Positions 1-64,000 of a stretch of 64,000 nucleotides of DNA are shown here, in pieces. The position numbers and the translations under genes were made by a program. This DNA comes from a bacterium (lineage in GTDB: Bacteria; Patescibacteriota; Minisyncoccia; Phycocordibacterales; Phycocordibacteraceae), in NCBI GenBank assembly GCA_037200965.1, contig JBBCGK010000001.1, forward strand, positions 832,001 through 896,000, in the 5' to 3' direction. How positions within the stretch are numbered: the first letter of the stretch is position 1; each line of letters starts with the position of its first letter. The notes under the pieces were generated by a model. The model made no database searches and had not been told where the DNA came from. It saw nothing but the letters and a program-made list of their open reading frames with translations.

Positions 1-7
1 GAACGGC

Positions 8-1468
8 GTGGAATATTATGACGGCCTCAAACTTACGAACGGATCGGGCTTCGTCTTCGACGGAAGCCATGTCGGCATCGGAACGACGACGCCGGCGTTT
101 CCGTTCGTGCTTTCTGGAGCAAATTCCTCGACGACGTACCTTGATCCGAGCATCGGGGTTCCTGTCGTCCCGCAGGCGCTCCTTTCGACTTCGTATTCCG
201 CCCCGGGCACCACCAATTTCGCAAATCTCTTTGTCGACACGACCGAGCGATACACCACCGCACAGGCGGGCGGCACCAACTACGGCATTTACGACAGCGT
301 TACGATTCCCGCATCCGCGACGGTCGCCCAGCCTTCCATCGCGGCTCTTGGCGTATTTGCGAACCACCGGGGATCGGCGCCGATGTCGACCCTCTACGGC
401 GCGAATCTGATTGCACGGTCAAGCGGGAGTGCGACGATAGCGAGCATGAACGGCTTTTTAGGATCGGTGCAGATAGCCGGCGGCACGGGCGCAACGTCGA
501 CGAACGCGTCGGGCGTGACCGGAATCGTCGCGGTCACGTCTCCTTATAGCCGCATCACGAACGCCCAGGCCCTCTCCGCATCGCTTACGCTCGGCAACGC
601 GAACGCGTCGTTTACGAACGGCTACGGGCTCAAGATCAACGACCTCATCAATACCGGAAGCATTACGAGCACCTACGGCGTCTATGTCGGGGATATAACC
701 GCAGGCACGCAGACTAACCGGCCGTACTCCTTCTATGCGTTCGACGCGTCCGCGTACAATTATTTTGCCGGCAATACCGGCATCGGTACCTCAAGCCCGG
801 CAACGGCGCTTGAAGTCGGCGGCGACGTCACCATCGACGCCATACTGAACTGCAACGGCCTTACCCAGGCGGTCGTCACCGACGCGAACGGGAAGCTGCA
901 GTGCGGCGCGCTTACCCCTTCTGATAAGCGTCTCAAGACCAACATCGAACCGCTTGACGCGGCTTCCGGCCTTTCGCTTATCGAGAAACTCAGGCCGGTT
1001 TCGTACGACTGGAAAGATCCGCGGGTATACGGCAATTCGCCGCAGCTCCAGTACGGCTTCATCGCGCAGGAGGAGCGGGAGGTTGCGCCGAACCTGGTCG
1101 CCACCACGGCGCCGACCGCGCTTACGCCCGGCGAGACTTACGTATTCAATTATTTCGGCCTCATCGCGCCGATCGTAAAGGCTATTCAGGAACTTGACGC
1201 GCGCATCGTTGCGTTCGGAGAATCGTTTTCCTCGGCCGTGGCAACGTTTGGAGCGGTTACGACGCGCGACATAACGGTCGAGCAGGCGCTCTGCATCGGA
1301 AGCACCTGCGTTACGGAAGACGATCTCAAAGCGATTCTGTCGAATAACCGGATGCAGGCGCCGGCGCCTCCCCCGCCGCCCGCAGAGGAATCGGCCCCGG
1401 ATACCGCTTCGCCGGAAGAAGAAAGCGCGGATACGCCAAAGGACAGCGCGGATATCCCCGTTCCATGA
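8..1468 (+). CDS. Gly/Ser/Thr-rich surface (tail-fibre-like) protein with a C-terminal peptidase S74 intramolecular-chaperone domain; partial, the 5' end runs off the window
   Basis: C-terminal segment DKRLKTNIEPLDAASGLSLIEKLRPVSYDWKD...YGFIAQEEREVAPNLV matches the endosialidase/tail-spike chaperone (S74) signature. It is followed by a Pro/acidic tail. The ORF begins at the window edge. Confidence 0.6.
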   Translation: MEYYDGLKLTNGSGFVFDGSHVGIGTTTPAFPFVLSGANSSTTYLDPSIGVPVVPQALLSTSYSAPGTTNFANLFVDTTERYTTAQAGGTNYGIYDSVTIPASATVAQPSIAALGVFANHRGSAPMSTLYGANLIARSSGSATIASMNGFLGSVQIAGGTGATSTNASGVTGIVAVTSPYSRITNAQALSASLTLGNANASFTNGYGLKINDLINTGSITSTYGVYVGDITAGTQTNRPYSFYAFDASAYNYFAGNTGIGTSSPATALEVGGDVTIDAILNCNGLTQAVVTDANGKLQCGALTPSDKRLKTNIEPLDAASGLSLIEKLRPVSYDWKDPRVYGNSPQLQYGFIAQEEREVAPNLVATTAPTALTPGETYVFNYFGLIAPIVKAIQELDARIVAFGESFSSAVATFGAVTTRDITVEQALCIGSTCVTEDDLKAILSNNRMQAPAPPPPPAEESAPDTASPEEESADTPKDSADIPVP

Positions 1469-2235
1469 GCTGCGCAAACGCCATGCGGGCGGTTGCCGGG
1501 ATAGCCATTGTCCTCGTTTTATCTCTCGGCGGCACACCCTTCGCGTTTGCCGCCGCCATCGATACGAGCTATCCGTATGCCTGGAGCGAGAATGTGGGAT
1601 GGATAAACTTCGCGCCTCCTTCCGGGGACGTCGAGGTAACCGATACCGGGCTTACCGGCTATGCCTGGAGCGGGAATGACGGCTGGATAAGCCTGCATCC
1701 GTCGGACGAAACCTACGTGCATAACGACGGCGGGGGCAATCTCTCGGGCTACGCGTGGGGAGAAAACCTCGGCTATATCGACTTCGCCGGCGTTTCGATA
1801 GATGCGGACGGTTTCTTCCACGGATACGCGAGCTCGACCGCCGCCGGACGCATCAGTTTTAACTGCGGGAATACCGGTTCCTGCGCCGCCGCTGACTTTA
1901 AGGTGCGTACGTTCTGGAGCACGGATATGGAGGCTGTCCCGCATTCATCCGGACGCGGGGGTTCCCCGTTTTTTCCGAACGCACCCGTTCTTTCTCCGGA
2001 GCGTTCTTCCGGCGCCGCGCTTACGGCGTATGGCCCGGTGTCCGGTTCGTTAGCCAGTGCGACGCCCCGTTTTGCCGAAGGAGGGACACGGCTCGCGCCG
2101 CAAACGCTCTTCGATATCGGCGTTCTTCCGCTCGTTTCTTCCCCGTCGTTCATCATTCCGGCATTCGCGCTCGGCGGCATCGCGCTCGCGTTTTTCTTTT
2201 TTGCTTTGCGGCGTTCCCGAAAGCGGGAGTCGTAG
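1465..2235 (+). CDS. Secreted repeat protein with a C-terminal hydrophobic anchor and basic tail (sortase-type sorting-signal-like)
   Basis: N-terminal signal peptide. Three repeats of GYAWSxNxGWIxF. The C-terminus is a TM helix followed by RRSRKRES. The start overlaps the upstream stop by 4 nt. Confidence 0.5.
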   Translation: MSCANAMRAVAGIAIVLVLSLGGTPFAFAAAIDTSYPYAWSENVGWINFAPPSGDVEVTDTGLTGYAWSGNDGWISLHPSDETYVHNDGGGNLSGYAWGENLGYIDFAGVSIDADGFFHGYASSTAAGRISFNCGNTGSCAAADFKVRTFWSTDMEAVPHSSGRGGSPFFPNAPVLSPERSSGAALTAYGPVSGSLASATPRFAEGGTRLAPQTLFDIGVLPLVSSPSFIIPAFALGGIALAFFFFALRRSRKRES

Positions 2236-2544
2236 CGCGGGATTTTTCTGCCTCGATTTAAATCGGCGGTATTTCATATCATGGAGCTACGTTAAATTCC
2301 GTGTTGGTCAAAATACGCAAAAAAGCTTGAGGTATCGAGCCCTTTTGCCTGTTTTGAACGCGAATATACAAACACTTGTTTAATTGGCGGGAAAAACGTA
2401 TTTTTCAAGAACCTCTCCGGGAGCAACGGACCTGTTCCGGCTCGTATGTACGGGCTGGAATTTTCGCATTTAAAGGAATACCGCTTTCTCCGGTACGGAA
2501 AGATACCAACACGAATGGTTACTTAACTCAATCTTCTTATCCTT

Positions 2545-3519
2545 ATGAAGCATTGCCCGTATTGCCAGCATTCCGTTCAGCGCTGGGGTCATACCGAGAG
2601 CGGCGCGAGCCGTTTCTTCTGCCCGTCCTGCCGGAGGACGATAACCCGGAGGAAGCGCAAGGACGTGCGCGAGCGGCATTTACGCCATGAGCTCGACTTG
2701 TGGCTCGGGGGCAAGGACAACCTCAGGGAGATCAGTGAGAAGCGGCACGAGACGCGGCAGACGTTTTGGAAGCACATGCGCCCGCTCCTCAGTTTTCCGT
2801 TCGAGCCCGCGATACCCCGCGATCCGGTCCATACGCTCATCCTCGACGCGACGTACATCCACGGGAACGAGCTCTGCGCTTTGGTGGCGATCGACGAGAA
2901 CGACCGCATTTTCTGGCGTTTCGCGCCGCATGAGTCGTATACGGAGTGGTATGAATTCCTGAAGCTCTTTCCGCGGCCCAAAATCCTCGTCATGGACGGG
3001 CAAAAGGGACTCTTTCTCGCCGCAAGAAGCCTGTGGCCGCTGGTTCCGATACAGCGCTGCCAGTTCCACGTCATCGCCTTCTGCACACAATACACCGGCC
3101 GCCGTCCCAAGGACGACGCGTCCCGGTCCGTCCTCGACCTCCTCTATGAGCTCAAATACGCGAAGACTCCCGAGAGCCGCGACCAATGGATACGGCAGTA
3201 CAAGAAATGGGAGAGCAAATACGACCTCTTCCTCTATGCCCGCGGAAACTCCGGCGGGTACCGGTATCCGAAGCTCAGGAGTATCCGCTACGTCATCCGC
3301 AAGGCGCTGCCGAACCTCTTCACCTTCATCGATCACCCCGGGACCCCGAACACCACGAACCTCGTCGAGGGATGGGTGAACGCGGCGGTTGCTGAGGCGA
3401 TACGGCGGCACCGGGGAATCAAGGACTATGAGAAGAAGGTGCTCGTGTCGATCATCCTCACGCATCTCGTGCGCGGGGGCGACGGGAAGGTGAAGAAGTC
3501 TTTTTACGATTCGCTGTAA
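2545..3519 (+). CDS. DDE transposase with N-terminal zinc ribbon (IS1595/ISL3-like)
   Basis: N-terminal CPYC...CPSC zinc ribbon. Acidic residues sit in LILDATYI and LVMDGQKGL, and there is a C-terminal TTNLVEGW motif typical of IS1595/ISL3-type DDE transposases. Confidence 0.6.
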   Translation: MKHCPYCQHSVQRWGHTESGASRFFCPSCRRTITRRKRKDVRERHLRHELDLWLGGKDNLREISEKRHETRQTFWKHMRPLLSFPFEPAIPRDPVHTLILDATYIHGNELCALVAIDENDRIFWRFAPHESYTEWYEFLKLFPRPKILVMDGQKGLFLAARSLWPLVPIQRCQFHVIAFCTQYTGRRPKDDASRSVLDLLYELKYAKTPESRDQWIRQYKKWESKYDLFLYARGNSGGYRYPKLRSIRYVIRKALPNLFTFIDHPGTPNTTNLVEGWVNAAVAEAIRRHRGIKDYEKKVLVSIILTHLVRGGDGKVKKSFYDSL

Positions 3520-3543
3520 CCGTTTTTTGGTATACTTTGGCGG

Positions 3544-4314
3544 ATGCTCAAAGGACCGCCGCTCGACAAGATATGTCTCGACTTGAAGGGGGTGGATCGG
3601 TCCGGCTATCCTTTTTCGCTCCCTATTTTGGAGAATACGGAAGAAATATTCTTTCCCTCGCAAGTCACGTTCTTTGTGGGCGAGAACGGTACCGGCAAGT
3701 CCACAATTCTCGAGGCGATAGCTGTCATAGCTGGATTCGGGCCGGAAGGGGGAAGCAGGAATATTCATTTCAGCTCCTCCGAGGAACGTTTCCACGATGA
3801 TGCAAGGAAACTCGCCGCGCGCATGCGGCCTTCCTGGAGGAAAAAGCCCGCAGACGGAAACGGGTACTTCTTTCGGGCGGAGAGTTTCTTCAGCTTGGCC
3901 AATCATATCGACACGATCGCCCGTGAAGGCGGACAGGGGCCGGGGGCAGCATATGCGCCGTACGGAGGAAAGTCGCTCCATGAGCAGTCGCACGGCGAGA
4001 GCTTCCTCTCGTTCTTCATTAACCGGATACGTTCAGGCGGGTTTTTCGTCTTTGACGAACCGGAAGCCGCGTTATCTCCGCAGCGCCAGCTTTCGCTCCT
4101 GACAATCATTCACGATCTCTGCGAGGATCCCGATTCGCAATTCGTCATCGCGACTCACTCACCGATCTTGCTTGCGTATCCAGGCGCCACGATTTATTCG
4201 TGCGACAGCGGATCGCTCAGGCAAGTCGGTTATAAGGAAACGAGCCACTACGAGATCACCAGGGAATTTCTGGATAATCCCGAGCGGTATTTCGCGCAAT
4301 TGTTTAAGAAATAA
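3544..4314 (+). CDS. AAA/ABC-type ATPase (COG3910-like predicted ATPase)
   Basis: Walker A GENGTGKST, Walker B FFVFDEPEAALSP, H-loop ATHSP. A ~250-aa standalone ATPase located 25 nt after the transposase. Confidence 0.65.
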   Translation: MLKGPPLDKICLDLKGVDRSGYPFSLPILENTEEIFFPSQVTFFVGENGTGKSTILEAIAVIAGFGPEGGSRNIHFSSSEERFHDDARKLAARMRPSWRKKPADGNGYFFRAESFFSLANHIDTIAREGGQGPGAAYAPYGGKSLHEQSHGESFLSFFINRIRSGGFFVFDEPEAALSPQRQLSLLTIIHDLCEDPDSQFVIATHSPILLAYPGATIYSCDSGSLRQVGYKETSHYEITREFLDNPERYFAQLFKK

Positions 4315-4378
4315 CGAATTCGACTTTTCGGATACCGCATGGCATCCTGCGCTCGGGAAACAGTCCGGGGAGGACGCC

Positions 4379-4801
4379 ATGAAGCTTGCAAAAAGCGTTG
4401 TGGCGGCCTACCACAATGCATTCAATATCAAGTTTGCGCTGCCGTCAGCCGTTTGTAACGGCGCGATCGTGCTTGCGATCAACTGGCCGCATGGATCGAG
4501 CGAAGCCGCGTACGCGGGCCTGTGGCAGGCCTTCGCGTCGTTCTTCTCGACGGGTTTTACGGCGCGCGTCGTCCAGCACTTCTCGCCGATACAATCGCCG
4601 CTACCCGCGTACGCCTTGGGAAGCCTGATTCCCGCGGCGCTTACGTTCGGGATGAGCTTTGCCGCCCATTCCTATAACGGCACTAACGATCCGGTACTAA
4701 GCTCTTTGCCGGCAACGGCGATCAGCCTGGTCACGAGCGTCGGAACGAACTGGCTCACGCGCCGCGGATATCTGCTTCCGGGCAACTATCCGGAATCTTG
4801 A
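4379..4801 (+). CDS. Hypothetical membrane protein
   Basis: Hydrophobic ORF. The internal ATG at 4379 (MKLAKS...) was chosen because the longer ORF overlaps the upstream ATPase gene. Confidence 0.4.
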   Translation: MKLAKSVVAAYHNAFNIKFALPSAVCNGAIVLAINWPHGSSEAAYAGLWQAFASFFSTGFTARVVQHFSPIQSPLPAYALGSLIPAALTFGMSFAAHSYNGTNDPVLSSLPATAISLVTSVGTNWLTRRGYLLPGNYPES

Positions 4802-4885
4802 AGGTCGATCACCCCGCCGGGCCAAAATCCGGCGGGGCATCAGTATATTTTATGCAGGACAGGTTGTATACGTTAAACTGCCTAA

Positions 4886-5410
4886 ATGGAAACCCCGGAA
4901 GCCATTCGCGAATTCGGTATCAAGCGGGAGAACGAAGAACGCCGGGACGGCGGGTGCGGCGTTGTCTTTGACCCCGCGACCCAGCGATACGCTATCGGCA
5001 AGCGGGATATGGACGGGCTGTTTCTTCTGTTTTCCGGCGGCGTTGCGGACGATGAGGATATGGAACAGGGCGTCCTGCGAGAAGTGAGGGAAGAGAGCGG
5101 CCTTCATGATTTTCTGTACGTGGAGAAGATCGCCGAAGCTTTTACGCACTATCACAACAAAGCCAAGAACGTGAACCGGGTTGCCAAGGCCACCTGCTTT
5201 CTCGTTATTCTGAGGAGTTCCGATCTCATACCGACGCAGCTTGAAGCGCATGAGCAGTTCTCGCTCGCGTGGGTTACGACCGAAGATATCCTTTCGAACT
5301 GGCGGGAGCGCAACCAAGACCAGGGTCTCGATCACTGGGTATGGTTCCTCGAAAAGTCAGTCGCACGCGCGATCGAGCTTGGGTACGACACCTCCCGTTC
5401 CGTTGCGTGA
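4886..5410 (+). CDS. NUDIX hydrolase
   Basis: Nudix box GGVADDEDMEQGVLREVREESGL (Gx5Ex7REUxEExGU). Confidence 0.75.
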   Translation: METPEAIREFGIKRENEERRDGGCGVVFDPATQRYAIGKRDMDGLFLLFSGGVADDEDMEQGVLREVREESGLHDFLYVEKIAEAFTHYHNKAKNVNRVAKATCFLVILRSSDLIPTQLEAHEQFSLAWVTTEDILSNWRERNQDQGLDHWVWFLEKSVARAIELGYDTSRSVA

Positions 5411-5527
5411 AGAAAGCCGGTAGTTGCGCGTTATTTCGTTCACCGCCGGTTCACGGCGCGTTTCATACCATACGGGCCGGTGCGGTGTCTCAGTACCGAG
5501 ACGCACCGCATGCGATTAGCAGTCTAA

Positions 5528-6763
5528 TTGCACGAACCTATGCACACCATTGCAGCAAAACTCGGAGCGATGGCGATTGCGCCGTTCATGCTGTTCTCCG
5601 CACACGCGCAGACGCAGCATGCGCCGCCCAAGACGCCCGCGCCCGAACATCCTAAGCCCGAGCTCTCCTGCACGACGCTCGAGCACAATCTTTCCTTCGG
5701 CTCCAGGGACTCGAACACCGACGGGGAAGTGAGCGAACTGCAGGCGTTCCTTCGGGCCGACGGCTATCTGAAGGCCGCCGTCTCGGGGACGTATGGCGCG
5801 GCGACCGCGCGCGCCGTGGCGAGCTTCCAGCGCGACGAGCATATCGCCGCGACCGGCTCCGCGGGTCCTAAGACGCGCGCCGCGATCGAGTCGGCAAGCT
5901 GCGGCGAAGCGTCCGCGGACCTCTCGATCTCCGGGATCGACGCGCCGACCGCCCTTGCGATAGGCGCGGAAGGTACGTGGATCGTGAACGTCGATCAGAA
6001 GGGCGACGGCAATCTCCGCTACTCGGTCAAATGGGGCGACGAGGGCAAGGCGAGGATGATGGCGCTTTCCGCTTCGGAAGAGACCTCTTCTTCCGCGACA
6101 TTCACCCACGCCTATGACAGCGCGGGTACGTACGCGCCCGAGTTCACCGTGACCGACGAGAGCGGCCATACGGCCACCAAAGTCGCGGCTACGGTGACGG
6201 TCGGAAGCGAAGCGGCGGCAGCGCACATCGCGTCGATCGCTCCGAAGTACGGGTATGCGGGAGCAACCGCGACCCTTACGGGCACCGGCTTCCTCGCGGA
6301 TAGCAAGGTGAGCTTCGGCGGCACCGATGCGGAGAACGTCACGGTCATAAGCGACACGTCCGTGACCTTTACCGTCCCGGCGGTCGACCCCGGCACCTAC
6401 GACGTCGCCCTTACGAACGGGAACGGCACGAGCAACGCGGTTTCCTTCAAAGTAATCGCGAAGCCCGCGGCCAAGCTCTCGATCTCGGGAATCGACGCTC
6501 CGGTGAAGCTCTCGGTTGATCAGGAGGGGACGTGGACGGTCCATGCGGATACGAACACGTCCGGCAGCCTCCACTACAGCGTGACATGGGGCGACGAAGG
6601 GGCCATGCGCTCGATGCTTGCGTCGAAGGGTACGGTTCAGACTTCCTCGACCTTCACCCACAGCTACGCGAAGGCGGGGACGTATGCCCCGAAGTTCACG
6701 GTTTCTGACGACAGCGGCAAGAGCGCGTCCGTAAGCGCGACGGTCGTCGTCCGAGCGAAGTAA
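5528..6763 (+). CDS. Secreted protein with a peptidoglycan-binding domain, PKD-like repeats and an IPT/TIG-like domain
   Basis: Signal peptide. PG_binding_1-like segment (GEVSELQAFLRADGYL...ARAVASFQRDEHI). Two repeats LSISGIDAP...GTW...YSVxWGDEG...TFTHxYxxAGTYAP.FTVxDxSG typical of PKD domains. Confidence 0.6.
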   Translation: MHEPMHTIAAKLGAMAIAPFMLFSAHAQTQHAPPKTPAPEHPKPELSCTTLEHNLSFGSRDSNTDGEVSELQAFLRADGYLKAAVSGTYGAATARAVASFQRDEHIAATGSAGPKTRAAIESASCGEASADLSISGIDAPTALAIGAEGTWIVNVDQKGDGNLRYSVKWGDEGKARMMALSASEETSSSATFTHAYDSAGTYAPEFTVTDESGHTATKVAATVTVGSEAAAAHIASIAPKYGYAGATATLTGTGFLADSKVSFGGTDAENVTVISDTSVTFTVPAVDPGTYDVALTNGNGTSNAVSFKVIAKPAAKLSISGIDAPVKLSVDQEGTWTVHADTNTSGSLHYSVTWGDEGAMRSMLASKGTVQTSSTFTHSYAKAGTYAPKFTVSDDSGKSASVSATVVVRAK

Positions 6764-6782
6764 GTTCTTAGTGTTCTTTAAA

Positions 6783-6823
6783 GCGGAAACCCCGCGCGGC
6801 CCCTGGCCGCGCGGGGTTTCCGC
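6783..6823 (+). terminator. GC-rich hairpin (19-bp stem, 3-nt loop) downstream of the PKD-protein gene; no U-tract
   Basis: gcggaaaccccgcgcggcc-cct-ggccgcgcggggtttccgc is a perfect inverted repeat, 20 nt after the stop. Confidence 0.4.
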
Positions 6824-6855
6824 TGCGCATAAAGGCCATAGAGTAGAATGGCGGG

Positions 6856-7218
6856 ATGGACAGCTTTGCATTTGGCGACAGCCCGGCAATGGCCGATGAA
6901 CTCCTCGGTCTCGTACTAAGCGGCAAGAAGACCGCTACGGCCTGGGCTGCAAGCCAGGGAATCAAAGGGACGGAAGTAGGAAAGCGCGAAGTTATTAAGG
7001 ATGGCGCGGGAAGAGAGCGCGTGATTATTGAAACCACGGAGATCGTACCCCGTCCATTCTCTGAGGTCGACGCGAGCTTCGCGCGCGATGAAGGCGAAGG
7101 TGACCTGTCCCTCGCGTATTGGCGGCAGGCGCACAAGAGATACTTCACCCGCGAAGGCACGTATGCGGATGATATGGAGGTGTATTGCCAGCGTTTCCGC
7201 ATCGTGGAGGTTTTGTAG
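6856..7218 (+). CDS. ASCH domain protein
   Basis: Size and motifs typical of the ASCH/PUA-like fold (LGLVLSGKKTATAW... tail). Confidence 0.55.
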   Translation: MDSFAFGDSPAMADELLGLVLSGKKTATAWAASQGIKGTEVGKREVIKDGAGRERVIIETTEIVPRPFSEVDASFARDEGEGDLSLAYWRQAHKRYFTREGTYADDMEVYCQRFRIVEVL

Positions 7219-7235
7219 GGGAAGGTTATACTTAT

Positions 7236-7646
7236 CCCATGGCCGAGGCATTCAACCATCAGGCGCTTGGTTTGAGCAAAGACCGCCCGCTGGTCTATAC
7301 GGCGATGTCCAAGCATCTTTTCTATTACCGCATGTTCATTTCGAAATATGTTCTCGAGAACGGTGCCGTCCCGCTCAATCCTTTCATGGTGTTCGATTAT
7401 TTTTTGCTTGATGCCGTCGACCGCGACCTTGTCCGGGAGGGGAATAACAATCTCGTAAAAAGATGCGACGAGTTTTGGGTCTTTGGGGCCGTGAGCAACG
7501 GCGTTCTCGCGGAAATCAAGATCGCCCGCGCGAAAGGGAAACCCGTCAAGTATTTCAAGATAGAAAAGCCGCACAAAATCGTGCCGGTCGAGAAAGAACA
7601 GGTAGAACTCGAAGCGGATATAGAAGCATTCAGGTCAGAATTGTAG
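7236..7646 (+). CDS. Nucleoside 2-deoxyribosyltransferase-like (DUF4406-like) Rossmann protein
   Basis: C-terminal SNGVLAEIKIARAKGKPV resembles the S.G..E.G.A.A.GKPV motif of the Ndt-like family. Start chosen at the internal MAEAF. Confidence 0.35.
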   Translation, partial: PMAEAFNHQALGLSKDRPLVYTAMSKHLFYYRMFISKYVLENGAVPLNPFMVFDYFLLDAVDRDLVREGNNNLVKRCDEFWVFGAVSNGVLAEIKIARAKGKPVKYFKIEKPHKIVPVEKEQVELEADIEAFRSEL

Positions 7647-7653
7647 CCGCGCC

Positions 7654-8067
7654 ATGGGTACCATTACTTTCACGGTCTCCCTCAAAGAGGTACGACCATC
7701 GGATCTCTCCGGATTTTTCGTCGGCTGGCAGACTCCGCCTTCACCGGAAAAGTTCCTGCGGTTGCTGACCAACAGCGAATACCGGGTACTGGCGCTCGAC
7801 GGCGAGAAAGTCGTCGGTTTCATCACCGCCATAACGGACAAGACACTTGCCGCATACATCCCGTTTCTCGAAGTACTGCCTGAATATCAAGGCAGAGGAA
7901 TAGGGCAGAAACTCGTAAAACAAATGCTCGATCTTCTAAGCGAGTATTACATGGTTGATCTGCTCTGTGATGCGGAACTCCAGCCTTTTTACGAGAAGCT
8001 CGGCATGAAAAAGACGGCAGGGATGATGGTACGGAATTATGCAAAACAGAGCGGCTTGGATATATAA
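7654..8067 (+). CDS. GNAT family N-acetyltransferase
   Basis: Acetyl-CoA binding motif QGRGIGQKLV. Confidence 0.7.
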   Translation: MGTITFTVSLKEVRPSDLSGFFVGWQTPPSPEKFLRLLTNSEYRVLALDGEKVVGFITAITDKTLAAYIPFLEVLPEYQGRGIGQKLVKQMLDLLSEYYMVDLLCDAELQPFYEKLGMKKTAGMMVRNYAKQSGLDI

Positions 8068-8095
8068 AACCCGAGAAGATCCGTCTTCCTGTCCT

Positions 8096-8527
8096 TTATA
8101 GGGCCGCTTTAATTGTGCCAGCAATCTCAACCAACTCTTCGTCAGGACTTTTAGCGCGGCTTCCGGGACGATACAGGAAGACCCGCGGATCGTACCGATG
8201 AATACCCGCATCACCTTCTGTGCGGGGAACGACGTGAAGATGGAAATGAGGAACCGCCTGGCCGCCCATTTCTCCGTGATTCCATGCAAAGTTAAACCCC
8301 TTCGCGTCAAAGACTTTTTCCAGTGCCGTCTGCAGCTTATTCCTAAGATCCTCGATTGCCAGCTGTTCGTATGAAGTCAGCTCCCCATAATATTCAACGT
8401 GGCGTTTGGGAGAAACGAGGAGATGGCCGGGAGTAATCGGCAGGTTCGTCGGAAAAGCAAATGCGAGTTCGTTTTCAACCACGATCTGTTTCTGGATTTC
8501 GGGATTTTCACAAAATACGCAGCTCAT
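8096..8527 (-). CDS. HIT family (histidine triad) protein
   Basis: HIT motif HFHLHVVPR. N-terminal CxxC. Confidence 0.8.
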   Translation of the reverse strand: MSCVFCENPEIQKQIVVENELAFAFPTNLPITPGHLLVSPKRHVEYYGELTSYEQLAIEDLRNKLQTALEKVFDAKGFNFAWNHGEMGGQAVPHFHLHVVPRTEGDAGIHRYDPRVFLYRPGSRAKSPDEELVEIAGTIKAAL

Positions 8528-8611
8528 GCAGGGAGTATACAGTAAACGATCCCGACGCTCTGCTCCGGATTATGTATCTGCAGCGGCTGTCTTGGTATAA
8601 AATGTCCTTCT

Positions 8612-9286
8612 ATGCAGTTGTCGGAATTGCAGGGAAATCTATATCGAGATACGTATCTTTTCGATCCGGTATCGTACGGAAGGATATTCGCATTCGTGGA
8701 TTTCGCGAATGTCCGGCACTGGGCAAAGAGTTTTTGGCCTATAGAGAACAGGCTCTTCCTCCAAAAGGAGATTGATATCAGCAAGGTGGGGAAAGTCATA
8801 GACACTGTTAAGCCAAGCAGAAAGTTCTTCTACTATGGATACCACCGGGAACATCCCGAGCTCTCTGCACAGCATGAATTAAATAAGAAGCATCGGAAAT
8901 CGTGGTACCGTATAGCTAAAGCACAGGACTGCGGGTTCTCCACACGCCAGAAAGAGATAAAGGAGATCAACGATTTCGACGAGGACGGAAAATTCGTCGG
9001 CGTGCGTAGGAAGTGCAATTTCGATATCGAGATGGCTATGGACATGCTGCGACATGTCGAGCAATACGATACGGTATTCCTACGGTCCGGCGACAGCGAC
9101 TTCCATAAGCTTCTTCTCTATCTGAAGGAAAAGAAAAAGAAGCAGGTCATTACGGTTTGCGCACGGGACTTCGTAAGCAAGGAGGTGGATGAGTGTTCTG
9201 ATCTTTTCATTCCCGCAGATCCATTCAAGGATATTCTCGAGTATGTAAAAGACACCTCCCCCGGCTTGCGCCAGGGGAGGGCATAA
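8612..9286 (+). CDS. NYN/LabA-like (PIN-fold) domain protein
   Basis: FDIEMAMDM ... VFLRSGDSDFHKLLLYLKEKKKQVITV is the characteristic NYN acidic-residue pattern. Confidence 0.55.
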   Translation: MQLSELQGNLYRDTYLFDPVSYGRIFAFVDFANVRHWAKSFWPIENRLFLQKEIDISKVGKVIDTVKPSRKFFYYGYHREHPELSAQHELNKKHRKSWYRIAKAQDCGFSTRQKEIKEINDFDEDGKFVGVRRKCNFDIEMAMDMLRHVEQYDTVFLRSGDSDFHKLLLYLKEKKKKQVITVCARDFVSKEVDECSDLFIPADPFKDILEYVKDTSPGLRQGRA

Positions 9287-9319
9287 ATACGATCCTAATT
9301 ACCTCTAGGTAAGGATAGC

Positions 9320-9366
9320 TTGCGCTATAGGCAACAGTATACACTGATAGCAGTGTATAGGCAACT
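9320..9366. promoter_or_regulatory. Operator-like element: direct repeat TATAGGCAAC x2 flanking the inverted repeat TATACACTG-ATAG-CAGTGTATA
   Basis: Read directly in the intergenic region ~120 nt upstream of the 9487 gene. Confidence 0.25.
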
Positions 9367-9486
9367 TTTCCACATGCCGCACCACGGCAAAGAACAAGGC
9401 TAAAAACAGGAACTGCAGACCGTTCACCGTTTCTTTAATGTCGCTTTACGACGTCAGAGTAAAGCAGGTCGTAGTAAGATAATTCT

Positions 9487-10221
9487 ATGTCCGAGCAGAC
9501 ATATTTCGATATCAACAAATTCCCCAAGGATTGGGGGATCATCGTGTTTCCGATCTCGATGAGCCGGATCGGAAACGCGCAGTCGCCGCAGGCCTGCATC
9601 GACGCGATGCGTTTTTTCCTGGATAAGATGACGGCGAACAGGGTAGGGGCGAATTTTATCTATTCCGAAGGCCTCTATATGAACTTCGAGCGCGACGCGT
9701 TCGAGACCAAGAACCGGTTCGCGAATACCGCGGTATCGCATATGGGCGGCGTGAGGAATCTCTTTCTCAAGAGCAGCAGGGAGCTGCAGATCGATTCCGC
9801 GCTGTCCTTCGAATCCTGGTTCCAGATGTATCTCTCGTACAAGGATTTTTTCAGCGCGTTCAAGAGCGTGCGAAAACTCTATGAGGACGACGCGGACTTC
9901 CGGAACTACGTCGCTTCGGACGCGAAGGCGGCAGGCAAGGAACTCACGGAAGAGCAGCTGAGTTTCTATCTCGAGGAACATACGTTTGCCTACCTTCTTA
10001 TGAACCGCCAGCTCCGGCTGCGCAATGATTTCGTGAACGACCGGGAACAATGGGTTCTTCTGGCATATCCCGGCATGCCGCTCCTCGGGCAGGTTTATCT
10101 GGTACAAAAAGATCCGCTCGGCATTAACGATGATTCGAACCCGTATAAGGGACAGTACAATCTCGAGAAGAAAGTGTTCATTCCATACCTCAAGGTCGAT
10201 CTGGAGAATCCGAATCTATAG
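9487..10221 (+). CDS. Hypothetical protein
   Basis: Long ORF with host-like composition. No family recognised. Confidence 0.4.
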   Translation: MSEQTYFDINKFPKDWGIIVFPISMSRIGNAQSPQACIDAMRFFLDKMTANRVGANFIYSEGLYMNFERDAFETKNRFANTAVSHMGGVRNLFLKSSRELQIDSALSFESWFQMYLSYKDFFSAFKSVRKLYEDDADFRNYVASDAKAAGKELTEEQLSFYLEEHTFAYLLMNRQLRLRNDFVNDREQWVLLAYPGMPLLGQVYLVQKDPLGINDDSNPYKGQYNLEKKVFIPYLKVDLENPNL

Positions 10222-10296
10222 CATCTCCCCTCTTAATCCTTTCTACACCCACCCCGTGGAAATGTATAAGCATTATCAGCCTAACCATCCGGAGAA

Positions 10297-10488
10297 ATGG
10301 CACGGTACGGAAAGAAAGCGCAGAGCAAGAAGCGCGCGATGCACGAGATGAAGCGCGGGAAACTGAAGTCGGGAAAAAGCGGCAAGAAAGTCACGAGCCG
10401 TAAGCAGGCGATAGCCATAGGACTTTCCGAAGCCCGGAAAGCGGGCGGCAAGGTGCCGCGCAAACGGGCCCGGAAATCAGGGAAGTAG
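10297..10488 (+). CDS. Small lysine/arginine-rich protein (conserved small basic protein family)
   Basis: 63-aa ORF. MHEMKRGKLKSGKSGKKVTSRKQAIAIGLSEARKAG resembles a widespread small basic protein family. Confidence 0.4.
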   Translation: MARYGKKAQSKKRAMHEMKRGKLKSGKSGKKVTSRKQAIAIGLSEARKAGGKVPRKRARKSGK

Positions 10489-10521
10489 AAGGGCGGCCCA
10501 GCCCGGGGTATACTGCTTGGC

Positions 10522-11103
10522 ATGAAACCAACAATCGTCGTGCCAATCGCAGTCCTAGGAGTCCTTATCGTCATCGGAGCCGCCGCCCTTATCTTCATCC
10601 CTGCGGCCCACGCTCCGGTGCCCGAAGCCGCAACGACAACGTCCGCTGCGGGAACAGCTACTTCGACTCCTCTTCCTGCCGCGCAGGCTCCCGCTCCGAT
10701 GGTGCCGCTTAAGGCTACGAATGTAAGCAACGAGACGGTCTGGCGCGAGTTTACGGGACTAGGCTGGACGCTTCCGTTCTCTTTCCAGCCCTCATGGGCG
10801 GTCGCGGCCGACAAAAACCAGAACAGCATGGTGACGCAGGTAAGGCTCGCCGCAAGCGATACCAGCATTCTCATCAGCAAGAACCAACGCATCGGCATGC
10901 CTTCGAAGGTCGCGTTCTCGACCTCGACGCGCTCCATTGCCGGACAGAACGTAACGGTGACGCGCTTCGACAACCCGAATCCGAAGTACGCGTACTACCT
11001 GTACTTCGACGTTCCGGTCGGCACCGACACGTATTATTTCTCCCTCGACAGCGCGACGACTTCGATGAAGGTCGCGAACGACTTCATCAGTCTTATCAAA
11101 TAA
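10522..11103 (+). CDS. Secreted/membrane-anchored hypothetical protein
   Basis: N-terminal TM/signal segment and Thr/Ala-rich linker. Confidence 0.45.
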   Translation: MKPTIVVPIAVLGVLIVIGAAALIFIPAAHAPVPEAATTTSAAGTATSTPLPAAQAPAPMVPLKATNVSNETVWREFTGLGWTLPFSFQPSWAVAADKNQNSMVTQVRLAASDTSILISKNQRIGMPSKVAFSTSTRSIAGQNVTVTRFDNPNPKYAYYLYFDVPVGTDTYYFSLDSATTSMKVANDFISLIK

Positions 11104-11104
11104 G

Positions 11105-11338
11105 ATGGCTACGGAAGAATTCAAGGTAAGCGGGGAGGAACTCATCAGGAAAGTGAAGGAGCTTATCAAAGCCGGGAACGCCAGGCGCATTATCATCAAG
11201 AACGAGAAGGGAAAGACGGTGATCGAGATTCCCCTTACGGTCGGCGCCGTCGGCGCGCTCATAGCTCCCGCGCTCGCGGCCGTGGGTGCTATCGCAGCCC
11301 TTGTCACCAAATGCACGATCGTCGTTGAACGGCGGTAA
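11105..11338 (+). CDS. DUF4342 domain protein
   Basis: FKVSGEELIRKVKELIKAGNARRIIIKNEKG...TKCTIVVE matches the DUF4342 pattern. Confidence 0.6.
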   Translation: MATEEFKVSGEELIRKVKELIKAGNARRIIIKNEKGKTVIEIPLTVGAVGALIAPALAAVGAIAALVTKCTIVVERR

Positions 11339-11347
11339 ACAAAGCGG

Positions 11348-11935
11348 TTGATGAAGAGAATCGCGTACATCATTCCGGGGTACGGCGAATCTCACACAAG
11401 GCAACGCGGGTATGATGCTCTCGCCGAGATGTTCAAGGCGAAGGGAATTGTGCCCGTACATATAGAAATCGATTGGCACGGGAAGAAGCCATCCCGGTTC
11501 GGCGAATACGCCAAACAATTTCTGCAGCAGTACGAAAAGCCGCGGCAGACCGAAACATACATACTTGGCTTCTCGTTCGGGGCGATTATCGCGCTTATAA
11601 GCGCGAAGCAGGCGAAACCGACGAATCTTATCTTATGCTCGCCTTCTCCCTTTTTCACGGAAGATATGAAAACCTTCAAGCCCGCTTTGCGTAAATGGTG
11701 GAAAGAAAACTTCGTCGAAAGCGACTATTCATTCGACGCAATTGCCCCGATGATACGACAGAAGACCTATGTGATAGTGGGTGATAAGGAGGACGTCGAA
11801 TGCGGGAAGCGGGCGAGAGCTGCCAAGCGAAACATCAGGAACAGCCAGCTCGTAACTGCCAAAGGGGCGAAACACAATATAAGCCAGAAAGAGTACCTGG
11901 CAGCGGTTTGGAAGGTCGTCTCAAAACTGCGATGA
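11348..11935 (+). CDS. Alpha/beta hydrolase
   Basis: Nucleophile elbow GFSFG (GxSxG). Confidence 0.6.
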   Translation: MMKRIAYIIPGYGESHTRQRGYDALAEMFKAKGIVPVHIEIDWHGKKPSRFGEYAKQFLQQYEKPRQTETYILGFSFGAIIALISAKQAKPTNLILCSPSPFFTEDMKTFKPALRKWWKENFVESDYSFDAIAPMIRQKTYVIVGDKEDVECGKRARAAKRNIRNSQLVTAKGAKHNISQKEYLAAVWKVVSKLR

Positions 11936-12297
11936 AAACCTACAAAGCCATCTCGCTCAAGCAGCCGTTCGCGAACTGGGTCGCGGAAGGGAAGAAAACG
12001 ATCGAGACGAGGAAGTGGAATACGAAATACCGGGGCGACCTGGTAATTTGTTCTTCAAAAAAGCCCGCTATCGATCCGGCGGGCTATGCGCTTTGCCTCG
12101 TCGAGCTCTACGACACGTGGCCGATGCGCAAGGAAGACGAGACGGGCGCCTGCTGCAAGCTCTACGACGGCGCATACGCCTGGCTCATCCGGAATGTCCG
12201 GCCCATACATCCGCCGGTGCCCGTAAAAGGGCAGCTGAGTATCTTCGACTTCGAGCTTCCCCTGGGGTATGATGGAGTAAATAAAAACCCGGTTTAG
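11932..12297 (+). CDS. ASCH domain protein
   Basis: ISLKQPFANWVAEGKKTIETRKW. Start ATG overlaps the upstream stop (ATGA). Confidence 0.55.
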   Translation: MKTYKAISLKQPFANWVAEGKKTIETRKWNTKYRGDLVICSSKKPAIDPAGYALCLVELYDTWPMRKEDETGACCKLYDGAYAWLIRNVRPIHPPVPVKGQLSIFDFELPLGYDGVNKNPV

Positions 12298-12299
12298 CT

Positions 12300-12656
12300 A
12301 TGCCGTCTCTCAGAACTCCCGAAGTAGTCGCCAAATATCTTGCGCATCGGGAAAGCCGCAAAGGCAGTGATTCGTGCGAGCTATGCGAGAAGCTCGCGAC
12401 CAAAGAGTTTACCTATTGGAAAGTTGTTGAAAACGACTTCCCTTACGGACAGATCGCCAAGACGCACCATATGCTCGTGCCGCTCAGGCATACGACAGAA
12501 GACGGTCTCACCGACAGCGAGCTGGCGGAACAGAAGCTTATCAAACGCGGATTCGTGAACGAGGGATACGACTGGATCATCGAAGCGACGCACAAGAACA
12601 GGTCGATCCCGTCGCATTTCCATCTGCACCTTATCGTCCAGAAAGAATCCGCATGA
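12300..12656 (+). CDS. HIT-like hydrolase
   Basis: HFHLHLI histidine triad. CxxC near the N-terminus. Confidence 0.6.
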   Translation: MPSLRTPEVVAKYLAHRESRKGSDSCELCEKLATKEFTYWKVVENDFPYGQIAKTHHMLVPLRHTTEDGLTDSELAEQKLIKRGFVNEGYDWIIEATHKNRSIPSHFHLHLIVQKESA

Positions 12657-13270
12657 CCAAGCCGAAAGCCGTAATCTATGACAACGACGGCATGCTTATG
12701 CACGGAGGCCGTTTCAGCGAACAGTATTCAAGAGAGTTCGGCGTTGATCTCGCCGTGATGTCCCGATTTTTCGAGACCTCCTTCAAGCTATGTCTCATAG
12801 GGAAAGCGGATTTAAGGGAAGAACTAGCAAAGGTACTTGAGGACTGGGAATGGAAAGGAACGGCCGATGAACTTATGCGTTACTGGTTTTCTATCGGCGA
12901 TACGCTATACGAAGATACGCATGCGTCTGTCGGCAAACTCAAGGAACAAGGCGTGGTCGTATGTCTTGCGACGAACCAGGAGAAGTATCGACTTCAATAT
13001 CTAACGAAGAAGTTTTCATACGATTCGCTATTTGACGAAATATTCTCCTCATCCGAACTCGGAGCGCTTAAGCATAGCGAGGAAGGACTGGAGAAGATAT
13101 CCCGGAAACTAAAGGAGGCGCATTCCATCGCCGACAGGGGCGAGGTTATGTACTGGGATGACCGGGAAAGCCAAATCAAGAACCTTGGTGAGGGAGGGTT
13201 CAATGCGCAGCTTTATACAGACTATCCCGCTTTCAGAAAGACGCTGGAAGAATACGGGCTTCGATTGTAG
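12653..13270 (+). CDS. HAD family hydrolase
   Basis: DxD motif IYDNDGML. ATGA overlap with the upstream gene. Confidence 0.65.
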   Translation: MTKPKAVIYDNDGMLMHGGRFSEQYSREFGVDLAVMSRFFETSFKLCLIGKADLREELAKVLEDWEWKGTADELMRYWFSIGDTLYEDTHASVGKLKEQGVVVCLATNQEKYRLQYLTKKFSYDSLFDEIFSSSELGALKHSEEGLEKISRKLKEAHSIADRGEVMYWDDRESQIKNLGEGGFNAQLYTDYPAFRKTLEEYGLRL

Positions 13271-13303
13271 TCCACCGTTTTCATTTCTTGCTACAATACC
13301 CGT

Positions 13304-14689
13304 ATGGAAGACATCAAGGAGAAGTGCGGCGTCTTCGGGGTCTATGGCAGAGGACTCGAGGCCGCACGCCTTACCTTCTTCGGCCTCTTCGCGCTTCAGC
13401 ACCGCGGACAGGAAAGTTCGGGAATAACGGTTTCCGGCGGCGAGCGCCTCTTCTCGCACAAGGGCATGGGGCTCGTGATGCAGGTATTCGCGGAGAAGGA
13501 TATCGAGAATCTTGCGGGGCATGCGGCCATAGGCCATAACCGGTATTCGACGACGGGCGGGTCGCTTCCGGAGCATATCCAGCCGTTCGTGGTGCGCTCG
13601 GGTACGCTCGCACTCGCGCATAACGGCAACCTTCCGTCGACGAAGGCGCTTGAGGAGTTCCTCGCGAGCCGCGGAAAGAATGCCGCGGGCTTTTCCGATT
13701 CGAAGCTCATCATCGAGGCGATATCGGTATATATGGACGACGGGCTTTCCGTCGAGGATGCGATAGCGAAGACGTATCCCTTGATGACGGGCGCTTTTTC
13801 GATTGTTATCCTTACGCCCGACAAGTTGATCGCGCTTCGGGACAGCTACGGCATCCGCCCGCTCTCGCTTGCCCGCCTCAACGGCGGGTTTCTCGTCGCG
13901 TCGGAAACGTGCGCTTTTAATCCGATGGGCGCGGTCTTCGAGCGCGACGTGCGCCCGGGGGAAATGCTGGTGATAAGCGAAGCGGGGCTTATGAGCCGCC
14001 AGCTTGCGGAAGGGAAGGAACAGCTCGACGCGTTCGAATTCGTCTACTTCTCCCGCACCGACAGCGTGCTTATGGGCCGGTCGGTATACGAAGCGCGGCG
14101 GCGCTTCGGTGAAATACTCGCGCGAGAGGCGGACATCGAGGTCGATATCGTCGTGCCCATCCCCGAAACGGGAATTCCGGTCGCCGCGGGTTATGCCGCC
14201 GCGGCAGGCATCACGTATGAGCCCGCGCTCGCTAAAAGCCGCTATATCCAGCGCACGTTCATCGCGCCCGACCAGCATCTGCGCGAGCAGGGCGTGAAGA
14301 TGAAGCTGTCGGCGGTCGCTGATGCGATCAGGGGGAAGCGTGTCGCGATCGCCGACGACTCCATCGTGCGCGGCACGACCTCGAAGCAAATCGTCGCGAT
14401 GCTTTTTGAGGCCGGGGCGAAGGAGGTGCACTTCCTCGTCTCGTCGCCCCCGGTCCGTTTCCCTGATTTCTATGGCATCGATACCCCCAGGCAGGACAAG
14501 CTTCTCGCGGCGAACCATTCGATAGAGGAGATGCGGGAGTATCTTGGCGCGACGTCGCTCCATTTCCTCTCGGTCGGAGGGCTTATCGAAGGCATCGGTC
14601 TCCCGCGGGAAAGTCTCTGCCTCTCCTGCTTTACGGGCGAGTATCCCATAGACCTCGGGGAGAGAGCGGGCGAAGTGTCGTATCGGTAA
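13304..14689 (+). CDS. purF: Amidophosphoribosyltransferase (glutamine-PRPP amidotransferase)
   Basis: N-terminal Cys nucleophile MEDIKEKCGVFGV, FALQHRGQESSGI, and a PRTase domain. Confidence 0.9.
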   Translation: MEDIKEKCGVFGVYGRGLEAARLTFFGLFALQHRGQESSGITVSGGERLFSHKGMGLVMQVFAEKDIENLAGHAAIGHNRYSTTGGSLPEHIQPFVVRSGTLALAHNGNLPSTKALEEFLASRGKNAAGFSDSKLIIEAISVYMDDGLSVEDAIAKTYPLMTGAFSIVILTPDKLIALRDSYGIRPLSLARLNGGFLVASETCAFNPMGAVFERDVRPGEMLVISEAGLMSRQLAEGKEQLDAFEFVYFSRTDSVLMGRSVYEARRRFGEILAREADIEVDIVVPIPETGIPVAAGYAAAAGITYEPALAKSRYIQRTFIAPDQHLREQGVKMKLSAVADAIRGKRVAIADDSIVRGTTSKQIVAMLFEAGAKEVHFLVSSPPVRFPDFYGIDTPRQDKLLAANHSIEEMREYLGATSLHFLSVGGLIEGIGLPRESLCLSCFTGEYPIDLGERAGEVSYR

Positions 14690-14715
14690 AGCCTGAAAGG
14701 TTGTATCCTGTACGC

Positions 14716-15819
14716 ATGGCTGGCGCGAAGAAATCTCAAGGCGTAACCAAGACGCGGGCAATCTCTATTTTGGGAGGCGTGCTGTGCCTCGTGCTGATCT
14801 ATATCCTCGGCTTCAGCAATTTCCACGGGGTCGAATACAACAAGGCGGACGCGGAAGGGAGGCATGCGACGACGACCGCGGCAACGCCCAAGGCGCCCGC
14901 ATTGCCGCCTCTCGATAAGGCCGCATATGATAAGAAACTCCTTTCGCTCGCCAACCGTCCCGTACTTGCAACCACGACCGCGAGCACCACGACCAACTAT
15001 CTTTGGCCCGTGACGGCCGCGTACCCGAATCCGGGAGCGATTCTGCCGTTTAAGCGCATCGTCGCCTATTACGGCAACTTCTATTCGAAAGGCATGGGCG
15101 TGCTTGGCGAGTATCCGCTTGACCAGGTCGCGGCGAAGCTCCGGGCCGCGGTCGCCGAGTGGCAGGTGGCTGATCCGGCGACTCCCGTCGTGCCCGCGAT
15201 CGACTATATCGCCATTACGGCACAGGCAAGTCCCGGCGCGGACGGCAAATACCGCTTCCGGATGCCCGACAGCCAGATACAGATCGCGCTCGACCTCGCA
15301 AGCCAGGTGAACGGCATCGTATTCCTCGATCTTCAGGTGGGCCTGAGTTCGCTTCCGGTCGAGCTGCCGCTCATCGAGAAATACCTCAAGATGCCGCAAG
15401 TGCATCTCGCGCTCGATCCGGAGTTCGCGATGCATAACGGCGCGAAGCCCGGCACGGTCGTCGGCACCATGAGCGCGAGCGATATCAACTATGCCGCGGA
15501 CTATCTCGCGAAGCTCGTGCGCGAGAACAATCTTCCGCCCAAGGTCCTCGTTATCCATCGCTTCACGCACGACATGGTGACCGGATACAAGTCCATCAAG
15601 CCTTTGCCTGAGGTGCAGATGGTGATGGATATGGACGGATGGGGCTCCCCGGCAAAGAAGATCGGCACGTATACGCGCGTCATCGCTCCGGAGCCCGTCC
15701 AGTTCACCGGATTCAAAATTTTCTATAAGAACGACCTGAAACCGCCCTCGACCCGCATCATGACGCCTGCGGAACTCCTGAAGCTTTCTCCGCAGCCGTC
15801 GTACATCCAATACCAGTAA
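14716..15819 (+). CDS. Membrane-anchored hypothetical protein (extracytoplasmic)
   Basis: N-terminal TM helix, Thr/Ala-rich linker, large globular domain. No family assigned. Confidence 0.45.
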   Translation: MAGAKKSQGVTKTRAISILGGVLCLVLIYILGFSNFHGVEYNKADAEGRHATTTAATPKAPALPPLDKAAYDKKLLSLANRPVLATTTASTTTNYLWPVTAAYPNPGAILPFKRIVAYYGNFYSKGMGVLGEYPLDQVAAKLRAAVAEWQVADPATPVVPAIDYIAITAQASPGADGKYRFRMPDSQIQIALDLASQVNGIVFLDLQVGLSSLPVELPLIEKYLKMPQVHLALDPEFAMHNGAKPGTVVGTMSASDINYAADYLAKLVRENNLPPKVLVIHRFTHDMVTGYKSIKPLPEVQMVMDMDGWGSPAKKIGTYTRVIAPEPVQFTGFKIFYKNDLKPPSTRIMTPAELLKLSPQPSYIQYQ

Positions 15820-15889
15820 GTTTCTGGATACGAGGAAAGAACCCTCCACAACTTGCCCAATAAGAAAGCTCCGTCCATACTAAATATGC

Positions 15890-16354
15890 ATGGAAAGTCG
15901 GCAATCGGTTACCGTCCTTAGCTTCGCACTGAACGGGATTCGCGAGCGGATTAAGGCGTGGAAGAACAACGGCGGAGAACCGGACTCGCTTGAATGGAAA
16001 ATCGTTAATGCAAGCCTTGCCACGACAGATCTCGGTTCGGTTATCGGTTCGGTACTTCCTTGTATTTCCATCGCTCTTATCCGGGTCACTGGAAATATCG
16101 CACCGCATAAACACCTGCTTTCCAACTCCGCGGGAGTGTTGCTCGGCGAGGCCGAAGGTTTCAGTTTTCCGCCCGATCCTATTGAAACCTTGCTTGATGA
16201 CGGCTGGCACTCAGTGCATGTGGGGGATCTGTTGGTTCTTACGGCGGGCAGCCCTCATGGGTTCCGAGGCGTCTTGTCTGCGCCTCTGTTCGCGCTTTTT
16301 CTCGATAGTCCGCCGATCGACGATGCTACCGATCATATTTTAGTGGAGATATGA
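15890..16354 (+). CDS. Cupin-like domain protein
   Basis: GNIAPHKH...E...G and GDLLVLTAGSPHGF resemble the two cupin motifs. Confidence 0.4.
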   Translation: MESRQSVTVLSFALNGIRERIKAWKNNGGEPDSLEWKIVNASLATTDLGSVIGSVLPCISIALIRVTGNIAPHKHLLSNSAGVLLGEAEGFSFPPDPIETLLDDGWHSVHVGDLLVLTAGSPHGFRGVLSAPLFALFLDSPPIDDATDHILVEI

Positions 16355-17076
16355 GCAATGATACATTCCCACTTGCGTATCAATCAGAGGAAGCAAACCG
16401 CTATTTTGAATTCGAAAAGCAACAGCATCCGGCGGATACGTTTATAGCGGATGCGCTGCGCGGTATTGGTATTCACGGTCACAAGATACTCGATTACGGA
16501 TGCGGTTCCGGTCTTATGGTACCGCCGCTACTTAAACTCGGAGCTTCGCAAGTGATCGGGTGCGACCCGAGTGCAGCCATGATACGCGAGGCAAACCGCC
16601 GATTTGCCGGTGCTTCTGCCATGTCCGCTATGACTCGTTTCGATCTTCTCACGGGATTGCCACTACCATACCCGAGTTCAAGTTTCGACGGCGTGCTGCT
16701 CCGTTTCGTACTTCATTACATACCCGATACCCAATCCGCTTTCAGGGAGTTTGCCCGGATATTGAAGCCGAACGGATGGGTGGTGGCCGTTTCGAGCGAT
16801 GTGTCCCTAAAGCCTGGGAGGGAGTACCTCGCAAATACAATGATGCCGCTTATCTTTCAGGATATGTTGACGGTACGGACGCTGATAAAGCAGGGAAAAG
16901 AAATCACCGAGAGCGCCGGGAATGCGGGGCTCGAAATCGAACGGTACGAGCGTATTTCCGACGCGACTCTCGCCTCGGTCGATACGACGTACGAACATGC
17001 GCGCGAAATTGAGCAATTCAGCACCGGCTTGCTGGTCGCACGAAAACCATTGGATAAGCGCAAACCTACGGTCTAG
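16351..17076 (+). CDS. Class I SAM-dependent methyltransferase
   Basis: Motif I ILDYGCGSG. Overlaps the cupin gene by 4 nt. Confidence 0.7.
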   Translation: MSNDTFPLAYQSEEANRYFEFEKQQHPADTFIADALRGIGIHGHKILDYGCGSGLMVPPLLKLGASQVIGCDPSAAMIREANRRFAGASAMSAMTRFDLLTGLPLPYPSSSFDGVLLRFVLHYIPDTQSAFREFARILKPNGWVVAVSSDVSLKPGREYLANTMMPLIFQDMLTVRTLIKQGKEITESAGNAGLEIERYERISDATLASVDTTYEHAREIEQFSTGLLVARKPLDKRKPTV

Positions 17077-17096
17077 CCAGAGAGTCGCTATCTGCT

Positions 17097-17819
17097 ATGC
17101 TTCGGGCCATGGCTGCCCGCAAACGTCCCGGTACCATAAGCTTTCTCCTCGCGGTTCTTGCGGCGGGCGTTACGCTCACCGGCGTCTATTTCGCCCTCGC
17201 TCCGGCTATCGTCCCGAACCCGGATCTTCGCGCGACCGTGATACCGACGGGCGTGCTCGCAAGAACCAACAGCGACCGCGCCGCAAACGGCCTTCCGGCG
17301 CTCCGGGGAAACTATCTGCTTGATAAAGCGGCGCAGATGAAGGCCGACGACATGGCGGAGCGCGGCTATTTCGCGCACATAAGCCCCGACGGGCAGAGCC
17401 CGCTCTACTGGCTCGACAAGGTCGGATACCAATACCTGAACGTGGGCGAGAACCTGGGGCGTAACTATCCGGACGCGCGGGCGCTTGAAACCGGCTGGAT
17501 GAATTCTCCGGAGCACCGGGAGAACGTGCTCCGGCCCGAATTCACCGAAGCGGGCGTCGGGACCGCAAGCGGCATGTACAAAGGGGAAATGACGACATTC
17601 GCCGTCGAGATATTCGCGACGCCGCTTCCTTCCGCCAAGGGAAACTCTTCGGGTAGCGGTACTGAAGTTGTTCCCATTCCCGACCTTATTTCGTCCAAGC
17701 CGCTCGCCTCGACAAGCGACGAAGACGCGCTCTACCGTGCGACGCTCGGCGCGCTCATCCTCGATCTCAAGCGCCAGATAGCGGAATTGGTCGCGCGCCT
17801 TGCGCTTAAGCCGGGCTAG
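17097..17819 (+). CDS. CAP (SCP/PR-1-like, YkwD-like) domain secreted protein
   Basis: RAANGLPAL...ADDMAERGYFAH.SPDG...GENL...GWMNSPEHRENVL is the CAP domain signature. N-terminal TM. Confidence 0.7.
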   Translation: MLRAMAARKRPGTISFLLAVLAAGVTLTGVYFALAPAIVPNPDLRATVIPTGVLARTNSDRAANGLPALRGNYLLDKAAQMKADDMAERGYFAHISPDGQSPLYWLDKVGYQYLNVGENLGRNYPDARALETGWMNSPEHRENVLRPEFTEAGVGTASGMYKGEMTTFAVEIFATPLPSAKGNSSGSGTEVVPIPDLISSKPLASTSDEDALYRATLGALILDLKRQIAELVARLALKPG

Positions 17820-17838
17820 GCCTGCTATTATTGCCGGT

Positions 17839-18099
17839 ATGAATCCCGACGTAGCCGAGGAAGGTATCGAGCACTTGGAGCGGATCGAAACGGAACTCGA
17901 GGAAATAAGGAAGCGCACGGGCGGCACGACCCGCGCGTTCGTAAACGGATTGTTTCAGGGCGGCGGGGCGATCATCGGCGGCGTTCTCGCGATACTCCTC
18001 ATCGGCGCTATCCTCGCGTTTCTCGGGCTCATTCCGGGTCTGGGGGATGTCGCCGCATACATCCATTCCGCGGTCGAAGAGCTGCGTTACGCGCGATGA
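17839..18099 (+). CDS. Small membrane protein
   Basis: C-terminal Gly-rich TM helix. Internal ATG chosen as start. Confidence 0.35.
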   Translation: MNPDVAEEGIEHLERIETELEEIRKRTGGTTRAFVNGLFQGGGAIIGGVLAILLIGAILAFLGLIPGLGDVAAYIHSAVEELRYAR

Positions 18100-18371
18100 C
18101 GGCAGGGAAGCGAATCGTTCGCGCTTCGCGCCATCACGTCTATATCCTCGAGTGCGCCGACGGGACGCTCTACACAGGAAGCACGAGCGACCTTGTCCGA
18201 AGGCTTCGGGAGCATAATCACGCCAAATCAGGGGCGCATTATACGAAGATCAGGAGGCCTGTCGTGCTCCGTTATGCCGAATCCGCAAAGACGCTCGGGG
18301 AGGCAAGAAGCCGGGAAGCCGCTCTTAAGCGCCTTACGAGGCAGGAGAAGCTCGCGCTTATCGGGAAATAA
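18096..18371 (+). CDS. GIY-YIG nuclease family protein
   Basis: YVYILECADGTLYTGSTSDLVRRLREHN is the GIY-YIG motif. Confidence 0.75.
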   Translation: MTAGKRIVRASRHHVYILECADGTLYTGSTSDLVRRLREHNHAKSGAHYTKIRRPVVLRYAESAKTLGEARSREAALKRLTRQEKLALIGK

Positions 18372-18383
18372 GTCCGGGTACAT

Positions 18384-19219
18384 TCAAGAAGTAATTGCAC
18401 CACCTCCGAAGAGTGCTAATGGTGTCTTGTACCCGAACCGCTTTCTCGGCCGCTCGTTCAGAGCCAGCTCAATCTCCCGTATCCGTGCCTCCGATACTGT
18501 TGCGAAGTCCGTGCCTTTGGGCAGGTACCATCGTATCAAGCCATTGACGTTCTCATTCGCCCCACGCTCCGATGATGTGTATGGGTGAGCGAAATACACC
18601 TGTACGCTTCTGCCGTCTTGCGGGGTATCTTCTCAATCGCCACGTACCCGCTCTTGCGCTCAAGCAGGGTGACCAAGGCAACCGATGATGCACGCGAGAC
18701 GATGAGGTCGCCCTCCCAGTCGCCAAGACGACTTCGGCGATCCACTGCCTTCGGACGTGCCTCGATCGAGCGTTTGTGTGGGTTCGGGAGACGCTGATGC
18801 TTCCTGAAGCCCTTCCGGTGCCTCGTTTTGTGGCGGCGTTTGAGAAGCGAGCGCAGGTCCTCGCCACCATTCTTCCATTCATCGTATACAAACTGGTATA
18901 TCGTCTCGTGCGACACGCCGCCCACGGTGCCAGCGACTTGTTCGGGCGACCACCCACGCCTCAAGCCAGCGGCAATCTTTTCTCGAAGACCGGCAGTTCG
19001 TATGCGCCCCTGTGTCTCGTGTCGTTTCGACTGTGCTCTCGCCTCCGCAAGCCGGGGCGTATATCGCCGCACTAACGCGGGCATGTTCTTGTTCACCTCG
19101 CGCGACACTGAGGACGGAGACCGTCCAAGGCTCTGGGCGATGGCCCGAATTGACCGCTTCTCCCAGAGTCCTTGCTGTATTTGCTCACGCTCTTCAATAC
19201 CGAAATGCCTGTGTGCCAT
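18384..19219 (-). pseudogene. IS30-family transposase, disrupted by at least two frameshifts
   Basis: N-terminal 227-aa frame (HTH ... DWEGDLI) ends at 18536. A third frame near 18700-18760 reads TLDRGTSEG (DDE second Asp region). The C-terminal frame (18384..18599) reads HPYTSSERGANENVNGLIRWYLPKGTDF...NERPRKRFGYKTP. A degenerate IR TGTTGCGTTT... lies at ~19233. Confidence 0.7.
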
Positions 19220-19282
19220 GCCGCTAGATTAGCGGAAGTGTTGCGTTTACTTGTTGAACTCAGGCGGTGCTAAAATTGCGCA

Positions 19283-20092
19283 ATGCGCAATTTCTGCTTT
19301 ACCGACTCCAGCGGGATATTGAGAAGCGATCGTTTCTTCGGAACCGGTCTTTTGGTGGTAAAGAACGTAGGGGACTTGGGCGACAAGCTCTATAAGAACA
19401 GCCAGCCGGCGAAGGCTCTCGCCAAGGAAGGAAAAAACCGACAGATCGAGCAGCTGCTTGCCGCCGGGAACAAAGACGAGGTCATACGGATGCTGCGGGG
19501 CAATTATCGTTTCGAGATGAAATTCGACAATGTCGGGAACCCTGCCCTGGCCCCGTATTACGACGGCATGGTTGACATCTTCTTTTCCGATTCCGACAAC
19601 CGCTTCTCCGCGATGGTCGTTGACCGCCAGAACCCCCGTTTTGACCACGGCGGCATGGAAGACTCGTGGGAAACCTATACGAAATACATCGCCATGCTGG
19701 TGGTGCGGGAAATGAGTCACATGCCGGACGACGAAATCTGCCTCGTTGTCGACGAGATAACCAAGCCCCGCACGAAGGCCTTGTCTTTGGAGGATGCTAT
19801 TTTGAGCAAAATTAGGGAAGAGACCGCGACCGTCGAGGGCCTCGATTTCGACAAGGTATTCGGTGCGCTTACCATCGAGTCGCATTCGAATCTCCCCATG
19901 CAGCTGTGCGATGTTCTTATGGGAGCCGTCATGTACGAGTACAAGAAGAAAAACGGTTTGAACAGTGTTCGGACAGAGGCGAGGAAAGAGCCGCTCGTGC
20001 GAAAAATACGCGCCGCGCTCGGCGAGCCGACCTTGGCGAAGGAATTCACCGCCAACTCAACGGCATACTTCAACGTTTTCGAGTGCGTATAG
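19283..20092 (+). CDS. DUF3800-like protein
   Basis: N-terminal FTDSSG and C-terminal ESHSNLPMQLCDVLMGAV resemble DUF3800. Confidence 0.45.
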   Translation: MRNFCFTDSSGILRSDRFFGTGLLVVKNVGDLGDKLYKNSQPAKALAKEGKNRQIEQLLAAGNKDEVIRMLRGNYRFEMKFDNVGNPALAPYYDGMVDIFFSDSDNRFSAMVVDRQNPRFDHGGMEDSWETYTKYIAMLVVREMSHMPDDEICLVVDEITKPRTKALSLEDAILSKIREETATVEGLDFDKVFGALTIESHSNLPMQLCDVLMGAVMYEYKKKNGLNSVRTEARKEPLVRKIRAALGEPTLAKEFTANSTAYFNVFECV

Positions 20093-20307
20093 GAAAAAAG
20101 GAAAACGGCCCGCACGAGGCGGACCGCTTCCCTTCATGGGTCATCGACAAGAAACCGACACCCACTACTTTTGCCAGTCTATACCAGGCCGCGTGACGGG
20201 TCAATGAATATGAAGATTATACGGCCTACCTAAGCCATGCACTTTTCCCCTGCATGCATCGGTTTCCGAACGAAAAAGCAAAAAATACGGGTTGCTTGAC
20301 ATGACTG

Positions 20308-20357
20308 CCACATGGGAGTACGCTTGCCGTAATTACGGCAAGCGTACTCCCATGTGG
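20308..20357. repeat. Perfect 50-bp palindrome (25-bp arms, no spacer) between a TTGACA (20296-20301) and a TATAAT (20369-20374)
   Basis: CCACATGGGAGTACGCTTGCCGTAA | TTACGGCAAGCGTACTCCCATGTGG, an exact reverse complement, read directly. Confidence 0.85.
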
Positions 20358-20428
20358 CTTATATGTGTTATAATACATCTCTGCCGCCCGAGTTCCGAGA
20401 TGCCTTGCCGAGTTGGTATACTGACAGC

Positions 20429-21145
20429 ATGCAAGACCAACCACATTTCGGCATCGTTATCGCGATCTGCGCGGGCATCGCCGCGCTCGCCGTCCTCTTT
20501 TACGTCTGGAATGCGGGACAACCGGAAAACCCTCTCATTCCGCCACTTTCCCCTGAAGCTACGTCGACGGACGGCGTAGCTAGTACCACTTCCGAAGTCC
20601 CCGTGTATGCGCCGGAACCCGCCGCCGACCCGGTGCATGCATACGGAAGCGTGACGATCTCGCTCGGGCAGGTCGCCCGTTTCGCCGACCTCTACATCAG
20701 TCCGCTTTCGATCGAAGAGGACAGCCGCTGTCCCAAAGGGGTACAGTGCATTCAGGCGGGAACGGTACGGGTACAGCTTGAGATCGGAAGCGGACTTGGC
20801 AAGAGCACTCAAGTCACAAAGCTTGGGGATTCCGTTACTACCGAAGCCGAAACTATCACGTTCGTTGCGGCGAATCCCGAGCCTGTCGCGGGCATTACGG
20901 TCGCCCCTGCCGACTACCGCTTTACGTTCACGGTCACGAAGCGCCCGCCTGCCGCCGCGGGCGGCCCGTGCTTTGTCGGCGGTTGCTCGTCGCAGATCTG
21001 CAGCGACGAACCGGGCGCGATCTCCACGTGCGAATACCGCGACGCGTACGCCTGCTATAAGACGGCACGCTGCGAGCGGCAGCCGGGAGGCCAGTGCGGA
21101 TGGACGCAGACGCCGGAACTCGCCGCGTGCCTTGCGTCGTCATAG
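20429..21145 (+). CDS. Membrane-anchored secreted protein with a C-terminal Cys-rich domain
   Basis: TM helix after MQDQPHFGIVIAI. The C-terminus has 10 Cys (CFVGGCSSQICSDE...CEYRDAYACYKTARCERQPGGQCGW). Confidence 0.5.
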   Translation: MQDQPHFGIVIAICAGIAALAVLFYVWNAGQPENPLIPPLSPEATSTDGVASTTSEVPVYAPEPAADPVHAYGSVTISLGQVARFADLYISPLSIEEDSRCPKGVQCIQAGTVRVQLEIGSGLGKSTQVTKLGDSVTTEAETITFVAANPEPVAGITVAPADYRFTFTVTKRPPAAAGGPCFVGGCSSQICSDEPGAISTCEYRDAYACYKTARCERQPGGQCGWTQTPELAACLASS

Positions 21146-21164
21146 CCCGAGCCAAGGTATTCCA

Positions 21165-21683
21165 ATGAGCACTAACATTGTATGGGTTGACGAAAATGAT
21201 GCCGTTCTTGGGGAAACCACAAGGGAAAAGGCCCATGCCGAAGGCCTCCTGCACCGTATCGCGGTCACCTATCTTGTAAATGCTGAAGGGGAGATCCTGG
21301 TGAATGAACGGGCTGACGATGGGCGTTTCGACCATTCATCAGCGGGTCATGTCGATGCGGGCGAAAGCTATGTTGAGACGGCCCGCAGAGAGCTGAAAGA
21401 GGAACTCGGAATTGACGGTATTGATATAAAGGAGATCGGCGGTTCCATATCTCAAGATTTGATAAACGATCCGGGTCAGCCGTTCATGAACGCCCGGCAT
21501 ATATTCAAAGTATTTCTCGGAGTCCTGCTCCGGCCGGATTTGATCCGGATTGATCCTGATGAAGTAAAAAGCGTATTTTGGGCTGATCCGAATAAAGTTA
21601 TGGAAGATATGCGTAGTAATCCTTCAAGATATGCCGGAGGCTTTAAGAGCTCCCTGCCCGTATACCTGGATTCTCAAGGATAA
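21165..21683 (+). CDS. NUDIX hydrolase
   Basis: Nudix box GHVDAGESYVETARRELKEELGI. Internal start at 21165 chosen because the upstream ORF extension overlaps the neighbouring gene. Confidence 0.75.
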   Translation: MSTNIVWVDENDAVLGETTREKAHAEGLLHRIAVTYLVNAEGEILVNERADDGRFDHSSAGHVDAGESYVETARRELKEELGIDGIDIKEIGGSISQDLINDPGQPFMNARHIFKVFLGVLLRPDLIRIDPDEVKSVFWADPNKVMEDMRSNPSRYAGGFKSSLPVYLDSQG

Positions 21684-21687
21684 ACAC

Positions 21688-22158
21688 ATGAAAGAAAAGA
21701 AATTCATTCCGAGAAAGGGCCAAACGGACTTTACGAACATCCGCTATACGCCGGTTATCAATTGCGCCGTCCGCTATAAAGGCAGGATACTGCTCGTGAA
21801 GCGGGGTGCCGGAATGCGGTTGTATCCCGGGTATTGGAACGGGGTATCGGGGTTTCTCGATGACAAGAAGGAGCTTAAGGATAAGGTGCGCGAAGAACTC
21901 CGGGAGGAGCTTGGCCTTACGAAGAAGCAGATTGTTTCCATGAAGCTCGGCACGCTCCTGTATCAGGATGCTCCGAAGTATAAGAAGACGTGGCTCGTGC
22001 TCCCGGTATTGGTGGCTATAAATACTGACAAGGTGCGGCTTGACTGGGAGGGGGAAGAATACGGCTGGTTCAAGCCTTCCGGGATCAAGAAGCTCAGGCT
22101 TCTGCCGGGATTTAAGGAAACGCTTGAGAGCGCCCGTAAAGCCAGATACATCGTATAA
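21688..22158 (+). CDS. NUDIX hydrolase
   Basis: Nudix box GVSGFLDDKKELKDKVREELREELGL. Lies 4 nt after the previous NUDIX gene. Confidence 0.75.
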   Translation: MKEKKFIPRKGQTDFTNIRYTPVINCAVRYKGRILLVKRGAGMRLYPGYWNGVSGFLDDKKELKDKVREELREELGLTKKQIVSMKLGTLLYQDAPKYKKTWLVLPVLVAINTDKVRLDWEGEEYGWFKPSGIKKLRLLPGFKETLESARKARYIV

Positions 22159-22234
22159 ATGAAGGACGATATCCTGGAAAAGTGCAGGAGATTACGCGCG
22201 GCCTATGTAGAAGGCGGTCTTGGCCAGACCATAA

Positions 22235-22894
22235 ATGCCGGAGGATACACATCCGCAATTTGATGTCCCCGAGATAAGGCTTGCGTACTTTACGCTTCCC
22301 ATGGCGCTCAACTATCAGCGTGATAGTTATAAGTTATGGGAAGCTGCGCTAAAGACGCATGAAGATGCGCAGACCAGTTTCGTTTTTAATCTTTCGGAGG
22401 TATCCAAACGATCGGAAGAAGAGCTCAGAAAAGCTCTTGTAGCCCACAAGCTTGCCTTGCAGCCGAATAAGCATATCCGGACTTGGAGGACGATCACAGA
22501 TACTGTTAATCGCGAATGGGGTTCGTTTGAAGCCCTCATGCAAGCCTCAGGCGGTGATTTTCTTACGCTTAGGCACCTGGTTCAAGTCGCTCATAAACAG
22601 GGGTTTCCGTACCTCTCCGGTCCCAAAATCTTTAACTACTGGTCCTTTATTTTGAGTACTTACGGCGGCATACGTCTTAAAAATCGGCAACATATCAGTA
22701 TCGCCCCAGACACGCATATCACTCAATGCTCAATTCGATTGGGAGTTATTTCTCCTGAAGAAGCGGAGACACTATCAAAAGAAGTGATTTCTGAAAGATG
22801 GCATGATTTGCTTTCTGGAAGTGATATCGACGCTATCGACATGCATCCCCCTCTTTGGTTTTGGAGTAGAAACGGCTTCATATACCGTTTATAG
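22235..22894 (+). CDS. HhH-GPD superfamily DNA glycosylase-like protein (AGOG-like)
   Basis: ISIAPDTHITQCSIRLGVI resembles the helix-hairpin-helix VDTHIFRV.NRLG motif of EndoIII/Ogg-type glycosylases. Confidence 0.4.
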   Translation: MPEDTHPQFDVPEIRLAYFTLPMALNYQRDSYKLWEAALKTHEDAQTSFVFNLSEVSKRSEEELRKALVAHKLALQPNKHIRTWRTITDTVNREWGSFEALMQASGGDFLTLRHLVQVAHKQGFPYLSGPKIFNYWSFILSTYGGIRLKNRQHISIAPDTHITQCSIRLGVISPEEAETLSKEVISERWHDLLSGSDIDAIDMHPPLWFWSRNGFIYRL

Positions 22895-22917
22895 CCCTGA
22901 TGCTATAGTTTTTATAT

Positions 22918-23556
22918 ATGAACATCACGAAACTCGGGCACGCGTGCCTGGTAGTCGAAGAGAGCGGGGTGCGGGTCCTCGTCGATCCCGGAAGCTTCAC
23001 GACGGAACAAAACGAACTTTCCGGACTCGATGCGGTCGTGATAACGCACGAGCATCAGGATCATCTTAATATCGCGTCGCTCAAGAAAGTCATAGACAAT
23101 AATCCCGATATAGTCATCATCGCGAACGCTTCGATCGGTGCTGTGCTCGAGAAAGAAGGAATTGCCTATGCCAGGGTAGGCGACGGAGAAAAGATCGAAG
23201 TGAAAGGGCTGGCTATCACCGGTTCCGGCAAGGATCATGCGACCATCTGCGACGGCTTCGGCCTTGTCGAGAATACCGGCTATTTCATCGGCAGCCGCTT
23301 CTTCTATCCGGGCGATGCGTTTCATAATCCGGGCATACCGGTCGGGGTGCTCGCGCTTCCGGTCGCGGGCCCGTGGATGAAAATCAGCGAAGCGGTCGAC
23401 TATGTGAAAGCGGTACGCCCCGAAGTCTGCTTTCCGGTACATGACGGCATGTATAAGTCCGGCTTTAACATCGCCGATCGTATCGGCGAAGCACTCGTTA
23501 CGCCTCTTGGCATCGATTATGTGCCGATGAAGGACGGCGAGAACAGGGAATTCTGA
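22918..23556 (+). CDS. MBL-fold metallo-hydrolase
   Basis: HxHxDH motif ITHEHQDH. Confidence 0.75.
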   Translation: MNITKLGHACLVVEESGVRVLVDPGSFTTEQNELSGLDAVVITHEHQDHLNIASLKKVIDNNPDIVIIANASIGAVLEKEGIAYARVGDGEKIEVKGLAITGSGKDHATICDGFGLVENTGYFIGSRFFYPGDAFHNPGIPVGVLALPVAGPWMKISEAVDYVKAVRPEVCFPVHDGMYKSGFNIADRIGEALVTPLGIDYVPMKDGENREF

Positions 23557-24257
23557 TGAAAGCAGCCGTACACCGGGCTGACAGCAGGGGTGGCGCGGAT
23601 CACGGCTGGCTCAAGACCCGTCACAGCTTCAGTTTCGCGAACTGGCACGATCCGGAGCGCGACGGTTTCGGCGCGCTCCGGGTGTTGAACGACGATGTCA
23701 TCGCGCCCCACCAGGGCTTCGGTGCCCATCCGCACCGGGATTTCGAGATCGTTACGATTGTCACGCGCGGCGCGGTTACGCACGAGGACGGCCTCGGCAC
23801 GCGCGCGAAAGTCGCCGCGGGAGAGGTGCAGGTGATGAGCGCGGGAACCGGCGTCGTGCACTCCGAAAAGAACGAGGAAGACGAACCGCTCGAGCTTTTC
23901 CAGCTTTGGATCGTTCCTAAGGAGCGGGGAGTCGCCCCGCGCTATGACCGGAAGAGGTTTGACGAAGCCAGCCGGAAGAACGCGCTCCAGCTTCTGGTCT
24001 CCGACACCGGGGAAGACGGCTCGCTCATGATCCGTCAGGATGCGCGGATATATCTGGCCGACCTTGCCGCGGGAGCGGAAATTCCGTATCAGCTGCCACC
24101 CGGGCGCGGGGCGTATGTATTCGTAGTCGAAGGCGAAGTGAAAATCGGAGAAGTCCTGCTCAAGCGCCGCGACGCCCTTGCCGTTTCGGATAGTTCCTCC
24201 TTCTCCATAACGCCTGTCACGGCCGCAAACATCCTTGTCATCGACGTGCCGGTATGA
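23556..24257 (+). CDS. Pirin family protein
   Basis: GFGAHPHRDFEIVTIVTRGAVTHEDGLG is the pirin N-terminal metal-binding signature. ATGA overlap with the upstream gene. Confidence 0.8.
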   Translation: MKAAVHRADSRGGADHGWLKTRHSFSFANWHDPERDGFGALRVLNDDVIAPHQGFGAHPHRDFEIVTIVTRGAVTHEDGLGTRAKVAAGEVQVMSAGTGVVHSEKNEEDEPLELFQLWIVPKERGVAPRYDRKRFDEASRKNALQLLVSDTGEDGSLMIRQDARIYLADLAAGAEIPYQLPPGRGAYVFVVEGEVKIGEVLLKRRDALAVSDSSSFSITPVTAANILVIDVPV

Positions 24258-25504
24258 ACGGCGCGCATGACGTGATCGTCGTCGGGGGCGGAGCGTCGGG
24301 GATGATGGCCGCCGCGGTCGCGGCAAGGCGCGGCAAGCGCGTGCTTCTTCTCGAGAAGAACGCGCGGCTCGGGGAGAAGCTTTCGATATCGGGCGGCGGC
24401 CGCTGCAATATCACGAACGCGGAGTTCGATACGCGCGCGTTTCTTGCCCGCTACGGCGCCGCCGCGGATTTTCTCCATTCCGCCTTCGCGCAGTTTGGCG
24501 TGCAGGACACTTTTGATTTTTTCGAGGACCTCGGTCTTCCGCTCAAAGTCGAGGCCGGGAAGCGCGCGTTTCCGGCAAGCGAGCGCGCCACGGACGTCGT
24601 GCGCGCGCTCATCGAAGCGCTTCGCGCGGGCAGGGCCGAGGTTCGCACGGGCACGGCCGTCGGGCAGATCATCGCGAAGGACGGACGTATCGAAACGATT
24701 ATTGCGGGAGGGACAGAGTATCGCGCGGCTTCCTATGTTTTCTCGACCGGCGGCGTCTCGCATCCGGAGACCGGTTCGACGGGCGACGGTTTCGGATGGC
24801 TCCGGGAACTCGGGCATGCCGTAGCGGAGCCGACGCCGACCATCGTCCCTTTGGCCACCAAAGAAACGTGGGGGCGGGAGCTTTCCGGCGTCTCGATCGA
24901 CGGCGTGAAAATCGCGTTCGAGCGCGAGGCGTTCCCGGGAGAAAAGCCCAAGCGCTTCTCAAGGGAAGGAAGGGTGCTTTTCACGCATTTCGGCATCTCG
25001 GGTCCGACCGTGCTTAACGCGGCGGGGAAAGTGGCGGATCTTCTCCATGAGGGCGCGGTATCCGCGAGGATCGATCTCTATCCGGCGCTCGATGCCGGGC
25101 ATCTCGACCGGGAGATCACGGGCAGATTCGACGCGAACAAGAACAAATCGGCGCGAAACGCGCTCAAGGAATTCCTTCCGCCGGGCACCCCGCAGGTATT
25201 TTTGAAGCTTGCGGGCCTTGACCCGGAAAAGAAGGCGCACAGCGTGACGCGGGACGAGCGCCGGGCGCTCGCAAATCTCCTTAAATCCCTTCCGCTTACC
25301 ATCGCCGGGCTCATGGGATTCGAACGCGCCGTGGTCGCCGACGGCGGCGTTCCGCTTGTCGAAATCGATATGCGTACCATGCGTTCGAAGAAGACCGGGA
25401 ACCTTTTCGTCACCGGCGATCTTTTGAATATTGAGAGGCCTTCAGGCGGCTATTCGCTCCAGCTGTGCTGGACCACCGGGTACGTGGCGGGGAGCGCGGT
25501 ATAA
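24254..25504 (+). CDS. HI0933-like NAD(P)/FAD-dependent flavoprotein (YhiN/aminoacetone oxidase family)
   Basis: DVIVVGGGASGMMAA dinucleotide fold, GGGRCNITN, and a GISGP motif. Confidence 0.8.
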   Translation: MNGAHDVIVVGGGASGMMAAAVAARRGKRVLLLEKNARLGEKLSISGGGRCNITNAEFDTRAFLARYGAAADFLHSAFAQFGVQDTFDFFEDLGLPLKVEAGKRAFPASERATDVVRALIEALRAGRAEVRTGTAVGQIIAKDGRIETIIAGGTEYRAASYVFSTGGVSHPETGSTGDGFGWLRELGHAVAEPTPTIVPLATKETWGRELSGVSIDGVKIAFEREAFPGEKPKRFSREGRVLFTHFGISGPTVLNAAGKVADLLHEGAVSARIDLYPALDAGHLDREITGRFDANKNKSARNALKEFLPPGTPQVFLKLAGLDPEKKAHSVTRDERRALANLLKSLPLTIAGLMGFERAVVADGGVPLVEIDMRTMRSKKTGNLFVTGDLLNIERPSGGYSLQLCWTTGYVAGSAV

Positions 25505-25511
25505 TCGGTCT

Positions 25512-26114
25512 ATGAAAAGGACCTGTATCGTGCTGTTTCTTCCTGCTCTGTTTGTTGTCGCAGCCGTCTCAAGCCCGCTTGCCGCCTCGGCCCACGTATT
25601 CAAGGAGGACGGGGCGATCGGAGCGCTCATGTATACCGACCTCGGCCATACGCCCCCCGCGGGCGTGCCGGTGAAATTCTTCCTCCAGTTCCGGGATTCG
25701 CAGGTACCGCTCCAGCTGCAGCACGATTACGAATTCACCATATCCTTTACGGATTCGGATAACGCTTCGAGCACGGTGCCGTCCGACGATTTCCGCTACG
25801 TCGCCGCAACCGAACTCGACTTCTATCATACGTTCCCCGGAAAAGGAGAATACACGCTGACCGTCTCGGGCGCGCCGCTTGCCGAAGGGCTTGCCCCTTT
25901 CACGCTTCGCTACGATCTTCCCGTTGCGGAGGCGGGGGAAGCCGTAGCGGATGATTCCCACGAAGGCATGGATAGCATGCACCACGACCACAGCCTGTTT
26001 GGCGAGCATGCCGTACACTTCATCCTCTTCGGGGGCGTTATCGTCCTCGTCGTATTCCTCATCGCCCGCGATCTGTGGCGCAGGCGGCGGGAGCCCGGAA
26101 AGCATACGGACTAG
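25512..26114 (+). CDS. Secreted His-rich protein with a C-terminal TM anchor
   Basis: Signal peptide. HEGMDSMHHDHSLFGEHAVH precedes the C-terminal TM plus RRRRE tail. Confidence 0.45.
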   Translation: MKRTCIVLFLPALFVVAAVSSPLAASAHVFKEDGAIGALMYTDLGHTPPAGVPVKFFLQFRDSQVPLQLQHDYEFTISFTDSDNASSTVPSDDFRYVAATELDFYHTFPGKGEYTLTVSGAPLAEGLAPFTLRYDLPVAEAGEAVADDSHEGMDSMHHDHSLFGEHAVHFILFGGVIVLVVFLIARDLWRRRREPGKHTD

Positions 26115-26123
26115 AATGTTAGA

Positions 26124-27875
26124 GTGAAACCCATGCAGCTGTTTGCCAAAAAAGAAAAGCCTGTACATACGAGTTTCGGCCCGCCATATGCCGTGCTCAA
26201 TCTCTCCAAAGTCGGTCTGCGGTATTTCCGTTTCATGATCAAGTCGTCTCACGCTTCGAGGGATCGGCTCGTGCAGAAGTTCATAGACCATCCGAACGTC
26301 GGCTGGATATTCTCTGCGGAGGGCTGGTTCAATCTCGCCGTGGGCGTTTGGGCAAAGGACAATGCGGAAATCAACGATATCAGTTCCTCGATTCGCGCAA
26401 CGTTGAATCCGGGCGACGAGATTGTGTACCAATCCGAGCTCACGAGCCTCTACGGCTTCGGGAACCGGCCAGTCGCGGGAGAGGTCCGCGCGATGGCCAT
26501 AGTCGATGCCGTTTATACTCCGGTCGATCTCGACCATCTTACATTTGATTATCTTAAACTTGTCGCGCTCGACAGTTCGCTCCCGGAACGTGATGCCGCA
26601 GAAATCCTTGGAATAACGGAGGAAGCACTAACGCGGTTGCGAAGTGAGCTCGAGGCCGCGGGTGTCATAGTCGGGTACCAGGACCGGCTCAACTACACGG
26701 GTACGTATTACAAAGTATTCATCGATACGCTCCGTGCCAAGACGCCCGATGCGGTCCAGAAGCTTACCGATCGGCTCTGGGGAGATATGCGGTGCATTTA
26801 CATAGAACGCGCCAACGGAAAATACGATTTCGAATTCGAACTTGTGCTTGAGCACAAGGCGGCTATATGGGAATATGTCAGGGATTTTCCGGAGCACAAA
26901 ATAGCGGTCCTGACGAAGAACTTGTATACCAATCTCTACCCGCTCAATAAAATCGCGAACTTGCGGGAGATTAAGGATTCGATTCTCGCGCAAAGTGGAA
27001 GCGTTATCGATCTGCGCAACTCGAAACTCTGGTATCTGAATCCGAGAGGCGCGAACGCATATCTGAACATATATGAAAACAGGAACTATTTCGAGGCGAT
27101 GGAAAAGAGCGAACTCGATCTGTTCAGCGATATAACCGCTCATATCCGGGAGAAAAGCGGTGCGGAAAGCTACAGCCTCATAGACATCGGCAGCGGGGAC
27201 GGGCTCAAGGCAAGAATTTTCATAGAAAAGCTCGGAGAAGAAAAGATAAAAGCCTATTATCCGGTCGATATACAACCGATCGAACTTGCGGCCGCCCTTA
27301 AGTCGCATGCGGCCGGCGCATACGCGAAACATCCGGTGCTTCTGGATATCGAAAATCTATCGGCACGGTTTCCCTTAAAGCTTCACCCCGGCGAAGGACA
27401 GATAACCATTTTCCTTGGCGGCACATATGGAAACTTCAAGAACGAACGGATCAACGCGTATCTGAAACCGCTATTGCGCGATCCGTCTGCCGTGGTGCTC
27501 GTTTCGATGCCGATTGTGTCCGGGAAAACCGATGCCGATATGATCGAACTCTATTCGGGGAAACAGATGGAAGATATGGCCTTTGGTCCTCTGCTCCAGA
27601 TAGGCTTCGCGCTTGGCGACTTCGAGGCGAATCCGGCGCATCCCGATCTGCGCATACAGCCGGTCGTCGAGGATTCCAGGCTTGTTACCACATTTACCCT
27701 TAAAAACGATAAGATAATTCTTGGAAAGCGTTTTGATAAAGGGACTGTTTTCAAGATGACCACTTCGTGGAAGCCGACGCTTGAGGAAGTTCGTGCCGCG
27801 CTCGAACGTGATTTTGTTATCGAGAAGATGTTCCACAACAGCGAGATGTCCATTTCCATTATTAGGGCAAAATGA
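26124..27875 (+). CDS. Fusion protein: tandem AsnC/Lrp-like (HTH+RAM) units fused to an EgtD-type (Methyltransf_33) SAM-dependent methyltransferase
   Basis: Residues ~140-260 read LDHLTFDYLKLVALDSSLPERDAAEILGITEEALTRLRSELEAAGVIVGY (AsnC-type HTH) followed by a RAM-like segment. Residues ~345-583 read SLIDIGSGDGLKAR...YYPVDIQP...IFLGGTYGNFKNERINAYL, matching the EgtD/histidine-N-methyltransferase family. Confidence 0.55.
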   Translation: MKPMQLFAKKEKPVHTSFGPPYAVLNLSKVGLRYFRFMIKSSHASRDRLVQKFIDHPNVGWIFSAEGWFNLAVGVWAKDNAEINDISSSIRATLNPGDEIVYQSELTSLYGFGNRPVAGEVRAMAIVDAVYTPVDLDHLTFDYLKLVALDSSLPERDAAEILGITEEALTRLRSELEAAGVIVGYQDRLNYTGTYYKVFIDTLRAKTPDAVQKLTDRLWGDMRCIYIERANGKYDFEFELVLEHKAAIWEYVRDFPEHKIAVLTKNLYTNLYPLNKIANLREIKDSILAQSGSVIDLRNSKLWYLNPRGANAYLNIYENRNYFEAMEKSELDLFSDITAHIREKSGAESYSLIDIGSGDGLKARIFIEKLGEEKIKAYYPVDIQPIELAAALKSHAAGAYAKHPVLLDIENLSARFPLKLHPGEGQITIFLGGTYGNFKNERINAYLKPLLRDPSAVVLVSMPIVSGKTDADMIELYSGKQMEDMAFGPLLQIGFALGDFEANPAHPDLRIQPVVEDSRLVTTFTLKNDKIILGKRFDKGTVFKMTTSWKPTLEEVRAALERDFVIEKMFHNSEMSISIIRAK

Positions 27876-28993
27876 GCAATTCAGCAGTACACGACCACAT
27901 CATCATCGGCGCCGGAATAGCCGGACTCTCGGCCGCGTACCACTTCGCCAAAGACGGCCATTCCGTCGTCGTGCTCGAGGCGACTGACGGCAAGAGCGGC
28001 GCGAGCTTCGCCTCGACCGCGGAAATGAATCATGATCCGGACGCGAAGTGGGAGAAGGTCGTGGAGCGGTTCGGCATTGAAGGCGCGCGGGAAGTCTGGG
28101 AACTGTCCGACTTCGCCATGGAGAAGCTCGCGGATTTCGCGCACCGCCCCGGAGAAGAGCATTTCGGCACCGAGCGGCTTCCCGCGCACCTGTTCTCGTA
28201 CAAAGACGGAGACGCGGGCATGCTTCGCGGCAAGTACGAGTTTTATAAGAGCATCGGCGCGAACGCAGAATTTACGGAAAACGGAAGCGCCCTCCATGAA
28301 AGCTTCAAAGCCGTCCTTACGATCAGGGACGAAGGCGCAACTAACAATCAGATGATACTCAAGGAACTCGCGCACGGCATGCGGGAATTGGGAGGAGAAA
28401 TCCACCATCACCGCCGCGCAGTCCGTATCGAAGAAAGCGCAGACGCCGTGCGTGTTGAGACCGAAAGCGGCGAACTTGTTTCCGGAAGAAGCGTACTTAT
28501 CGCCACGGGCGACGGCCGCGGGCTCGTACCCAAGGATCTTCTCATAGGGCGCATCCGCACGTTCGTCATCGCCTATGAAAAGCATGGTATGCGGGATATT
28601 TTCCGCGACTCGCTCATGTGGGATACCGACGAGCCGTTCCACTATGTCCGTCCCTTCGACCACACGCGGTTATGGGTGGGCGGGGAAGATGCGGATGAAA
28701 GCGCATACGACCCGAAAGACGAAAAAGAAAAGTATGCCGCGCTCGAGGACTATTCCAAAAACGTTCTGCATGTCGACGATGCATACAAACGGGACGGGCA
28801 GTGGAGCGGCGTCTTCTTCCCGAGCGATCGCGGCCTTCCGTATATCGGCGAGGTGCCGGGCAGCCGGATACGGCTGAGCCTCGGCTTCGGGGGCTCCGGC
28901 ATCCTCACGAGCTTCATCTCCGGCTATCTGCATGCCGCATGGCTTCGGGGCGAACTCCCCGAATACCGGCGGCTGTTTGCGGTGGGGTGGTAA
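27872..28993 (+). CDS. FAD-dependent oxidoreductase (DAO family)
   Basis: N-terminal HIIIGAGIAGLSAAYHF GxGxxG fold. ATGA overlap with the upstream fusion gene. Confidence 0.7.
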   Translation: MSNSAVHDHIIIGAGIAGLSAAYHFAKDGHSVVVLEATDGKSGASFASTAEMNHDPDAKWEKVVERFGIEGAREVWELSDFAMEKLADFAHRPGEEHFGTERLPAHLFSYKDGDAGMLRGKYEFYKSIGANAEFTENGSALHESFKAVLTIRDEGATNNQMILKELAHGMRELGGEIHHHRRAVRIEESADAVRVETESGELVSGRSVLIATGDGRGLVPKDLLIGRIRTFVIAYEKHGMRDIFRDSLMWDTDEPFHYVRPFDHTRLWVGGEDADESAYDPKDEKEKYAALEDYSKNVLHVDDAYKRDGQWSGVFFPSDRGLPYIGEVPGSRIRLSLGFGGSGILTSFISGYLHAAWLRGELPEYRRLFAVGW

Positions 28994-29036
28994 TACGGGA
29001 AAACTTCCCGGGCACGGCGTGCCCGGGAAGTCAGCG

Positions 29037-29570
29037 CTATACGTCGCGCACCTTGCGGACGATAGGTATGCGGACGCGAAGCATGCTTTCGCCTCGATTG
29101 CCGTATTTCACCCGAAACCCCTGCACGCCGTCGGTAAAGGTCTTGGCGTAGATGCCCATCGCGTTGAAGTTGAGCGTATACGCCCATACGACCAGGGTGA
29201 CGTGGCTCTCGATGCGCGTGTTCGTTTCTTGCGTCCACGCGATCACTTCGCGCAGACTTGCTTCGGTAAGCTTCGGGCCGAGCTTTTGGCCTTGGAACCG
29301 AGGGTCGATGCCGATCTGCTCGAGCTCGACGGCGGGTTCGGCCCGATGAAAACCGCCATGCGTTTGCCATCCCGCGTATCCGGCAACTTCGCCGTCGATT
29401 TCGATGACGAAATACTGATACAGCGGGAAGGACTTGAACCAACACGTCGCCCATTGGAGAGCGCCATCCGGCAAGTCCCGGTCGCCAAGGAATACGCCCG
29501 CATTGATCGCCGCTATACGTGGCAAGTCTTTTTCTTCGGCCCTGCGGACCGTTGCCTGTTGTTCACTCAC
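29037..29570 (-). CDS. GNAT family N-acetyltransferase
   Basis: ELEQIGIDPRFQGQKLGPKL acetyl-CoA binding motif. Confidence 0.7.
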   Translation of the reverse strand: MSEQQATVRRAEEKDLPRIAAINAGVFLGDRDLPDGALQWATCWFKSFPLYQYFVIEIDGEVAGYAGWQTHGGFHRAEPAVELEQIGIDPRFQGQKLGPKLTEASLREVIAWTQETNTRIESHVTLVVWAYTLNFNAMGIYAKTFTDGVQGFRVKYGNRGESMLRVRIPIVRKVRDV

Positions 29571-29632
29571 GCTCTCTGCTCCTATAAGGTTCGCCCCATC
29601 ACTGAGAACTTGTTTCCCGTATGCGAAGTTGC

Positions 29633-30337
29633 TTATCCAATCCCTAATGCTTTCAAAAATCCCTTGAGCGGCGGACCCTCGATCGGTCGGAACGCCCCGG
29701 ACGGGAGGCTCCCGAGTGCGATGTTCATCACCTTGGTGCGTTTGAGTTCGACCGTGTCGTTATGGAGCATCGAGACCATCCGGCGTATCTGGTGCTTCTT
29801 GCCTTCGGTGAGGGTGACGGCGAAGGCCTTTTCGCCAAGCAGCTTCACCTTTGCGGGCTTGGTCACATAGCCGTCTTCGAGTTCGACGCCTTTCTCCATG
29901 TGCTCCTTAAAGCTGGGCCGCAGCTTGTCGCGCGTCTTCACGACATATTCTTTCTCGTGGTCGTGATCGGGATTCAGCAGCCGATCGGTCACGCGCCCGT
30001 CGTTCGTGAGGATGATGAGGCCGTGCGAAGCCTTATCAAGACGGCCCACGGGGAAGACATCCGCAAGCTCGGGGAAGCTGCTCAAGGCGCCTTTTATGTC
30101 TTCTTCGTCTTCTTCCTGCGGCGAGTGGGTAATGACGCCCTTGGGCTTATGGTACGCGAAATATTTGTATTCCTTGGGCTTGTGGCCCGAGCGGAGTTCT
30201 ACTTTGTCGCCCTCCTCCACCTTGTCGCCAAGCACGGCGATGCGGTCGTTGAGGAGCACCTTCTTGGCTTCGATAAGCTCGTCGGCACCGCGCCTTGTCG
30301 CGTGGCCCTGGCGGGCGAGGTATTTATTGATGCGCAT
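29633..30337 (-). CDS. Pseudouridine synthase, RsuA/RluB family, with an S4 domain
   Basis: MRINKYLARQGHATRRGADELI (S4) and the catalytic motif PVGRLDKASHGLIILTNDG. Confidence 0.85.
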   Translation of the reverse strand: MRINKYLARQGHATRRGADELIEAKKVLLNDRIAVLGDKVEEGDKVELRSGHKPKEYKYFAYHKPKGVITHSPQEEDEEDIKGALSSFPELADVFPVGRLDKASHGLIILTNDGRVTDRLLNPDHDHEKEYVVKTRDKLRPSFKEHMEKGVELEDGYVTKPAKVKLLGEKAFAVTLTEGKKHQIRRMVSMLHNDTVELKRTKVMNIALGSLPSGAFRPIEGPPLKGFLKALGIG

Positions 30338-30439
30338 CGGGTATTCGGACGCGCTTTCTTTTTTCGGTGGCGGTTTTATCCCTTGACTATACCATGACTC
30401 TAATGGTATATCTAGCGCGGGTTGTTTCAGGAGTCAGAT

Positions 30440-30703
30440 ATGTCTAAGACGCTGAATGAGCATATGGATGAAGTCTTTCCACATGCTGGTGGCTTTGACC
30501 ACCTCCAAAACTACATCACACGATGGGCGCAGACGCTTCCGGAAAATGGACGAGGCGGTGAAGGGAAGTTCCCGCCCGCCGCGGCCGAAAAAATCGACCA
30601 AGTCTTCGCTCTTCTTGAGGGCGACGAACTTGCTCGGGCTCTGCTCGCCCACTACCTCAAATTCGCCCAACTGAATGCCCCTGCTTATCTTTTTCTGTGC
30701 TAA
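30440..30703 (+). CDS. Hypothetical small protein
   Basis: Short ORF with host-like codon usage. No family recognised. Confidence 0.3.
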   Translation: MSKTLNEHMDEVFPHAGGFDHLQNYITRWAQTLPENGRGGEGKFPPAAAEKIDQVFALLEGDELARALLAHYLKFAQLNAPAYLFLC

Positions 30704-30801
30704 CGCGCCAGAGAACAAGGCCGACCCTGATTAATACTCAGGGTCGTTTTGTTTTGCCCATACTCGCGAAATGCTCGTCCGACTGATAAGGTAACCGAAT
30801 C

Positions 30802-32253
30802 ATGGCGCGCGAAGAAACCGTCGTCCGGTTCGAAGACGTTTCGTTTGAATACGGGCACAACAAGCCGATCCTCGAGGAGGTGAATTTCGGCGTGCGCACG
30901 GGTATGAAGGTCGCGGTAATGGGCCAGAACGGCGCGGGGAAGACGACGCTCTTCGAACTTATCGCGGGCACCAAGTCGCCCGAGAGCGGACGCGTGCTCC
31001 TTTCTTCCGGCGCCACCATCGCCACCGCGAAGCAGGTGATACCGCGCGGGGACCTTGATCTTAGCGTCCGCGCCTTTTTCGAGAAGTGCTTCCCGAAGAA
31101 GGTATACGACATCGACCCCAAGATTGAGACCGTACTTGATGCCGTAGGCCTCAAGGCGCCGCTTGACCGCACTCTTCGCACGTTTTCCGGCGGCCAGCAG
31201 GCGAGACTCCTCCTTGCTTACGCGCTTATCCAAAGCCCCGACATCCTCCTTCTTGACGAGCCCACGAACAATCTCGACGCGGGCGGAATCAGGCACCTGA
31301 CGGAGTTCCTCACCGGATACCCGAAGACCGTGGTCGTGATCTCGCACGACGCGGAGTTCCTCAACGCCTTCACCGAAGGCGTCCTCTATCTCGACGCGTA
31401 CACGCGGAAGGTCGAGCAGTATTTCGGAAACTATAACGACGTACAGCGGGACATCGAGGCCCGCATCGAGCGCGAGAACCGCAAGAACGCGCTGCTCGCC
31501 AAGGAAATACAGGCGAACAAGGACAAGGCGAACTTCTTCGCGCAGAAAGGAGGCAAGATGCGGCTTGTCGCGAAGAAGATGCGGAACCTCGTCGAGGAGA
31601 TGGAGGAAGAGAAAGTCGATGTGCGAAAGGAAGACAAGACTATCCGGCCCTTCACCATTCCCGCCCAGCAGGGTCTTACCGGGGAGATTCTCAACATCAG
31701 TTCCTTCATGCGCACGAAGAATCATAAGGCGGTGAAGCACAAGGCGCGGGTGATTCTCTCCCGCGGCCAGCATCTTCTCGTTAAAGCCCCGAACGGGTAC
31801 GGGAAGACGACGCTTCTTGAAGCGATCGCGTCGGGGAAGGCGGAAGGAGCGAATGTGCAGGAAGGAGTGAAGATCGGCTATTATCGGCAGGATTTCTCGA
31901 CGCTCAATTTCGAACACACCGCATACGAGTCGCTTATGAAAGGAATGGGCCAGCCGGATGAGCAGAAGCTCCGGGCCGTCGCCGCAGGCTTTCTCATTAC
32001 GGGCGAGGCGCTCAAAAACAAGATCGGCAGCCTCTCGGAAGGGCAGAAGGGCCTGGTCGCGTTTGCGGGGCTGGTGCTTTCCTCGCCCGGCCTCCTCATC
32101 CTCGACGAGCCGACGAACCATATCAATTTCCGGCACTTGCCGGTGATTGCAAAAGCCTTAAGCGAGTATGCGGGCGCGATGGTGCTTGTCAGCCACGCGG
32201 AAGAGTTCATGGCGCAGATACGGATAGACGAGATTCTTGATATGGAGAAATAA
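30802..32253 (+). CDS. ABC-F family ATPase (tandem ABC domains, no TM domain)
   Basis: Two Walker A sites (GQNGAGKTT, APNGYGKTT), two LSGGQ-like signatures (FSGGQQ, LSEGQK), two Walker B sites (LLLDEPTN, LILDEPTN). Confidence 0.8.
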   Translation: MAREETVVRFEDVSFEYGHNKPILEEVNFGVRTGMKVAVMGQNGAGKTTLFELIAGTKSPESGRVLLSSGATIATAKQVIPRGDLDLSVRAFFEKCFPKKVYDIDPKIETVLDAVGLKAPLDRTLRTFSGGQQARLLLAYALIQSPDILLLDEPTNNLDAGGIRHLTEFLTGYPKTVVVISHDAEFLNAFTEGVLYLDAYTRKVEQYFGNYNDVQRDIEARIERENRKNALLAKEIQANKDKANFFAQKGGKMRLVAKKMRNLVEEMEEEKVDVRKEDKTIRPFTIPAQQGLTGEILNISSFMRTKNHKAVKHKARVILSRGQHLLVKAPNGYGKTTLLEAIASGKAEGANVQEGVKIGYYRQDFSTLNFEHTAYESLMKGMGQPDEQKLRAVAAGFLITGEALKNKIGSLSEGQKGLVAFAGLVLSSPGLLILDEPTNHINFRHLPVIAKALSEYAGAMVLVSHAEEFMAQIRIDEILDMEK

Positions 32254-32269
32254 CCCCGTCGGATTCTGT

Positions 32270-33265
32270 CTATAAAATGCCCCTGAATAAATGAACCGTA
32301 TGGCCAACCGGAATCCCTTGATGGTAGAGCTCCGCGGCTTCTCCCGCGGAGACCTTGAAAGGAGTGAGTAGTTTCTTCACTTCCTCGCCGCTTACCTGAA
32401 AGGATGGATTCTCGATACCTGCCTGATGCAGCGCTTCTTTGCTTTCCGTATACCGATAGAAATCGAAGCTGGTACCATATGCCTCCTCAAGACGGTGATA
32501 ACCCTCGAAATCTATGAGCGCTTCCGTTTGTTCCTTGAACCCCACCACCACTTCCTCCATACGGTATCCGCATGCGGCGAAGAGCTTCCGTACTTCTTCG
32601 AGCGGCATCCTGCCGCCGAGTTCCGTGATGATTGAACCCCCTTCAACAAGTATATTCTTCGCGCTTTGGAGAAAAGCATATTGCGCGCCAAGGGCCCATC
32701 CCAGGAATTCTTCCGGGGGATGATAGCCCTCGTACGTACCGACCATAAGGAACGTCCCCTTTTCCGCGCCCTTTGTCAGATCTTCTTCGCCGGTAGCGGG
32801 GAGATTCGGGATATTACCATGAACGAACTCGACTTTCTTTCCGGTCTTTTCAATAGGTTCGCAAAACGACCCGACGACAGGAGTGATCGTAAGATCTTTG
32901 TTCGTAATCGTATGGTGTAAGTTGTAGATCGTACCCTCGAGTATCCCTTCATCTATATCGGTGACGATGAGTTCTTTTACGTCTTGGTCGAAGATCCTGG
33001 CGATAGCGATTGCTTCTACCCCGCTGCAGATACCGACGATGCTAATGCGCTCCGGCTGACGTCCTTCTTGTTCGAGCATTGTCCTGAAATGCTTCATGCC
33101 TACTGCGGTGTAATAGGCCCAGTTGTCTTCGATATCGGTCTTGTAGGGATACATGCCGTCCGTCTCAACAATAGTTGTCGGAGTATCTCCGATGCCAGCC
33201 ATATAAAGAAGCGGGGCTATATCCACTGACCGACCTTCAAGCGCATCAAGATTTTTCATATCCAA
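32270..33265 (-). CDS. Hypothetical protein, possible class I methyltransferase fold
   Basis: ISIVGICSGVEAIAIARIF ... LIVTDID resemble MTase motifs I/II. Weak. Confidence 0.4.
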   Translation of the reverse strand: MDMKNLDALEGRSVDIAPLLYMAGIGDTPTTIVETDGMYPYKTDIEDNWAYYTAVGMKHFRTMLEQEGRQPERISIVGICSGVEAIAIARIFDQDVKELIVTDIDEGILEGTIYNLHHTITNKDLTITPVVGSFCEPIEKTGKKVEFVHGNIPNLPATGEEDLTKGAEKGTFLMVGTYEGYHPPEEFLGWALGAQYAFLQSAKNILVEGGSIITELGGRMPLEEVRKLFAACGYRMEEVVVGFKEQTEALIDFEGYHRLEEAYGTSFDFYRYTESKEALHQAGIENPSFQVSGEEVKKLLTPFKVSAGEAAELYHQGIPVGHTVHLFRGIL

Positions 33266-33325
33266 ATATTATCCTGCCTGGTTGAGTTAATCCAGCCTTC
33301 ACCTCCCGCGCGGTACAAAGGACGT

Positions 33326-33781
33326 ATGCCAAACGCCATAAGCATCATCAAGCGGGACCATCGGGCGGTCGAGAAGGATTATAAAACCTATAAGCGGGCG
33401 AAGGACAAGGACCAGAAACGCAGGATCGCAGAGCGCATCTTCGACGCGCTCGACGCGCACGCGAAAATGGAAGAAGAGGTGTTTTATCCGGCGGTGACGG
33501 AAGCGGGAGGGCCGGAACTGCAGAAGATGATTGTCGAGGCGCTTGAGGAGCACGGCGAAATGAAGCATCTCGTCGCGCGTTTCCGCGCCCCGAACGCCGA
33601 GGAGCGGGCGGGAATGGGCATGCGCATCGACGAGCTTCTCGCGGGCGTGATGCATCACGTGAAGGAAGAGGAGAAATCGCTTCTTCCAAAATCCGCACGG
33701 GCGCTCGGAAAAGCCCGTATCACGGCGCTTGGAGAGCGGATGGAGCCAATGTCGCCGAGCGCGAAGCTTCCGAAACCCTAG
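33326..33781 (+). CDS. Hemerythrin HHE cation-binding domain protein
   Basis: IKRDHRAVEKDY...EEEVFYP...HGEMKHLV...MHHVKEEE are His/Glu pairs typical of the hemerythrin-like fold. Confidence 0.65.
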   Translation: MPNAISIIKRDHRAVEKDYKTYKRAKDKDQKRRIAERIFDALDAHAKMEEEVFYPAVTEAGGPELQKMIVEALEEHGEMKHLVARFRAPNAEERAGMGMRIDELLAGVMHHVKEEEKSLLPKSARALGKARITALGERMEPMSPSAKLPKP

Positions 33782-33841
33782 CCACGCCGCCGCATACGGC
33801 GCGGTATACTGGGCATAGCCTTATCCATTATCGCCCGCCGT

Positions 33842-34747
33842 ATGGAAAAACCCGCCTCAACGCTTTGGACCGGAGTCGTCGTGCTTGCCGTCGCGATCCT
33901 CGCCGCTTTTCTCTATGCGTACTCGATGCATCAGCCGCCGGCGTTCGTGATGCCCGGCGGAGAGAGCGTTTCGTATTCCTGCGGCGGACAGAAAGGGATC
34001 GCCGCGGCATACGCGAGTTCGACCGTTGCGCTCGCGCTTTCCGACGGGCGGAGCATAAACCTGCCGCAAGTCCCGTCGGGCTCCGGCATACGGTACGAGG
34101 GCACGGCGGAGGATGGGAGCGATATCACGTTCGTCTCAAAAGGCGACAACGCGTTTCTTGAAGAGAACGGATCGGTGACGTACTCGGACTGCCTTGCGGG
34201 TACGAGCGCCGCTTCCGCTTCGGGGACGCTTTTCACCGACGCGGGCAAGACCTTCAGCTTCGAATACGCTCCGCCGATTACGGTTTCCGGCGGGGGAGTC
34301 GGCTATTCGACGGACTGGATGGTGAACGCGACGGCTTCGGGCCTCGTGCTCGCGGTCGCGACGCTCCCGGATTCCTTCGAGCCTTCGACCAATTTCCGGG
34401 GAGCGAAACTCACCGTCGGCACGAGCGCGGATCCTTCGGCCGTCGCGACCTGCCTTACTTATGAACCGACCGGGGGACCGGCGGCAACGACCACTACCTC
34501 GCTCATCAACGGCACGTCCTACCGGGTCCTCCATACAAGCGACGCGGGCGCCGGGAATTTCTACGAGACGACGAGCTACCGCACCGTACGTGATAACCAG
34601 TGCTATGCGATCGAATACACCATCCACACTACCAACATCGGCAATTATTCGCCTGACCAGGGAATCACCGCCTATGATCAGGCGAAAGTGACGCATCTCC
34701 TCGGCGACGTGGTGCAGAGCTTCAGGTTCCTCGCGCCCGGCTCATAA
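33842..34747 (+). CDS. Membrane-anchored protein with an N-terminal MliC-like domain and a C-terminal domain of unknown function
   Basis: SYSCGGQKGIAAAY...LSDGRSINLPQVPSGSGIRYEG...FVSKGDNAFL...YSDC matches the MliC pattern (C...SGSG.RY...KGD.A.L...C). Confidence 0.5.
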   Translation: MEKPASTLWTGVVVLAVAILAAFLYAYSMHQPPAFVMPGGESVSYSCGGQKGIAAAYASSTVALALSDGRSINLPQVPSGSGIRYEGTAEDGSDITFVSKGDNAFLEENGSVTYSDCLAGTSAASASGTLFTDAGKTFSFEYAPPITVSGGGVGYSTDWMVNATASGLVLAVATLPDSFEPSTNFRGAKLTVGTSADPSAVATCLTYEPTGGPAATTTTSLINGTSYRVLHTSDAGAGNFYETTSYRTVRDNQCYAIEYTIHTTNIGNYSPDQGITAYDQAKVTHLLGDVVQSFRFLAPGS

Positions 34748-34748
34748 G

Positions 34749-35471
34749 ATGAGGCTCACGCTCGCGATCGTGCTCCTTGAGCTCGCCGTCGCGGCGCTTC
34801 TTTTGTGGGGTGCCGGAAGTTTCCTGTATCGCGCAAGCATTTCGCTCGGGCTTGTGCGCGCCGCAAAACCCTTCGAACTTGGCGGAACTAATTATGCCAA
34901 GACGCTTCTCGTACTTGGCGACAGCACGGGCGTCGGGGTCGGTGCCGCAAGGCCCGAAGAGACGGTCGCAGGGCTTCTTGGGAAAGGCATCGGAGCGACA
35001 TACGTCGAGAATCATGCCGTATCGGGCGCGGTCTCGAAGGATCTCAAAAAGCAGATGGCACAGACGAAGCTCGGCCGCTACGACGCGATACTTCTCCAGA
35101 TCGGCGCGAATGATATCATCGCCTGGCGAAGCGCCCCGGATACGGCAGCTACGCTCGCGCCCCTGCTTGAGGAGCTTTCGAAACGAGGCGGCCGCGTCTA
35201 CTGGATGTCCGCGGGGAATGTGGGCGGGGCGACCATCTTTCCGTTTTTCCTTCGCCCCTTCTATACCGCACTTAACCTGAAATATCACTCGGCCTTTGCC
35301 GCGCTTGCGCAGGAAAAGGGAATTACGTACGTGAATTTATATACGCCGCCTGCCAAGGATCCGTTCGCAAAGCATCCGGAAATATATCTTGCCAAGGACG
35401 GCCTCCATCCTTCTTCCGCGGGCTATGCGCTCTTCTACCAACGCCTTAAGGAAAGCGCAGGTATACAATAG
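34749..35471 (+). CDS. SGNH/GDSL hydrolase
   Basis: LVLGDSTGVG (GDS block) and DGLHPS (catalytic His block). Confidence 0.7.
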   Translation: MRLTLAIVLLELAVAALLLWGAGSFLYRASISLGLVRAAKPFELGGTNYAKTLLVLGDSTGVGVGAARPEETVAGLLGKGIGATYVENHAVSGAVSKDLKKQMAQTKLGRYDAILLQIGANDIIAWRSAPDTAATLAPLLEELSKRGGRVYWMSAGNVGGATIFPFFLRPFYTALNLKYHSAFAALAQEKGITYVNLYTPPAKDPFAKHPEIYLAKDGLHPSSAGYALFYQRLKESAGIQ

Positions 35472-35477
35472 CGGCAT

Positions 35478-36161
35478 ATGGAAGCGGCGGAATACGGCGG
35501 AGGGGCGCTCTCATGGCTTCGAACATGCGCATGGTATAGCGGAGGATTGGTAGCGGTTCTGGCGCTTCTCATTCTCCTCGTTCCGATCGGAATGCGGGAG
35601 AGCACCGCGCCGTATATTTATACGTCGATCGAAGGCGCGCCGGAGGTCGAGACCGCGCTCGTGCTTGGCGCCTCGGTCATTCGCGGCGAGCCGTCGCCGA
35701 TTCTTGAAGCCAGGACCGACAGCGCGATCGAGCTTTATAAGGCGGGGAAGGCGGGGAAAATCCTGGTCACGGGCGACAACGGCGCGCTCAATCACGACGA
35801 GGTGACGCCCGTCAGGAAATACCTCATCGACGCGGGGGTCGCCGCCGAAGACATCTTCCTCGACCATGCGGGATTCGACACCTACAGCAGCATGTACCGC
35901 GCGCGAAGCGTGTTTGGCGTGACTTCCGTGATCGTGGTGACGCAGGATTTCCATCTTCCGCGCGCGGTATTCATCGCGCGCGCCCTTGGCCTTCCCGCCT
36001 ACGGCTTCCCCGCACGCGAGGAGCGCGGTACCTTCTATAACTATCTGAGGGAAGTTCCGGCGTCCGTAAAGGCGGCGCGGGACCTGCTTATGCGCCGCGT
36101 TCCCGAATATCTGGGCCCGGCAATTCCCATTTCGGGAGACGGTTCGACGACGTGGTATTAA
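35478..36161 (+). CDS. SanA/YdcF (DUF218) family protein
   Basis: N-terminal TM. ILVTGDNGALNHDEV core of DUF218. Confidence 0.65.
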   Translation: MEAAEYGGGALSWLRTCAWYSGGLVAVLALLILLVPIGMRESTAPYIYTSIEGAPEVETALVLGASVIRGEPSPILEARTDSAIELYKAGKAGKILVTGDNGALNHDEVTPVRKYLIDAGVAAEDIFLDHAGFDTYSSMYRARSVFGVTSVIVVTQDFHLPRAVFIARALGLPAYGFPAREERGTFYNYLREVPASVKAARDLLMRRVPEYLGPAIPISGDGSTTWY

Positions 36162-36248
36162 CTCTTCATGAACCCTTCAGGCAGGCAAGGTATACTGGAG
36201 CGCGAGTGCGTATAGATTACCGGACCTAACTCTTACTTCTACACCAAC

Positions 36249-37064
36249 ATGACCAAATACCTCAGTTCTCCGGCGCTGGCCCTCGCGCTCGCGCTTCTCG
36301 CTGTAACTCCGGCAGCAGCGGCAACCATTGACGTTGACGCTTCCGGAAGCACGGCCGCAGGAAGCGCCGTAAGCGTTTCTTCCGATTCATCGGCAGGAGC
36401 AAGCACCGATATCGTCACACCCGTTAAGGCGGACGTGCAGGTAACGACTTCGCAGGCTGTCGTGCAGCCGGGAGCCCGCGGCACGACGACCGGGAGCGGT
36501 ACTATCGACACAGGCAGCGGAATGCAGGGCTCGGTTTCCGCAGACGGCGGCGTACAAGCCGGTCTCGGCATCCTGAACGTCACCCGCGCGAACGCCGACA
36601 GCATGCTGTCGGCAGGCGCGGAGGTTGGTAGCTCAGGGATGGTCAGCGACCGCCAGAGCCTCTCAACCTACGCGGCGGCTACGCTTAAGGGCGACACCGA
36701 TCTCGAAGGCGTGGAGTTTTCGGGCGATCACGTGGCCGTAAGCTATAAGGAACGGGCTCATCTCTTCGGCTTCATCCCGCTGTGGGTTACGGCCCGCGCG
36801 CAGGCGAACGCCGACGGGAGCGTGAAAGTCTCGTACCCGTGGTACGGCTTCCTTATGTCGACCGCGTCCGATGACATAGAAGCGCAAGTCAAGGCTGATG
36901 CGACCGCGACGCTTTCCGGAAGCGGAGCGTCGGCAATGCTCTCTGCGACGACACAGGCCAAACTCTTCGACCAGCTCCGCCGCGCGATGAAAGCGGCGCA
37001 TGACACGGAGGTAAGTGCGGATGTTGACGCAAGCGCGAGCGGCAGTGCGGCAAGCGGCTACTAA
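36249..37064 (+). CDS. Secreted hypothetical protein
   Basis: Signal peptide ending AAAATIDVDA. Ser/Ala/Thr/Gly-rich. Confidence 0.5.
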   Translation: MTKYLSSPALALALALLAVTPAAAATIDVDASGSTAAGSAVSVSSDSSAGASTDIVTPVKADVQVTTSQAVVQPGARGTTTGSGTIDTGSGMQGSVSADGGVQAGLGILNVTRANADSMLSAGAEVGSSGMVSDRQSLSTYAAATLKGDTDLEGVEFSGDHVAVSYKERAHLFGFIPLWVTARAQANADGSVKVSYPWYGFLMSTASDDIEAQVKADATATLSGSGASAMLSATTQAKLFDQLRRAMKAAHDTEVSADVDASASGSAASGY

Positions 37065-37134
37065 ATCCCCGAAGTTCATAAAACAACACGGCGCCTTTGG
37101 CGCCGTGTTGTTTTCATAGTGGTACACTGCCTCT

Positions 37135-37638
37135 ATGACTTCCTCCAAAGCGGCCCGGGCCCTTTTCCTTCGAAACGTGATATTCGGCGTCGAAGACAGC
37201 CTGGTCTCGACCGTGGGGCTCCTCTCCGGCATTACGCTTGGCGCGACGCCGCGTTCCATCGTCCTTCTCACGGGCCTCGTCTATGTGTTCGTCGAAGGGT
37301 TCTCGATGGCGGTGGGGAGTTTCCTGTCGGAAGAAGGCGCGCAGGAGTATGCGGGTAATAAGAAGTCGGCGCTCGGAAGCTCCATCTTCGGCGCGTTCGT
37401 GATGCTCGTCTCGTTTGTGATTGCCGGGTTCATTCCGCTTATCCCGTACATCCTCCTTGCCGACCAGAGCGCCATCTGGGTATCGGTCGCCGCTTCGATC
37501 CTCGCGCTCTTTCTTCTTGGAGTTGCGGGAGGGAAGCTCGCGGGTACGGGGATGATAAGCCGGGGGCTTCGCATGGCGCTTCTTGGAGGCTTCGCGATCG
37601 CTATCGGCGTTCTCGTATCTCATTTCTTCAGGGTATAA
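37135..37638 (+). CDS. VIT1/CCC1 family iron/manganese transporter
   Basis: FGVEDSLVSTVGLLSGI ... FSMAVGSFLS are conserved VIT family motifs. Confidence 0.7.
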   Translation: MTSSKAARALFLRNVIFGVEDSLVSTVGLLSGITLGATPRSIVLLTGLVYVFVEGFSMAVGSFLSEEGAQEYAGNKKSALGSSIFGAFVMLVSFVIAGFIPLIPYILLADQSAIWVSVAASILALFLLGVAGGKLAGTGMISRGLRMALLGGFAIAIGVLVSHFFRV

Positions 37639-37874
37639 GGCCCCGGCCTCATTAATGGTGCTTGCGTTGAAATTAATTTTCGTTCGCAGTATAGTAAGTG
37701 CATATGGCAGTTAATGAAAAAAGACAAAGGGTCAATTTCACCGCTACAAAGATTATTTCAAAGCCTGCGGTAATTCGTTTCCAAACAAAAAATGGGCAAT
37801 TGGTGACCTTCAAGGGACATAAGGACATACCCGCGCCCGTTCGTGTGAGTTTTATGAGAAAGGGAAGATAGGAT

Positions 37875-38333
37875 ATGCGCCTACGGGCATTGAAACCCGA
37901 GATTGTTCATATCGAAGGAAATGCCTTGGTTCCGGCCAAGGCCGTTTCTTATGTGCTCGATGCGAACGGGAAGATCGTCGAAACGGTTAAACCGAGAACC
38001 CATGCATTTGAGAACGAACTAAAGGCGAAAATGAGAAGTGAACTCAAAGGAATCTCTCTATTCCCTACGAAGAATAAAGTATTTGTATCGATTATATGCG
38101 GACTTAATTCCAGCCATGAATATGAGAATCTTGACTTGGACAACAGAGTGAAAACCATTCTGGATGCATTGAAAGAGGTAGTATATGAGGATGATAAGCA
38201 GGTTAAGGTCTTACTGGCCGACAAGATATTTTTAAAGCACAAGCCGGAGAGCTACTTTCAGTTCAGTATCAAAGTGTTGGACGAGAAGACCGAGCGATTG
38301 TTATACAGGCATCTGTCGAAGATAGGCAGGTAA
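37875..38333 (+). CDS. RusA-like Holliday junction resolvase family protein
   Basis: NLDLDNRVKTILDALKEVVYEDDKQV matches the RusA catalytic core DLDN..K...DAL......DD.QV. The gene and its flanks are AT-rich relative to the surroundings. Confidence 0.6.
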   Translation: MRLRALKPEIVHIEGNALVPAKAVSYVLDANGKIVETVKPRTHAFENELKAKMRSELKGISLFPTKNKVFVSIICGLNSSHEYENLDLDNRVKTILDALKEVVYEDDKQVKVLLADKIFLKHKPESYFQFSIKVLDEKTERLLYRHLSKIGR

Positions 38334-38639
38334 GACACAATATTCCGATTCGAGATACTTCTTGAGAAAAAGAACCTGAGTCGGAGACGACCATGCTCCA
38401 ATGTCGTCTTCCCAACTGCCACCTTCGCTTTCGCTGTTATGCAGGGTCAGCGAACGGATGCGTGCTAACTCGGGCCGTTTCTACCTGCGTGGGCAGTCCG
38501 CGCGTTCCGATGTCTTTCGCCAAGCATAGGAGTCTGCCATGGCGACTGGTTTCGCTTCCCACAGACGACCGCCCGGCGACATTTCCACCTGCTCTTAATT
38601 CCAAGGAGATTCGAAATGTCGCTATTTGTTTATAAGACG

Positions 38640-38664
38640 GGCGTCCATCGGATAGATGGACGCC
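38640..38664. terminator. Perfect 10-bp stem/5-nt loop hairpin downstream of the minus-strand gene 38692..39387
   Basis: GGCGTCCATC-GGATA-GATGGACGCC. Only modest U-richness nearby. Confidence 0.3.
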
Positions 38665-38691
38665 CTGATCAGTTTCGATACTCGTCGTAGA

Positions 38692-39387
38692 TCATGCGGT
38701 CAGATGCGCGATTTCTTCCTCAAGTTGGCGACGGCGCTCCTCGATTACTCCCTGTCGCTGTTCGAGTGGAAGGACGCCGCCTGCCATCGCCTCCCTCGTT
38801 CTCCCAACCAATTCCACAGCGTCCTCAAAACCGATGATGCGTTCGATGAGAGCCCGTTCTGGCGACGGGTTGGGGAGGAACACTTTCCACGAACCGCTCA
38901 TGCGCAGCCCGTCGAGGCCGGTAATCCATTCCGGTGTGCTGTCGGCACGGAAGAGGCGGAAGTACGCTGTGGGACGCGGCTGTACTACTCTGTCTGCCGC
39001 AAAAAGCGCGTCTTTCCACGGCACGCCATCGGCGTCGACCGGCCCCATTTGGAAGGGAAGTGCAGCCAGTGCTTCATTTAGCTGCTTCTGCATCTCGTCA
39101 AGAACCTGGCCGTTGCGCACGTGCTGAAAAGGAACTTGCTCCGGGAAAGTCCACGGAAACTCGGAAAGGTCGATGATCGGATAGCTTTCCTTATTCCCCT
39201 TCATCTCGCCATGATAGGTGCTGCCCGTCCACAGGCTTTCGCCGTCGCGCACCAAATCGGTCCGCACCGACGAGCTGCTGACAGACTCTAGCTTTGCGGA
39301 CAAGTGGATCGGGGCGAACGCAGGATCGCGAGTGCCGCGATTGATGAAGTGAAGGATCATTTCCTTCGAACTCGCTATGGTTGTCAT
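38692..39387 (-). CDS. Hypothetical protein
   Basis: 231-aa ORF with GC-rich host-like composition. No family recognised. Confidence 0.45.
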   Translation of the reverse strand: MTTIASSKEMILHFINRGTRDPAFAPIHLSAKLESVSSSSVRTDLVRDGESLWTGSTYHGEMKGNKESYPIIDLSEFPWTFPEQVPFQHVRNGQVLDEMQKQLNEALAALPFQMGPVDADGVPWKDALFAADRVVQPRPTAYFRLFRADSTPEWITGLDGLRMSGSWKVFLPNPSPERALIERIIGFEDAVELVGRTREAMAGGVLPLEQRQGVIEERRRQLEEEIAHLTA

Positions 39388-39533
39388 GGATTGTTCTCCC
39401 TAATGGGCTGCCACCGTGGCAGGGTCACCCGACGGAACTAAAACACAATCCATCCTCTTTTGCAATCCGCAGGAGAGATGAGCGCACGGTCGGCGAGAAT
39501 GCTATCCTAAGGGCATAGAAGTAACCGATACGT

Positions 39534-40232
39534 ATGCATACCGAAGACAATGACTTCCTTAAATACCTAACGCCGATCGCCGTCGTCCTCGCAGGCGGGC
39601 TGATCGCGCTTGCGGTCTTTTACAATGGAACCGGAGCGGGCACCACTACCAATGGCCAGCCGCAGGCGGCAGCCGTAAACATCAAAGACGTGAATATTGA
39701 AAACGAGCCGTTCATCGGCGACGCGAACGCGCCCGTCACCATCGCCGAGTGGTCCGACTACCAGTGCCCGTACTGCAAGCAGTTCGAGGAGCAGACACTG
39801 CTCCAGATCATCAAGGACTATGTCGACGCGGGGAAGGTCAAGGTCGTCTTCAAGGCGTATCCGTTCCTCGGTGCCGACTCCGATACCGCCGACATGTATG
39901 CCCGCTCGGTCTGGCACCTTTATCCGGCCCAGTACTTCGCCTGGAGGAACGCCATGTTCGCCGCGCAGGACGCGGAGGACGACCAGGGATTTGGCGACGC
40001 GGCATCGATCGACAAGATGAATGCGACCGTCGCGGGCCTTGATGCCGCAAAGATCGCCGCGGACGTGAAGGCTAACGCCCCGGCCTACCAGGCCGAGATC
40101 GACGCCAACAAGGCGGAGGCGGCGAAGCTCGGCATCTCGGGCACGCCTGCCTTTATCATCGGCAAGACCCTCCTTCCGGGCGCGTATCCGTACGCGAACT
40201 TCAGGCCGCTCATCGACGCGGAGCTGAAATAA
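39534..40232 (+). CDS. DsbA-like thiol:disulfide oxidoreductase (thioredoxin fold), membrane-anchored
   Basis: N-terminal TM. Active-site CPYC (WSDYQCPYCKQF). Confidence 0.7.
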   Translation: MHTEDNDFLKYLTPIAVVLAGGLIALAVFYNGTGAGTTTNGQPQAAAVNIKDVNIENEPFIGDANAPVTIAEWSDYQCPYCKQFEEQTLLQIIKDYVDAGKVKVVFKAYPFLGADSDTADMYARSVWHLYPAQYFAWRNAMFAAQDAEDDQGFGDAASIDKMNATVAGLDAAKIAADVKANAPAYQAEIDANKAEAAKLGISGTPAFIIGKTLLPGAYPYANFRPLIDAELK

Positions 40233-40375
40233 CGGAAAAGGGATCGACTTCCAACCTTTCACAAGTCGCCGCTTGCGAATTGCTGACACGAGTCAGGGTG
40301 TATCCCTCAAAACCCATGAAATTATTCGGAGAATAACCAGCAAAAAGAGCAGCAGCCTCGGCTGCCGCTCTTTTG

Positions 40376-40966
40376 CTATACCGTTTCTTCCGGAACCGCC
40401 TTAAGTTTCTTGAATCTCGCGTGGCCTATGAAGAAGGCGATTCCCGCGACGAGAAGCACGATAGGCCAGCGGAAAACTCCGAGCCAGCCGAAGGTGAAGA
40501 AGCCGAAGAGGTAGGCGATCGTGAACAGCACCACCGACCACAGCACGTCCGAAATGAAGACGATCGGCGCGAACCGCTTCCACGGCACCCCGAAGAATCC
40601 GCAGGCGAGGAATATCGGAAGCCGGAAACCCGGAAGGAAGCGGGCCGTAAGCACGGTCGTCAGGAGTTCGTCGTGGATCCAGTTCTTGAAAGGGGCAGCG
40701 CGCTCGTGCTCGACGAAGCTCTGGAGCCAGGGATGGGTCCTGGCATAGCTTCCGATGCCGTAGAAGAGGAAGTCCGTGACCGCGACACCAAAGATTACGG
40801 CGGGCACCGCGACGAGCGGGGAGATATAGCGGTCCGCGGCCATCACCCCCGCAAAGACGACCGATACGTCCTCGAGGAGCATGCTGCCGAGGGCGATAAA
40901 GAGGGGCAGGTACCCGCTGTGCGCCCCCGCCTCGAGCATGTGGTGGATAAGGAACGAGAGATGCAT
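40376..40966 (-). CDS. DedA/VTT family membrane protein
   Basis: Multi-TM with the conserved FLPGFR motif of the DedA family. Confidence 0.7.
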   Translation of the reverse strand: MHLSFLIHHMLEAGAHSGYLPLFIALGSMLLEDVSVVFAGVMAADRYISPLVAVPAVIFGVAVTDFLFYGIGSYARTHPWLQSFVEHERAAPFKNWIHDELLTTVLTARFLPGFRLPIFLACGFFGVPWKRFAPIVFISDVLWSVVLFTIAYLFGFFTFGWLGVFRWPIVLLVAGIAFFIGHARFKKLKAVPEETV

Positions 40967-41090
40967 TGTTTTTATATTACCTTGATATCACTGGTATATC
41001 ATTCTAACGTTCTTTACAAACACCTCATTCATACCTGTTTGAAATTTTCTAGTTTTAGTAGATTCTCTTTCCGTTGAACAGAACTAGTCC

Positions 41091-41117
41091 CTTATAAGCG
41101 TTTGCATTCCTTATAAG
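41091..41117. promoter_or_regulatory. Two copies of the palindrome CTTATAAG spaced 19 bp apart, overlapping a TTGCAT-17-TACACT promoter-like element upstream of the island operon
   Basis: cCTTATAAGcgtttgcattcCTTATAAGgagatagtacact, read directly. The ATG of the 77-aa ORF lies ~20 nt downstream. Confidence 0.3.
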
Positions 41118-41136
41118 GAGATAGTACACTTTAAAT

Positions 41137-41370
41137 ATGAACAAGGAAAAGATTAAAGGAGAGTCATCTAGGGATAGATTTAAGCGTTTAGCAACGCTTC
41201 GTACCAACGGAGTACTCAGTCGGCTTAAAATACTTGGAAATTGTTCCAATCGTCATGTCTATGAATACGACGAGGAAGATATAGATAAAATCTTTTTTGA
41301 AATTGAACGCAAACTTAAGGAAGTAAAGGCTAAGTTTCATTTTCCAAAGCAGCGTGATTTTAAATTATAG
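41137..41370 (+). CDS. Small basic hypothetical protein (77 aa) coupled to the downstream large gene
   Basis: AT-rich ORF. Its stop is 5 nt before the 41376 start. No recognisable HTH. Confidence 0.45.
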   Translation: MNKEKIKGESSRDRFKRLATLRTNGVLSRLKILGNCSNRHVYEYDEEDIDKIFFEIERKLKEVKAKFHFPKQRDFKL

Positions 41371-41375
41371 AAACT

Positions 41376-43889
41376 ATGTCGCGGCCTCTAAAAAATAGAG
41401 AAGTCTTTTCGAAACTACTCAGCGCAGTTTCTTCAGAAGAGATAGCGTCTTTAATCGAAAACGAAGTCTTTTTTAAACCAGAAAATTGCAGATGGATTCC
41501 TTATGGAAGACGTGAGCTGAATGCCCCACAGATCGAGGGACAAATGAAAAGCTCAAGTAATGCGTTGGTAGAAAAAATCACCAATTCAACAGATGCTCTC
41601 CTAATGAGGCGATGCTATGAAGTCGAAGGGGTGGCACCTAATAGCGAAGACAAACGATTACCCAAGACTCTTTCTGAAGCAATTACAAAATATTTTGGAA
41701 GCGAAGAAGAAATAAATAAAAATCGAAGCGCATGGGCAAGACAGCATCTCATGGTTTTGGCTGAGGGTGATAAAAAGAGGCCAACAATTACTGTTATTGA
41801 TCGAGGCGAAGGACAAACTCCCAATAGAATTCAGGATACAATCGTTGGCTTGAGCGAGAGCATAAAGGAGAAAATAAATTTTGTTTTTGGTAAATACCAT
41901 CAAGGAGGGTCAGCCGCTATACGTTTTGCAGGTAGCAAAGCTAAGTGCTACCAGCTTGTCCTGTCCCGGCGCGCGGAGAGTATTGCCGATAAAGGTAAAG
42001 AAAATCCGTGGGGATTTACGTTGGTAAGGAAAAGTTTTAAAAACAGAGTTCCTTATTACGAATACTGCACAGACAAGGATGAAAACACCTTTTCTTTCCC
42101 GTACGATAAACCAATAAAAATTGATGGTCTGGAACTGGACTTTATCGATGGGTCACTTATCCGTATGTACGATTACTACTTGGATAATCCATCAAATATC
42201 ACTTTCGGGTTTCATTCACTGGCCTTCGATTTTGATCAAAAGTTACAGAAACCGCCACTCCCTATCTTTCTGCAAGATAAGAGAGGATGGAAAGGAGACA
42301 CTAAATATACAATTGCAGGCTTACTAAGGCGAATTGAGGATAATAAAAATATTATCAGCGATGATATTACCCTTCCTGCAGGTTTAGGAGAGATCGGAAC
42401 TCGCAATATCCGCTGCATTCGCTTGAAGCATATAAGCGATGCGGAAGGAGTAAAATCCTATAAAGAATTAAATCAGAAAATATTCTACCTGGAAAACGGT
42501 TTGGCTTTGGGATATGAGACCGAATCTTTTGTGCGAACAGATTGTCAGCTTCCCGCTCTGGCCCCCTATCTCCTCTGTTATATCGATATGTCTGATATTC
42601 CAGTTGAGTTGGTAAATATCTTTCACTCTGGAAGAGAAGAATTGGCTCGAACCGAGGATTATCACATCTTAAAAGATCGCCTAAAAAAGTTCTTTGAGAA
42701 TGAAGTCTTTGAGAAGTGGGATAGAGAATACCAAGAAAAAAGCTTGATCAATTCCAATGAGGATAATAAGGAACTCGATAAGCTCATTGAGAAGGCCATC
42801 GTCGATGATCCGGAACTCAAGGAGTTACTGGGTATTGGTGAAGAAATCAAGATCCCGAAGGGGAAAGAGGAGAATAAGGAGAAGTACATTGGCGAGGAAC
42901 ATCCAAAAATGTTTGAGCTTGTAGGGAGTCAACCAAAAGAGGTTGATAAATCTTCTTACGCCCTTATATCTTTTAAGACCGAGGCAGAAGATAAACTCTT
43001 TACTAGAAAAAAGAGCCGCTATTATATTGATTGGTCCAAAGATTCAACCATCCTTGATGTGGTGGTTCGTAGTATGAATAAAGGTATTGTGTCTTTGCGC
43101 GTGGATTGCAGGGAACATGCCAGCGTTGGCGATCAGGATAAGATTACTTTCACTCTGCTGGATTCTGAAAAAGTAAAAAAGTTTGAACAAATCGTTACAT
43201 TTAACGTAATTGAAACACCGCCTTATGAAGGTTCATATTTCCCAACGTACTTTAAGCCATTGAAGAAAACGCTGAAGATTCCATCGAAAACAAACAAAAA
43301 GTTTAGTTTTGCTACAGACGTTGCAAATGATTATTTCTCCAGAGAGGATGATCCTGGATTGTTTGAATTTGAAGATCGTGATGATCTGCGTTTAAAAAAG
43401 TCCCGTTTAAATGATGGCGTTCTCGAAATTACCTTTTATGCCGCTACTGAAAAGTTGGGGAAACTACCGGATGCTAAAGTAGTAATTAGCGATACTTCAA
43501 ATCATACGTTTGATATCTCTATACCCATCGAGATCGTCTCTCCCGAGGAGAGTTCCAGGCTTAACGAACCAAAGAGAAATCCTGTATATGAAAGAGACTG
43601 GCCCACTCACGGCTGGGATGAACATAGTATTGCCAGTGTTGATTCGTCCAGGACACAAGGCTTAATAGTAAATTTGAACGTAGATTCTAAGCCCTTGAAG
43701 GATTTAAAGAAAATGGTTGGCCTTGATAAAGTCGGAAGCGCAGAGAATAAATATATTGCCGATATTTACATTTATTCCCTCTATCTTTATTTTGAACTAA
43801 AAAATGATCCTGACAAGGATCGGGTTCTAGGTTCTGCAATGAAGGCTATTGGGAAGGCCCTTCCCGGAATGATAAGAAAAATCATTTAA
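41376..43889 (+). CDS. Large (837 aa) protein with an N-terminal GHKL (MutL/MORC/HATPase_c-like) ATPase domain; C-terminal ~600 aa unassigned
   Basis: Bergerat-fold motifs: N-box LVEKITNSTDAL (E..NS.DA), G1 box ITVIDRGEGQTP (DxGxG), G2-like FGKYHQGGSAAI. The gene is AT-rich and convergent with a DNA MTase. Confidence 0.6.
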   Translation: MSRPLKNREVFSKLLSAVSSEEIASLIENEVFFKPENCRWIPYGRRELNAPQIEGQMKSSSNALVEKITNSTDALLMRRCYEVEGVAPNSEDKRLPKTLSEAITKYFGSEEEINKNRSAWARQHLMVLAEGDKKRPTITVIDRGEGQTPNRIQDTIVGLSESIKEKINFVFGKYHQGGSAAIRFAGSKAKCYQLVLSRRAESIADKGKENPWGFTLVRKSFKNRVPYYEYCTDKDENTFSFPYDKPIKIDGLELDFIDGSLIRMYDYYLDNPSNITFGFHSLAFDFDQKLQKPPLPIFLQDKRGWKGDTKYTIAGLLRRIEDNKNIISDDITLPAGLGEIGTRNIRCIRLKHISDAEGVKSYKELNQKIFYLENGLALGYETESFVRTDCQLPALAPYLLCYIDMSDIPVELVNIFHSGREELARTEDYHILKDRLKKFFENEVFEKWDREYQEKSLINSNEDNKELDKLIEKAIVDDPELKELLGIGEEIKIPKGKEENKEKYIGEEHPKMFELVGSQPKEVDKSSYALISFKTEAEDKLFTRKKSRYYIDWSKDSTILDVVVRSMNKGIVSLRVDCREHASVGDQDKITFTLLDSEKVKKFEQIVTFNVIETPPYEGSYFPTYFKPLKKTLKIPSKTNKKFSFATDVANDYFSREDDPGLFEFEDRDDLRLKKSRLNDGVLEITFYAATEKLGKLPDAKVVISDTSNHTFDISIPIEIVSPEESSRLNEPKRNPVYERDWPTHGWDEHSIASVDSSRTQGLIVNLNVDSKPLKDLKKMVGLDKVGSAENKYIADIYIYSLYLYFELKNDPDKDRVLGSAMKAIGKALPGMIRKII

Positions 43890-45202
43890 TTCTTCTCCAT
43901 TACGACTATATATTCAAATTCATACGCACGAGTTTTTGAAGGATTGTCCATTCCAGTAAACTTTCCGCTTTCAGTATCACGCCACGGAGTTATCATTTTA
44001 TTTGGTATTTCCCGCTTAATAAAGTCTACGTTCGTAAAACCAGCGGCCTGCATCTGTTCTGCCGCCACCTGTGCGTTCTGAATTTCTACACCCCGAAGAC
44101 TTGTGTTTCCAATAATTACGCAAGCCTTCCCGCCCTTCTTAAGAATTCGATGAGCCTCGGCGAAGACTTTTTTCATATCTAGGAAGTAATTAGCAACGTC
44201 GATAGCAAGCGGGCGTTCAACTAGCATGAGATCGTCGACAATTTTCGCCCCTATGATGCTATTAAAATTGCCGGCCTTTTTGGTCTTTGAACTCGTACCA
44301 ATAAAAGTTCTGCGAAAATCTATGAAACTATTACTGAAGTGATGCCATTTCTTGAAGTGTTTAGCATCGTCCCCGAACCACAGCAACGTAAGCTGATGAA
44401 GATCAGCATACTCATAGGAAGTCACATAAGGCGGAGAAGTCACTATCAAGTCGATAGATTCGGATTTAATTGGGAATGTTTTGGTCGAATCTCGACGATA
44501 CATTTTTGTCGGGATGCTGATGCGTTTTGCTTCAGCTAGGTTGTTGTAAAATAAATCATTCTTTCTAATCATTGAATCCAGATGTCGAAGAAAGGACTGT
44601 TTAGGGACCGGTATGATCTTGTCTTTGTCAACTGTCGGCTTGATACTTTTCATTAACCATCGAGAGCAGTTTTTCAGGTTATGTGAGAAAGCGCACAAGA
44701 AAAATCTACGAACGTGCGGACTCTTAATTTTCTTTATTGCAAAGTAAATTCTATCGAGCTCAATAACGGTTTCCGCATCGAACCAATAAGTAATTCGAGC
44801 ATGATGTGGGCGAGAGACGCTCGGAGCTGCATCATAGTATTCCAAGAATCTCTCTTTATGATTTGCAAGTGTACGCGGCTTAATCGCGGTGGTCTTTGTT
44901 TGAGTGATTAACTTCGCAACTGGATTTATATCAAAGCCGATACTCGGATGTCCTAGTAACTTTGCTTCCACCAAAGTCGTGCCACACCCACCGAATGGAT
45001 CACAAACGACTTGTGTAGTATGCGGCGCGTAATCTTCAATCAATTTACGAACAATTTGCGGAATAAACTTTGCCGGGTAACGATGATAGTCGTGGGAAAA
45101 GGCAGTAGTTTGTGAGCGACCAATATCTCGAAAAGACCACTCTTCACGCGGTTGCAGGCTTAAAAAAGTATTTCGGATGTTTTCGATATCAACAGTGGCC
45201 AT
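43886..45202 (-). CDS. N6-adenine/N4-cytosine DNA methyltransferase
   Basis: Motif X/I YPAKFIPQIVRKLIEDYAPHTTQVVCDPFGGCGTT and motif IV LIVTSPPY. AT-rich. Start taken at MATVDIEN; the longer ORF runs to 45277. Confidence 0.8.
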   Translation of the reverse strand: MATVDIENIRNTFLSLQPREEWSFRDIGRSQTTAFSHDYHRYPAKFIPQIVRKLIEDYAPHTTQVVCDPFGGCGTTLVEAKLLGHPSIGFDINPVAKLITQTKTTAIKPRTLANHKERFLEYYDAAPSVSRPHHARITYWFDAETVIELDRIYFAIKKIKSPHVRRFFLCAFSHNLKNCSRWLMKSIKPTVDKDKIIPVPKQSFLRHLDSMIRKNDLFYNNLAEAKRISIPTKMYRRDSTKTFPIKSESIDLIVTSPPYVTSYEYADLHQLTLLWFGDDAKHFKKWHHFSNSFIDFRRTFIGTSSKTKKAGNFNSIIGAKIVDDLMLVERPLAIDVANYFLDMKKVFAEAHRILKKGGKACVIIGNTSLRGVEIQNAQVAAEQMQAAGFTNVDFIKREIPNKMITPWRDTESGKFTGMDNPSKTRAYEFEYIVVMEKN

Positions 45203-45352
45203 ACTAAGAGGTAGTATAAGGGCAGGCCGGAGACGATTCAAGCACATGTCGTGTGTTCTTTGGCCCGGAGGAGCCACAGCAGATTCCGAAGTACATACAA
45301 GCGGTATCTTCGGTTTATTCGATAATTATCACCACGCGCGTATAATGGCTGC

Positions 45353-46354
45353 ATGGCTAAACGGAAAAAGGACTCAGAGATACATATGCCCGTCGATGTC
45401 GTCGTGTACCAGGCCAAAAGCGGAGCTATCGAGCTGCGCGGCGATTTCAGCAGGGAAACGGTCTGGGCGACGCAGGCACAGATTGCAGAGGTTTTCGGCG
45501 TTGAGCGATCCGTCGTGACCAAGCACATCCGGAATATTCTCAAGGACAAGGAACTTGAGGAACGTTCAGTACGTGCAAAACTTGCACATACTGCCGGGGA
45601 CGGCAAGACGTACCAAGTCGAGCATTATAACCTCGATGCCATCATTTCCGTTGGATATCGCGTGAACTCAAAGACAGCCACGGCGTTCCGCCAGTGGGCG
45701 ACGAAGACCCTGCGCTCGCATATCGTCGAGGGCTATACGATCAACCGCGCCCGCGTCGCGAAGAACTACGACGCGTTCATACGCGCGGTCGGTGAGATCA
45801 AGGCGCTTTTGCCCTCCCGTGCCGCGATCGGGGACGCAGGCGTCCTTGAGCTTGTCGCATTTTTCGCAGACACCTGGCTGTCGCTCGATGCGTACGATCG
45901 CGAGCGCTTCGTCCCGGTCCGCACGACCCGCAAGAAGGTCGCGCTTACCGCCGACATCCTCATGCGGAGCGTCTCGGTCCTTAAGTCGGAACTCATCGCG
46001 CGCGGCGAAGCGTCGGAACTCTTCGCCGCCGAGCGGGAGGTGAAGGCCCTTGAAGGGATCGTCGGCAACGTCTTGCAGTCGTTTGGCGGAAAAGAGCTCT
46101 ATCCGAGCGTCGAGGAGAAGGCGGCGCACCTTCTTTATTTCATCGTGAAAAACCATCCGTTCGCAGGCGGCAATAAACGCACGGGCGCATACGCGTTCGT
46201 CTGGTTCCTTGACCGTGCGAAGGTACTGGACCGGGAACGCATTACCCCGAGCGCACTCACCGCGCTCACGCTGCTCGTCGCGGAGAGCGATCCGAAGGAG
46301 AAAGAACGCATTACCGGCCTCGTGACGATGCTTCTCGGGCTCTCAAAGAAATGA
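45353..46354 (+). CDS. RhuM-family N-terminal domain fused to a Fic/Doc domain
   Basis: The N-terminal IELRGDFSRETVWATQAQIAEVFGVERSVVTKHIRNI...YNLDAIISVGYRVNSKTATAFRQWAT matches RhuM. The C-terminal HPFAGGNKRTGAYAF matches the Doc-type HxFx(D/N)(A/G)NKR motif. Confidence 0.75.
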   Translation: MAKRKKDSEIHMPVDVVVYQAKSGAIELRGDFSRETVWATQAQIAEVFGVERSVVTKHIRNILKDKELEERSVRAKLAHTAGDGKTYQVEHYNLDAIISVGYRVNSKTATAFRQWATKTLRSHIVEGYTINRARVAKNYDAFIRAVGEIKALLPSRAAIGDAGVLELVAFFADTWLSLDAYDRERFVPVRTTRKKVALTADILMRSVSVLKSELIARGEASELFAAEREVKALEGIVGNVLQSFGGKELYPSVEEKAAHLLYFIVKNHPFAGGNKRTGAYAFVWFLDRAKVLDRERITPSALTALTLLVAESDPKEKERITGLVTMLLGLSKK

Positions 46355-46361
46355 CGGGTAT

Positions 46362-48041
46362 ATGACGCAAGGCGAAGCGCTCAATATCCTCAAGACAGGC
46401 GCGAACGTCTTTCTCACGGGCGAGCCTGGGAGCGGCAAGACCCACACCGTAAACGAATATGTCGCATGGCTCCGTTCCCATGACATCGAGCCCGCGATCA
46501 CGGCTTCGACCGGGATAGCCGCCACCCATATCCAGGGAATGACGATCCACTCATGGAGCGGCATCGGGATAGCGGAATCGCTGTCGGAAGCCGATCTCGA
46601 CCGGATCGCAAGCAAGGAGCACGTCGCGCGGAGAATCGCGAAGACGCATGTTCTCATTATCGACGAGGTGTCGATGCTATCGGGCGAAGTGCTCCGGATG
46701 GCGGACCGGGTATGCCGGGAAGTGCGCAGAAGGCCGGAGCCGTTCGGCGGGCTGCAGGTGGTTCTCGTGGGCGATTTCTTCCAGCTGCCGCCCGTGACCC
46801 GGGGGGGAAAGGAAGTAAGCTTCGCCTTCGATTCGCCTTCGTGGCGGGAGCTCAACCCGATCATCTGCTATCTCACCGAACAGCACCGGCAGGACGACGC
46901 GAAGTTCACCGCCGTGCTCTCGGCGATACGCGCGGGAGACTGGGACCAGTCGCATGTTTCGGCGATCACATCCCGCGAGACCGACGGCGACGAGCTCGGG
47001 GACGAGACGCCCCGGCTCTTCACGCACAATGCGGACGTGGACCGTATCAACGGCGACAAGCTCGCGGGCATTAAAGGAAACGCGAAGACGTACGAAATGG
47101 AGTCGAGCGGATCCCCGGTCCTCATCGAGGCGCTTAAGCGCGGCTGCCTTTCGCCCGAAACTCTTACGCTTAAAGAAGGCGCGATCGTGATGTGCACTAA
47201 GAATAACCAGGCCGCGGGATACGTGAACGGGACCCTGGGAACCGTGATCGGCTTCTCGACAGGCTGGGGCGCCTCCGCGAGCCCCATAATCGAGACGAAA
47301 GACGGCCGCGAACTCACCATAGAGCCCGCGGACTGGGCGGTCGAAGAAAACGGCAAGGTACGGGCGAAAGTAACTCAGGTGCCGCTCCGCCTTGCCTGGG
47401 CGATCACGGTCCACAAAAGCCAGGGGATGAGTATGGACAGTGCGGCTATGGACCTCTCGAGGGCATTTGAATACGGGCAAGGATATGTGGCGCTCTCGCG
47501 TGTACGGTCGCTCGACGGACTCCACCTCCTTGGCTGGAGCGAGGAAGCGCTCAGGGTACATCCGGCCGTGGCCGCGAGGGATGCGGAATTCCGCGAGGCT
47601 TCGCTTGAAGCGGGCGCGGCATTTTCAGCGCTCGAAGAAGACGGGAGCCGTGAGACTATGGAGCGCAATTTCATCAAGGCCTCGGGCGGCACGCTTGAGG
47701 CGCGGGAAGCGGGGAAGCCCAAACCACCAAAGAGAAGCACGTACGAAGAAACCCTCGCGCTTATCGAAGCGGGGAAGACGATCGAGGGAGTGGCAGCCGC
47801 CCGCGCGCTCACGTTCGGCACCATCACGGACCACGTGGAGAAGCTCGTGAAGGGCGGGAAGCTCGATACGGAAGACGTGCGGCGCATTATCCCGGTCAGA
47901 CTCCACGATGCGCTCCCGGATATTTTCGAGGTATTCCGGGCCGTGGGCGCAGAGAAGCTCGCGCCCGCATTCGCGCGGCTTGGGAGCGAGCACGGCTACG
48001 ACGACCTGCGTCTCGCGCGGCTTCTCTATGAACGAAAGTAG
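46362..48041 (+). CDS. PIF1/RecD-like SF1B DNA helicase with a C-terminal HTH-like domain
   Basis: Walker A GEPGSGKTH, Walker B IIDEVSML, FGGLQVVLVGDFFQLPPV (PIF1 signature), and a C-terminal KTIEGVAAARALTFGTITDHVEKLVKGG. Confidence 0.8.
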   Translation: MTQGEALNILKTGANVFLTGEPGSGKTHTVNEYVAWLRSHDIEPAITASTGIAATHIQGMTIHSWSGIGIAESLSEADLDRIASKEHVARRIAKTHVLIIDEVSMLSGEVLRMADRVCREVRRRPEPFGGLQVVLVGDFFQLPPVTRGGKEVSFAFDSPSWRELNPIICYLTEQHRQDDAKFTAVLSAIRAGDWDQSHVSAITSRETDGDELGDETPRLFTHNADVDRINGDKLAGIKGNAKTYEMESSGSPVLIEALKRGCLSPETLTLKEGAIVMCTKNNQAAGYVNGTLGTVIGFSTGWGASASPIIETKDGRELTIEPADWAVEENGKVRAKVTQVPLRLAWAITVHKSQGMSMDSAAMDLSRAFEYGQGYVALSRVRSLDGLHLLGWSEEALRVHPAVAARDAEFREASLEAGAAFSALEEDGSRETMERNFIKASGGTLEAREAGKPKPPKRSTYEETLALIEAGKTIEGVAAARALTFGTITDHVEKLVKGGKLDTEDVRRIIPVRLHDALPDIFEVFRAVGAEKLAPAFARLGSEHGYDDLRLARLLYERK

Positions 48042-48071
48042 CAAATCGGATTTGTTACGATATACGCATAC

Positions 48072-49142
48072 ATGTATCGCACGCTAACAAACATCGGCGT
48101 CATAGTAGTCGCCTTCGTTCTCCCGCGCATCGTCTCCGCGCACGAGATGTACGTGCTTTCCGCCGAGGAAGTACGGACGGCGCTCGCGTCTCCTTCCTTT
48201 GACATGCTCGCGGTGCTGCAAGCCGACCTCATGCATTTTATCTATTGGGCCTGCATAGGGATGGCCACGGTTATCGCCGTCTTTTTCGTTTCCGTCTCAA
48301 GGAGCCTCGAGCGCCGGTGCGATCCGTTCTTCCTGCGGGTGCGGCGCTATGCAGCGCCCGTCGCCCGCATCACCATAGGCCTGTCTTTCCTCGCCGCCGC
48401 CTATTACCAGGCGACCTACGGCCCCGAGCTTCCGCTTTCGGCCGCGTACGGCGCATACGCGTCCTTTGCGACCGCTCTTCTCGTCCTTATCGGCGTCCTC
48501 ACCATTCTTGGTTTCTATGTGCGGTTTGCCGCCCTTGTTGCGCTCCTTTTCTTCGCATACGCGGCATACCGCAACGGCATCTATATGCTCACGTACGCGA
48601 ACTACCTCGGCGAGATACTCGTGCTTCTCATCCTCGGAAGCCATCACGGGGCAAGCCCGAAGGTCTGGCTCAAGGGCGAGTTCGGGAAGCTCGAGCATAT
48701 GTATGTGCGGTTCGCAAAAAAACTCGCGCCATATTCTTTTGCGGTGCTCCGCATCTGCTTCGGCATCTCGCTCCTCTATTCCTCGCTCTATGCGAAGATC
48801 CTCCACAACAACCTCGCGCTTACGGTCGCGAACCTGCCGCTCCCCGGCCGGGTCATAAGCGTCGCGGGAGCGCTTGGCTTCGAGCCTCATTTCCTCGTCC
48901 TTGGCGCGGCCATCATCGAGATAGTGCTCGCGCTCTTCTTCATCTTCGGCATCGAGCTCCTTTTCACCTCGTTTTTCCTTCTGTTCTGGCTTATGCTTTC
49001 GCTCCTTTATTTCGGCGAGGCGGTCTGGCCGCACATCATCCTCATCGGGCTTCCGATAGCATTCATCCTCTCCGGATACGACAAGTACAGTCTTGAGGGG
49101 AAGTTCTTCAAGAAGAAGGGCGGCTGGGAACCGGTGTTGTAG
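48072..49142 (+). CDS. Polytopic integral membrane protein (hypothetical)
   Basis: At least 8 predicted TM helices. No family assigned. Confidence 0.5.
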   Translation: MYRTLTNIGVIVVAFVLPRIVSAHEMYVLSAEEVRTALASPSFDMLAVLQADLMHFIYWACIGMATVIAVFFVSVSRSLERRCDPFFLRVRRYAAPVARITIGLSFLAAAYYQATYGPELPLSAAYGAYASFATALLVLIGVLTILGFYVRFAALVALLFFAYAAYRNGIYMLTYANYLGEILVLLILGSHHGASPKVWLKGEFGKLEHMYVRFAKKLAPYSFAVLRICFGISLLYSSLYAKILHNNLALTVANLPLPGRVISVAGALGFEPHFLVLGAAIIEIVLALFFIFGIELLFTSFFLLFWLMLSLLYFGEAVWPHIILIGLPIAFILSGYDKYSLEGKFFKKKGGWEPVL

Positions 49143-49147
49143 GGGGG

Positions 49148-50152
49148 TTGAATTCTAGCTTGAAACGCAACAACCCGTATTGAAAAGCGCATACCCGCAG
49201 GTACGCTAGGAGTGTTGAATCACCTAAGCACCAACGGGTATGCATACACACAATACGCGCGACATGCGCGTTTCGCTAGGCGCGCTCCTGCGCGCTGGTG
49301 TGAAGAAAGCTGGGATCGCGCGGCAACTGGGCGTCCACCGCTCGACCATCTCAAGGGAGTTGAAACGGAACGCGAAGAAGAACGGGCGGTATCACGCCAC
49401 GCACGCGGACGTGCGTGCGAAGGCACGCCGCATGAAGAGCAAGGAGGCGGGACGCCTCCTTGCAAACAATCAGCAGTTGGCTGACCTTGTCGAGGCACTC
49501 CTTGACCCACTCGTCTCTCCAGAGGTGATCGCACACCTTCTCGACATATCGCACGAGACGATATACGCGTGGCTATATCGCACCCGTCCTGATCTGTTGG
49601 CTCGTCTGCCGCAGCGAGGAAGGAAGCGCCGCCGATATGGCTCAAAGCGTACGCAGAAACAAGGATGGACCAAGAACGTGCGTTCCATTGAGGAGCGCAC
49701 AGAACCTGGCTGGGAGGGCGATACCGTCAAAGGCGCAGGTCGTGAACGCATCCTCACCCACGTGCACCAGAGCTTGTATCTCGTTGCCGACCTAATCCCG
49801 AACGGCACGGCAGATGTCGTGCATGCGGTACTGAAGTCGCATCAGAAAGTCACCGGGACCATCACGTACGACCGCGGGAGCGAGTTCGCACTCTGGCAGT
49901 TCATTGAACGTGATACCGATGCCACCGTGTACTTCGCACACGCACACCATCCGTGGGAGCGCGGGAAGAACGAGAATACCAATGGCCGCCTGCGGCGACC
50001 ATTCCCCAAACGGCTGAACCTGGGTACCATATCCAAAGACGACCTTGCGGACGTGGTGGACCTCATGAACCACACGCCGCGGAAGTCTCTCTCCTGGCAG
50101 ACCTCGTGCGTGCGCTTTGGGAAGGCGTGTTGCGTTTCAGATTAGAATTCAA
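49148..50152 (+). mobile_element. IS30-family insertion sequence, apparently intact, with 25-26 bp imperfect terminal inverted repeats and possible GGG target duplication
   Basis: IRL 49148- TTGAATTCTAGCTTGAAACGCAACA. IRR, read as the reverse complement of 50128-50152, is TTGAATTCTAATCTGAAACGCAACA (22/25 identical). GGG runs flank both ends. Confidence 0.75.
49240..50145 (+). CDS. IS30 family transposase
   Basis: HTH ([20 protein letters not shown]). DDE core: [42 protein letters not shown]. Confidence 0.85.
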
Positions 50153-50222
50153 GGGGTCCTGTTGCGAGGATAGGCTATCTGTCGTATATTCAAGAGAACG
50201 GCCCGCGGGCCATTTTATTTTC

Positions 50223-52022
50223 ATGGAAATCCGAAACATCGCCATCATCGCGCACGTGGACCACGGCAAGACCACGCTCACTGACGCCCTCATGCGCCAG
50301 ACGGGGGCCGTGTCCGACGCGACGGTGTCGATGGACAACAACGCGCTCGAGCGCGAGCGAGGGATCACCATCTACGCGAAGAACACTTCGATCGAATACA
50401 AGGGAACGAAGATCAATATCGTCGACACCCCGGGACACGCGGACTTCGGCTCGGAAGTGGAGCGCGTGCTCCGCTCGATCGACTCGGTGCTTCTCGTCGT
50501 CGACGCCCAGGAAGGGCCGATGCCCCAGACGCGCTTCGTGCTCAAGAAATCGCTTGAACTCGGCCTCAAGCCGATCGTCGTGCTTAATAAGATCGACAAA
50601 CCGGCGGCTGATGCGGCGCGGGCCGAAGAGCAGGTTTTGGAACTCTTTCTTGAGCTCGGAGCCTCAGATGAACAGGCCAATTTCCCGGTCGTATACGCGA
50701 TCGGCCGCGAAGGCGTCGCGATGCGCAAACTTACCGACGAGAAGAAGGACCTCAGCCCGCTTCTCGACGTCGTCCTTGAGCACGTGCCTGCGACCTCTTC
50801 AACGGAGCTTTCCACGAAACCTTTGATACTCCAGCCGTTCAACCTCGGCTATGACAACTTCCTCGGCCGCATGGCCGTGGGCCGCATATACGAAGGAACG
50901 GTGCATCCGGGCGATGCCGTATTTGTCAAGAAGCCCGACGGCGCGACCAGGAGCGGCAAGCTCACCAAGGTTTTCACCTTCGTCGGTACCGAAAAGAAGG
51001 ACGTTCCCGAGGCGGTTGCGGGCGACATCGTCATGATCGCCGGACTGCCGGATATTTTCATCGGAGAAACCGTTACGACGAACGCGGATCAGGCTCCGCG
51101 TGCGGCAATCTCCATCGACGAGCCCACCATCACCCTTAACTTCCTCGTCAATAACTCGCCGTTCGCCGGGAAGGAAGGGAAGTACGTGACGAGCCGCCAG
51201 CTTCGCGAATACCTCGAGCGCGAGCTTGAGGTGAACGTCGGGCTCAAGGTCGACTTCATCTCCCCCGACAATTTCAAGGTCTCGGGCCGCGGCGAGCTCC
51301 ATATCGCCATCCTCCTTGAGAACATGCGCCGCGCCGGGTATGAAATGCAGGTCTCGCAGCCGCAGGTCATCATCCGCGAAGAGAACGGCGTGAAGCTCGA
51401 GCCGTTTGAGGAAGTGATCATCGATACCCCGAGCGAATATCAGGGAGCGATCATCGAGCGCCTCGGTACCCGCGCCTTCGTCCTCCAGAACCTCGTGCAG
51501 CACGACCAGAGCGTGCGCCTCACGCTCCTTGGCCCGACGCGCGGGCTTCTCGGATACCGGAACCAGTTCGTGATCGATACGCGCGGGGAAGGCATTCTCT
51601 CTTCGAGAGTCGTCGGATTCCAGCCGTACGCGGGCGAGATCAAGAAGCGGCAGGTGGGTTCGATGATCTCCATGGCCGGGGGAAAGACGCTCGGTTACTC
51701 GCTCGCGACGCTCCAGGAGCGCGGTGTGCTGTATGTCACTCCGGCAACGGAAGTGTATGAGGGCCAGGTGATCGGCAACACCTCGAAGGGCGAGGAGATG
51801 ATGGTGAACCCGACCAAGGGCAAGAACCAGTCGAACGTCCGCTCTTCGGGCACCGATGAGGCGATCAGCCTCGTGCCGCCATTCCTTATTACGATCGAGC
51901 GCGGACTCGAGATCATGGCCGAGGACGAATATCTCGAGATCACTCCCGAGAGCGTGCGCCTCCGGAAGCAATTTCTTACCGAGAACGACAGGGCCAAGGC
52001 GAAGCGGACGGATATCAAATAG
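50223..52022 (+). CDS. typA: Translational GTPase TypA/BipA
   Basis: G1 [26 protein letters not shown]-like C-terminal domains. Internal ATG at 50223 chosen because the upstream extension overlaps the IS30 element. Confidence 0.9.
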
Positions 52023-52078
52023 ATCGCTCATTTCCGGGTTTTAGAGAATCTTTATCTCCCGGTGGTATACTGTCCGAC

Positions 52079-52507
52079 ATGATTTCTGACGAAGATATCG
52101 TCAAGCTCAAGAGAGAATTCGCTCCGGTCTTCGCCGGTCGGGAAGAATTTCTTGAGGTGAAGGCCGATGTCGGAGTGCTTAAGGTCGACGTTTCCGTGCT
52201 CAAGACCGATGTTGCCGTACTTAAGACGGATGTTGCCGAGCTTAAGACTGATACCGCGACCCTCAAGACCGACGTCGCAGAACTTAAGGTCGATGTCTCT
52301 ATTCTCAAAACCGACGTGGCGGACCTCAAGGTCGAAGTCGGAGAGATTGCCGATAAAATGGATACACTCCTTACGATGACGGACAAGATCGTGGGCGGAC
52401 TCGAACATGAACGGATGGAGAACGCCGCGGGCAATGAAATACTGTTCCGTCATACTCGCCAGATACAGGAACTTGCGCAGAAAACAGGCACCGCTCTTTC
52501 GGAATAG
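52079..52507 (+). CDS. Coiled-coil protein containing eight tandem heptad repeats (consensus xLKTDVA)
   Basis: VLKVDVS VLKTDVA VLKTDVA ELKTDTA TLKTDVA ELKVDVS ILKTDVA DLKVEVG, read from the translation. Confidence 0.55.
   Translation: MISDEDIVKLKREFAPVFAGREEFLEVKADVGVLKVDVSVLKTDVAVLKTDVAELKTDTATLKTDVAELKVDVSILKTDVADLKVEVGEIADKMDTLLTMTDKIVGGLEHERMENAAGNEILFRHTRQIQELAQKTGTALSE
52163..52330 (+). repeat. Imperfect 21-bp tandem repeat x8 inside the coiled-coil gene
   Basis: Units like gtgctcaagaccgatgttgcc / gtacttaagacggatgttgcc, read directly. Confidence 0.7.
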
Positions 52508-52587
52508 TTCTTCATCATTTCTTCCTGAAGGGAGGGTACACTAGAAGGGTGTGCCACAAGACTTACCCGCATTAAATTCCTTATCCT

Positions 52588-52740
52588 ATGCTCGTCACTA
52601 TCGCAGTCGTGCTTCTCGTTCTCTGGCTTCTCGGCCTCGTTACTTCCTACACCATCGGTGGCTTCATCCATATCCTCCTCGTGGTCGCCGTCATCATGAT
52701 CCTCATCCGGCTTATCCGGGGCGAAAATCCGATCGCCTAG
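52588..52740 (+). CDS. lmo0937-family small membrane protein (50 aa), below the ORF-track length cut-off
   Basis: MLVTIAVVLLVLWLLGLVTSYTIGGFIHILLVVAVIMILIRLIRGENPIA matches the small hydrophobic lmo0937/DUF5670 family pattern. Confidence 0.5.
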   Translation: MLVTIAVVLLVLWLLGLVTSYTIGGFIHILLVVAVIMILIRLIRGENPIA

Positions 52741-52942
52741 TTGCCAAAAGGGGCCTGTCCTGCTATACTCAGGGCACAACTTGCTTCAACGGTTTTCACC
52801 CCGGAATTCCCGGGAACCAGCTAGATAGCGCTCCACACTAGGGCGCAGAGCCCGAAAACTCACGAGACGGTTGTTTATTCTCGCGTTTTCGGGCTTTTGC
52901 GTTTTCATACGCTGCCCATTGGCGCATTCACCACACACAATC

Positions 52943-54289
52943 ATGTATCAACAGAATCCGAGCTACGGGAACTCCAGTCCCCGCCGCTCTTCGGGAGGAC
53001 GCCCCCAGGGAGGCAGCCGCTTCGGCGGAAACCGCGGAGGCGCGCCAAGCCACGGCAACAGAGGCTACGGAAGCAACCGCAGCGGCGCAAGCTACGGCGG
53101 AAGGCCTTCGTTTGGCGGCCGCCCGGGCGGCTCCCGCGGCGGCAAGGGCTTCCAGGAAATGCGCGTCGACCTCTCGAAGCTCATCAACAAGGCGGTCATC
53201 ACCGAGGAGGTCGAGCACTTCGTGCCCGAACACAAGTTCGCGGATTTCGACGTGGACCAGCGCCTCAAGGACAATATCGCGAAGAAGGGATACGAGCTCC
53301 CGACGCCGATCCAGGACCGCTCCATCCCGCACGTGCTTCGCGGCGAGGATATCGTCGGCATCGCAAACACCGGCACCGGAAAGACGGCGGCCTTTCTCAT
53401 CCCGCTCATCGACAAGGTACTCAAATCCCGCGCGCACGGCAGAAGAAGCTCGCGCGTCCTTATCATGGTGCCGACCCGCGAGCTCGCGCTCCAGATCGAC
53501 GCCGAATTCCTCGGCTTCACGAAGGGCCTCGGCCTCTATTCGGTCTGCTGCGTGGGCGGGGCGAACATCATGCCCCAGATCCGCGTGCTTAGGCGCGACC
53601 CGTCGTTTGTGATCGGCACTCCCGGACGCCTCAAAGACCTCATGGAGCGCAAGGAACTCGAGCTCCAACACTTCGGCACCGTCGTCCTCGACGAGGCGGA
53701 CCGCATGCTCGACATGGGTTTCATCCAGGACATGCGCTTCATCATGGCGAAGATGGAGAAGGAGCGGCACACGCTCTTCTTCTCCGCGACGCTCTCTTCG
53801 GAGATCGAGCGACTCATCGGCGAATTCCTCAAGTCGCCCGCGCGCGTCTCCGTCAAGACCCGCGACACGTCGAAGAATATCGACCAGGATGTCGTGCGCG
53901 TCTCCGAGGGCCAGTCGAAGATCGACGTGCTCCACGAGCTCGTCGCGCAGCCGGAATTCGAGAAGGTGCTTGTCTTCGGACGCACCAAGCACGGCGTCGA
54001 GAAGCTCATGGACGAGCTTAACCGACGCGGATTCCGCGCGGTCTCGATCCACGGCAACAAGACGCACGGCAACCGCCAGCGGGCCCTTGGCGACTTCAAG
54101 AGCGGCAAGGCGCAGATTATGGTGGCGACGGATGTCGCGGCCCGCGGCCTCGATATCCCGGATGTCTCGCACGTGATCAACTTCGACCTCCCCGGCACCT
54201 ACGAGGACTACGTCCACCGCATCGGCCGCACCGGACGCGCAAGCAAGAAAGGGAAGGCGCTGACCTTCATCGGGGGCGGGAAGTATTAA
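52943..54289 (+). CDS. DEAD-box ATP-dependent RNA helicase with an N-terminal Arg/Gly-rich (RGG-like) extension
   Basis: Q-motif region, AxTGTGKT-like GTGKTAAF, DEAD (VVLDEADRM), SAT, HRIGRTGRA. The N-terminal ~75 aa are RGG/GNRGG-rich. Start at the internal ATG 52943. Confidence 0.85.
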   Translation: MYQQNPSYGNSSPRRSSGGRPQGGSRFGGNRGGAPSHGNRGYGSNRSGASYGGRPSFGGRPGGSRGGKGFQEMRVDLSKLINKAVITEEVEHFVPEHKFADFDVDQRLKDNIAKKGYELPTPIQDRSIPHVLRGEDIVGIANTGTGKTAAFLIPLIDKVLKSRAHGRRSSRVLIMVPTRELALQIDAEFLGFTKGLGLYSVCCVGGANIMPQIRVLRRDPSFVIGTPGRLKDLMERKELELQHFGTVVLDEADRMLDMGFIQDMRFIMAKMEKERHTLFFSATLSSEIERLIGEFLKSPARVSVKTRDTSKNIDQDVVRVSEGQSKIDVLHELVAQPEFEKVLVFGRTKHGVEKLMDELNRRGFRAVSIHGNKTHGNRQRALGDFKSGKAQIMVATDVAARGLDIPDVSHVINFDLPGTYEDYVHRIGRTGRASKKGKALTFIGGGKY

Positions 54290-54435
54290 ACTTCACTGAT
54301 GTTATCAGGCGTCATAGGGTCATAATCAGACCCTTTTCGTATTTGAAAAGAATCTGATTCACATATCTTGCCTAATTGTGCTAAAGTCTTTCCGGAAGTC
54401 TCTTGCACTGGGTAGGGGGCAACAGGAGAATCGAT

Positions 54436-55326
54436 ATGATTCCGATGACAAATGCTGCGGGACAAGTGAAGCTTCCGCATGAAGTGGAACCGCTCCTTGC
54501 GCTTCCGTCCGACATTCTCCGCGCAGTCACGCTTGGTTCGTACACTCTCGAACCGCGCGCTGGCAATTCCGGCAACGTGTTTTGGGACGACGGCCTGAAC
54601 GACCCGACGTCGCTCAGTGCTCTTGGCTTGCCGAATCCAGGCATCGGGGAGGCGCTACGATTCCTGCCCGACCTCATCGACAAGATTCGGGCAAGCGGTA
54701 AGCGCGTACGTGTGAACATCGCGGGTTTCGATGTCGACGAATACCATGAACTTATCAAGGCGTGCGTCGGGATCCGGGTGGACGAGATTGAAATCAATCT
54801 CGGCTGTCCGAACGTGCGAAACGAAGGCGTTCAGAAGCCCATTTTCGCCTTCGATCCGGAACGTATCGCCGAGATCCTCACCATGGCGCACCGGGTATCC
54901 GGGACGCTTGGAGAACCGGATATTGCCGTTAAGCTCTCGCCGTACAGCGATCCGTTCTTTCTCGCGAAAGTCGCCGCAGTGCTGAGAACGCATCTGCACG
55001 CATACATGAAACTCGTGACGTGCAATACGTTTCCGAATGCGTATGGTTTCATCCGGCCGATGACGCCAGCGATTGACGCGAACGACGGGTATGCAGGGCT
55101 TGCCGGTCATGCCATGAAGCACGTTGCGCTCGGGCAGGTTCGGCAATTCTCGAGGCTCTTGCCGTCATTCGATATTGTCGGTGTCGGCGGGATAAGCGGC
55201 GGACGCGATCTTCGCGAGATGGAACTCGCGGGTGCGAAAGAGGCGCAGGTGGGTACGGCGTTTTTCACGCACGGCCCAAAGGCATTCCAGCGCGTCGCGA
55301 TGGAATACGCCGATCTGGTCGATTAG
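54436..55326 (+). CDS. pyrD: Class 1 dihydroorotate dehydrogenase family protein
   Basis: INLGCPNV, VKLSPY, KLVTCNT, GVGGISGG...QVGTAF align with DHOD 1A conserved blocks. AGGAG SD 8 nt upstream. Confidence 0.65.
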   Translation: MIPMTNAAGQVKLPHEVEPLLALPSDILRAVTLGSYTLEPRAGNSGNVFWDDGLNDPTSLSALGLPNPGIGEALRFLPDLIDKIRASGKRVRVNIAGFDVDEYHELIKACVGIRVDEIEINLGCPNVRNEGVQKPIFAFDPERIAEILTMAHRVSGTLGEPDIAVKLSPYSDPFFLAKVAAVLRTHLHAYMKLVTCNTFPNAYGFIRPMTPAIDANDGYAGLAGHAMKHVALGQVRQFSRLLPSFDIVGVGGISGGRDLREMELAGAKEAQVGTAFFTHGPKAFQRVAMEYADLVD

Positions 55327-55451
55327 ACCTTATGCGGCCATGTGGTGCGGCAGATCCCTCGGGATTGCCGCACCCTCTCTTTTTGTCTTTGCTTGTGATA
55401 AGGTGCATGCGGTCATAAGACCTTTTCGCAATCCAACCACAGGAGGCTCAG

Positions 55452-56058
55452 GTGGCTTTGCAACCGATCACTATCAGGCGTCCCGCGGACATGCACGTTG
55501 CATTTCCGCGAAGGCCGTGTCCTCACATCGGTCGTGCCGGAGACGGCGCGGCACTTCGACATTGCAGTCGCGATGCCGAACCTCGTTCCTCCGATCACCG
55601 ATCCGGCAGCGGCGCGGGCATATTGCGACGGGATCCGGGCCGCGGCGCGGGATCTCAATGAGAATTTCCGTCCGCTCGGCATCGCATACCTTACGGACAA
55701 TCTCCCGGCTGAGGTTCTTCGGGATGGTTTCCGCATTCATAACAACGAGGGCGATCGCAGCTGGTATGCCGCCAAGCTCTATCCCGCGAACGCGACGACC
55801 AACTCGGCACTCGGCGTCTCGGGTATCGAGAATATCTATCCGTTGCTTGAAACCATGGAAGAGATCGTCCCGTTCTACCACAGAGATCTCGGATTCGCGC
55901 CGAAGTTCCCGCGCGTGGTCGGTTACGTTCGCAATTCTGGGTTAAGGAACAAAGCGTGCGAGTGGAGCCGCCCGGCAGTCCCGGACGGCTTCTCGCTTTT
56001 AGGTTTAAAAGATTCTTTCATCCACTATACTCCGGAAAGCCTCAGCGTATCTTCATGA
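55452..56058 (+). pseudogene. pyrC: Dihydroorotase (E. coli-type pyrC) remnant: frameshifted near codon 15 and truncated after ~200 aa
   Basis: Frame A reads LQPITIRRPADMHV, then frame B continues HFREGRVLTSVVPETARHFDIAVAMPNLVPPITD...AAKLYPANATTNSALGVSGIENIYPLLETMEEI. This matches PyrC IRRPDDWHLHLRDG...AIVMPNLAPPVTT...AAKLYPANATTNSSHGVTS. A 1-nt insertion lies at ~55497. The C-terminal ~150 aa are absent. Confidence 0.6.
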
Positions 56059-56092
56059 ACATGGGGTATACTTTCCTGACAGCCCCGGGACC

Positions 56093-56365
56093 ATGGACCA
56101 ATTCCTCAAGATGGACATCTTCTTCTTCGTGACGACCGTCGTGGTCCTCGCGGCTGGCGTGCTCCTGTGCTTCGCGCTCTACTACCTCGTCCGCATTCTC
56201 CGGAACGTCGAGAAGGTCTCGGAAGAGATCGAGGAGGAAACGAGAGCGGTGCGCGAAGATATTCGCGATGCGCGGGCAAACATCAGAAACGAGGGCTTCA
56301 AGCTGAAGCACCTCACTGCGCTTGCGCGCAAGGCGGGCGAACGGCTCTTCAAAGCGAAAAAATAG
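56093..56365 (+). CDS. Small membrane protein
   Basis: One TM helix followed by a charged helix. Confidence 0.4.
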   Translation: MDQFLKMDIFFFVTTVVVLAAGVLLCFALYYLVRILRNVEKVSEEIEEETRAVREDIRDARANIRNEGFKLKHLTALARKAGERLFKAKK

Positions 56366-56404
56366 GAGTGCGCTTATTTTTACTTATCTAGAACTTCCAT
56401 CACC

Positions 56405-56833
56405 ATGGCTACGAAAAAGAAGACCTCGAAGGGAATGCTTGCCGCCGAAATAGGGGCGGCGACGCTCGCGGCCGCTGCCGCTGCGGGAGCCGGCTACTAT
56501 TTCTACGCAAGCAAGGACGCGAAGAAACACCGCAAGGCCGCCGTGAAGTGGGCGGAGGACCTTCGCCGCGATGTCATGAAAGAGGCGAAGAAGCTGAAGA
56601 CGCTCGACGCGAAGACCATGGCGCTTATCGTCGACGAGGCGTCGCAGGCATACCAGGCTGCGCGCGGCATCGACCGTAAGGACCTCAAGCGCGCCGCGGA
56701 CGAGCTCAAGGCAAACTGGCAGCGCGTCGTGCTTGCGAAGCTTCCCGCGAAAGCGAAGAAGGCTGTCCGCAAGGCGAAAAAGGCGGTCAAGAAAACAGTG
56801 AAGCGCGCAAAGAAGGCAGTGAAACGCCGATAG
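56405..56833 (+). CDS. Hypothetical protein with an N-terminal TM and a Lys/Ala-rich C-terminus
   Basis: KAKKAVRKAKKAVKKTVKRAKKAVKRR tail. Confidence 0.45.
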   Translation: MATKKKTSKGMLAAEIGAATLAAAAAAGAGYYFYASKDAKKHRKAAVKWAEDLRRDVMKEAKKLKTLDAKTMALIVDEASQAYQAARGIDRKDLKRAADELKANWQRVVLAKLPAKAKKAVRKAKKAVKKTVKRAKKAVKRR

Positions 56834-56847
56834 CCGTTTTCTTTGAA

Positions 56848-56869
56848 ACGCGGGCGCATGCGCCCGCGT
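56848..56869. promoter_or_regulatory. Perfect 22-bp palindrome ACGCGGGCGCATGCGCCCGCGT between the upstream gene and the ECF sigma factor gene (terminator hairpin or operator)
   Basis: Read directly. Lies 15 nt after the 56833 stop and 21 nt before the 56890 start. Confidence 0.4.
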
Positions 56870-56889
56870 AGTACTTCCTGCGGCCCTCC

Positions 56890-57465
56890 ATGGACGCACA
56901 CCCGCTTACCGATGAAGAAGCCGCCCGCCGGTCGCTTGAGGATAAGGAGCAGTTCGCGCTCCTTATCAGGCGCTACGAGGCCCCCTTGGGACGCTACCTG
57001 GAGCGCCTTGGCGTTCGCGTACGCGAAGACCGGGAAGACCTCCTGCAGAACGCGTTTCTCAAGGCATACCGGAATCTCAACAGTTTCGACCCGACGCTCG
57101 CATTCTCTTCCTGGATGTACCGCATCGCGCATAACGAGGCTATGAGCTTCTTTAGGGCCAAGAAAGCGCGTCCGCAGGTGGTGCTGGGGGAGGAAGGGCA
57201 GCTTCTGTTGACCGAGCTCCGGGATGAACGCGCCGATACGGGGGCGCTCGCGGAAGAGCGCCTCACCGCAGGCGAGCTCGCGCAGGCGCTTGAGAAGATA
57301 GACCCGAAATACCGCGACGTACTCACGCTCCGCTTCTTCGAGGAGCGTTCGTATGCGGATATTTCCGACATCCTGGAGCTTCCGGTCGGCACGGTCGCGA
57401 CCCTGATCCACCGGGCGAAGAAAGCGCTTCGCGCAGCCGTTTCCGACCGCCTTATAGCGCCATGA
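56890..57465 (+). CDS. ECF-type RNA polymerase sigma-70 family factor
   Basis: Region 2 (LLQNAFLKAYRNL...WMYRIAHNE) and region 4 (LTLRFFEERSYADISDILELPVGTVATLIHRAKKAL). Confidence 0.8.
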   Translation: MDAHPLTDEEAARRSLEDKEQFALLIRRYEAPLGRYLERLGVRVREDREDLLQNAFLKAYRNLNSFDPTLAFSSWMYRIAHNEAMSFFRAKKARPQVVLGEEGQLLLTELRDERADTGALAEERLTAGELAQALEKIDPKYRDVLTLRFFEERSYADISDILELPVGTVATLIHRAKKALRAAVSDRLIAP

Positions 57466-58376
57466 ACCACGACTCTATGCGAGAGCAATCCGAAGACCGC
57501 GATCCCGTATCGCGCCGCGTGCTTGAGCACATCGAACGCGAACAGGTCCGGCCGCTCCCGCGCTCCCGCTTCGTGCTGCAGAACGTCGCCCTCTGGGTAT
57601 TCGGCATCCTTTCCATACTTTTCGGCGCCATCGCAGCCGCCGCCGCGCTCTTCGCGCTTGCGAACGCCGGCTGGCGCTATTACGTCGCGACGCACGACAC
57701 GTTCCTGACGTTTCTCATAGAAACCGCGCCGCTCCTTTGGATCGTGACGCTCGCGTTCTTCGTGCTTATCGGCTATCAGATATTCCGCCGCACCCGCCGC
57801 GGGTACCGCTATCCGTTTATCGCCGTCGCCGCGACATCGGTCGCGGCGAGCCTTTTGCTTGGCGCCGCGCTTTACGGCGCGGGATTCGGGGAAGTCATCG
57901 AGGAAGGACTCGGCGCGCACGTGCCGTTCTATCGGCCTGCGCTTCAGGCGGAGCAGGTGATCTGGGCGCATCCGGAGCGGGGCCTTCTCGCCGGAAGGGT
58001 AACGGGCCTCGCGCCCGACTTTTCGAGCTTCACGCTCCTTGGTTTCGACGGGAAGCTTTGGAATGTCGAGGGGAGCGATCTGCGGCGCTTTGACGAGGCG
58101 ACGCTTGCGCATGGCGGCCTCGTACGGATTGTCGGCGTGCCGCTCGCAAGCACGACGGAAGATGCTGCATTCCACGCATGTTTTGTTTTCCCGTGGGAGA
58201 TATATGGCTCCTTTGCGGAGCGCCGCGCGCCGATGCCGTTCCCGTATGCCGGAGGTGAAAGAAAGATTGCCGCGGAACGTAGTGAAGAGTGTAAGGGCGT
58301 ACGACCTTACGCGCCTCTGCGGGCGCTCGAAGAACAAGGGCACGCGAGCAGCACCGAGTTCACGAACGGCTCATAG
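57462..58376 (+). CDS. Putative anti-sigma factor (membrane protein) cotranscribed with the ECF sigma
   Basis: ATGA overlap with the sigma gene. Cytoplasmic N-terminus, 3-4 TM helices, extracytoplasmic C-terminus. Confidence 0.5.
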   Translation: MNHDSMREQSEDRDPVSRRVLEHIEREQVRPLPRSRFVLQNVALWVFGILSILFGAIAAAAALFALANAGWRYYVATHDTFLTFLIETAPLLWIVTLAFFVLIGYQIFRRTRRGYRYPFIAVAATSVAASLLLGAALYGAGFGEVIEEGLGAHVPFYRPALQAEQVIWAHPERGLLAGRVTGLAPDFSSFTLLGFDGKLWNVEGSDLRRFDEATLAHGGLVRIVGVPLASTTEDAAFHACFVFPWEIYGSFAERRAPMPFPYAGGERKIAAERSEECKGVRPYAPLRALEEQGHASSTEFTNGS

Positions 58377-58515
58377 CGCCGGTCCCGGTAAGCGGGCGCT
58401 AGCGCGGTCGGTACGCGCCCGCAGGGTTTGGGAACTATTCGAAAGAGCCATGCGCGGCGTACGCCGCGCATGGCATTTATCGTTCACCCTGCCTTCACCG
58501 CGTATGCGCTAGGGT

Positions 58516-59136
58516 GTGCCCATGTTTCTCCGCATCCTCGCTCTCCCGTTTTTTGCCGTTGCCGTGGTCGCGGCTTCCTACACCGGCTGGCAGCACCCCG
58601 GCACCGTTTCAAACGTGCGGGCGAACGAAGGGGTCGTTCCCCCGGCCTCTATCGCTCCGGCTCCTTCGGGCGCAGCCTACTTCACGTACACAAACCGCCC
58701 GTTCGGTTTCTCCCTCACATATCCGCGCACTTTTATCCGCGATACGAGCGCGGGGCTTGGCTGGAGCTACGGCGCTGAGCGCGGAAGCGGCGCGACCGTG
58801 CTCACACTCTATCTTCCGCCGCAGACGGCGCTCGTGCGCGCGGGAGGGGAAGGAGTCCTTCGCGTGGGCGTCGCAAATGACGCGGCAAGCATGGAAACGT
58901 GCCTCTCGCCCGAGCGGCCGGGTACATACCAGGGAACCGTGACGCTCGGGAGCGAAACATTCACGCGCTACGACTATCCGGAAACCGGCATCGAAAGCTA
59001 TCGCACGTTCCATGCCGGAGCCTGCTACGCCGTTGAAATAGGGGTGCGCCTTGAAGAAGGGGCGGGAACAGGCCCTACAGCGGAAGAGGCACGAACGATG
59101 CTTCGGGATGCGGCTTCGACATTCAGCTTTTCTTGA
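58516..59136 (+). CDS. Secreted hypothetical protein
   Basis: Signal peptide (MPMFLRILALPFFAVAVVAAS). Confidence 0.45.
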   Translation: MPMFLRILALPFFAVAVVAASYTGWQHPGTVSNVRANEGVVPPASIAPAPSGAAYFTYTNRPFGFSLTYPRTFIRDTSAGLGWSYGAERGSGATVLTLYLPPQTALVRAGGEGVLRVGVANDAASMETCLSPERPGTYQGTVTLGSETFTRYDYPETGIESYRTFHAGACYAVEIGVRLEEGAGTGPTAEEARTMLRDAASTFSFS

Positions 59137-59244
59137 ATCAGGCGGGTTGTGCACAGTTCGTCCGCAAAGATGCCCCGAAGGGTTTCAAAAAGGGTATCCT
59201 GTACCTAAGCGGCAACCGCCGCTTTTAGCAGATAACACGCGGCA

Positions 59245-59613
59245 ATGGCTAAAACGCTCGCAATCGTGTTCGGTATCGTGTTCGTGCTCGTAGGGCTTCT
59301 CGGGTTCGTATCGAACCCGCTCGTTGGTATGGGCGCGTTCTTCGAGACTAATGCGCTCCATAACGTCGTGCACCTCCTGATCGGCCTTATTCTTCTCGCG
59401 GTCGCATTCTGGAGCCCGATGCAGTCATCGATGTGGCTCAAGATCATGGGCGTCGTGTACCTCGTGATCGCCGTTCTCGGTTTCCTTCTCGTTTCGGGCA
59501 CGGGGGAACTGTTCGGCCTTGTGACGCTGAATCCCGCAGATCACTGGCTCCATGTCGTGCTCGGCGTCGTGCTTCTCGCTGCCGGCTTCATGTACGGCGA
59601 CGAGCCGATGTAG
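59245..59613 (+). CDS. DUF4383 domain membrane protein
   Basis: LVGMGAFFETNALHNVVHLLIG conserved core. 4 TM helices. Confidence 0.6.
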   Translation: MAKTLAIVFGIVFVLVGLLGFVSNPLVGMGAFFETNALHNVVHLLIGLILLAVAFWSPMQSSMWLKIMGVVYLVIAVLGFLLVSGTGELFGLVTLNPADHWLHVVLGVVLLAAGFMYGDEPM

Positions 59614-59648
59614 CGCACGGATTTGTAAGGGCTGGTTGCCCCCTTGTG

Positions 59649-59679
59649 AAAAACCGCCGCGTTTTGCGCGGCGGTTTTT
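59649..59679. terminator. Rho-independent terminator, bidirectional-looking
   Basis: aaaaaCCGCCGCG-tttt-gCGCGGCGGttttt lies 36 nt after the 59613 stop. Confidence 0.6.
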
Positions 59680-60124
59680 CATGTATGAAACAATACCGAC
59701 CGCCAAAGTATTGTGCGGTCGGCGCGGAGAATTAGTGCGGTATCGAGCCTGCTACTGACGCGATTTGACCTGCGGCGGTAAAGGCAAGCTGCGCACTGTG
59801 GAGGAAGACGATTACGGTCTTCGAAAGTTCTGAAAAGATCCCGGGGACAAGGACCTCAAGGACGATGATCGTCATCCCCAATCCGATGGCTTGCAACATG
59901 GCGAGCAGCATGTCGGGGAAGACGGTTAGGTGAGATGCGTGCGACCACACATCTGACGATAATCTCGTCCTGTCCTCCCCCGAGCGCGCGCCAAGCCTTG
60001 GCCCGTCCTCGGGAGGGGTGTCCTGTCCTTCTGCCCTCTATAACCTGATCCTCTCGGAGGAGGTTTCAATACGGCAAGCATTTTGGTGATACAATTCCCC
60101 CATATTAAATAACACCAGCACCAT

Positions 60125-60418
60125 ATGGCAACCGCGACCGTTCAAGCCGTAGAGAATCTGAAGCGTGAGATCGACAAGGAAAACAGGGCGCTTCTGGTCG
60201 CTGCGCGCGAGCGCATAGCTGTGCTCGCCGAAGTGGCAAGGAAAAAGCAAGTCATTCAAAAACTGGAAGCAGAGCTGGCCAAAGCGGAAAAAGAACTCGG
60301 AAAGGCTGAAGAGGAGGCAAAAGCCGCAGAACGGGAAGTCGATACGCTTCAAAGGGGCCGGGGAGACCACGAAAGAGAACTTATCAAAATGGCGGCTGAG
60401 CTTAAAAGGGCCGCATAG
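60125..60418 (+). CDS. Coiled-coil hypothetical protein
   Basis: Ala/Glu/Lys-rich heptad pattern. Confidence 0.4.
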   Translation: MATATVQAVENLKREIDKENRALLVAARERIAVLAEVARKKQVIQKLEAELAKAEKELGKAEEEAKAAEREVDTLQRGRGDHERELIKMAAELKRAA

Positions 60419-60432
60419 AAAGGACTTGTCGG

Positions 60433-60505
60433 AGCCGCCTCTCGGATTCGAACCGAGGACCCACACTTTACAAAAGTGTTGCTCTACCAACTGAGCTAAG
60501 GCGGC
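60433..60505 (-). tRNA. tRNA-Thr (anticodon UGU); CCA not encoded
   Basis: The reverse complement folds as GCCGCCT-TA-GCTC-AGTTGGTA-GAGC-A-ACACT-TTTGTAA-AGTGT-GGGTC-CTCGG-TTCGAAT-CCGAG-AGGCGGC-T. All four stems are canonical. Confidence 0.8.
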
Positions 60506-60566
60506 GTGTGCGCACTATACCAGAATGTGCTAGGCTTTTCCCGAAACGAACCTTACGGGGGCTTGC

Positions 60567-60776
60567 ATGTTTGGAATGATTCTCGCAGCGCTTTTCTTCG
60601 TGCTCAATGCGGCGGCGTTCGTCCTAGTCTTTGCCGCGGTGCTCGTGGCTCTGTTTTTGGCATGGTTTGCGCTGCGGCTCCGTTTCAGCGAGCCGCGGGA
60701 CGAAGTCCGGCGGATCGGAAGGAGGCGTCTCGAAGACGCATTCTTCAAGGGATGGTGGAGCTTTTCCGAAGGATAA
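60567..60776 (+). CDS. Small membrane protein
   Basis: Single long hydrophobic segment. Weak. Confidence 0.3.
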   Translation: MFGMILAALFFVLNAAAFVLVFAAVLVALFLAWFALRLRFSEPRDEVRRIGRRRLEDAFFKGWWSFSEG

Positions 60777-60821
60777 GCGACACGACGAAGCGATGCGGCG
60801 GCCATAATCGGCCGCCGCTTC

Positions 60822-61529
60822 CTATTGCTTCCGTGTCGTCGAAGCCGTGGCAGCCGTGGGGCTCGCCTCCTCGTCAAGAAGACGCTTCGGAAGATAGCTC
60901 TTCAGCGTGGCAAGGGAGTCGAAGCCATAGTGCGTCTCGCCGTCGATCACGAACACGGGCGGCGCGGGCTTTATCTTGAGAAGCGAAATAAGGGTTTCGA
61001 GCGCGCCGAGCGGGAGGTTATAGTCGAAGGAATAGACGCGAAGCGACGGAAACTCCTGGCGGAGCGCGTCGAGCGCGTAGCCCGCATCGGTGCAGTCGCT
61101 GCAGTCGCCCTGGTTCGAATAAAAATAGAGGACCGAAACCGGGGCTTTCCCCTCGCCGCAGCGTTCCTTCACGCGCTCGGTGATGAGATAATCCTTGATC
61201 TCAAGGAGCGAATACTGCTCCTTGAGCTGTATCACGCGCTCGTTGTCGGCCCCGAGCGACTGCTCGGCGCTTCCGAGGCGGCTCGCGAGCGTGTTGATTT
61301 CGCTCGGGAGCACGGCATGGCTTTCAAGCGCCGAGCACGCGACATCGCTTATAAGGTCGAACTGGGTCTCAAGCGAGATGATGTCGATCGATATCTTGTC
61401 CGCCGTGTTCTGGATGCTCTCGACCCGCGCGCGGTCGAACAACGTGCTTACATAAAATGCGGTCGCGAAAATGGCCGCGGTAATGATGAACGCGAACGCA
61501 TATTTCATCCAGTCGGGTCGCTCTCTCAT
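60822..61529 (-). CDS. Membrane-anchored thioredoxin-fold-like protein with a CxxC motif
   Basis: N-terminal TM. VLYFYSNQGDCSDC ... PPVFVIDGETHYG resembles a thioredoxin-like beta-alpha-beta with a CxxC active site. Confidence 0.4.
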   Translation of the reverse strand: MRERPDWMKYAFAFIITAAIFATAFYVSTLFDRARVESIQNTADKISIDIISLETQFDLISDVACSALESHAVLPSEINTLASRLGSAEQSLGADNERVIQLKEQYSLLEIKDYLITERVKERCGEGKAPVSVLYFYSNQGDCSDCTDAGYALDALRQEFPSLRVYSFDYNLPLGALETLISLLKIKPAPPVFVIDGETHYGFDSLATLKSYLPKRLLDEEASPTAATASTTRKQ

Positions 61530-61532
61530 ACG

Positions 61533-62795
61533 CTATTCGGGGCCTTTGCGGCGCTCGTCGATTTCCTGCCGCCAGCTCTTCTGCCTCGCGGACGCGACGT
61601 TATACACCGCCCGCCCGAGCCACCACGGCGCGAACACGCCGTAGAGGGCGAGGTAGAGGAAAAGGTTGATGCCGAGATTTTTCTCCGCCACGAGGCGCGA
61701 ACCCATAATGATGATGGCGATGGTGCAAAGGAACAGGAGCCAGCTGAGGAAGAGAAACGGGTGCGTATCGAAATAGAAAAGGTCGAATGACGGCATATGG
61801 AACGACGAGAAACCGACGACGCGGAGGCGGTCCGCGGCCTTAAGCGCGTCAGATCCCGCATAGGCTATGGAAACGGCGGTGAAGTAAATAGCGGGGAAGA
61901 TGGTGAAAAGGCCCATAGGGAGGAGAAACATGCCGAGCGTGCCGTATTTGCGGTTGAAGAACATGAAGCGATAGTCTTTGGCGTTTCGCATGAACCCGTA
62001 CGACCAGCGCACCCGCTGCTTGAAAAGCGCCTTATAGGAGCGCGGCGTCTTGGTGTACACGTGGGCGGTCGGGGCGTTCTCGATCTTCATGTTATGCGAC
62101 TGCATGCGAAGCGCGATCTCCATATCTTCCGTCATGTACGCCTCCTTATACGGCCCGAGCTGGAGGAATACCTCCCGGCGGAATATGGAGAATGGGCCGG
62201 GCGTGATGAAGAGCGCGTCAAGCCAGGCGAACGTGCGGCGGATAAATGCAGACAGCGCATACTCCGCCTGCTGCACCCTTTGCACGATGCTCGCGGGCTT
62301 TGAAACCTTGATGCCGGGCGTGACCGCCATAACGCTTTTGTCCGCGAAATACCGCGCGATCTCCCGGAGCGCATCGGGGGCGACGGTCGAGTCGGCGTCG
62401 AGGCAGCCGACGAGCTCGCTCGTCGCGTGCGAAAGGCCGAGATTGAGGGCGGAGAATTTTCCGCCGCCGTTCTCTTTCGTGAAGACGCGCACGCGCGGCT
62501 CGCCCGCGTAGCGCGCGAGCGCGTCGGCCGTCCCGTCGGTCGAACCGTCGTTTATGGCGAAGATGTTGAGCTTGTCATGCGGATAGTCGAGCGCGAGAAG
62601 CGAGTCGAGCGTCCTCGCGACCGTCTTCTCCTCGTTATAGCAGGGGATGAATATGGTAGACGTCGGAAGGTCCTCATCCGCCACCGCCCCGGGCTCCTTT
62701 TTCGTGCGCTTGCCTTCGAGGAAGGACAAAAGGAGAAACACCTCGAAGAAGAGGGAAACGAAAAGCACCGGATATATGAATACCATCCCGCTCAC
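61533..62795 (-). CDS. Family 2 glycosyltransferase, processive synthase type (cellulose/chitin/PNAG synthase-like)
   Basis: DGSTD, DAD, TED and QRVRWSYG (Q(Q/R)xRW) motifs. Multiple TM helices. Confidence 0.8.
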   Translation of the reverse strand: MSGMVFIYPVLFVSLFFEVFLLLSFLEGKRTKKEPGAVADEDLPTSTIFIPCYNEEKTVARTLDSLLALDYPHDKLNIFAINDGSTDGTADALARYAGEPRVRVFTKENGGGKFSALNLGLSHATSELVGCLDADSTVAPDALREIARYFADKSVMAVTPGIKVSKPASIVQRVQQAEYALSAFIRRTFAWLDALFITPGPFSIFRREVFLQLGPYKEAYMTEDMEIALRMQSHNMKIENAPTAHVYTKTPRSYKALFKQRVRWSYGFMRNAKDYRFMFFNRKYGTLGMFLLPMGLFTIFPAIYFTAVSIAYAGSDALKAADRLRVVGFSSFHMPSFDLFYFDTHPFLFLSWLLFLCTIAIIIMGSRLVAEKNLGINLFLYLALYGVFAPWWLGRAVYNVASARQKSWRQEIDERRKGPE

Positions 62796-62839
62796 AGCTC
62801 CAGTATAGCAAATATGAAGGAGAACCGTATACTGGCCCT

Positions 62840-63559
62840 ATGGAAGGGAGGTTGCATCCGATAAGCGTCGCGTCGCGGGAGATCGCCGATATTTTCGGCC
62901 GCATGGGGTTTGGCATCGCGTATGGCCCCGAACTTGAGACTGAACACTACAATTTCGATGCGCTTAATATGCCCGCGACGCATCCGGCACGCGACATGCA
63001 GGATACGTTTTGGACGAAAGAGAATCCTCCCCGCGTTCCCCGCACCCAAACGTCGCCGGTGCAGGTCAGGTATATGGAAGAGCAGATGAAACGGGGAATG
63101 CTCCCCCCATACCGCATCATCGCCCCGGGAAAGGTGTACAGGAACGAGGCTACGGACGCCACGCACGAAGCGCAGTTCTATCAGAACGAGGGGCTGGCGA
63201 TAGGCGAGGATATCACGCTCGCGCATCTCAAGGGAACGCTCGAACGGTTTTTCAAGGAGTATCTTGATGAGAACGCGAAAGTGCGGTTTCGTCCCTCGTT
63301 TTTCCCATTCGTCGAGCCAGCGGTCGAAGTCGACGTGTGGTTCGATGTAAAAGGGCAGTGGCTTGAGGTTATGGGCGCAGGCATGGTGCACCCGAAGGTT
63401 CTCGAGAACTCCGGAGTGGACCCGAAAAAATATCAAGGGTTCGCATTCGGCGGCGGGCTCGAGCGCCTTATCATGGTGAAATACGGCGTGCCGGATGTGC
63501 GCCTCTTCCATTCGGGCGATACGCGTTTCGTGCACGGCTTCGCGGAAATCGAGCCATGA
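62840..63559 (+). CDS. pheS: Phenylalanine--tRNA ligase alpha subunit, short form lacking the N-terminal helical domain
   Basis: Class II motifs incl. FRPSFFPFVEPAVEVDV and GFAFGGGLERL. Only 239 aa. Confidence 0.8.
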   Translation: MEGRLHPISVASREIADIFGRMGFGIAYGPELETEHYNFDALNMPATHPARDMQDTFWTKENPPRVPRTQTSPVQVRYMEEQMKRGMLPPYRIIAPGKVYRNEATDATHEAQFYQNEGLAIGEDITLAHLKGTLERFFKEYLDENAKVRFRPSFFPFVEPAVEVDVWFDVKGQWLEVMGAGMVHPKVLENSGVDPKKYQGFAFGGGLERLIMVKYGVPDVRLFHSGDTRFVHGFAEIEP

Positions 63560-63960
63560 ACTGTGTCTTTTGTTCCGTCGTCGAGAAGAACGAACCGCAC
63601 CATGAGATTGTGTGGTCGGATAAGCGCCATATCGCATTCCTCAATATAAAACCGGCACAACCCGGCCATGTGCTCGTGATACCCCGGAAGCATGTTGACG
63701 ACGGATTCGATCTTTCATCCGAAGAGTTCGGCGCGCTTATGGAGGCGAGCCGGCGTCTTGCGGTGCCGCTTAAAGCAGTCCTCAACCCTTCCCGCGTCGC
63801 ACTGGCCCTTGAAGGTTTTCATGTGCCGCATGCGCATGTTCACCTGATTCCAGTGAATAAAAGCGGCGATATGATGAACGAAACCAAAGAACCGGTGCCA
63901 AGCGAAGAACTTGTGCCAATAGCTGAAGCGTTGCGGGCCGCTATCGCATCAACATTATGA
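63556..63960 (+). CDS. HIT family protein
   Basis: HVPHAHVHLIP histidine triad. ATGA overlap with pheS. Confidence 0.75.
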   Translation: MNCVFCSVVEKNEPHHEIVWSDKRHIAFLNIKPAQPGHVLVIPRKHVDDGFDLSSEEFGALMEASRRLAVPLKAVLNPSRVALALEGFHVPHAHVHLIPVNKSGDMMNETKEPVPSEELVPIAEALRAAIASTL

Positions 63961-64000
63961 AAATCTCCCGCTCCTGGCTTCAGAAGTATTTCGAAGCGCC

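Follow-up and report, generated by a model that had tools for sequence, protein, structure and literature searches.

A perfect 52-bp palindrome beside a DUF3800-like gene and a predicted convergent sRNA in a Patescibacteria genome: a real feature, tentatively a terminator or insulator hairpin

Working from left to right along the window (by which we mean the whole 64-kb stretch of DNA analysed here), the locus is made up of the relic of an IS30-family transposase gene (18384–19219, minus strand), a DUF3800-like gene (19283–20092, plus strand), a predicted sRNA gene that converges on the latter (20091–20169, minus strand), a perfect palindrome of 52 bp (20307–20358) and a gene encoding a Cys-rich protein (20429–21145, plus strand). 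The relic retains an HTH_38 N-terminus, but is frameshifted, internally deleted and without detectable inverted repeats. The DUF3800-like gene encodes 269 amino acids and has homologues in many Patescibacteria, at 47–72% identity; the family label originally given to it has no more than indirect support, in that its own score of 16 bits falls below the Pfam cut-off of 21, whilst a homologue with 61% identity passes at 29.5 bits.

At up to 72% identity, homologues of the DUF3800-like protein are nearer to it than any relative is to the adjacent Cys-rich gene, and they sit among unrelated neighbour genes; this combination of high identity and unrelated contexts suggests horizontal mobility. A search of IMG/VR found no relatives of the gene. 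Comparison with the loci of relatives points in a similar direction for the region as a whole: in the locus designated L009 a CAP-domain gene is the immediate neighbour of the Cys-rich gene and in other relatives a tRNA gene lies upstream of it, from which we take the corresponding 2.6-kb interval of the window—holding a small membrane protein, a GIY-YIG protein, the IS30 relic, the DUF3800-like gene and the palindrome—to be largely inserted material. The palindrome is positioned at the outer edge of this inserted DNA.

In the stretch that separates the palindrome from the DUF3800-like gene, alignment and folding predict an sRNA gene of ~78 nt, read from the minus strand and thus convergent with the DUF3800-like gene, in a layout that resembles 3′-overlapping antisense pairs. 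A promoter scan places a sigma-70-like promoter for it at 20176–20204 (minus strand; TTGACC, 17 nt, TAGACT), and in the three other lineages inspected for one, L088, L089 and L097, reading by eye shows a comparable promoter at the corresponding position. The predicted RNA consists of a first hairpin, P1 (20165–20136), whose loop, GUUUCUUGU, is conserved and in which pairs covary, followed by a Rho-independent terminator hairpin (20135–20098) and a U-run. All seven lineages of the DUF3800-like gene that were examined carry a hairpin after the stop codon with its T-run on the minus strand, and next to that hairpin, again in seven of seven, a nearly invariant motif, CTTCATGGGTCATnGACAAGAAACCnACACCCACTA (20132–20168 in the window), in which the two n positions change together (C:G, A:T or G:C). 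RNAalifold accordingly returns a two-hairpin RNA of ~78 nt, with seven pairs maintained through changes on both sides. The sRNA did not figure in the original prediction for this locus.

We found no Rfam 15 family matching the sRNA at E-values up to 10, and its conserved motif is absent from IMG/VR. For DUF3800 genes, an association has been reported with 11 structured RNA motifs that are unrelated to one another, often have 3′ terminators and lie on either strand (PMC5737381), and DUF3800-I and -IX are among the families listed in the Rfam 15 paper. The RNA described here is like these motifs (DUF3800-I to XI; Weinberg et al. 2017, PMC5737381) in that it is structured and conserved, ends in a Rho-independent terminator at its 3′ side and adjoins a DUF3800 gene; both its sequence and its structure are conserved across lineages beside such genes. 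The predicted sRNA convergent with DUF3800-like genes in Patescibacteria is a previously undescribed and strongly conserved element. Alignment conservation is lost past the sRNA promoter, which sets the right edge of the DUF3800/sRNA module at ~20205; the palindrome therefore lies ~100 nt outside the module, in lineage-specific DNA.

The palindrome itself, for which we assign no strand, is supported by repeat search, by folding and by the ends of independently assembled contigs. An inverted-repeat search defines two arms of 26 nt (20307–20332 and 20333–20358), 100% complementary and separated by a spacer of 0 nt, with a centre that reads CGTAA/TTACG. It had been described at first as 20308–20357 with 25-bp arms; the symmetry is exact, as was claimed, but that description is one pair short on each side, because G20307 also pairs with C20358. 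Read directly, the segment from 20296 to 20374 runs TTGACA, TGACT, the left arm GCCACATGGGAGTACGCTTGCCGTAA, the right arm TTACGGCAAGCGTACTCCCATGTGGC, TTATATGTGT and TATAAT. We agree that a palindrome of this length is far beyond chance: 100 shuffles gave no arm matches, for a chance expectation of ~0. It is the longest perfect inverted repeat of the 64 kb, the runner-up having a 20-bp stem (6782–6824). Folded as RNA, it would form a 24-bp stem closed by a 4-nt loop, at ~-51 kcal/mol; as DNA, its folding energy is -34 kcal/mol (z = -12), and the 161 nt around it give a folding z of -7.5. The two open reading frames that overlap it (20292–20579, plus strand; 20226–20444, minus strand) have no Pfam match, and their dismissal as artefacts of the palindrome remains the simplest reading.

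To the right of the arms lies a T-rich tail, TTATATGTGTTATAAT (20359–20374, plus strand), a candidate U-tract that our scan flags as terminator-like. Inside it, at 20366–20374, is an extended -10-like element, TGTTATAAT, which contains the TATAAT hexamer mentioned above. Copies of the palindrome, which might have revealed a repeat family or MITE, were sought as had been proposed: the 64 kb of the window contain one copy, with no third site for the arm at up to three mismatches, and the databases searched gave no other. GTDB representative genomes gave no match to the arm except for two chance single-arm matches (a Clostridia MAG and Halogranum), JGI metagenomes and IMG/VR gave none, and blastn of the whole 20093–20428 spacer, palindrome included, against plasmids and phages returned no matches. 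Sub-threshold Rfam matches were look-alikes of microRNA precursors, reflecting a generic hairpin shape, and were rejected.

Chimeric reads can generate palindromes, and in GCA_015655515.1, a MAG of 2020 from the same strain, a contig breaks off 116 nt further to the right, so the sequence might in principle be an assembly or library artefact, absent from the DNA of the organism. By calculation, a true palindrome at 20307–20358, and nothing else, forces a k=31 de Bruijn graph to branch exactly at 20336 and 20329. Of the Logan contigs (run SRR28211700) that are 100% identical to the window, across 4,962 and 11,219 nt, one stops at 20336 and another begins at 20329, an exact match to this expectation, albeit one whose independence is limited in that SRR28211700 may be the same read set as that behind the window's MAG. 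Both junction k-mers are present in the Logan assembly, and identity in the flanks is 100% across 16 kb. As the contigs end at the predicted branch positions, the palindrome is no assembler-specific artefact; its short arms and unique flanks are, moreover, unlike the fold-back artefacts that missed adapters produce. A k=31 graph alone does not prove a path from left flank through palindrome to right flank as opposed to two fold-back ends, but the latter are disfavoured by genes that are co-directional, and a GC skew that is unchanged, across the site. The palindrome is confirmed as real, and we regard an artefactual origin as extremely unlikely.

Turning to the right-hand side of the locus, the Cys-rich protein is 238 amino acids long; a transmembrane segment lies at its N-terminus and a domain with eight cysteines (PF27854, Heavy_Cys_CGP) at its C-terminus, and the family is abundant and widespread in Paceibacteria. 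The exact product is recorded as WDN10_05005 on a contig of 960,259 bp in a Patescibacteria MAG, and its closest non-identical relative is 54% identical. The gene starts at the ATG at 20429 and not at the start of the longer open reading frame; products starting at 20426 or 20354 are not on record. An extended -10 element, TGGTATACT, is found at 20415–20423 (plus strand), 6 nt before this ATG. The same layout is common to orthologues in L014, L020, L021 and L038, with close variants in L031 and L032, and several orthologues have the extended -10 TGnTATACT or TGGTATAAT exactly 6 nt upstream of the ATG. So short a distance implies a leaderless mRNA, and from this shared arrangement we consider TGGTATACT to be probably the promoter from which the leaderless mRNA of the Cys-rich gene is made; it lies ~57 nt from the palindrome.

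The two hexamers that flank the palindrome had been reported as TTGACA (20296–20301) and TATAAT (20369–20374). Their positions, and the 67-bp gap between them, are correct, but at 67 bp they could not form a single promoter. TTGACA (plus strand) has no -10 partner at 16–18 nt and is not called as a promoter, and the promoter scan calls none on the plus strand around either hexamer; nor is the TATAAT within TGTTATAAT the conserved promoter, since orthologues keep a TGGTATACT-type -10 before the ATG. The suggestion that the palindrome takes the place of the -35 or spacer of a promoter likewise finds no support, for it sits at ~-64 to -115 relative to the promoter that orthologues conserve. Amongst 80 orthologous Cys-rich loci that were fetched, 41 upstream regions were scanned: in 32 of these a perfect hairpin of at least 8 bp is absent within 300 nt upstream, and the hairpins of the remaining nine are terminator-like stems of upstream genes, unrelated to the palindrome of the window. 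The dimeric-repressor operator that had been envisaged is thus unsupported as a conserved element; none of the 41 regions contains a resembling palindrome.

A comparable structure does appear in one other lineage of the DUF3800/sRNA module. L088 (71% protein identity, from an AT-rich genome) has a perfect palindrome of 50 nt, with 24-bp arms and a 2-nt centre, that begins 10 nt past the -35 of the sRNA promoter; in both L088 and the window the gene that follows is co-directional. The two sequences are unrelated, their alignment being no better than that of shuffles (p = 0.33), and the L088 palindrome has a T-rich tail on neither strand. Two of seven DUF3800/sRNA lineages therefore have a palindrome, at a different offset and of different sequence, and the other five have no perfect hairpin above 9 bp in that interval, L097 having a weaker, moderate hairpin with a T-tail. 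In a survey of 434 kb, comprising the window and ~85 other non-redundant Patescibacteria loci, the palindromes of the window and L088 are the two longest. Once the ascertained window case is excluded, we are left with one palindrome per ~1.3 kb of comparable spacer, which, set against a background of ~4 long palindromes in every 60 kb of intergenic DNA, corresponds to p ~0.08 by our own estimate; recurrence of long palindromes at the edge of the DUF3800/sRNA module is suggestive but not significant.

The same survey returned 14 distinct perfect hairpins with stems of at least 16 bp, mostly with centres of 0–3 nt. When these are taken together with three hairpins of 14–15 bp from the window, 10 of the 17 lie 4–33 nt past a stop codon, several of them without a T-tract. 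One example from the window, 6782–6824, has a 20-bp stem and no T-tract; the stop of the gene at 5528–6763 is 18 nt upstream of it, and the following gene, which is co-directional, begins 31 nt downstream. Long hairpins thus cluster after stop codons and are a normal 3′-end device in these genomes; perfect 3′-end hairpins of 16–22 bp are common here, unlike the usual stem range of terminators. The palindrome of the window is the extreme of this long-hairpin distribution.

How, then, should the palindrome be explained? It could be a neutral product, a recent inverted duplication or template-switch event in a dispensable acquired spacer, with no function. Perfection through the centre with no decay, a location in DNA that is peculiar to this lineage and aligns with none of the others, the absence of any arm homologue from the databases searched and an interval that in some relatives is much shorter or runs from gene to gene (as in L009) would all fit this; the four datasets of the strain do not differ from one another and so give no indication of age, and 52 bp is a length that is tolerated, too short for instability. 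We nevertheless consider it somewhat unlikely, given that long perfect hairpins are strongly biased to gene 3′ ends, which argues for use, that a palindrome of similar kind lies at the corresponding edge of the module in a second DUF3800/sRNA lineage, L088, and that a T-rich tail and a site between two transcription units fit a function. Binding by a dimeric or tetrameric regulator, which would control either TGTTATAAT as a candidate promoter or the promoter of the sRNA, commands less credence still and strikes us as unlikely. The dyad is exact, centre included; were transcription to start from TGTTATAAT, it would span ~-24 to -75, and the L088 palindrome lies right against the -35 of the promoter of the sRNA. 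Against this, 52 bp is far above the usual length of an operator, no gene for a regulator is found next to it (its neighbours are a methyltransferase, CAP, GIY-YIG, the IS30 relic, NUDIX and an MBL-fold protein), and the only DNA-binding domain nearby is the helix-turn-helix of the dead IS30. The Cys-rich orthologues, with their leaderless TGnTATACT promoter, share no conserved upstream dyad, and a common operator sits poorly with two palindromes that share no sequence and five lineages of seven that have none. The palindrome might instead be an accessory of the module, in which an RNase H-like DUF3800 protein and an antisense sRNA would be joined by a hairpin serving as substrate, decoy or boundary element. 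What recommends this is the occurrence, just outside the sRNA promoter, of perfect palindromes with arms of at least 24 bp in two of the seven lineages, together with the 11 structured RNA motifs already associated with DUF3800 genes (PMC5737381); DUF3800 also occurs as a partner of type VII retrons (PMC7736814) and, with an RNase H-like fold, as a protein associated with Cas12a2 (PMC10910872). The long hairpins of retron msd would offer an analogy, but here there is no reverse transcriptase gene in the neighbourhood and no Rfam retron match. Unlike the DUF3800-associated RNA motifs, the palindrome is not itself conserved with the gene, in position or in sequence, and has no match in Rfam 15; with the enrichment reduced to p ~0.08 after removal of the ascertained case, and most lineages lacking such an element, we think an accessory role improbable.

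Explanations drawn from mobile DNA fare worse. Classical IS30 has inverted repeats of 26 bp, the length of the palindrome arm, and with an IS30 relic 1.1 kb away and outermost GC...GC dinucleotides that can be read as a 2-bp duplication, one might see here the scar of a mobile element: a pair of terminal inverted repeats without an interior (a minimal MITE), an abutted IS30-family IR–IR junction, or an insertion hot-spot. The arm, however, resembles neither the ends of the relic nor the surrounding 17800–20300 (p = 0.3 to 0.99), no direct repeat of even 2 nt is common to the flanks (...ATGACT and TTATAT...), which so provide no unambiguous target-site duplication, and the sequence is single-copy in the window. 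An IR–IR junction would need flanking IS bodies, which are absent. The link to the IS30 relic that had been raised accordingly gains nothing from repeat searches, local alignment, target-site analysis or the search for further copies, and we hold a mobile origin to be very unlikely. Protelomerase telRL sites, as in phages of the N15 and phiKO2 type, are palindromes of ~50 bp, and the size and perfection of ours match such targets (~40–60 bp of perfect symmetry, here 52 bp, with unique flanks). A target for site-specific recombination or telomere resolution, or the join of two hairpin-ended replicon termini, would also be compatible with the ambiguity of the k=31 graph between a continuous path and two fold-back ends. 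A protelomerase target should come with a resolvase gene on a linear or phage replicon; this palindrome lies among chromosomal housekeeping genes, and apart from the dead IS30 no recombinase or resolvase is annotated within ~10 kb. The genes on both sides are co-directional, the GC skew keeps its sign at 20.3 kb, and the assembler of the window resolved unique flanks inside a contig of 960 kb. The recombination part of the earlier proposal of a cruciform or recombination site therefore lacks a recombinase nearby and any change of skew or orientation, and of all the functional readings this one seems to us the most remote.

The reading that we tentatively prefer is that the palindrome is a plus-strand terminator of intrinsic type, or an insulator hairpin, at the edge of an acquired module: a feature ordinary in kind. 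A terminator was one of the candidates listed at the outset, and it is the one we favour: the hairpin is extremely stable (-51 kcal/mol) and is flagged as terminator-like on the plus strand only. Directly 3′ of the stem is TTATATGTGT, with six T in ten; no strong plus-strand structure comes between the end of the module at ~20205 and the palindrome; and the latter is placed between what would be two transcription units. The bias of long perfect hairpins towards gene 3′ ends, the palindrome of L088 and the T-tailed hairpin of L097 speak for the same reading. With Rho-independent terminators, including the I-shaped ones that are poor in U-tract and long bidirectional ones, it shares a stable, G+C-containing stem-loop, followed on the plus strand by a T-rich, though interrupted, stretch.

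Several observations sit less comfortably with termination. The palindrome is 214 nt past the stop codon of the DUF3800-like gene, as opposed to 33 nt or less for most comparable hairpins, a distance explained by the convergent sRNA gene that intervenes. Its stem of 24–26 bp and loop of 0–4 nt are outside the usual range: Rho-independent terminators have stems of ~5–15 bp and loops of 3–8 nt, where the palindrome has 26-bp arms and zero spacer. The U-tract, whilst it passes the scan rule of five T in eight, is interrupted (the tail on the minus strand not being T-rich), and terminator-like matches in the region number four, against 3.6 expected from shuffles. The palindrome of L088 lacks a T-tail, and five of the seven lineages manage without a palindrome altogether. 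Lastly, an RNA hairpin needs neither a self-complementary centre nor 26 of 26 Watson–Crick pairs.

If the palindrome does act as a terminator, events at the locus may be pictured as follows. The hairpin at 20098–20135 would serve as a terminator for the minus-strand sRNA alone; because its U-run lies on that strand, it would not stop transcription coming from the DUF3800-like gene. Polymerase arriving from the DUF3800-like gene would then read through the sRNA in antisense, and we infer that this plus-strand transcription continues into the palindrome and would end at it, with polymerase halted at the 24-bp stem, then UUAUAUGUGUU. Read-through would in this way be kept out of the Cys-rich gene, which itself would start from its leaderless promoter ~57 nt further on. 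The perfect symmetry, centre included, would be a matter of the DNA and not of selection on each base. Quasipalindrome correction by template switching can homogenise arms, and we infer either this route or a recent origin for the perfection seen here.

For the biology of these bacteria, the locus suggests that reduced Patescibacteria genomes use very long, perfect hairpins with near-zero loops at gene ends, the palindrome being the most extreme case so far. It also serves as a caution, since a spectacular palindrome flanked by consensus hexamers is, here, not a promoter–operator unit, and as a practical point, in that such a palindrome breaks short-read assemblies at exactly predictable positions. 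Should the accessory reading turn out to be true, the palindrome might be part of an RNA-guided or toxin–antitoxin-like system and would provide a handle on a protein–RNA system whose role has been unexplained since 2017. The predicted sRNA, for its part, enlarges the unexplained set of DUF3800-associated RNAs, and is to our minds a by-product of more interest than the palindrome itself.

Beside the DUF3800-like gene of the window we see a gene for a small RNA (about 78 nt), conserved in seven Patescibacteria lineages and lying convergent with DUF3800-like genes: together with its promoter region it occupies 20091-20204 (minus strand) in the window, and among the fetched loci it is found at L088:4810-4915, L089:2585-2700 and L097:4817-4925, as well as in L101, L102 and L106. 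Across the seven lineages the loop of its P1 hairpin (GUUUCUUGU) is invariant and the pairs covary, as do those of its Rho-independent terminator. Four of these lineages also showed a sigma-70-like promoter for it. Comparison with Rfam 15 matched no family (DUF3800-I and -IX being listed in the Rfam 15 paper), and we regard this RNA as a candidate new DUF3800-associated motif.

Just outside the sRNA promoter, to its right, DnaA-box-like nonamers (TTATCCACA / TGTGGATAA) recur in four lineages, perfect at L088:4910-4925 and L106:3905-3920 and with one mismatch each in L089 and L097; the window has no obvious one. The L088 module also carries a perfect 50-nt palindrome (4926-4975; 24-bp arms, centre AC), located 10 nt outside the sRNA promoter and unrelated in sequence to the palindrome of the window. 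Elsewhere in the neighbourhood, a GIY-YIG gene (91 aa) has its stop codon directly against an IS30-family transposase relic (18384-19219, minus strand). The HTH_38 N-terminus and C-terminal tail of the relic lie in different frames, its DDE domain is missing the middle, and terminal inverted repeats were not detectable. Two tandem NUDIX hydrolase genes (21165-21683 and 21631-22158) overlap by 53 nt.

Very long perfect hairpins are numerous in the Patescibacteria loci, positioned 4-33 nt past stop codons, with stems of 14-22 bp and centres mainly of 0-3 nt; a good share have no T-tract. Examples lie at 6782-6824, 29003-29031, 37080-37114, 38639-38665 and 59647-59681 in the window, and at L021:1353-1391, L037:1110-1148, L074:2789-2824, L078:3969-4013 and L033:3117-3152. 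One hairpin, GGCCGGGA...TCCCGGCC, is found repeatedly, directly 3' of orthologues of the Cys-rich gene. Locus L029 has three perfect hairpins of 19-21 bp inside about 1 kb (4215-4258, 4299-4340 and 5230-5273), two of them neighbours in the space between divergent genes. A perfect 28-bp palindrome in the window, GCCATGCGCGGCGTACGCCGCGCATGGC (58447-58474), is likewise flanked by divergent genes (56994-58343, minus strand; 58516-59136, plus strand), and is a better candidate operator than the 52-bp palindrome at 20307-20358.

An island of low GC (41100-45300; 39-48% versus about 57% elsewhere) encodes an 837-aa protein, for which no Pfam match was found, and a convergent N6/N4 DNA methylase; the island probably represents a restriction-modification system gained by horizontal transfer.

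In the window, the ATG of the Cys-rich gene follows an extended -10 element (TGnTATACT) at a distance of exactly 6 nt (20415-20431, element through ATG), as it does in several orthologues (L014, L020, L021, L038, L031 and L032); this arrangement implies that the eight-cysteine protein family would be expressed from leaderless mRNAs.

Follow-up and report, generated by a model that had tools for sequence, protein, structure and literature searches.

The two halves of the protein described here resemble two known systems. EgtD, an L-histidine N-alpha-methyltransferase, supplies hercynine to ergothioneine biosynthesis. In EgtD the alpha-amino and carboxylate groups of the substrate are bound by Tyr56, Asn166 (which contacts the alpha-amino group), Tyr206 and Ser284 (PMC8593015). 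In the siroheme decarboxylases NirDL and AhbA-AhbB (PDB 4ch7, 4czc), a tandem AsnC/Lrp-like fold, made by a single chain or by a heterodimer, is re-used outside transcription; NirDL retains both helix-turn-helix (HTH) domains and does the catalysis itself.

Two groups of free-standing proteins are also related. The first comprises tandem Lrp/AsnC proteins of 320–335 aa with a duplicated wHTH-RAM architecture, the named ones of which come from DPANN archaea (e.g. NQU78794.1 from a Woesearchaeota member and MFC1696997.1 from a Nanoarchaeota member); each carries a pair of strong AsnC-type HTH domains (Pfam HTH_AsnC-type) with conserved basic recognition helices and lacks an enzyme domain. The second comprises Methyltransf_33 proteins of ~300–330 aa that contain the motif SKLWY, are found in DPANN archaea (e.g. 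Candidatus Forterrea, CP045477) and lack an N-terminal module.

A conserved fusion in Patescibacteria

The window analyzed here is a 64,000-nucleotide stretch of a Patescibacteriota genome, and its open reading frame list includes a gene at 26124..27875 on the + strand coding for a 583-aa protein from a GTG start. An alternative ATG at 26133 (codon 4) gives a 580-aa form, which is the database copy (P0001, 100% identical). A gene for a DAO-family FAD oxidoreductase of 373 aa, a neighbor only and outside the system, is listed at 27872..28993 (+), and the two genes share an ATGA overlap, visible as aaATGAgc in the sequence. The coordinates and strands of both open reading frames and the overlap itself agree exactly with an initial annotation of this DNA, in which the larger protein was read as a pair of AsnC/Lrp-like units joined to an EgtD-family methyltransferase. 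This fusion is real and conserved, with at least 120 clusters of full-length homologues recovered in a database search. An AF2 model of the protein has a pLDDT of 87 and a pTM of 0.79.

The fusion family is rare, is sporadically distributed in the ultra-small CPR/Patescibacteria, and is previously uncharacterized; no account of an Lrp-EgtD fusion was found in the literature on EgtD, its homologues, betaines, Lrp, Methyltransf_33 and Patescibacteria. Three members (P0001, P0021 and P0080) are currently named L-histidine N(alpha)-methyltransferase at NCBI, and other sources use the name Lrp family regulator.

The N-terminal module

The N-terminal module is composed of a RAM domain, a winged HTH (wHTH) and a second RAM domain. 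RAM1 (residues 17–111; 26172..26456, + strand) has the beta-alpha-beta-beta-alpha-beta arrangement of an Lrp/AsnC-type ligand-binding-like domain, as seen in the AF2 secondary structure and in alignment, and the AF2 model has no HTH in front of it. The wHTH (residues 136–190; 26529..26693, +) matches AsnC/Lrp structures in the PDB, and RAM2 (residues 193–270; 26700..26933, +) is defined by the AF2 model and a profile alignment to the Lrp structures PH0061/PH1519. The family profile matches solved AsnC/Lrp proteins over residues ~125–250 (E 4e-6), and PDB profile and AF2 topology agree that the second unit (residues 136–270) has an N-terminal wHTH followed by a RAM domain, as in Lrp/AsnC (FFRP) regulators; the first unit is a RAM domain alone, so the wHTH-RAM order is found in the second unit only. 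The two AsnC/Lrp-like units that had been proposed thus stand as to fold, on the AF2 model and the profile matches, but the module ends near residue 270 rather than 330, and what had been taken for a more degenerate copy in front consists of a RAM domain alone, with no HTH. RAM1 and RAM2 show a weak in-register match to each other (hhalign, E 0.0024), and an internal duplication is plausible from this similarity.

The module is homologous to and colinear with the free-standing tandem Lrp proteins (E 1e-27 to 1e-16) and has the motifs GY.xYR..IK and VGW...G..DL...WAK in common with them; RAM1 aligns colinearly with their first RAM domain, and the alignment of the fusion begins after their first HTH. 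A tandem Lrp/AsnC regulator has probably been reduced to the N-terminal module of an EgtD-fold enzyme, its first HTH gone and its second relaxed in sequence.

By segment, RAM1 shows the same level of conservation as the catalytic Rossmann core, with S28, G31, R33, Y34, P57, G67, W68, A77, N80, E82, S104, E105 and L109 invariant. Such conservation could mean a role beyond allostery, for example in substrate binding or as an obligatory interface. RAM1 and RAM2 probably form an intrachain pseudo-dimer, by analogy with NirDL.

The many invariant polar residues of RAM1, the fixed domain arrangement suggested by the pTM, and the finding that residues ~17–270 match NirDL better than any other structure are all in keeping with a module that is itself substrate-binding or catalytic, as in siroheme decarboxylase, the protein then being bifunctional or using its RAM domains to present an acceptor that is perhaps larger than an amino acid. 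We regard this as quite improbable. The likeness to NirDL, which had been drawn as an analogy at the outset, holds for the tandem AsnC-like fold and at fold level only, with sequence identity of 9–13%, and the window protein has no match to Pfam NirdL-like_HTH. There is no tetrapyrrole context, with no genes for heme d1 or alternative heme biosynthesis in the loci examined; the carboxylate ligands Y322, Y477 and S548 of the methyltransferase domain, invariant or nearly so (see below), point to a free alpha-amino acid as acceptor; and the free-standing Methyltransf_33 relatives work without such a module.

Relaxation of the recognition helix

The recognition helix H3 of the wHTH (residues 165–179) is the least conserved structured segment of the fusion protein and is mostly acidic, with a top-residue frequency of 0.31 compared with 0.58–0.71 in other structured segments of at least 40 residues. 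Across the fusion family the wHTH has a net charge between -7 and +3, with a mean of about -2.6, and is net acidic in most members. In the free-standing tandem Lrp relatives, used as a control, the reverse is seen: H3 is the most conserved segment (0.52) and is basic, and the corresponding net charge of the wHTH is +4.5. Pfam HTH matches follow the same pattern, being below threshold in the window protein (E 0.006–0.16) versus 1e-24 in the free-standing relatives. The fusion family thus lacks the conserved basic recognition helix expected of sequence-specific Lrp/AsnC DNA binders, and because the first HTH has been deleted there is a single HTH per chain.

These features bear on the possibility, already implied by the term regulator in the initial annotation, of a one-component transcription factor, an Lrp-type DNA binder whose EgtD-like domain either senses SAM or an amino acid or works as a moonlighting enzyme, as BirA and PutA do. 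The wHTH fold is kept and matches AsnC/Lrp structures, the relatives of the module are typical tandem Lrp regulators, the name Lrp family regulator is in use, a subclade of the family has an added wHTH, and an N-terminal wHTH is also present in other Methyltransf_33 proteins (P0212 and P0131). Against this stand the deleted first HTH, the poorly conserved and acidic second one with its sub-threshold Pfam matches, and the frequent absence of intergenic space upstream of the gene, the gap being 9 nt in the window, with 2 nt or an overlap at two other loci (L004 and L007). We consider a transcription factor unlikely, and DNA binding has probably been lost in the fusion family, judging from helix conservation and charge.

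An acidic and variable HTH is no proof that nucleic-acid binding is lost. The subclade formed by P0048, P0077 and P0132 has acquired its additional wHTH in a MarR/IclR-like form, which hints that some members act on DNA.

The family offers a clean evolutionary case in which, after fusion to an enzyme, the constraint on the HTH of a transcription-factor scaffold falls and that on its ligand-binding domains rises.

The methyltransferase domain

The C-terminal part of the protein (residues ~280–583; 26961..27872, +) is a SAM-dependent methyltransferase domain of the Methyltransf_33 family and has the EgtD fold in full. It matches Pfam Methyltransf_33 (PF10017) over residues 303–463, scoring 58.7 bits where the gathering threshold is 23 (E 6e-16), and EgtD is its best structural match by Foldseek (E 1e-18, TM 0.8 over ~330 columns). 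As in EgtD, the Rossmann core lies between an N-terminal cap, with SKLWY, Y313 and Y322, and a C-terminal substrate domain, with Y477 and S548-W549-K550. The family originally assigned to this region is thus right, and its extent is ~300 residues rather than 240.

SAM-binding motif I, D354-I-G-S-G-D-G360 (27183..27203, +), has its aspartate and three glycines (D354, G356, G358, G360) invariant in 28 of 28 sequences, as is D382, the acidic residue after beta2. A search of the PDB with the whole-protein sequence profile did not reach EgtD, and the mapping of residues onto EgtD needed a bridging profile built from the free-standing relatives; the correspondences given below come from profile alignments at ~20% identity and not from superposed coordinates. 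The loop G432-G-T434-Y-G-N437 (27417..27434, +) is invariant throughout, T434 corresponding to Thr163 and N437 to Asn166 of EgtD. All four EgtD ligands have an equivalent: Tyr56, Asn166 and Tyr206 correspond to Y322, N437 and Y477 in every one of the 28 sequences, and Ser284 to S548 in 27 of them. The alignment of substrate-binding residues that the initial annotation had called for thus gives retained alpha-amino and carboxylate ligands and an absent histidine-specific Glu282.

The positions that line the side chain are replaced, Glu282 by Thr, Ile, Leu or Ser, Tyr39 by Leu, Thr213 by Val, Met, Phe or Tyr, and Met252 by Ser or Thr. That the protein is a genuine EgtD is accordingly highly improbable, in spite of the PF10017 match, the structural similarity and the NCBI names of three members: Glu282 is the residue that contacts the imidazole, the score against the EgtD equivalog TIGR03438 is 43.9 bits versus a cut-off of 290.9, and genes like EgtB, EgtC, EgtE or EanB are absent from ~5.7 kb upstream and 3.7 kb downstream of the gene here and from eight other loci, which bears out the earlier remark that the locus has no ergothioneine context.

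The retained ligands, the absence of Glu282 and a score far under the EgtD cut-off together argue that the domain probably methylates the alpha-amino group of an amino acid other than histidine. Its pocket includes Y304, Y313, Y435 and W549, all invariant in the fusion family, with only Y304 invariant in the free-standing relatives; the pocket is hydrophobic and aromatic in character, so the amino acid that it accepts is probably of one of these two kinds.

Genomic context

The product of the downstream gene matches Pfam PF01266 over profile positions 1–353 of 353 (E 2e-43), and among solved structures it is closest to glycine oxidase (E 1e-8). Its ATGA overlap with the fusion gene on the same strand had suggested an operon and a two-step pathway, in which methyltransferase and flavoenzyme would act on the same metabolite, for instance by methylation and then oxidation or demethylation. 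The DAO family does include amino-acid and N-methyl amino-acid oxidases, and there are weak NCBIfam matches to pipecolate, glycine and N-methyltryptophan oxidases. Such a pathway is nonetheless very unlikely. A DAO gene adjoins the fusion gene at none of 17 other loci, including that of the 76%-identical P0002, and orthologues of this DAO gene are present in Patescibacteria in other contexts, two of them (L031 and L032) with no methyltransferase neighbor. One of these loci, L031, belongs to the closest genome syntenic with the window (flanking proteins encoded downstream of DAO are 69–89% identical) and has the DAO gene in the same backbone position, with an 11-nt gap between it and the membrane-protein gene and with the fusion gene absent; a relative that has the DAO gene but no methyltransferase gene leaves the two-step pathway unsupported. 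Within the window, 5 of the 36 same-strand open reading frame pairs overlap by four bases, unrelated pairs such as Pirin/HI0933 among them, which shows how little an ATGA overlap says about a functional link when CPR genomes are so compact. The DAO gene is an unrelated backbone gene and a chance neighbor, and the fusion gene is an accessory insertion; its GC content is 51%, compared with 59–63% in the flanking genes.

No conserved partner gene emerged when the open reading frames of 18 loci were clustered by all-against-all BLASTP. The only recurrent neighbors are heterogeneous small class-I methyltransferases (four loci) and NUDIX proteins (three loci). The small methyltransferases were considered as partners and judged coincidental because they are not homologous to any protein in the window. 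A scan for promoters and terminators across 22–30.5 kb gave no enrichment relative to shuffled sequence. In a Rosetta-stone check by hmmsearch, the free-standing Methyltransf_33 genes of four DPANN loci had no Lrp-like neighbor; the genomes are close relatives in which these genes are flanked by HisRS and AlaRS, and the arrangement is uninformative.

Proposed function

The explanation that we favor, and to which we would give roughly an even chance of being right, is that an Lrp-derived RAM1-wHTH-RAM2 module has been placed on an EgtD-fold non-histidine N-alpha-methyltransferase, with the DAO gene unrelated to it. Folds, conserved residues, distribution, the missing conserved partner and the inverted constraint on the HTH are observed, whereas catalysis, the class of substrate and the part played by the RAM domains are inferred. 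The C-terminal domain would most likely bind SAM and a free non-histidine L-alpha-amino acid and methylate its alpha-amino group. The RAM pseudo-dimer would be a small-molecule-binding or oligomerization module, or both, that tunes or assists the enzyme rather than a sequence-specific DNA binder; allosteric control or substrate delivery is a reasonable inference for its role. A more specific proposal, which we advance tentatively and think unlikely, is that what was once a feast/famine regulator now senses amino acids, or presents substrate, for an N-alpha-methyltransferase to which it is permanently joined, and that the making of an N-methylated product is gated directly by the amino-acid supply of the host.

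If this more specific proposal is true, this would be a new kind of enzyme in ultra-small episymbionts, found in CPR bacteria and with both of its building blocks common to DPANN archaea, and its product would be an N-methylated amino acid or betaine serving as an osmolyte, signal or host-interaction metabolite. Little is known of metabolism in CPR and DPANN organisms, and the family gives a testable target in the search for their new amino-acid betaines or N-methyl amino acids. The names L-histidine N(alpha)-methyltransferase and Lrp family regulator are both unjustified for the family, and its database annotation needs correcting.

Comparison with known systems

EgtD (PDB 4pim, 4uy5 and 7scf) differs from the fusion in its sequence, at ~20% identity, in its own ergothioneine context and in the absence of the Lrp-derived module, which accounts for 270 residues of the fusion. 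The top Foldseek match of the fusion is the engineered, tryptophan-binding EgtD M252V/E282A (PDB 4pip); this variant and the natural EgtD-family aromatic amino-acid betaine methyltransferases are, like the fusion, without the acidic residue at position 282 and have a more hydrophobic pocket. The closest relatives of the C-terminal domain are the free-standing SKLWY proteins (E 1e-38 to 1e-20, 21–28% identity), which share the backbone ligands and the SKLWY cap with the fusion and have Ala, Gly or Ile at position 282.

Where NirDL keeps both HTH domains and is its own catalyst, the fusion has no first HTH and joins its module to a separate enzyme; on the more specific proposal above it would be a second AsnC/Lrp scaffold recruited into enzymology, independently of siroheme decarboxylase. 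An analogy, implying no homology of the N-terminal parts, can be drawn with enzymes under the control of fused ACT/RAM-type small-molecule-binding domains and with small-molecule O-methyltransferases such as MmcR, RosA and DnrK that have an N-terminal wHTH dimerization domain, in all of which the attached module serves allostery or dimerization and not DNA binding.

Fusion gene and homologues

The fusion gene (26124..27875, + strand) encodes a 583-residue protein and is followed by a gene for a DAO-family FAD oxidoreductase (27872..28993, + strand; 373 aa); the ORF list places both where the initial annotation had put them and confirms their ATGA overlap (aaATGAgc). Public databases hold an identical 580-aa protein (P0001) with an ATG start three codons downstream, from a MAG labelled 'bacterium', and since full-length homologues (565–600 aa, 37–76% identity) also form 120 or more clusters, the fusion protein is real and conserved. 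Named homologues come from Parcubacteria, Paceibacterota, Kaiserbacteria and Moranbacteria, and the window thus derives from a CPR/Patescibacteria genome. Among 185,579 species, each represented by a single genome, a scan gave 13 full-length and two truncated fusion loci, chiefly in Paceibacterota, Kaiserbacteria, Moranbacteria, Uhrbacteria, Peregrinibacteria and Peribacteria, with a few records under other bin labels (Saccharibacteria, Bacillota, Pseudobdellovibrionaceae, Micrarchaeota). The gene is accessory and patchy, and is not a CPR core gene. At one locus (L022, Candidatus Peregrinibacteria JAAZXH010000023.1, 5989-7701) the homologue, read with genetic code 11, is split into two ORFs (204 and 342 aa), for which a frameshift, pseudogenisation, an assembly error or recoding could account.

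Domain organization

An AlphaFold2 model of the fusion protein built on a 28-sequence family alignment (A1) is confident (pLDDT 87, pTM 0.79), and has a disordered tail (residues 1-12), a ligand-binding-like RAM domain with no HTH ahead of it (RAM1, ~17-111, beta-alpha-beta-beta-alpha-beta), a three-helix winged HTH (wHTH, 136-190), a second RAM domain (RAM2, 193-270), a conserved linker, and an EgtD-like domain (~280-583). EgtD structures rank first in Foldseek (E 1e-18, TM 0.74–0.81 normalised to EgtD, ~330 columns), Pfam matches the C-terminal domain to Methyltransf_33 (MT33; E 6e-16), and a family sequence profile matches unit 2 of the N-terminal half to solved AsnC/Lrp regulators (E 4e-6). 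The proposed fusion of tandem AsnC/Lrp-like units to an EgtD-type methyltransferase holds in substance, with three boundaries redrawn from the model: the N-terminal module stops around residue 270 instead of ~330, the EgtD fold occupies ~300 residues rather than ~240, and the supposed degenerate first AsnC copy is a RAM domain alone, lacking an HTH. The architecture is real and uncharacterised, and no paper on an Lrp-EgtD fusion was found in the literature.

The methyltransferase active site

Active-site positions were mapped by aligning a bridging profile of free-standing relatives to M. tuberculosis EgtD and counting residues per column, with ligand roles as described in PMC8593015. EgtD holds the alpha-amino and carboxylate groups through Asn166, Tyr56, Tyr206 and Ser284, and reads the imidazole through Glu282, Thr213, Met252 and Tyr39 (PMC8593015). 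The first set is retained, with N437, Y322 and Y477 (for Asn166, Tyr56 and Tyr206) each kept in 28/28 sequences and S548 (for Ser284) in 27, and the SAM motifs D354-x-G-x-G-x-G360 and D382 are invariant. The imidazole readers differ: Thr/Ile/Leu takes the place of Glu282, Val/Met/Phe that of Thr213, Ser/Thr that of Met252 and Leu that of Tyr39. Every family member keeps four aromatic residues (Y304, Y313, Y435, W549), position 282 is chiefly Ala or Gly in free-standing MT33 relatives, and the best Foldseek match is an engineered, tryptophan-binding EgtD (E282A/M252V). The simplest reading is that the C-terminal domain would be an active N-alpha-methyltransferase of a free non-histidine amino acid, which we predict is probably hydrophobic or aromatic.

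That the protein is a true EgtD is scarcely credible: it shares the fold and backbone ligands, yet reaches only 43.9 bits with the NCBIfam EgtD equivalog, whose cut-off is 290.9, and was rejected as such. As initially noted, ergothioneine genes are absent from ~5.7 kb upstream and ~3.7 kb downstream of the fusion gene. NCBI names P0001 and two further database homologues (P0021, P0080) 'L-histidine N(alpha)-methyltransferase', and JGI names other family members 'DNA-binding Lrp family transcriptional regulator'; both look like over-annotation, because the equivalog score fails, Glu282 is missing and the HTH has decayed.

Genomic context

The overlapping oxidoreductase gene had suggested an operon and a two-step amino-acid modification pathway. 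Its product is a full-length DAO-family match (E 2e-43), with glycine oxidase a distant relative (E 1e-8). However, DAO lies downstream of the fusion gene in 0/8 loci fetched by exact protein look-ups, including that of the 76%-identical P0002, and among its neighbours in none of the 17 other loci when 18 were clustered; four-base overlaps join 5/36 same-strand ORF pairs in the window, some between unrelated genes. DAO is not a conserved partner, and a joint pathway is highly improbable. The DAO protein has ~43 Patescibacteria orthologue clusters, the closest (68% identity) at the syntenic locus L031, with the order HI0933-like, membrane protein, DAO, RluA-type pseudouridine synthase, ABC ATPase, MliC-like, GDSL lipase and DUF218. 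Identity to the window is 75% for the HI0933-like protein, 43% for the membrane protein and 68–89% from DAO onwards. Since L031 has no methyltransferase gene and DAO directly follows the membrane-protein gene, the fusion gene marks an insertion into, or a deletion from, a conserved backbone. GC content is 51% (GC3 61%) for the fusion gene versus 59–63% (GC3 70–76%) in flanking genes.

This stretch of backbone took up several small insertions, and genes for a GNAT acetyltransferase (29037..29570, - strand) and a hemerythrin (33326..33781, + strand) are likewise missing from L031. So is a 331-aa ORF (32270..33265, - strand; GC 50%, low like the fusion gene) with class-I methyltransferase-like motifs by eye (IVGICSGVEAIAIA...LIVTDID; GNIPNLP), and sequence matches in neither Pfam (E up to 1) nor PDB, which may be a second inserted, uncharacterised methyltransferase. 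Further along, a low-GC island (41376..46354; GC 39–49% versus 56% for the whole window) holds an 837-aa ORF without Pfam match, convergent and overlapping with an N6/N4 DNA methylase gene (43886..45277, - strand), then a RhuM/Fic protein (45353..46354), followed by a Pif1-like helicase (46362..48041); the island resembles a mobile one for restriction-modification or defence.

At three loci the immediate neighbour of the fusion gene is a small generic class-I SAM methyltransferase, and at a fourth locus one lies close by (L003 4331-4930, L007 4346-5020, L018 7733-9115, L009 8162-8854), and another (L033 4208-4882) is divergent from a free-standing tandem Lrp (P0171). These neighbours are probably coincidental, as their sequences are heterogeneous and have no homologue in the window.

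Origin of the two halves

When 1.84 billion representative proteins were searched exhaustively with a profile, only ~6 full-length fusion representatives (at 50% identity) were recovered, and the partial relatives fell into two classes. The first (300–330 aa, Pfam Methyltransf_33) matches the C-terminal domain only, shares its SKLWY cap motif, and by genome matches occurs in DPANN archaea (e.g. Candidatus Forterrea, ainarchaeum). The second (315–335 aa; named members from Woesearchaeota and Nanoarchaeota) comprises (wHTH-RAM)x2 tandem Lrp/AsnC proteins, whose two AsnC-type HTH domains match strongly (E 1e-24), colinear with profile positions ~12-250 from ~50 residues into their own sequence. 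As this match starts past the first HTH, the N-terminal module is a tandem Lrp whose first HTH was lost.

The SKLWY clade has been fused repeatedly to other modules: members with different N-termini (P0212, 588 aa; P0131, 413 aa; P0162, 465 aa; P0151/P0189, 469/484 aa) carry either a wHTH with an unknown domain, one wHTH alone, or a helical domain, and two have a ~170-residue insertion within the Rossmann domain. At four DPANN loci (L027-L030, e.g. CP045477 Candidatus Forterrea) a free-standing MT33 relative lies between histidyl- and alanyl-tRNA synthetase-like proteins, judged by eye from sequence hallmarks in 3 or 4 related archaeal genomes; because these are close relatives, the synteny may have no functional meaning.

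Fate of the DNA-binding module

The initial annotation treated the N-terminal half as a regulator. A still functional one-component regulator is unlikely, given conservation by segment, which argues that the protein no longer regulates. Across fusion proteins (mean pairwise identity 46% in this half) conservation among structured segments is lowest in recognition helix 165-179 (top-residue frequency 0.31, versus 0.58–0.71 for others of at least 40 residues) and the wHTH is acidic in most members (net charge -7 to +3), whereas in free-standing tandem Lrp relatives (mean identity 30%) the equivalent helix is the most conserved (0.52 versus 0.41–0.43 for RAM domains) and basic (wHTH +4.5, helix +3.6). 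HTH matches on the window protein fall below the Pfam threshold. Against a complete loss of DNA binding, the subclade P0048, P0077 and P0132 has an extra N-terminal wHTH of ~60 residues (MarR/IclR type; Pfam HTH_24, HTH_IclR; A1 columns 1-70) with a conserved helix (IS.SM.HR.LK.L), which suggests a DNA-binding domain gained secondarily, and wHTH-containing N-terminal regions also occur in the MT33 proteins P0212 and P0131.

With helix conservation and charge inverted relative to free-standing relatives, constraint has shifted away from the surface that reads DNA and onto the RAM domains, as expected if the module binds a small molecule or packs on the enzyme and DNA reading has ended. As part of this pattern RAM1 equals the Rossmann core in conservation and has many invariant polar residues (A1), which would also suit an N-terminal module that itself binds substrate or catalyses; we consider such a role quite improbable. 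We give about an even chance to an EgtD-fold enzyme that N-alpha-methylates a non-histidine amino acid, joined to a decayed tandem Lrp regulator (RAM-wHTH-RAM) that would be reused for ligand sensing or oligomerisation.

The findings correct database annotation, and offer a tidy case of a regulator scaffold becoming part of an enzyme and a tractable target in the search of CPR and DPANN organisms for novel N-methylated amino acids. Siroheme decarboxylase provides a parallel for the putative shift of the fusion's N-terminal module away from DNA reading.

Follow-up and report, generated by a model that had tools for sequence, protein, structure and literature searches.

The stretch of DNA analyzed here (64,000 nucleotides; hereafter, the window) carries a short AT-rich island with a GHKL-type ATPase gene beside a DNA methyltransferase gene, which raises the question of whether the island is a restriction-modification (R-M)-like defense system and, if so, what the ATPase does in it.

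Results

An AT-rich island holds a three-gene cassette

Between ~40,970 and ~45,300, the GC content drops from ~0.59 to 0.35 to 0.45; that of the island (40,970 to 45,300) is 0.402, compared to 0.562 for the whole window. Exactly three genes are present, encoding a 77-aa protein (S), an 837-aa ATPase (G), and a convergent 438-aa DNA methyltransferase (M). Their GC3 values are 0.32, 0.39, and 0.42, versus 0.82 for the DsbA-like and DedA genes and 0.73 to 0.76 for the RhuM-Doc and PIF1 genes. The AT-rich three-ORF island described in a first-pass annotation of this DNA is thus borne out by GC, GC3, and the ORF list; however, position 40966, taken there for the end of DedA, is the start of that gene, which lies on the minus strand. 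S and G are separated by a 5-nt gap, and the stop codons of G (+) and M (−) overlap in a common TTAA at 43886 to 43889.

When 90 related loci were compared to the window by blastn, similarity was confined to 41,132 to 45,183, with no flank match in any of them; DNA similarity to 30 related loci ends at these two positions. The features of the cassette are as follows:

41132 to 45183, no strand: S-G-M cassette and control regions, laterally transferred extent (blastn; coincides with the GC/GC3 trough)
41074 to 41136, +: putative promoter/operator of the S-G operon (paired palindromes and −35/−10-like elements suggest this function)
41137 to 41370, +: S, 77-aa conserved small protein (175 homologs; AlphaFold model)
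41376 to 42185, +: G residues 1 to 270, N-terminal strap and GHKL (Bergerat) ATP-binding domain
42186 to 42650, +: G residues 271 to 425, second domain, of transducer/S5 type; R420 is invariant (S-G-R-E-E motif)
42651 to 42911, +: G residues 426 to 512, helical linker (427 to 485) and low-confidence loop (488 to 500) (secondary structure and pLDDT of model m2ccf9380b04d)
42912 to 43547, +: G residues 513 to 724, two Ig-like beta-sandwich domains
43548 to 43889, +: G residues 725 to 837 and stop, small alpha/beta plus long-helix C-terminal domain (model secondary structure)
43886 to 45202, −: M, 438-aa DNA methyltransferase of the N6-adenine/N4-cytosine class (PF01555, PADLOC, PHROG, and PDB matches)
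45213 to 45241, −: candidate promoter of M, TTGAAT-17-TATACT (consensus scan; such sites in the region are not above chance)

The RhuM-Doc and PIF1 genes are host-like in composition and lie outside the transferred unit. RhuM-Doc (PDC-S23) is nonetheless a defense candidate near the cassette. Outside the island are a RusA gene (3 kb upstream) and an IS30-like ORF (4 kb downstream); no Ssp or Dnd genes are present in the window.

G is a GHKL ATPase without a recognizable nuclease

The G ORF (41376 to 43889, + strand) carries the ATPase motifs E66-K-I-T-N70-S-T-D73-A, D142-R-G-E-G146-Q, and G172-KYHQ-G177-G178, which are invariant across 98 homologs, down to 24% identity. The Bergerat-fold signature noted in the first-pass annotation (E..NS.DA, DxGxG, and a G2 box) is thus confirmed. 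All Pfam GHKL models fell below threshold for the window G, and PADLOC models matched neither G nor S. Beyond the ATPase and transducer domains, the second Ig-like domain (~616 to 724) is an insertion found only in ~840-aa forms, while the wider family keeps the C-terminal end of the G profile. That end domain conserves P732, W742, N768, Y798, and K827, has no conserved Asp/Glu/His constellation, and is a candidate constitutive dimerization or partner-binding end, dimerization being suggested by analogy to the C-terminal domains of MutL and Hsp90.

The C-terminal ~600 aa of G had been suspected of hiding an effector. The model reveals only the transducer, helical linker, Ig-like sandwiches, and helical end domain, with no recognizable effector. 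Confident as it is, it contains no nuclease fold; past residue 451 of G, no acidic, His, or Lys residues are conserved as a catalytic constellation, and a Pfam nuclease domain occurs in 0 of 60 G relatives. Since no nuclease fold or motif was found in G, S, or M, the cassette is without the restriction-defining component, in agreement with the first-pass annotation, which had reported neither a restriction nuclease nor a specificity subunit.

M and S are the conserved components

The maximal ORF of M spans 43886 to 45277 (−), and its real start is the ATG at 45202; the resulting 438-aa call is matched by L094, in which this locus was assembled independently. Motif I (DPFGGCGTT) is followed, after ~180 aa, by motif IV (TSPPY). 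M matches PF01555 (5.9e-19; the C-terminal part of the profile aligns with the N terminus of M), PADLOC MTase_II (1.4e-49), and the methylase family PHROG 18146, and the PDB structures that it matches best are those of TTHA0409-type and N4-cytosine methyltransferases. The proposed N6/N4 class accordingly stands; we take SPPY to favor N4-cytosine. M is orthologous across all cassette loci.

S is predicted to form a two-helix hairpin (AlphaFold pLDDT, 81.6) of a basic helix (residues 11 to 37; 7 K/R and 1 D/E) and an amphipathic helix (46 to 67). No Pfam domain was found in any of 175 homologs, the model has no significant structural match, and it contains no helix-turn-helix (HTH). S lies immediately 5′ of G in 41 of 91 loci. 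Upstream of it, the palindrome CTTATAAG occurs at 41091 to 41098 and 41110 to 41117, 19 bp apart (four copies in the window versus 0.46 expected). The second box falls in the spacer between −35-like TTGCAT (41102 to 41107) and −10-like TACACT (41125 to 41130), with 6 nt between the latter and the start codon of S. Related loci likewise display a TTGAC −35, a −10, and two CTTnnnAAG-type or TTATATAA-type palindromic boxes ~20 bp apart upstream of S. Related loci keep both the convergent arrangement with overlapping stop codons and the small upstream gene preceded by paired palindromes.

The cassette is conserved and laterally mobile

All close-subfamily loci not cut by a contig end carry S-G-M (30 loci, ~25 distinct), and none of these complete loci has G without M; in L031, both G and M are fragmented. 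Selection of loci through the methyltransferase alone returned S-G-M in 3 of 3 cases, one of them in the order M>S>G and flanked by two serine recombinases. Hence G homologs do recurrently adjoin methyltransferases, in favor of the first-pass reading. The hosts are Patescibacteria/CPR, Clostridiales, Nitrospina, Omnitrophota, and delta- and gammaproteobacterial metagenome-assembled genomes (MAGs), and most G family members come from MAGs of uncultured organisms. The cassette flanks are unrelated between loci and consist mostly of housekeeping genes; defense candidates seen at other loci include Fic, SLFN with GIY-YIG, and AbiE.

The first-pass annotation had also considered a generic prophage fragment with M as a lone phage methylase; S and G would then be unrelated passengers. 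The AT-rich composition, the RusA and IS30-like genes, and the match of M to a PHROG family would fit such an origin. Nevertheless, G homologs number 0 in 50,697 phage records and 2 in 2.9 million viral contigs, versus 361 in 185,579 species genomes, and the trio is kept as a unit amid differing flanks. The near-absence of G from phage and viral data, together with the conserved trio, effectively refutes a generic prophage or mobile-element fragment, which we rate as the most improbable explanation of the locus.

G varies independently of S and M and exchanges partners

Across loci, the identity of S rises and falls with that of M (r = 0.84, P = 2e-6, for loci that are phylogenetically nonindependent), whereas that of G follows neither (r = 0.40, and −0.26 where G is <50%). 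For example, G/S/M identities are 42/74/89% for L018 and 36/76/86% for L026; methyltransferases 79 to 89% identical pair with G alleles of just 36 to 44% identity. G is thus the fast-diverging, allele-shuffled component, while M and S are conserved. These data indicate that G is not the carrier of M-matched specificity, and a classical R-M pair, unlike this cassette, does not shuffle such alleles against one M type.

The wider G family comprises ~2,600 clusters. Among 59 distant relatives (25 to 32% identity), SspC and/or SspD genes lie within 6 kb of 20 (22 including SspA alone), often directly adjacent or convergent with stop-codon overlap, and some of the relatives beside sspBCD also neighbor SspE-like DUF262 proteins; sspBCD is present in ~3% of genomes (PMC12914056). 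Four loci show a DndB-G-methyltransferase arrangement, and nuclease partners of G elsewhere include DUF262+HNH, GIY-YIG+DndB, YhcG PD-(D/E)xK, and SIR2+DUF262. About one-third of distant relatives have no recognizable modification gene within 6 kb, and some lie among housekeeping genes. Altogether, the modification partners of G are interchangeable across lineages.

Discussion

The GHKL fold, the conserved methyltransferase linkage, and the nonprophage distribution all support the R-M-like defense reading of the first-pass annotation, at the level that gene context allows. We consider it reasonably likely that S-G-M is a horizontally mobile three-gene module for modification-linked self/nonself discrimination. 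M would methylate host DNA at target sites and carry the sequence specificity, with S on the specificity side as well. G would be a homodimerizing GHKL ATPase of the Hsp90/MORC/MutL structural class, a generic engine or effector whose ATP-driven action would be directed at unmarked DNA. In Type III R-M (Mod/Res) and BREX, the methyltransferase holds the specificity, and a generic ATP-dependent partner acts only together with it; G would work jointly with M, much as Res depends on Mod or BREX on PglX. To our knowledge, PglX-dependent BREX blocks phage DNA with no known nuclease. Because G has no detectable nuclease, we propose that it primarily clamps or entraps unmodified DNA in an ATP-dependent manner and so blocks replication or expression; any cleavage would be left to partner nucleases such as those encoded beside G in other lineages. 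For S, which is a small, basic helical hairpin, is coupled to G in translation, and is matched to M, two roles are conceivable: it might link G to M or DNA, or it might control S-G expression via the paired palindromic boxes. The likeness to Type III and BREX is a functional analogy only, with the G-M interaction proposed: the cassette ATPase is a GHKL clamp rather than an SF2 helicase or P-loop BrxC, and its three genes include neither PglZ nor BrxL. Among the neighbors of distant G relatives, SspC is homologous to BrxC (PMC12914056).

Other functions would also account for parts of these data. G, together with S, could instead assist the modification machinery: driven by ATP, it would serve as a loader, scanner, regulator, or repair factor with whose help M, or SspBCD in other lineages, finds, limits, or maintains its marks. 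The cassette would then be purely epigenetic and contain no immune effector. The missing nuclease and the pairing of G with two chemically unrelated modification systems point that way, as do the ability of DndB, of a phosphorothioation regulator family (PMC4507180), to occupy the slot upstream of G and the repair function of GHKL+S5 proteins such as MutL (PMC2292703). However, characterized SspBCD and Type II methyltransferases need no such factor (PMC8092258, PMC12914056), fast divergence and allele shuffling of G against conserved M and S suit a conflict protein better than a housekeeping accessory, and stand-alone nucleases adjoin many distant G genes; we regard an accessory role as unlikely. 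A regulatory pair of a GHKL kinase and its substrate (CapK/CapS-like or anti-sigma/anti-anti-sigma-like), controlling neighboring genes, would explain why a GHKL protein and a small protein are encoded together, and CapK/CapS pairs often adjoin R-M systems (PMC13373217); we give this very little credence.

The gene order itself recalls a conventional Type II system. In C-protein layouts such as that of Esp1396I, a small gene is coupled upstream of a large one, M is convergent, and two palindromic boxes precede the small gene, all of which is seen here. G would then be a GHKL-regulated sequence-specific endonuclease with an unrecognizable catalytic site, S a C-protein delaying expression, and M the cognate methylase. 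Type II endonucleases frequently escape sequence detection, and GHKL-nuclease fusions exist, e.g., paraMORC3/VcSduA (PMC12137116). Against this, G in the "R" position lacks a nuclease fold and a catalytic constellation, and none of 60 relatives bears a Pfam nuclease domain; its divergence beside methyltransferases 79 to 89% identical is hard to square with a common specificity; and S is a two-helix hairpin rather than an Xre-type HTH protein, its box binding being putative. A standard Type II system is therefore rather improbable. A selfish addiction module, in which toxic S-G is neutralized by M or S and loss of the cassette kills the host, would be consistent with a compact, highly mobile, compositionally foreign unit among housekeeping genes, with the constant company of G and M in complete close loci, with their joint fragmentation in L031, and with a small upstream protein typical of antitoxins. 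Yet no toxin fold was found, S is conserved far above usual antitoxins, and addiction is compatible with defense, R-M systems doing both; as a sole explanation it has a low probability.

The described systems closest to the discrimination module proposed here include the prokaryotic MORC/paraMORC1-5 GHKL+S5 ATPases predicted in R-M operons (Iyer, Abhiman & Aravind 2008, PMC2292703). G shares with them an N-terminal GHKL domain with intact ATP motifs, a transducer-type second domain supplying a conserved basic residue, a sporadic and laterally mobile distribution, neighborhood ties to DNA methylases and HNH or RE-fold nucleases, and, in some family members, a match to PF13589. The earlier label "MORC-like" is thus apt for the fold but not for the MORC-defining S5 motif, GhXhhpXXRhl, absent in 158 of 158 family members. 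The window G also lacks the paraMORC2 ExxxH, the paraMORC5 HxH, the paraMORC3 nuclease, and the paraMORC4 TIR, and no SF-II helicase partner was seen beside G; instead, it has a unique C-terminal half of Ig-like sandwiches and a dedicated 77-aa partner, and its family pairs with Ssp phosphorothioation genes, which is undescribed in PMC2292703. GHKL ATPases linked to methylases had been called uncharacterized, but GHKL defense proteins are now partly characterized: Shedu type I-D VcSduA (= paraMORC3), a GHKL ATPase fused to a DUF4263 PD-(D/E)xK nuclease, is validated as anti-phage and requires ATPase residues equivalent to E66 of G (PMC12137116). VcSduA likewise has a clamp-like middle domain; however, it works as one gene, carries its own nuclease, and lacks a modification partner, whereas G is nuclease-free and tied to a methylase or Ssp. 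Ssp phosphorothioate defense (SspABCD with SspE or SspFGH; PMC8092258, PMC12914056, PMC12707154) similarly combines a self-marking DNA modification module with a separate exchangeable effector, and its sspBCD genes lie adjacent to or convergent with distant G relatives. Nonetheless, G is unlike SspE (DUF262-DUF1524), SspF (Walker A motif), SspH (FtsK-like), and SspB (DUF4007), and the window mark is base methylation. The solved GHKL+middle-domain ATPases Hsp90/TRAP1/GRP94, MutL, and SMCHD1 differ in C-terminal architecture and genomic context, share 10 to 15% sequence identity with G, and gave no sequence-level match even with a 98-sequence profile.

On the best reading, S-G-M belongs with the predicted GHKL/paraMORC R-M class, as a variant. 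Since G relatives adjoin different DNA-marking machinery, the cassette probably represents an undescribed kind of self/nonself immune system.

An AT-rich island of three genes

Over approximately 40,970 to 45,300 of the window, GC content drops from about 0.59 to 0.35 to 0.45, with a mean of 0.402 for the island compared to 0.562 for the whole window. The island holds genes for a small protein (S), a predicted GHKL ATPase (G), and a DNA methyltransferase (M). GC3 of the three genes is 0.32, 0.39, and 0.42, against 0.82 for the upstream DsbA-like and DedA genes and 0.73 to 0.76 for the downstream RhuM-Doc and PIF1 genes.

41137-41370, + strand: S, 77 aa
41376-43889, + strand: G, 837 aa, starting 5 nt past S
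43886-45202, − strand: M, 438 aa, with start ATG at 45202 and a maximal ORF to 45277

The 438-aa form of M, starting at 45202, was also called in an independent assembly of the same locus (L094). G and M are convergent, and their stop codons overlap via a common TTAA at 43886-43889. Thus, the AT-rich island described in the first-pass annotation is real in its GC trough, its three genes, the 5-nt gap between S and G, and the overlapping convergent M. At the island borders we found just short, chance-level terminal repeats, and the sole tRNA, a possible integration signature, is 15 kb distant. An Rfam search of the island gave no family at gathering score, and a promoter and terminator scan gave counts not above shuffled expectation.

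Several neighboring features were also recorded. A second, smaller AT-rich patch (37600-38400, GC 0.41 to 0.45) contains only a RusA Holliday-junction resolvase gene (ORF 37875-38333, + strand; PF05866, 1.6e-10), whose GC3 is 0.54 versus 0.82 in host genes; the patch is probably what is left of a prophage or other mobile element. Past the island, a RhuM-Fic/Doc fusion (45353-46354, + strand) matches the PADLOC candidate defense family PDC-S23 (3e-106). Its host-like composition places it outside the cassette. Elsewhere, Fic/Doc proteins are found flanking the cassette in L098, a related locus, and close to G in three distant loci. Starting 8 nt past the RhuM-Doc gene is the gene for a PIF1-like SF1B helicase (46362-48041, + strand), which has an HTH_40 domain at its C terminus; this spacing suggests that the two may form an operon. 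Directly upstream of BipA/TypA lies an IS30-like transposase ORF (49240-50145, + strand) with N-terminal HTH_38/HTH_23 and a DRGSEF-type motif; a GTG-initiated long ORF at 49953 overlaps it, and the actual BipA start is near 50253.

S, G, and M form a conserved mobile unit

An initial search returned 108 G homologs, all unannotated. Among five divergent homologs on long contigs, a convergent N6_N4 methylase was found immediately downstream of G in all five and an ORF of 54 to 77 aa immediately upstream in four; in the fifth, at 25% identity, a DndB-domain protein takes that place. The small ORFs in the S position are homologous, with good conservation (44 to 73% identity), and the methylases of the cassette loci are orthologous. 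M matches PF01555 (5.9e-19) and PADLOC MTase_II (1.4e-49) and carries DPFGGCGTT (SAM motif I) and TSPPY (catalytic motif IV).

Across 185,579 species-representative genomes (one per species), 361 loci with a G relative were identified, and HMM scans of neighborhoods covered 80 retained loci in addition to the earlier ones. S-G-M was present in every locus of the close subfamily (G at least about 34% identical) uncut by a contig end, amounting to 30 loci, about 25 of them distinct, from CPR/Patescibacteria, Clostridiales, Nitrospina, Omnitrophota, and Delta- and Gammaproteobacteria. In the reverse test, S and G adjoined three of three close methylase homologs picked without regard to G. Recurrent proximity of G homologs to methyltransferases, which the first-pass reading of the island presupposed, is therefore confirmed from both sides. 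This linked unit is also mobile: nucleotide similarity between the window and related loci is confined to 41,132-45,183, and the flanks match in none.

Individual loci showed further arrangements. In L099 (3611-9323), all three genes share a strand in the order M>S>G, and a large serine recombinase gene lies on either side, which suggests one way in which the unit moves. In a single MAG (L031, 5989-9889), S is intact, while at least seven ORF fragments stand in place of G and two in place of the methylase; the entire cassette seems to be in decay. In L097 (9276-11295), a Schlafen/AlbA_2 + HATPase_c_4 protein and a GIY-YIG protein adjoin a 78%-identical cassette, a defense-island-like setting.

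G is predicted to be a GHKL ATPase

G had no usable match in Pfam, NCBIfam, PADLOC, PHROGs, or PDB (phmmer), and a 98-sequence G profile matched no PDB sequence. Residues invariant in G homologs down to 24% identity are E66/K67/N70/D73, D142/G144/E145/G146/Q147, and G172/G177. In GHKL Motif I (ExxxNxxD), the Glu is catalytic and the Asn binds Mg; E66, N70, and D73 of G do not vary in 98 homologs, and an additional 60 representatives keep the Glu and Asp without exception and the Asn with at least 90% conservation. G likewise has Motif II (DxGxG) and the G2 box/ATP lid, with D142, G144, G146, G172, and G177 invariant, and the ATPase site is intact.

The AlphaFold2 model of G, built from 98 sequences, was confident (mean pLDDT, 85.9; pTM, 0.76). 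Foldseek against PDB retrieved GRP94/Hsp90, GyrB, ParE, and MORC2/3 at E values of about 1e-9 over 400 to 490 aligned columns, and structural comparison scored 15.7 for TRAP1, 15.3 for MORC3 (3.5 Å over 286 residues), 14.9 for GRP94, 13.6 for SMCHD1, 12.9 for MutL, 12.7 for MORC2, 11.9 for Topo II, and 11.7 for Topo VI-B. Judging from the aligned lengths, the match spans the ATP-binding domain (residues ~1 to 270) and a second, transducer-type domain (~271 to 425). The latter is an alpha/beta domain with an invariant R420, the conserved basic residue of the GHKL + S5/transducer subgroup. The model thus places a Bergerat fold in G, and the GHKL motifs noted in the first-pass annotation hold up in both conservation and fold.

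The C-terminal part of G had been suspected of hiding the effector, and here the first-pass annotation was not borne out. In the model, this half consists of Ig-like sandwiches and helices; beyond residue 451, there is no conserved Asp/Glu/His constellation. No conserved D...(D/E)xK was found on the beta strands of G, and the sole ExK (807-809) falls within a predicted helix and is not conserved among distant members.

A sequence bridge from the G family to known GHKL families does appear to exist in matches to PF13589 (HATPase_c_3). The window G has no match at an E value of ≤0.01, whereas 13 of 60 distant representatives match (best E, 5.2e-6), placing the family at the edge of this model; no other Pfam domain was found in these 60. 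We therefore assign G to the GHKL ATPases on its modeled fold, not on any database model.

Relatives of G adjoin phosphorothioation genes

An exhaustive profile search gave 2,600 clusters (50% identity) at an E value of ≤0.001 and 973 at ≤1e-30. Both bacteria and archaea have members of the family, which are abundant in CPR/Patescibacteria, and its conserved core comprises profile positions ~1 to 614 and the C-terminal end. Cultured carriers of a relative include Flavobacterium frigoris DSM 15719, Tenacibaculum caenipelagi CECT 8283, and, on a plasmid, Hymenobacter sp. YIM 151858-1. We then considered a distant set of 59 retained loci, whose G relatives are 25 to 32% identical, about 800 aa long, and without Ig2.

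SspC and/or SspD were encoded within 6 kb in 20 of these 59 loci, or 22 with SspA alone counted (PADLOC: SspC, E = 0; SspD, 1.9e-105; SspA, 6e-143); for comparison, sspBCD is present in ~3% of genomes (PMC12914056). In several loci, G lies directly past SspD or SspA, and in others it lies past an SspC-SspD-(DUF262+HNH) string. A Hymenobacter plasmid annotated by PGAP carries a DUF4007(SspB)-SspC-SspD-DUF262-SIR2 operon flanked by integrases, to which G is convergent with overlapping stops, the same geometry as that of G and M in the window. An Ensifer plasmid likewise has a G relative beside SspC-SspD. Among distant G relatives, phosphorothioation genes are thus an alternative partner to the methylase. 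A DndB-like gene is present in eight distant loci, five of them with a GIY-YIG gene, and DndB-G-methylase occurs in four. Five Bacteroidota loci (L038, L039, L042, L044, and L046) contain S-G-YhcG operons, in which the gene for DUF1016/YhcG, a PD-(D/E)xK nuclease (PADLOC candidate PDC-S02), begins within 3 nt downstream of the G relative, with no methylase of the cassette type close by; the system may here exist in a form that has its own nuclease. At the other distant loci the neighbors are mixed, some of them defense and some housekeeping genes, and a universal partner for relatives without Ssp or methyltransferase neighbors was rejected on this heterogeneity.

On the Ensifer adhaerens plasmid pC (L091, 4327-8702), two more genes lie between SspC-SspD and the G relative. 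One encodes a 776-aa protein that contains a pair of GHKL domains (HATPase_c_3, 118-217; HATPase_c, 667-772) and bears a sensor histidine kinase annotation; the other encodes a 680-aa protein with no Pfam domain. Both may be additional partners.

The 64-kb window contains no homologs of SspA/C/D, DndB, DUF262-HNH, or GIY-YIG, so the Ssp association holds only for the distant relatives.

Comparison with known systems

MORC/paraMORC GHKL+S5 ATPases were predicted by Iyer et al. in 2008 to work in R-M systems (PMC2292703), and this set is the closest concept to G, which shares the two-domain ATPase module and the methylase or nuclease contexts. However, the GhXhhpXXRhl S5 motif of MORC proper occurred in 0 of 98 and 0 of 60 members of the G family in a regular-expression scan (best partial windows in the window G, 3/6). 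Neither ExxxH, in the C-terminal part of the paraMORC2 S5 domain, nor the HxH of paraMORC5 is found in the window G. The TIR domain of paraMORC4 is absent from G, S, M, and their neighbors and from the 25 most frequent neighbor families listed for the distant loci. The C-terminal PD-(D/E)xK (DUF4263) nuclease of paraMORC3/Shedu type I-D is lacking in G according to Pfam, PADLOC, and the model. As paraMORC3 is the validated Shedu-type VcSduA (PMC12137116), the first-pass statement that GHKL/MORC proteins of this kind are uncharacterized fails for paraMORC3 and stands for the G family. The paraMORC1 context fits in part, with a methylase here and DUF262+HNH at distant loci; no MORC gene accompanied G at any of the loci examined.

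In Ssp-type phosphorothioation systems, SspB is a DUF4007 protein, SspE is DUF262-DUF1524, SspF has a Walker A motif, and SspH is FtsK-like (PMC8092258, PMC12914056). The window has no Ssp or Dnd gene, whereas such a system would call for SspBCD or DndCDE together with a named effector (SspE, SspFGH, DndFGH, PbeABCD, or DndI). Assignment of G as SspF/G/H, SspB, SspE, or Pbe was rejected, since neither the literature descriptions nor the PADLOC models fit, and G of an Ssp-linked locus matched no PADLOC model. A 2025 review names only DndFGH/SspFGH, SspE, and PbeABCD as restriction branches (PMC12707154), and GHKL/MORC proteins go unmentioned in the Aravind-lab comparative reappraisal of Dnd systems. 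In PADLOC-DB v2, S and G match 0 families, and only M (MTase_II) and the adjoining RhuM-Doc (PDC-S23) match. We provisionally treat the G proteins as a GHKL family of their own, marked by Ig-like domains, a small protein as dedicated partner, the lack of a nuclease, and a modification partner that can be either methylation or phosphorothioation.

S and a candidate operator

S has 175 homologs. Searches against Pfam, NCBIfam, PADLOC, PHROGs, and PDB (phmmer) gave a single weak match, to a PHROG of unknown function (E, 0.003). Its model (pLDDT, 81.6) shows two long helices: helix 11-37 has seven Lys/Arg and one acidic residue, and helix 46-67 is amphipathic. Foldseek returned nothing significant (best E, 3.5), and with the model a two-helix hairpin, an HTH controller protein was rejected. 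S was likewise rejected as a fragment or homolog of DndB, which holds the S position in distant loci (hhalign probability, 0.2%).

Before S, the palindrome CTTATAAG occurs twice, at 41091 and 41110, 19 bp apart; the window has four copies of this octamer versus 0.46 expected. The second copy lies between a −35-like TTGCAT and a −10-like TACACT, with the S start codon 6 nt further on. Related loci share this layout upstream of S, where a TTGAC −35 and a −10 are accompanied by a pair of palindromes, of the CTTnnnAAG or the TTATATAA type, ~20 bp apart. The paired palindromes look like an operator, to which S (or G) may bind; a regulatory role for S survives only because these pairs are conserved.

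Evolution of G is uncoupled from that of S and M

Comparison of identities across loci indicated which component may carry specificity.

Identity to the window proteins at related loci
L018: G 42%, S 74%, M 89%
L026: G 36%, S 76%, M 86%
L023: G 44%, S 73%, M 79%
L002: G 44%, S 53%, M 53%
L008: G 38%, S 55%, M 54%

S and M identities form two coupled classes (r = 0.84, p = 2e-6), while G identity is coupled to neither (r = 0.40, or −0.26 where G is below 50%), the loci being phylogenetically non-independent in both comparisons. Divergence of G is spread over all domains and is least in the GHKL domain. Two S+M types thus occur with no fewer than four G types that differ deeply from one another, and shuffling of this kind would not be tolerated by a sequence-specific nuclease that has to match its methylase. 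The pattern fits G as a generic engine, with M, and S matched to it, on the specificity side; this uncoupled evolution is a natural experiment on which component carries specificity.

A proposed modification-linked defense module

We consider it reasonably probable that the cassette is a modification-linked conflict or defense module with the roles set out here, and we infer an immune role, its dependence on modification, clamping, and a role for S as follows. M would mark host DNA and supply target recognition. G would be a dimer whose N-terminal gate closes upon ATP binding, like those of Hsp90, MutL, MORC, and type II topoisomerases, and would act on DNA without the mark, probably via M and/or S; by analogy, Res acts through Mod in Type III systems and BREX through PglX. 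Because no nuclease is present, the primary act we favor is ATP-dependent entrapment or blocking of unmodified DNA. In other lineages, nucleases (HNH, GIY-YIG, or PD-(D/E)xK) or SIR2 encoded beside G may complete the job. More tentatively, and with considerable doubt, G could be the effector of a nuclease-free restriction, a prokaryotic Hsp90/MORC-like clamp that is recruited by M and S to unmarked DNA and, dependent on ATP, topologically entraps or compacts it, silencing rather than cutting; depending on the lineage, this one engine would work with either base methylation or backbone phosphorothioation.

G and S might alternatively be accessories of the modification machinery, which we regard as unlikely. 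A Type II system of the usual C-R/M form, its nuclease being cryptic, would agree with motifs I and IV of M; however, S and G have no cognate endonuclease by family, fold, or motif, and the first-pass annotation likewise saw no recognizable restriction nuclease. That reading, weakened further by the lack of catalytic residues in G, the allele shuffling, and the non-HTH S, is quite unlikely. A purely selfish addiction module, which would not exclude defense, is improbable, and a kinase pair like CapK/CapS is highly improbable, since CapK/CapS consists of an HTH-STAS-GHKL kinase and an STAS-wHTH repressor and differs in architecture from G/S (PMC13373217). A prophage fragment, one of the readings that the first-pass annotation named as able to refute its proposal, is rejected: the flanks never match, and G homologs were found in none of 50,697 phage genomes and only twice in 2.9 million viral contigs. 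The proposal of a candidate restriction-like defense system is thus supported as a candidate, and our analysis extends it by the Ssp link, the family size, the lack of any concealed nuclease, and the decoupling of S+M from G.

If the cassette is an immune system, an unannotated and widespread family (~2,600 clusters; 361 of 185,579 species genomes) joins the defense repertoire. Many methylases that look like orphans, and Ssp phosphorothioation clusters without SspE or SspFGH, would thereby gain the partner they lack, and the cassette would test, in a minimal three-gene form, the 2008 prediction of GHKL+S5 ATPases as R-M-like engines. Should the reading of G as a nuclease-free clamp hold, bacteria would have a counterpart to MORC-type epigenetic silencing, and methylation-based and Ssp-type immunity would both gain a new class of effector. 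Having no nuclease, the cassette could reveal how immunity that depends on modification operates when DNA is not cleaved, a question shared with BREX, and could give a tractable bacterial model of how MORC/SMCHD1-type clamps read epigenetic state.
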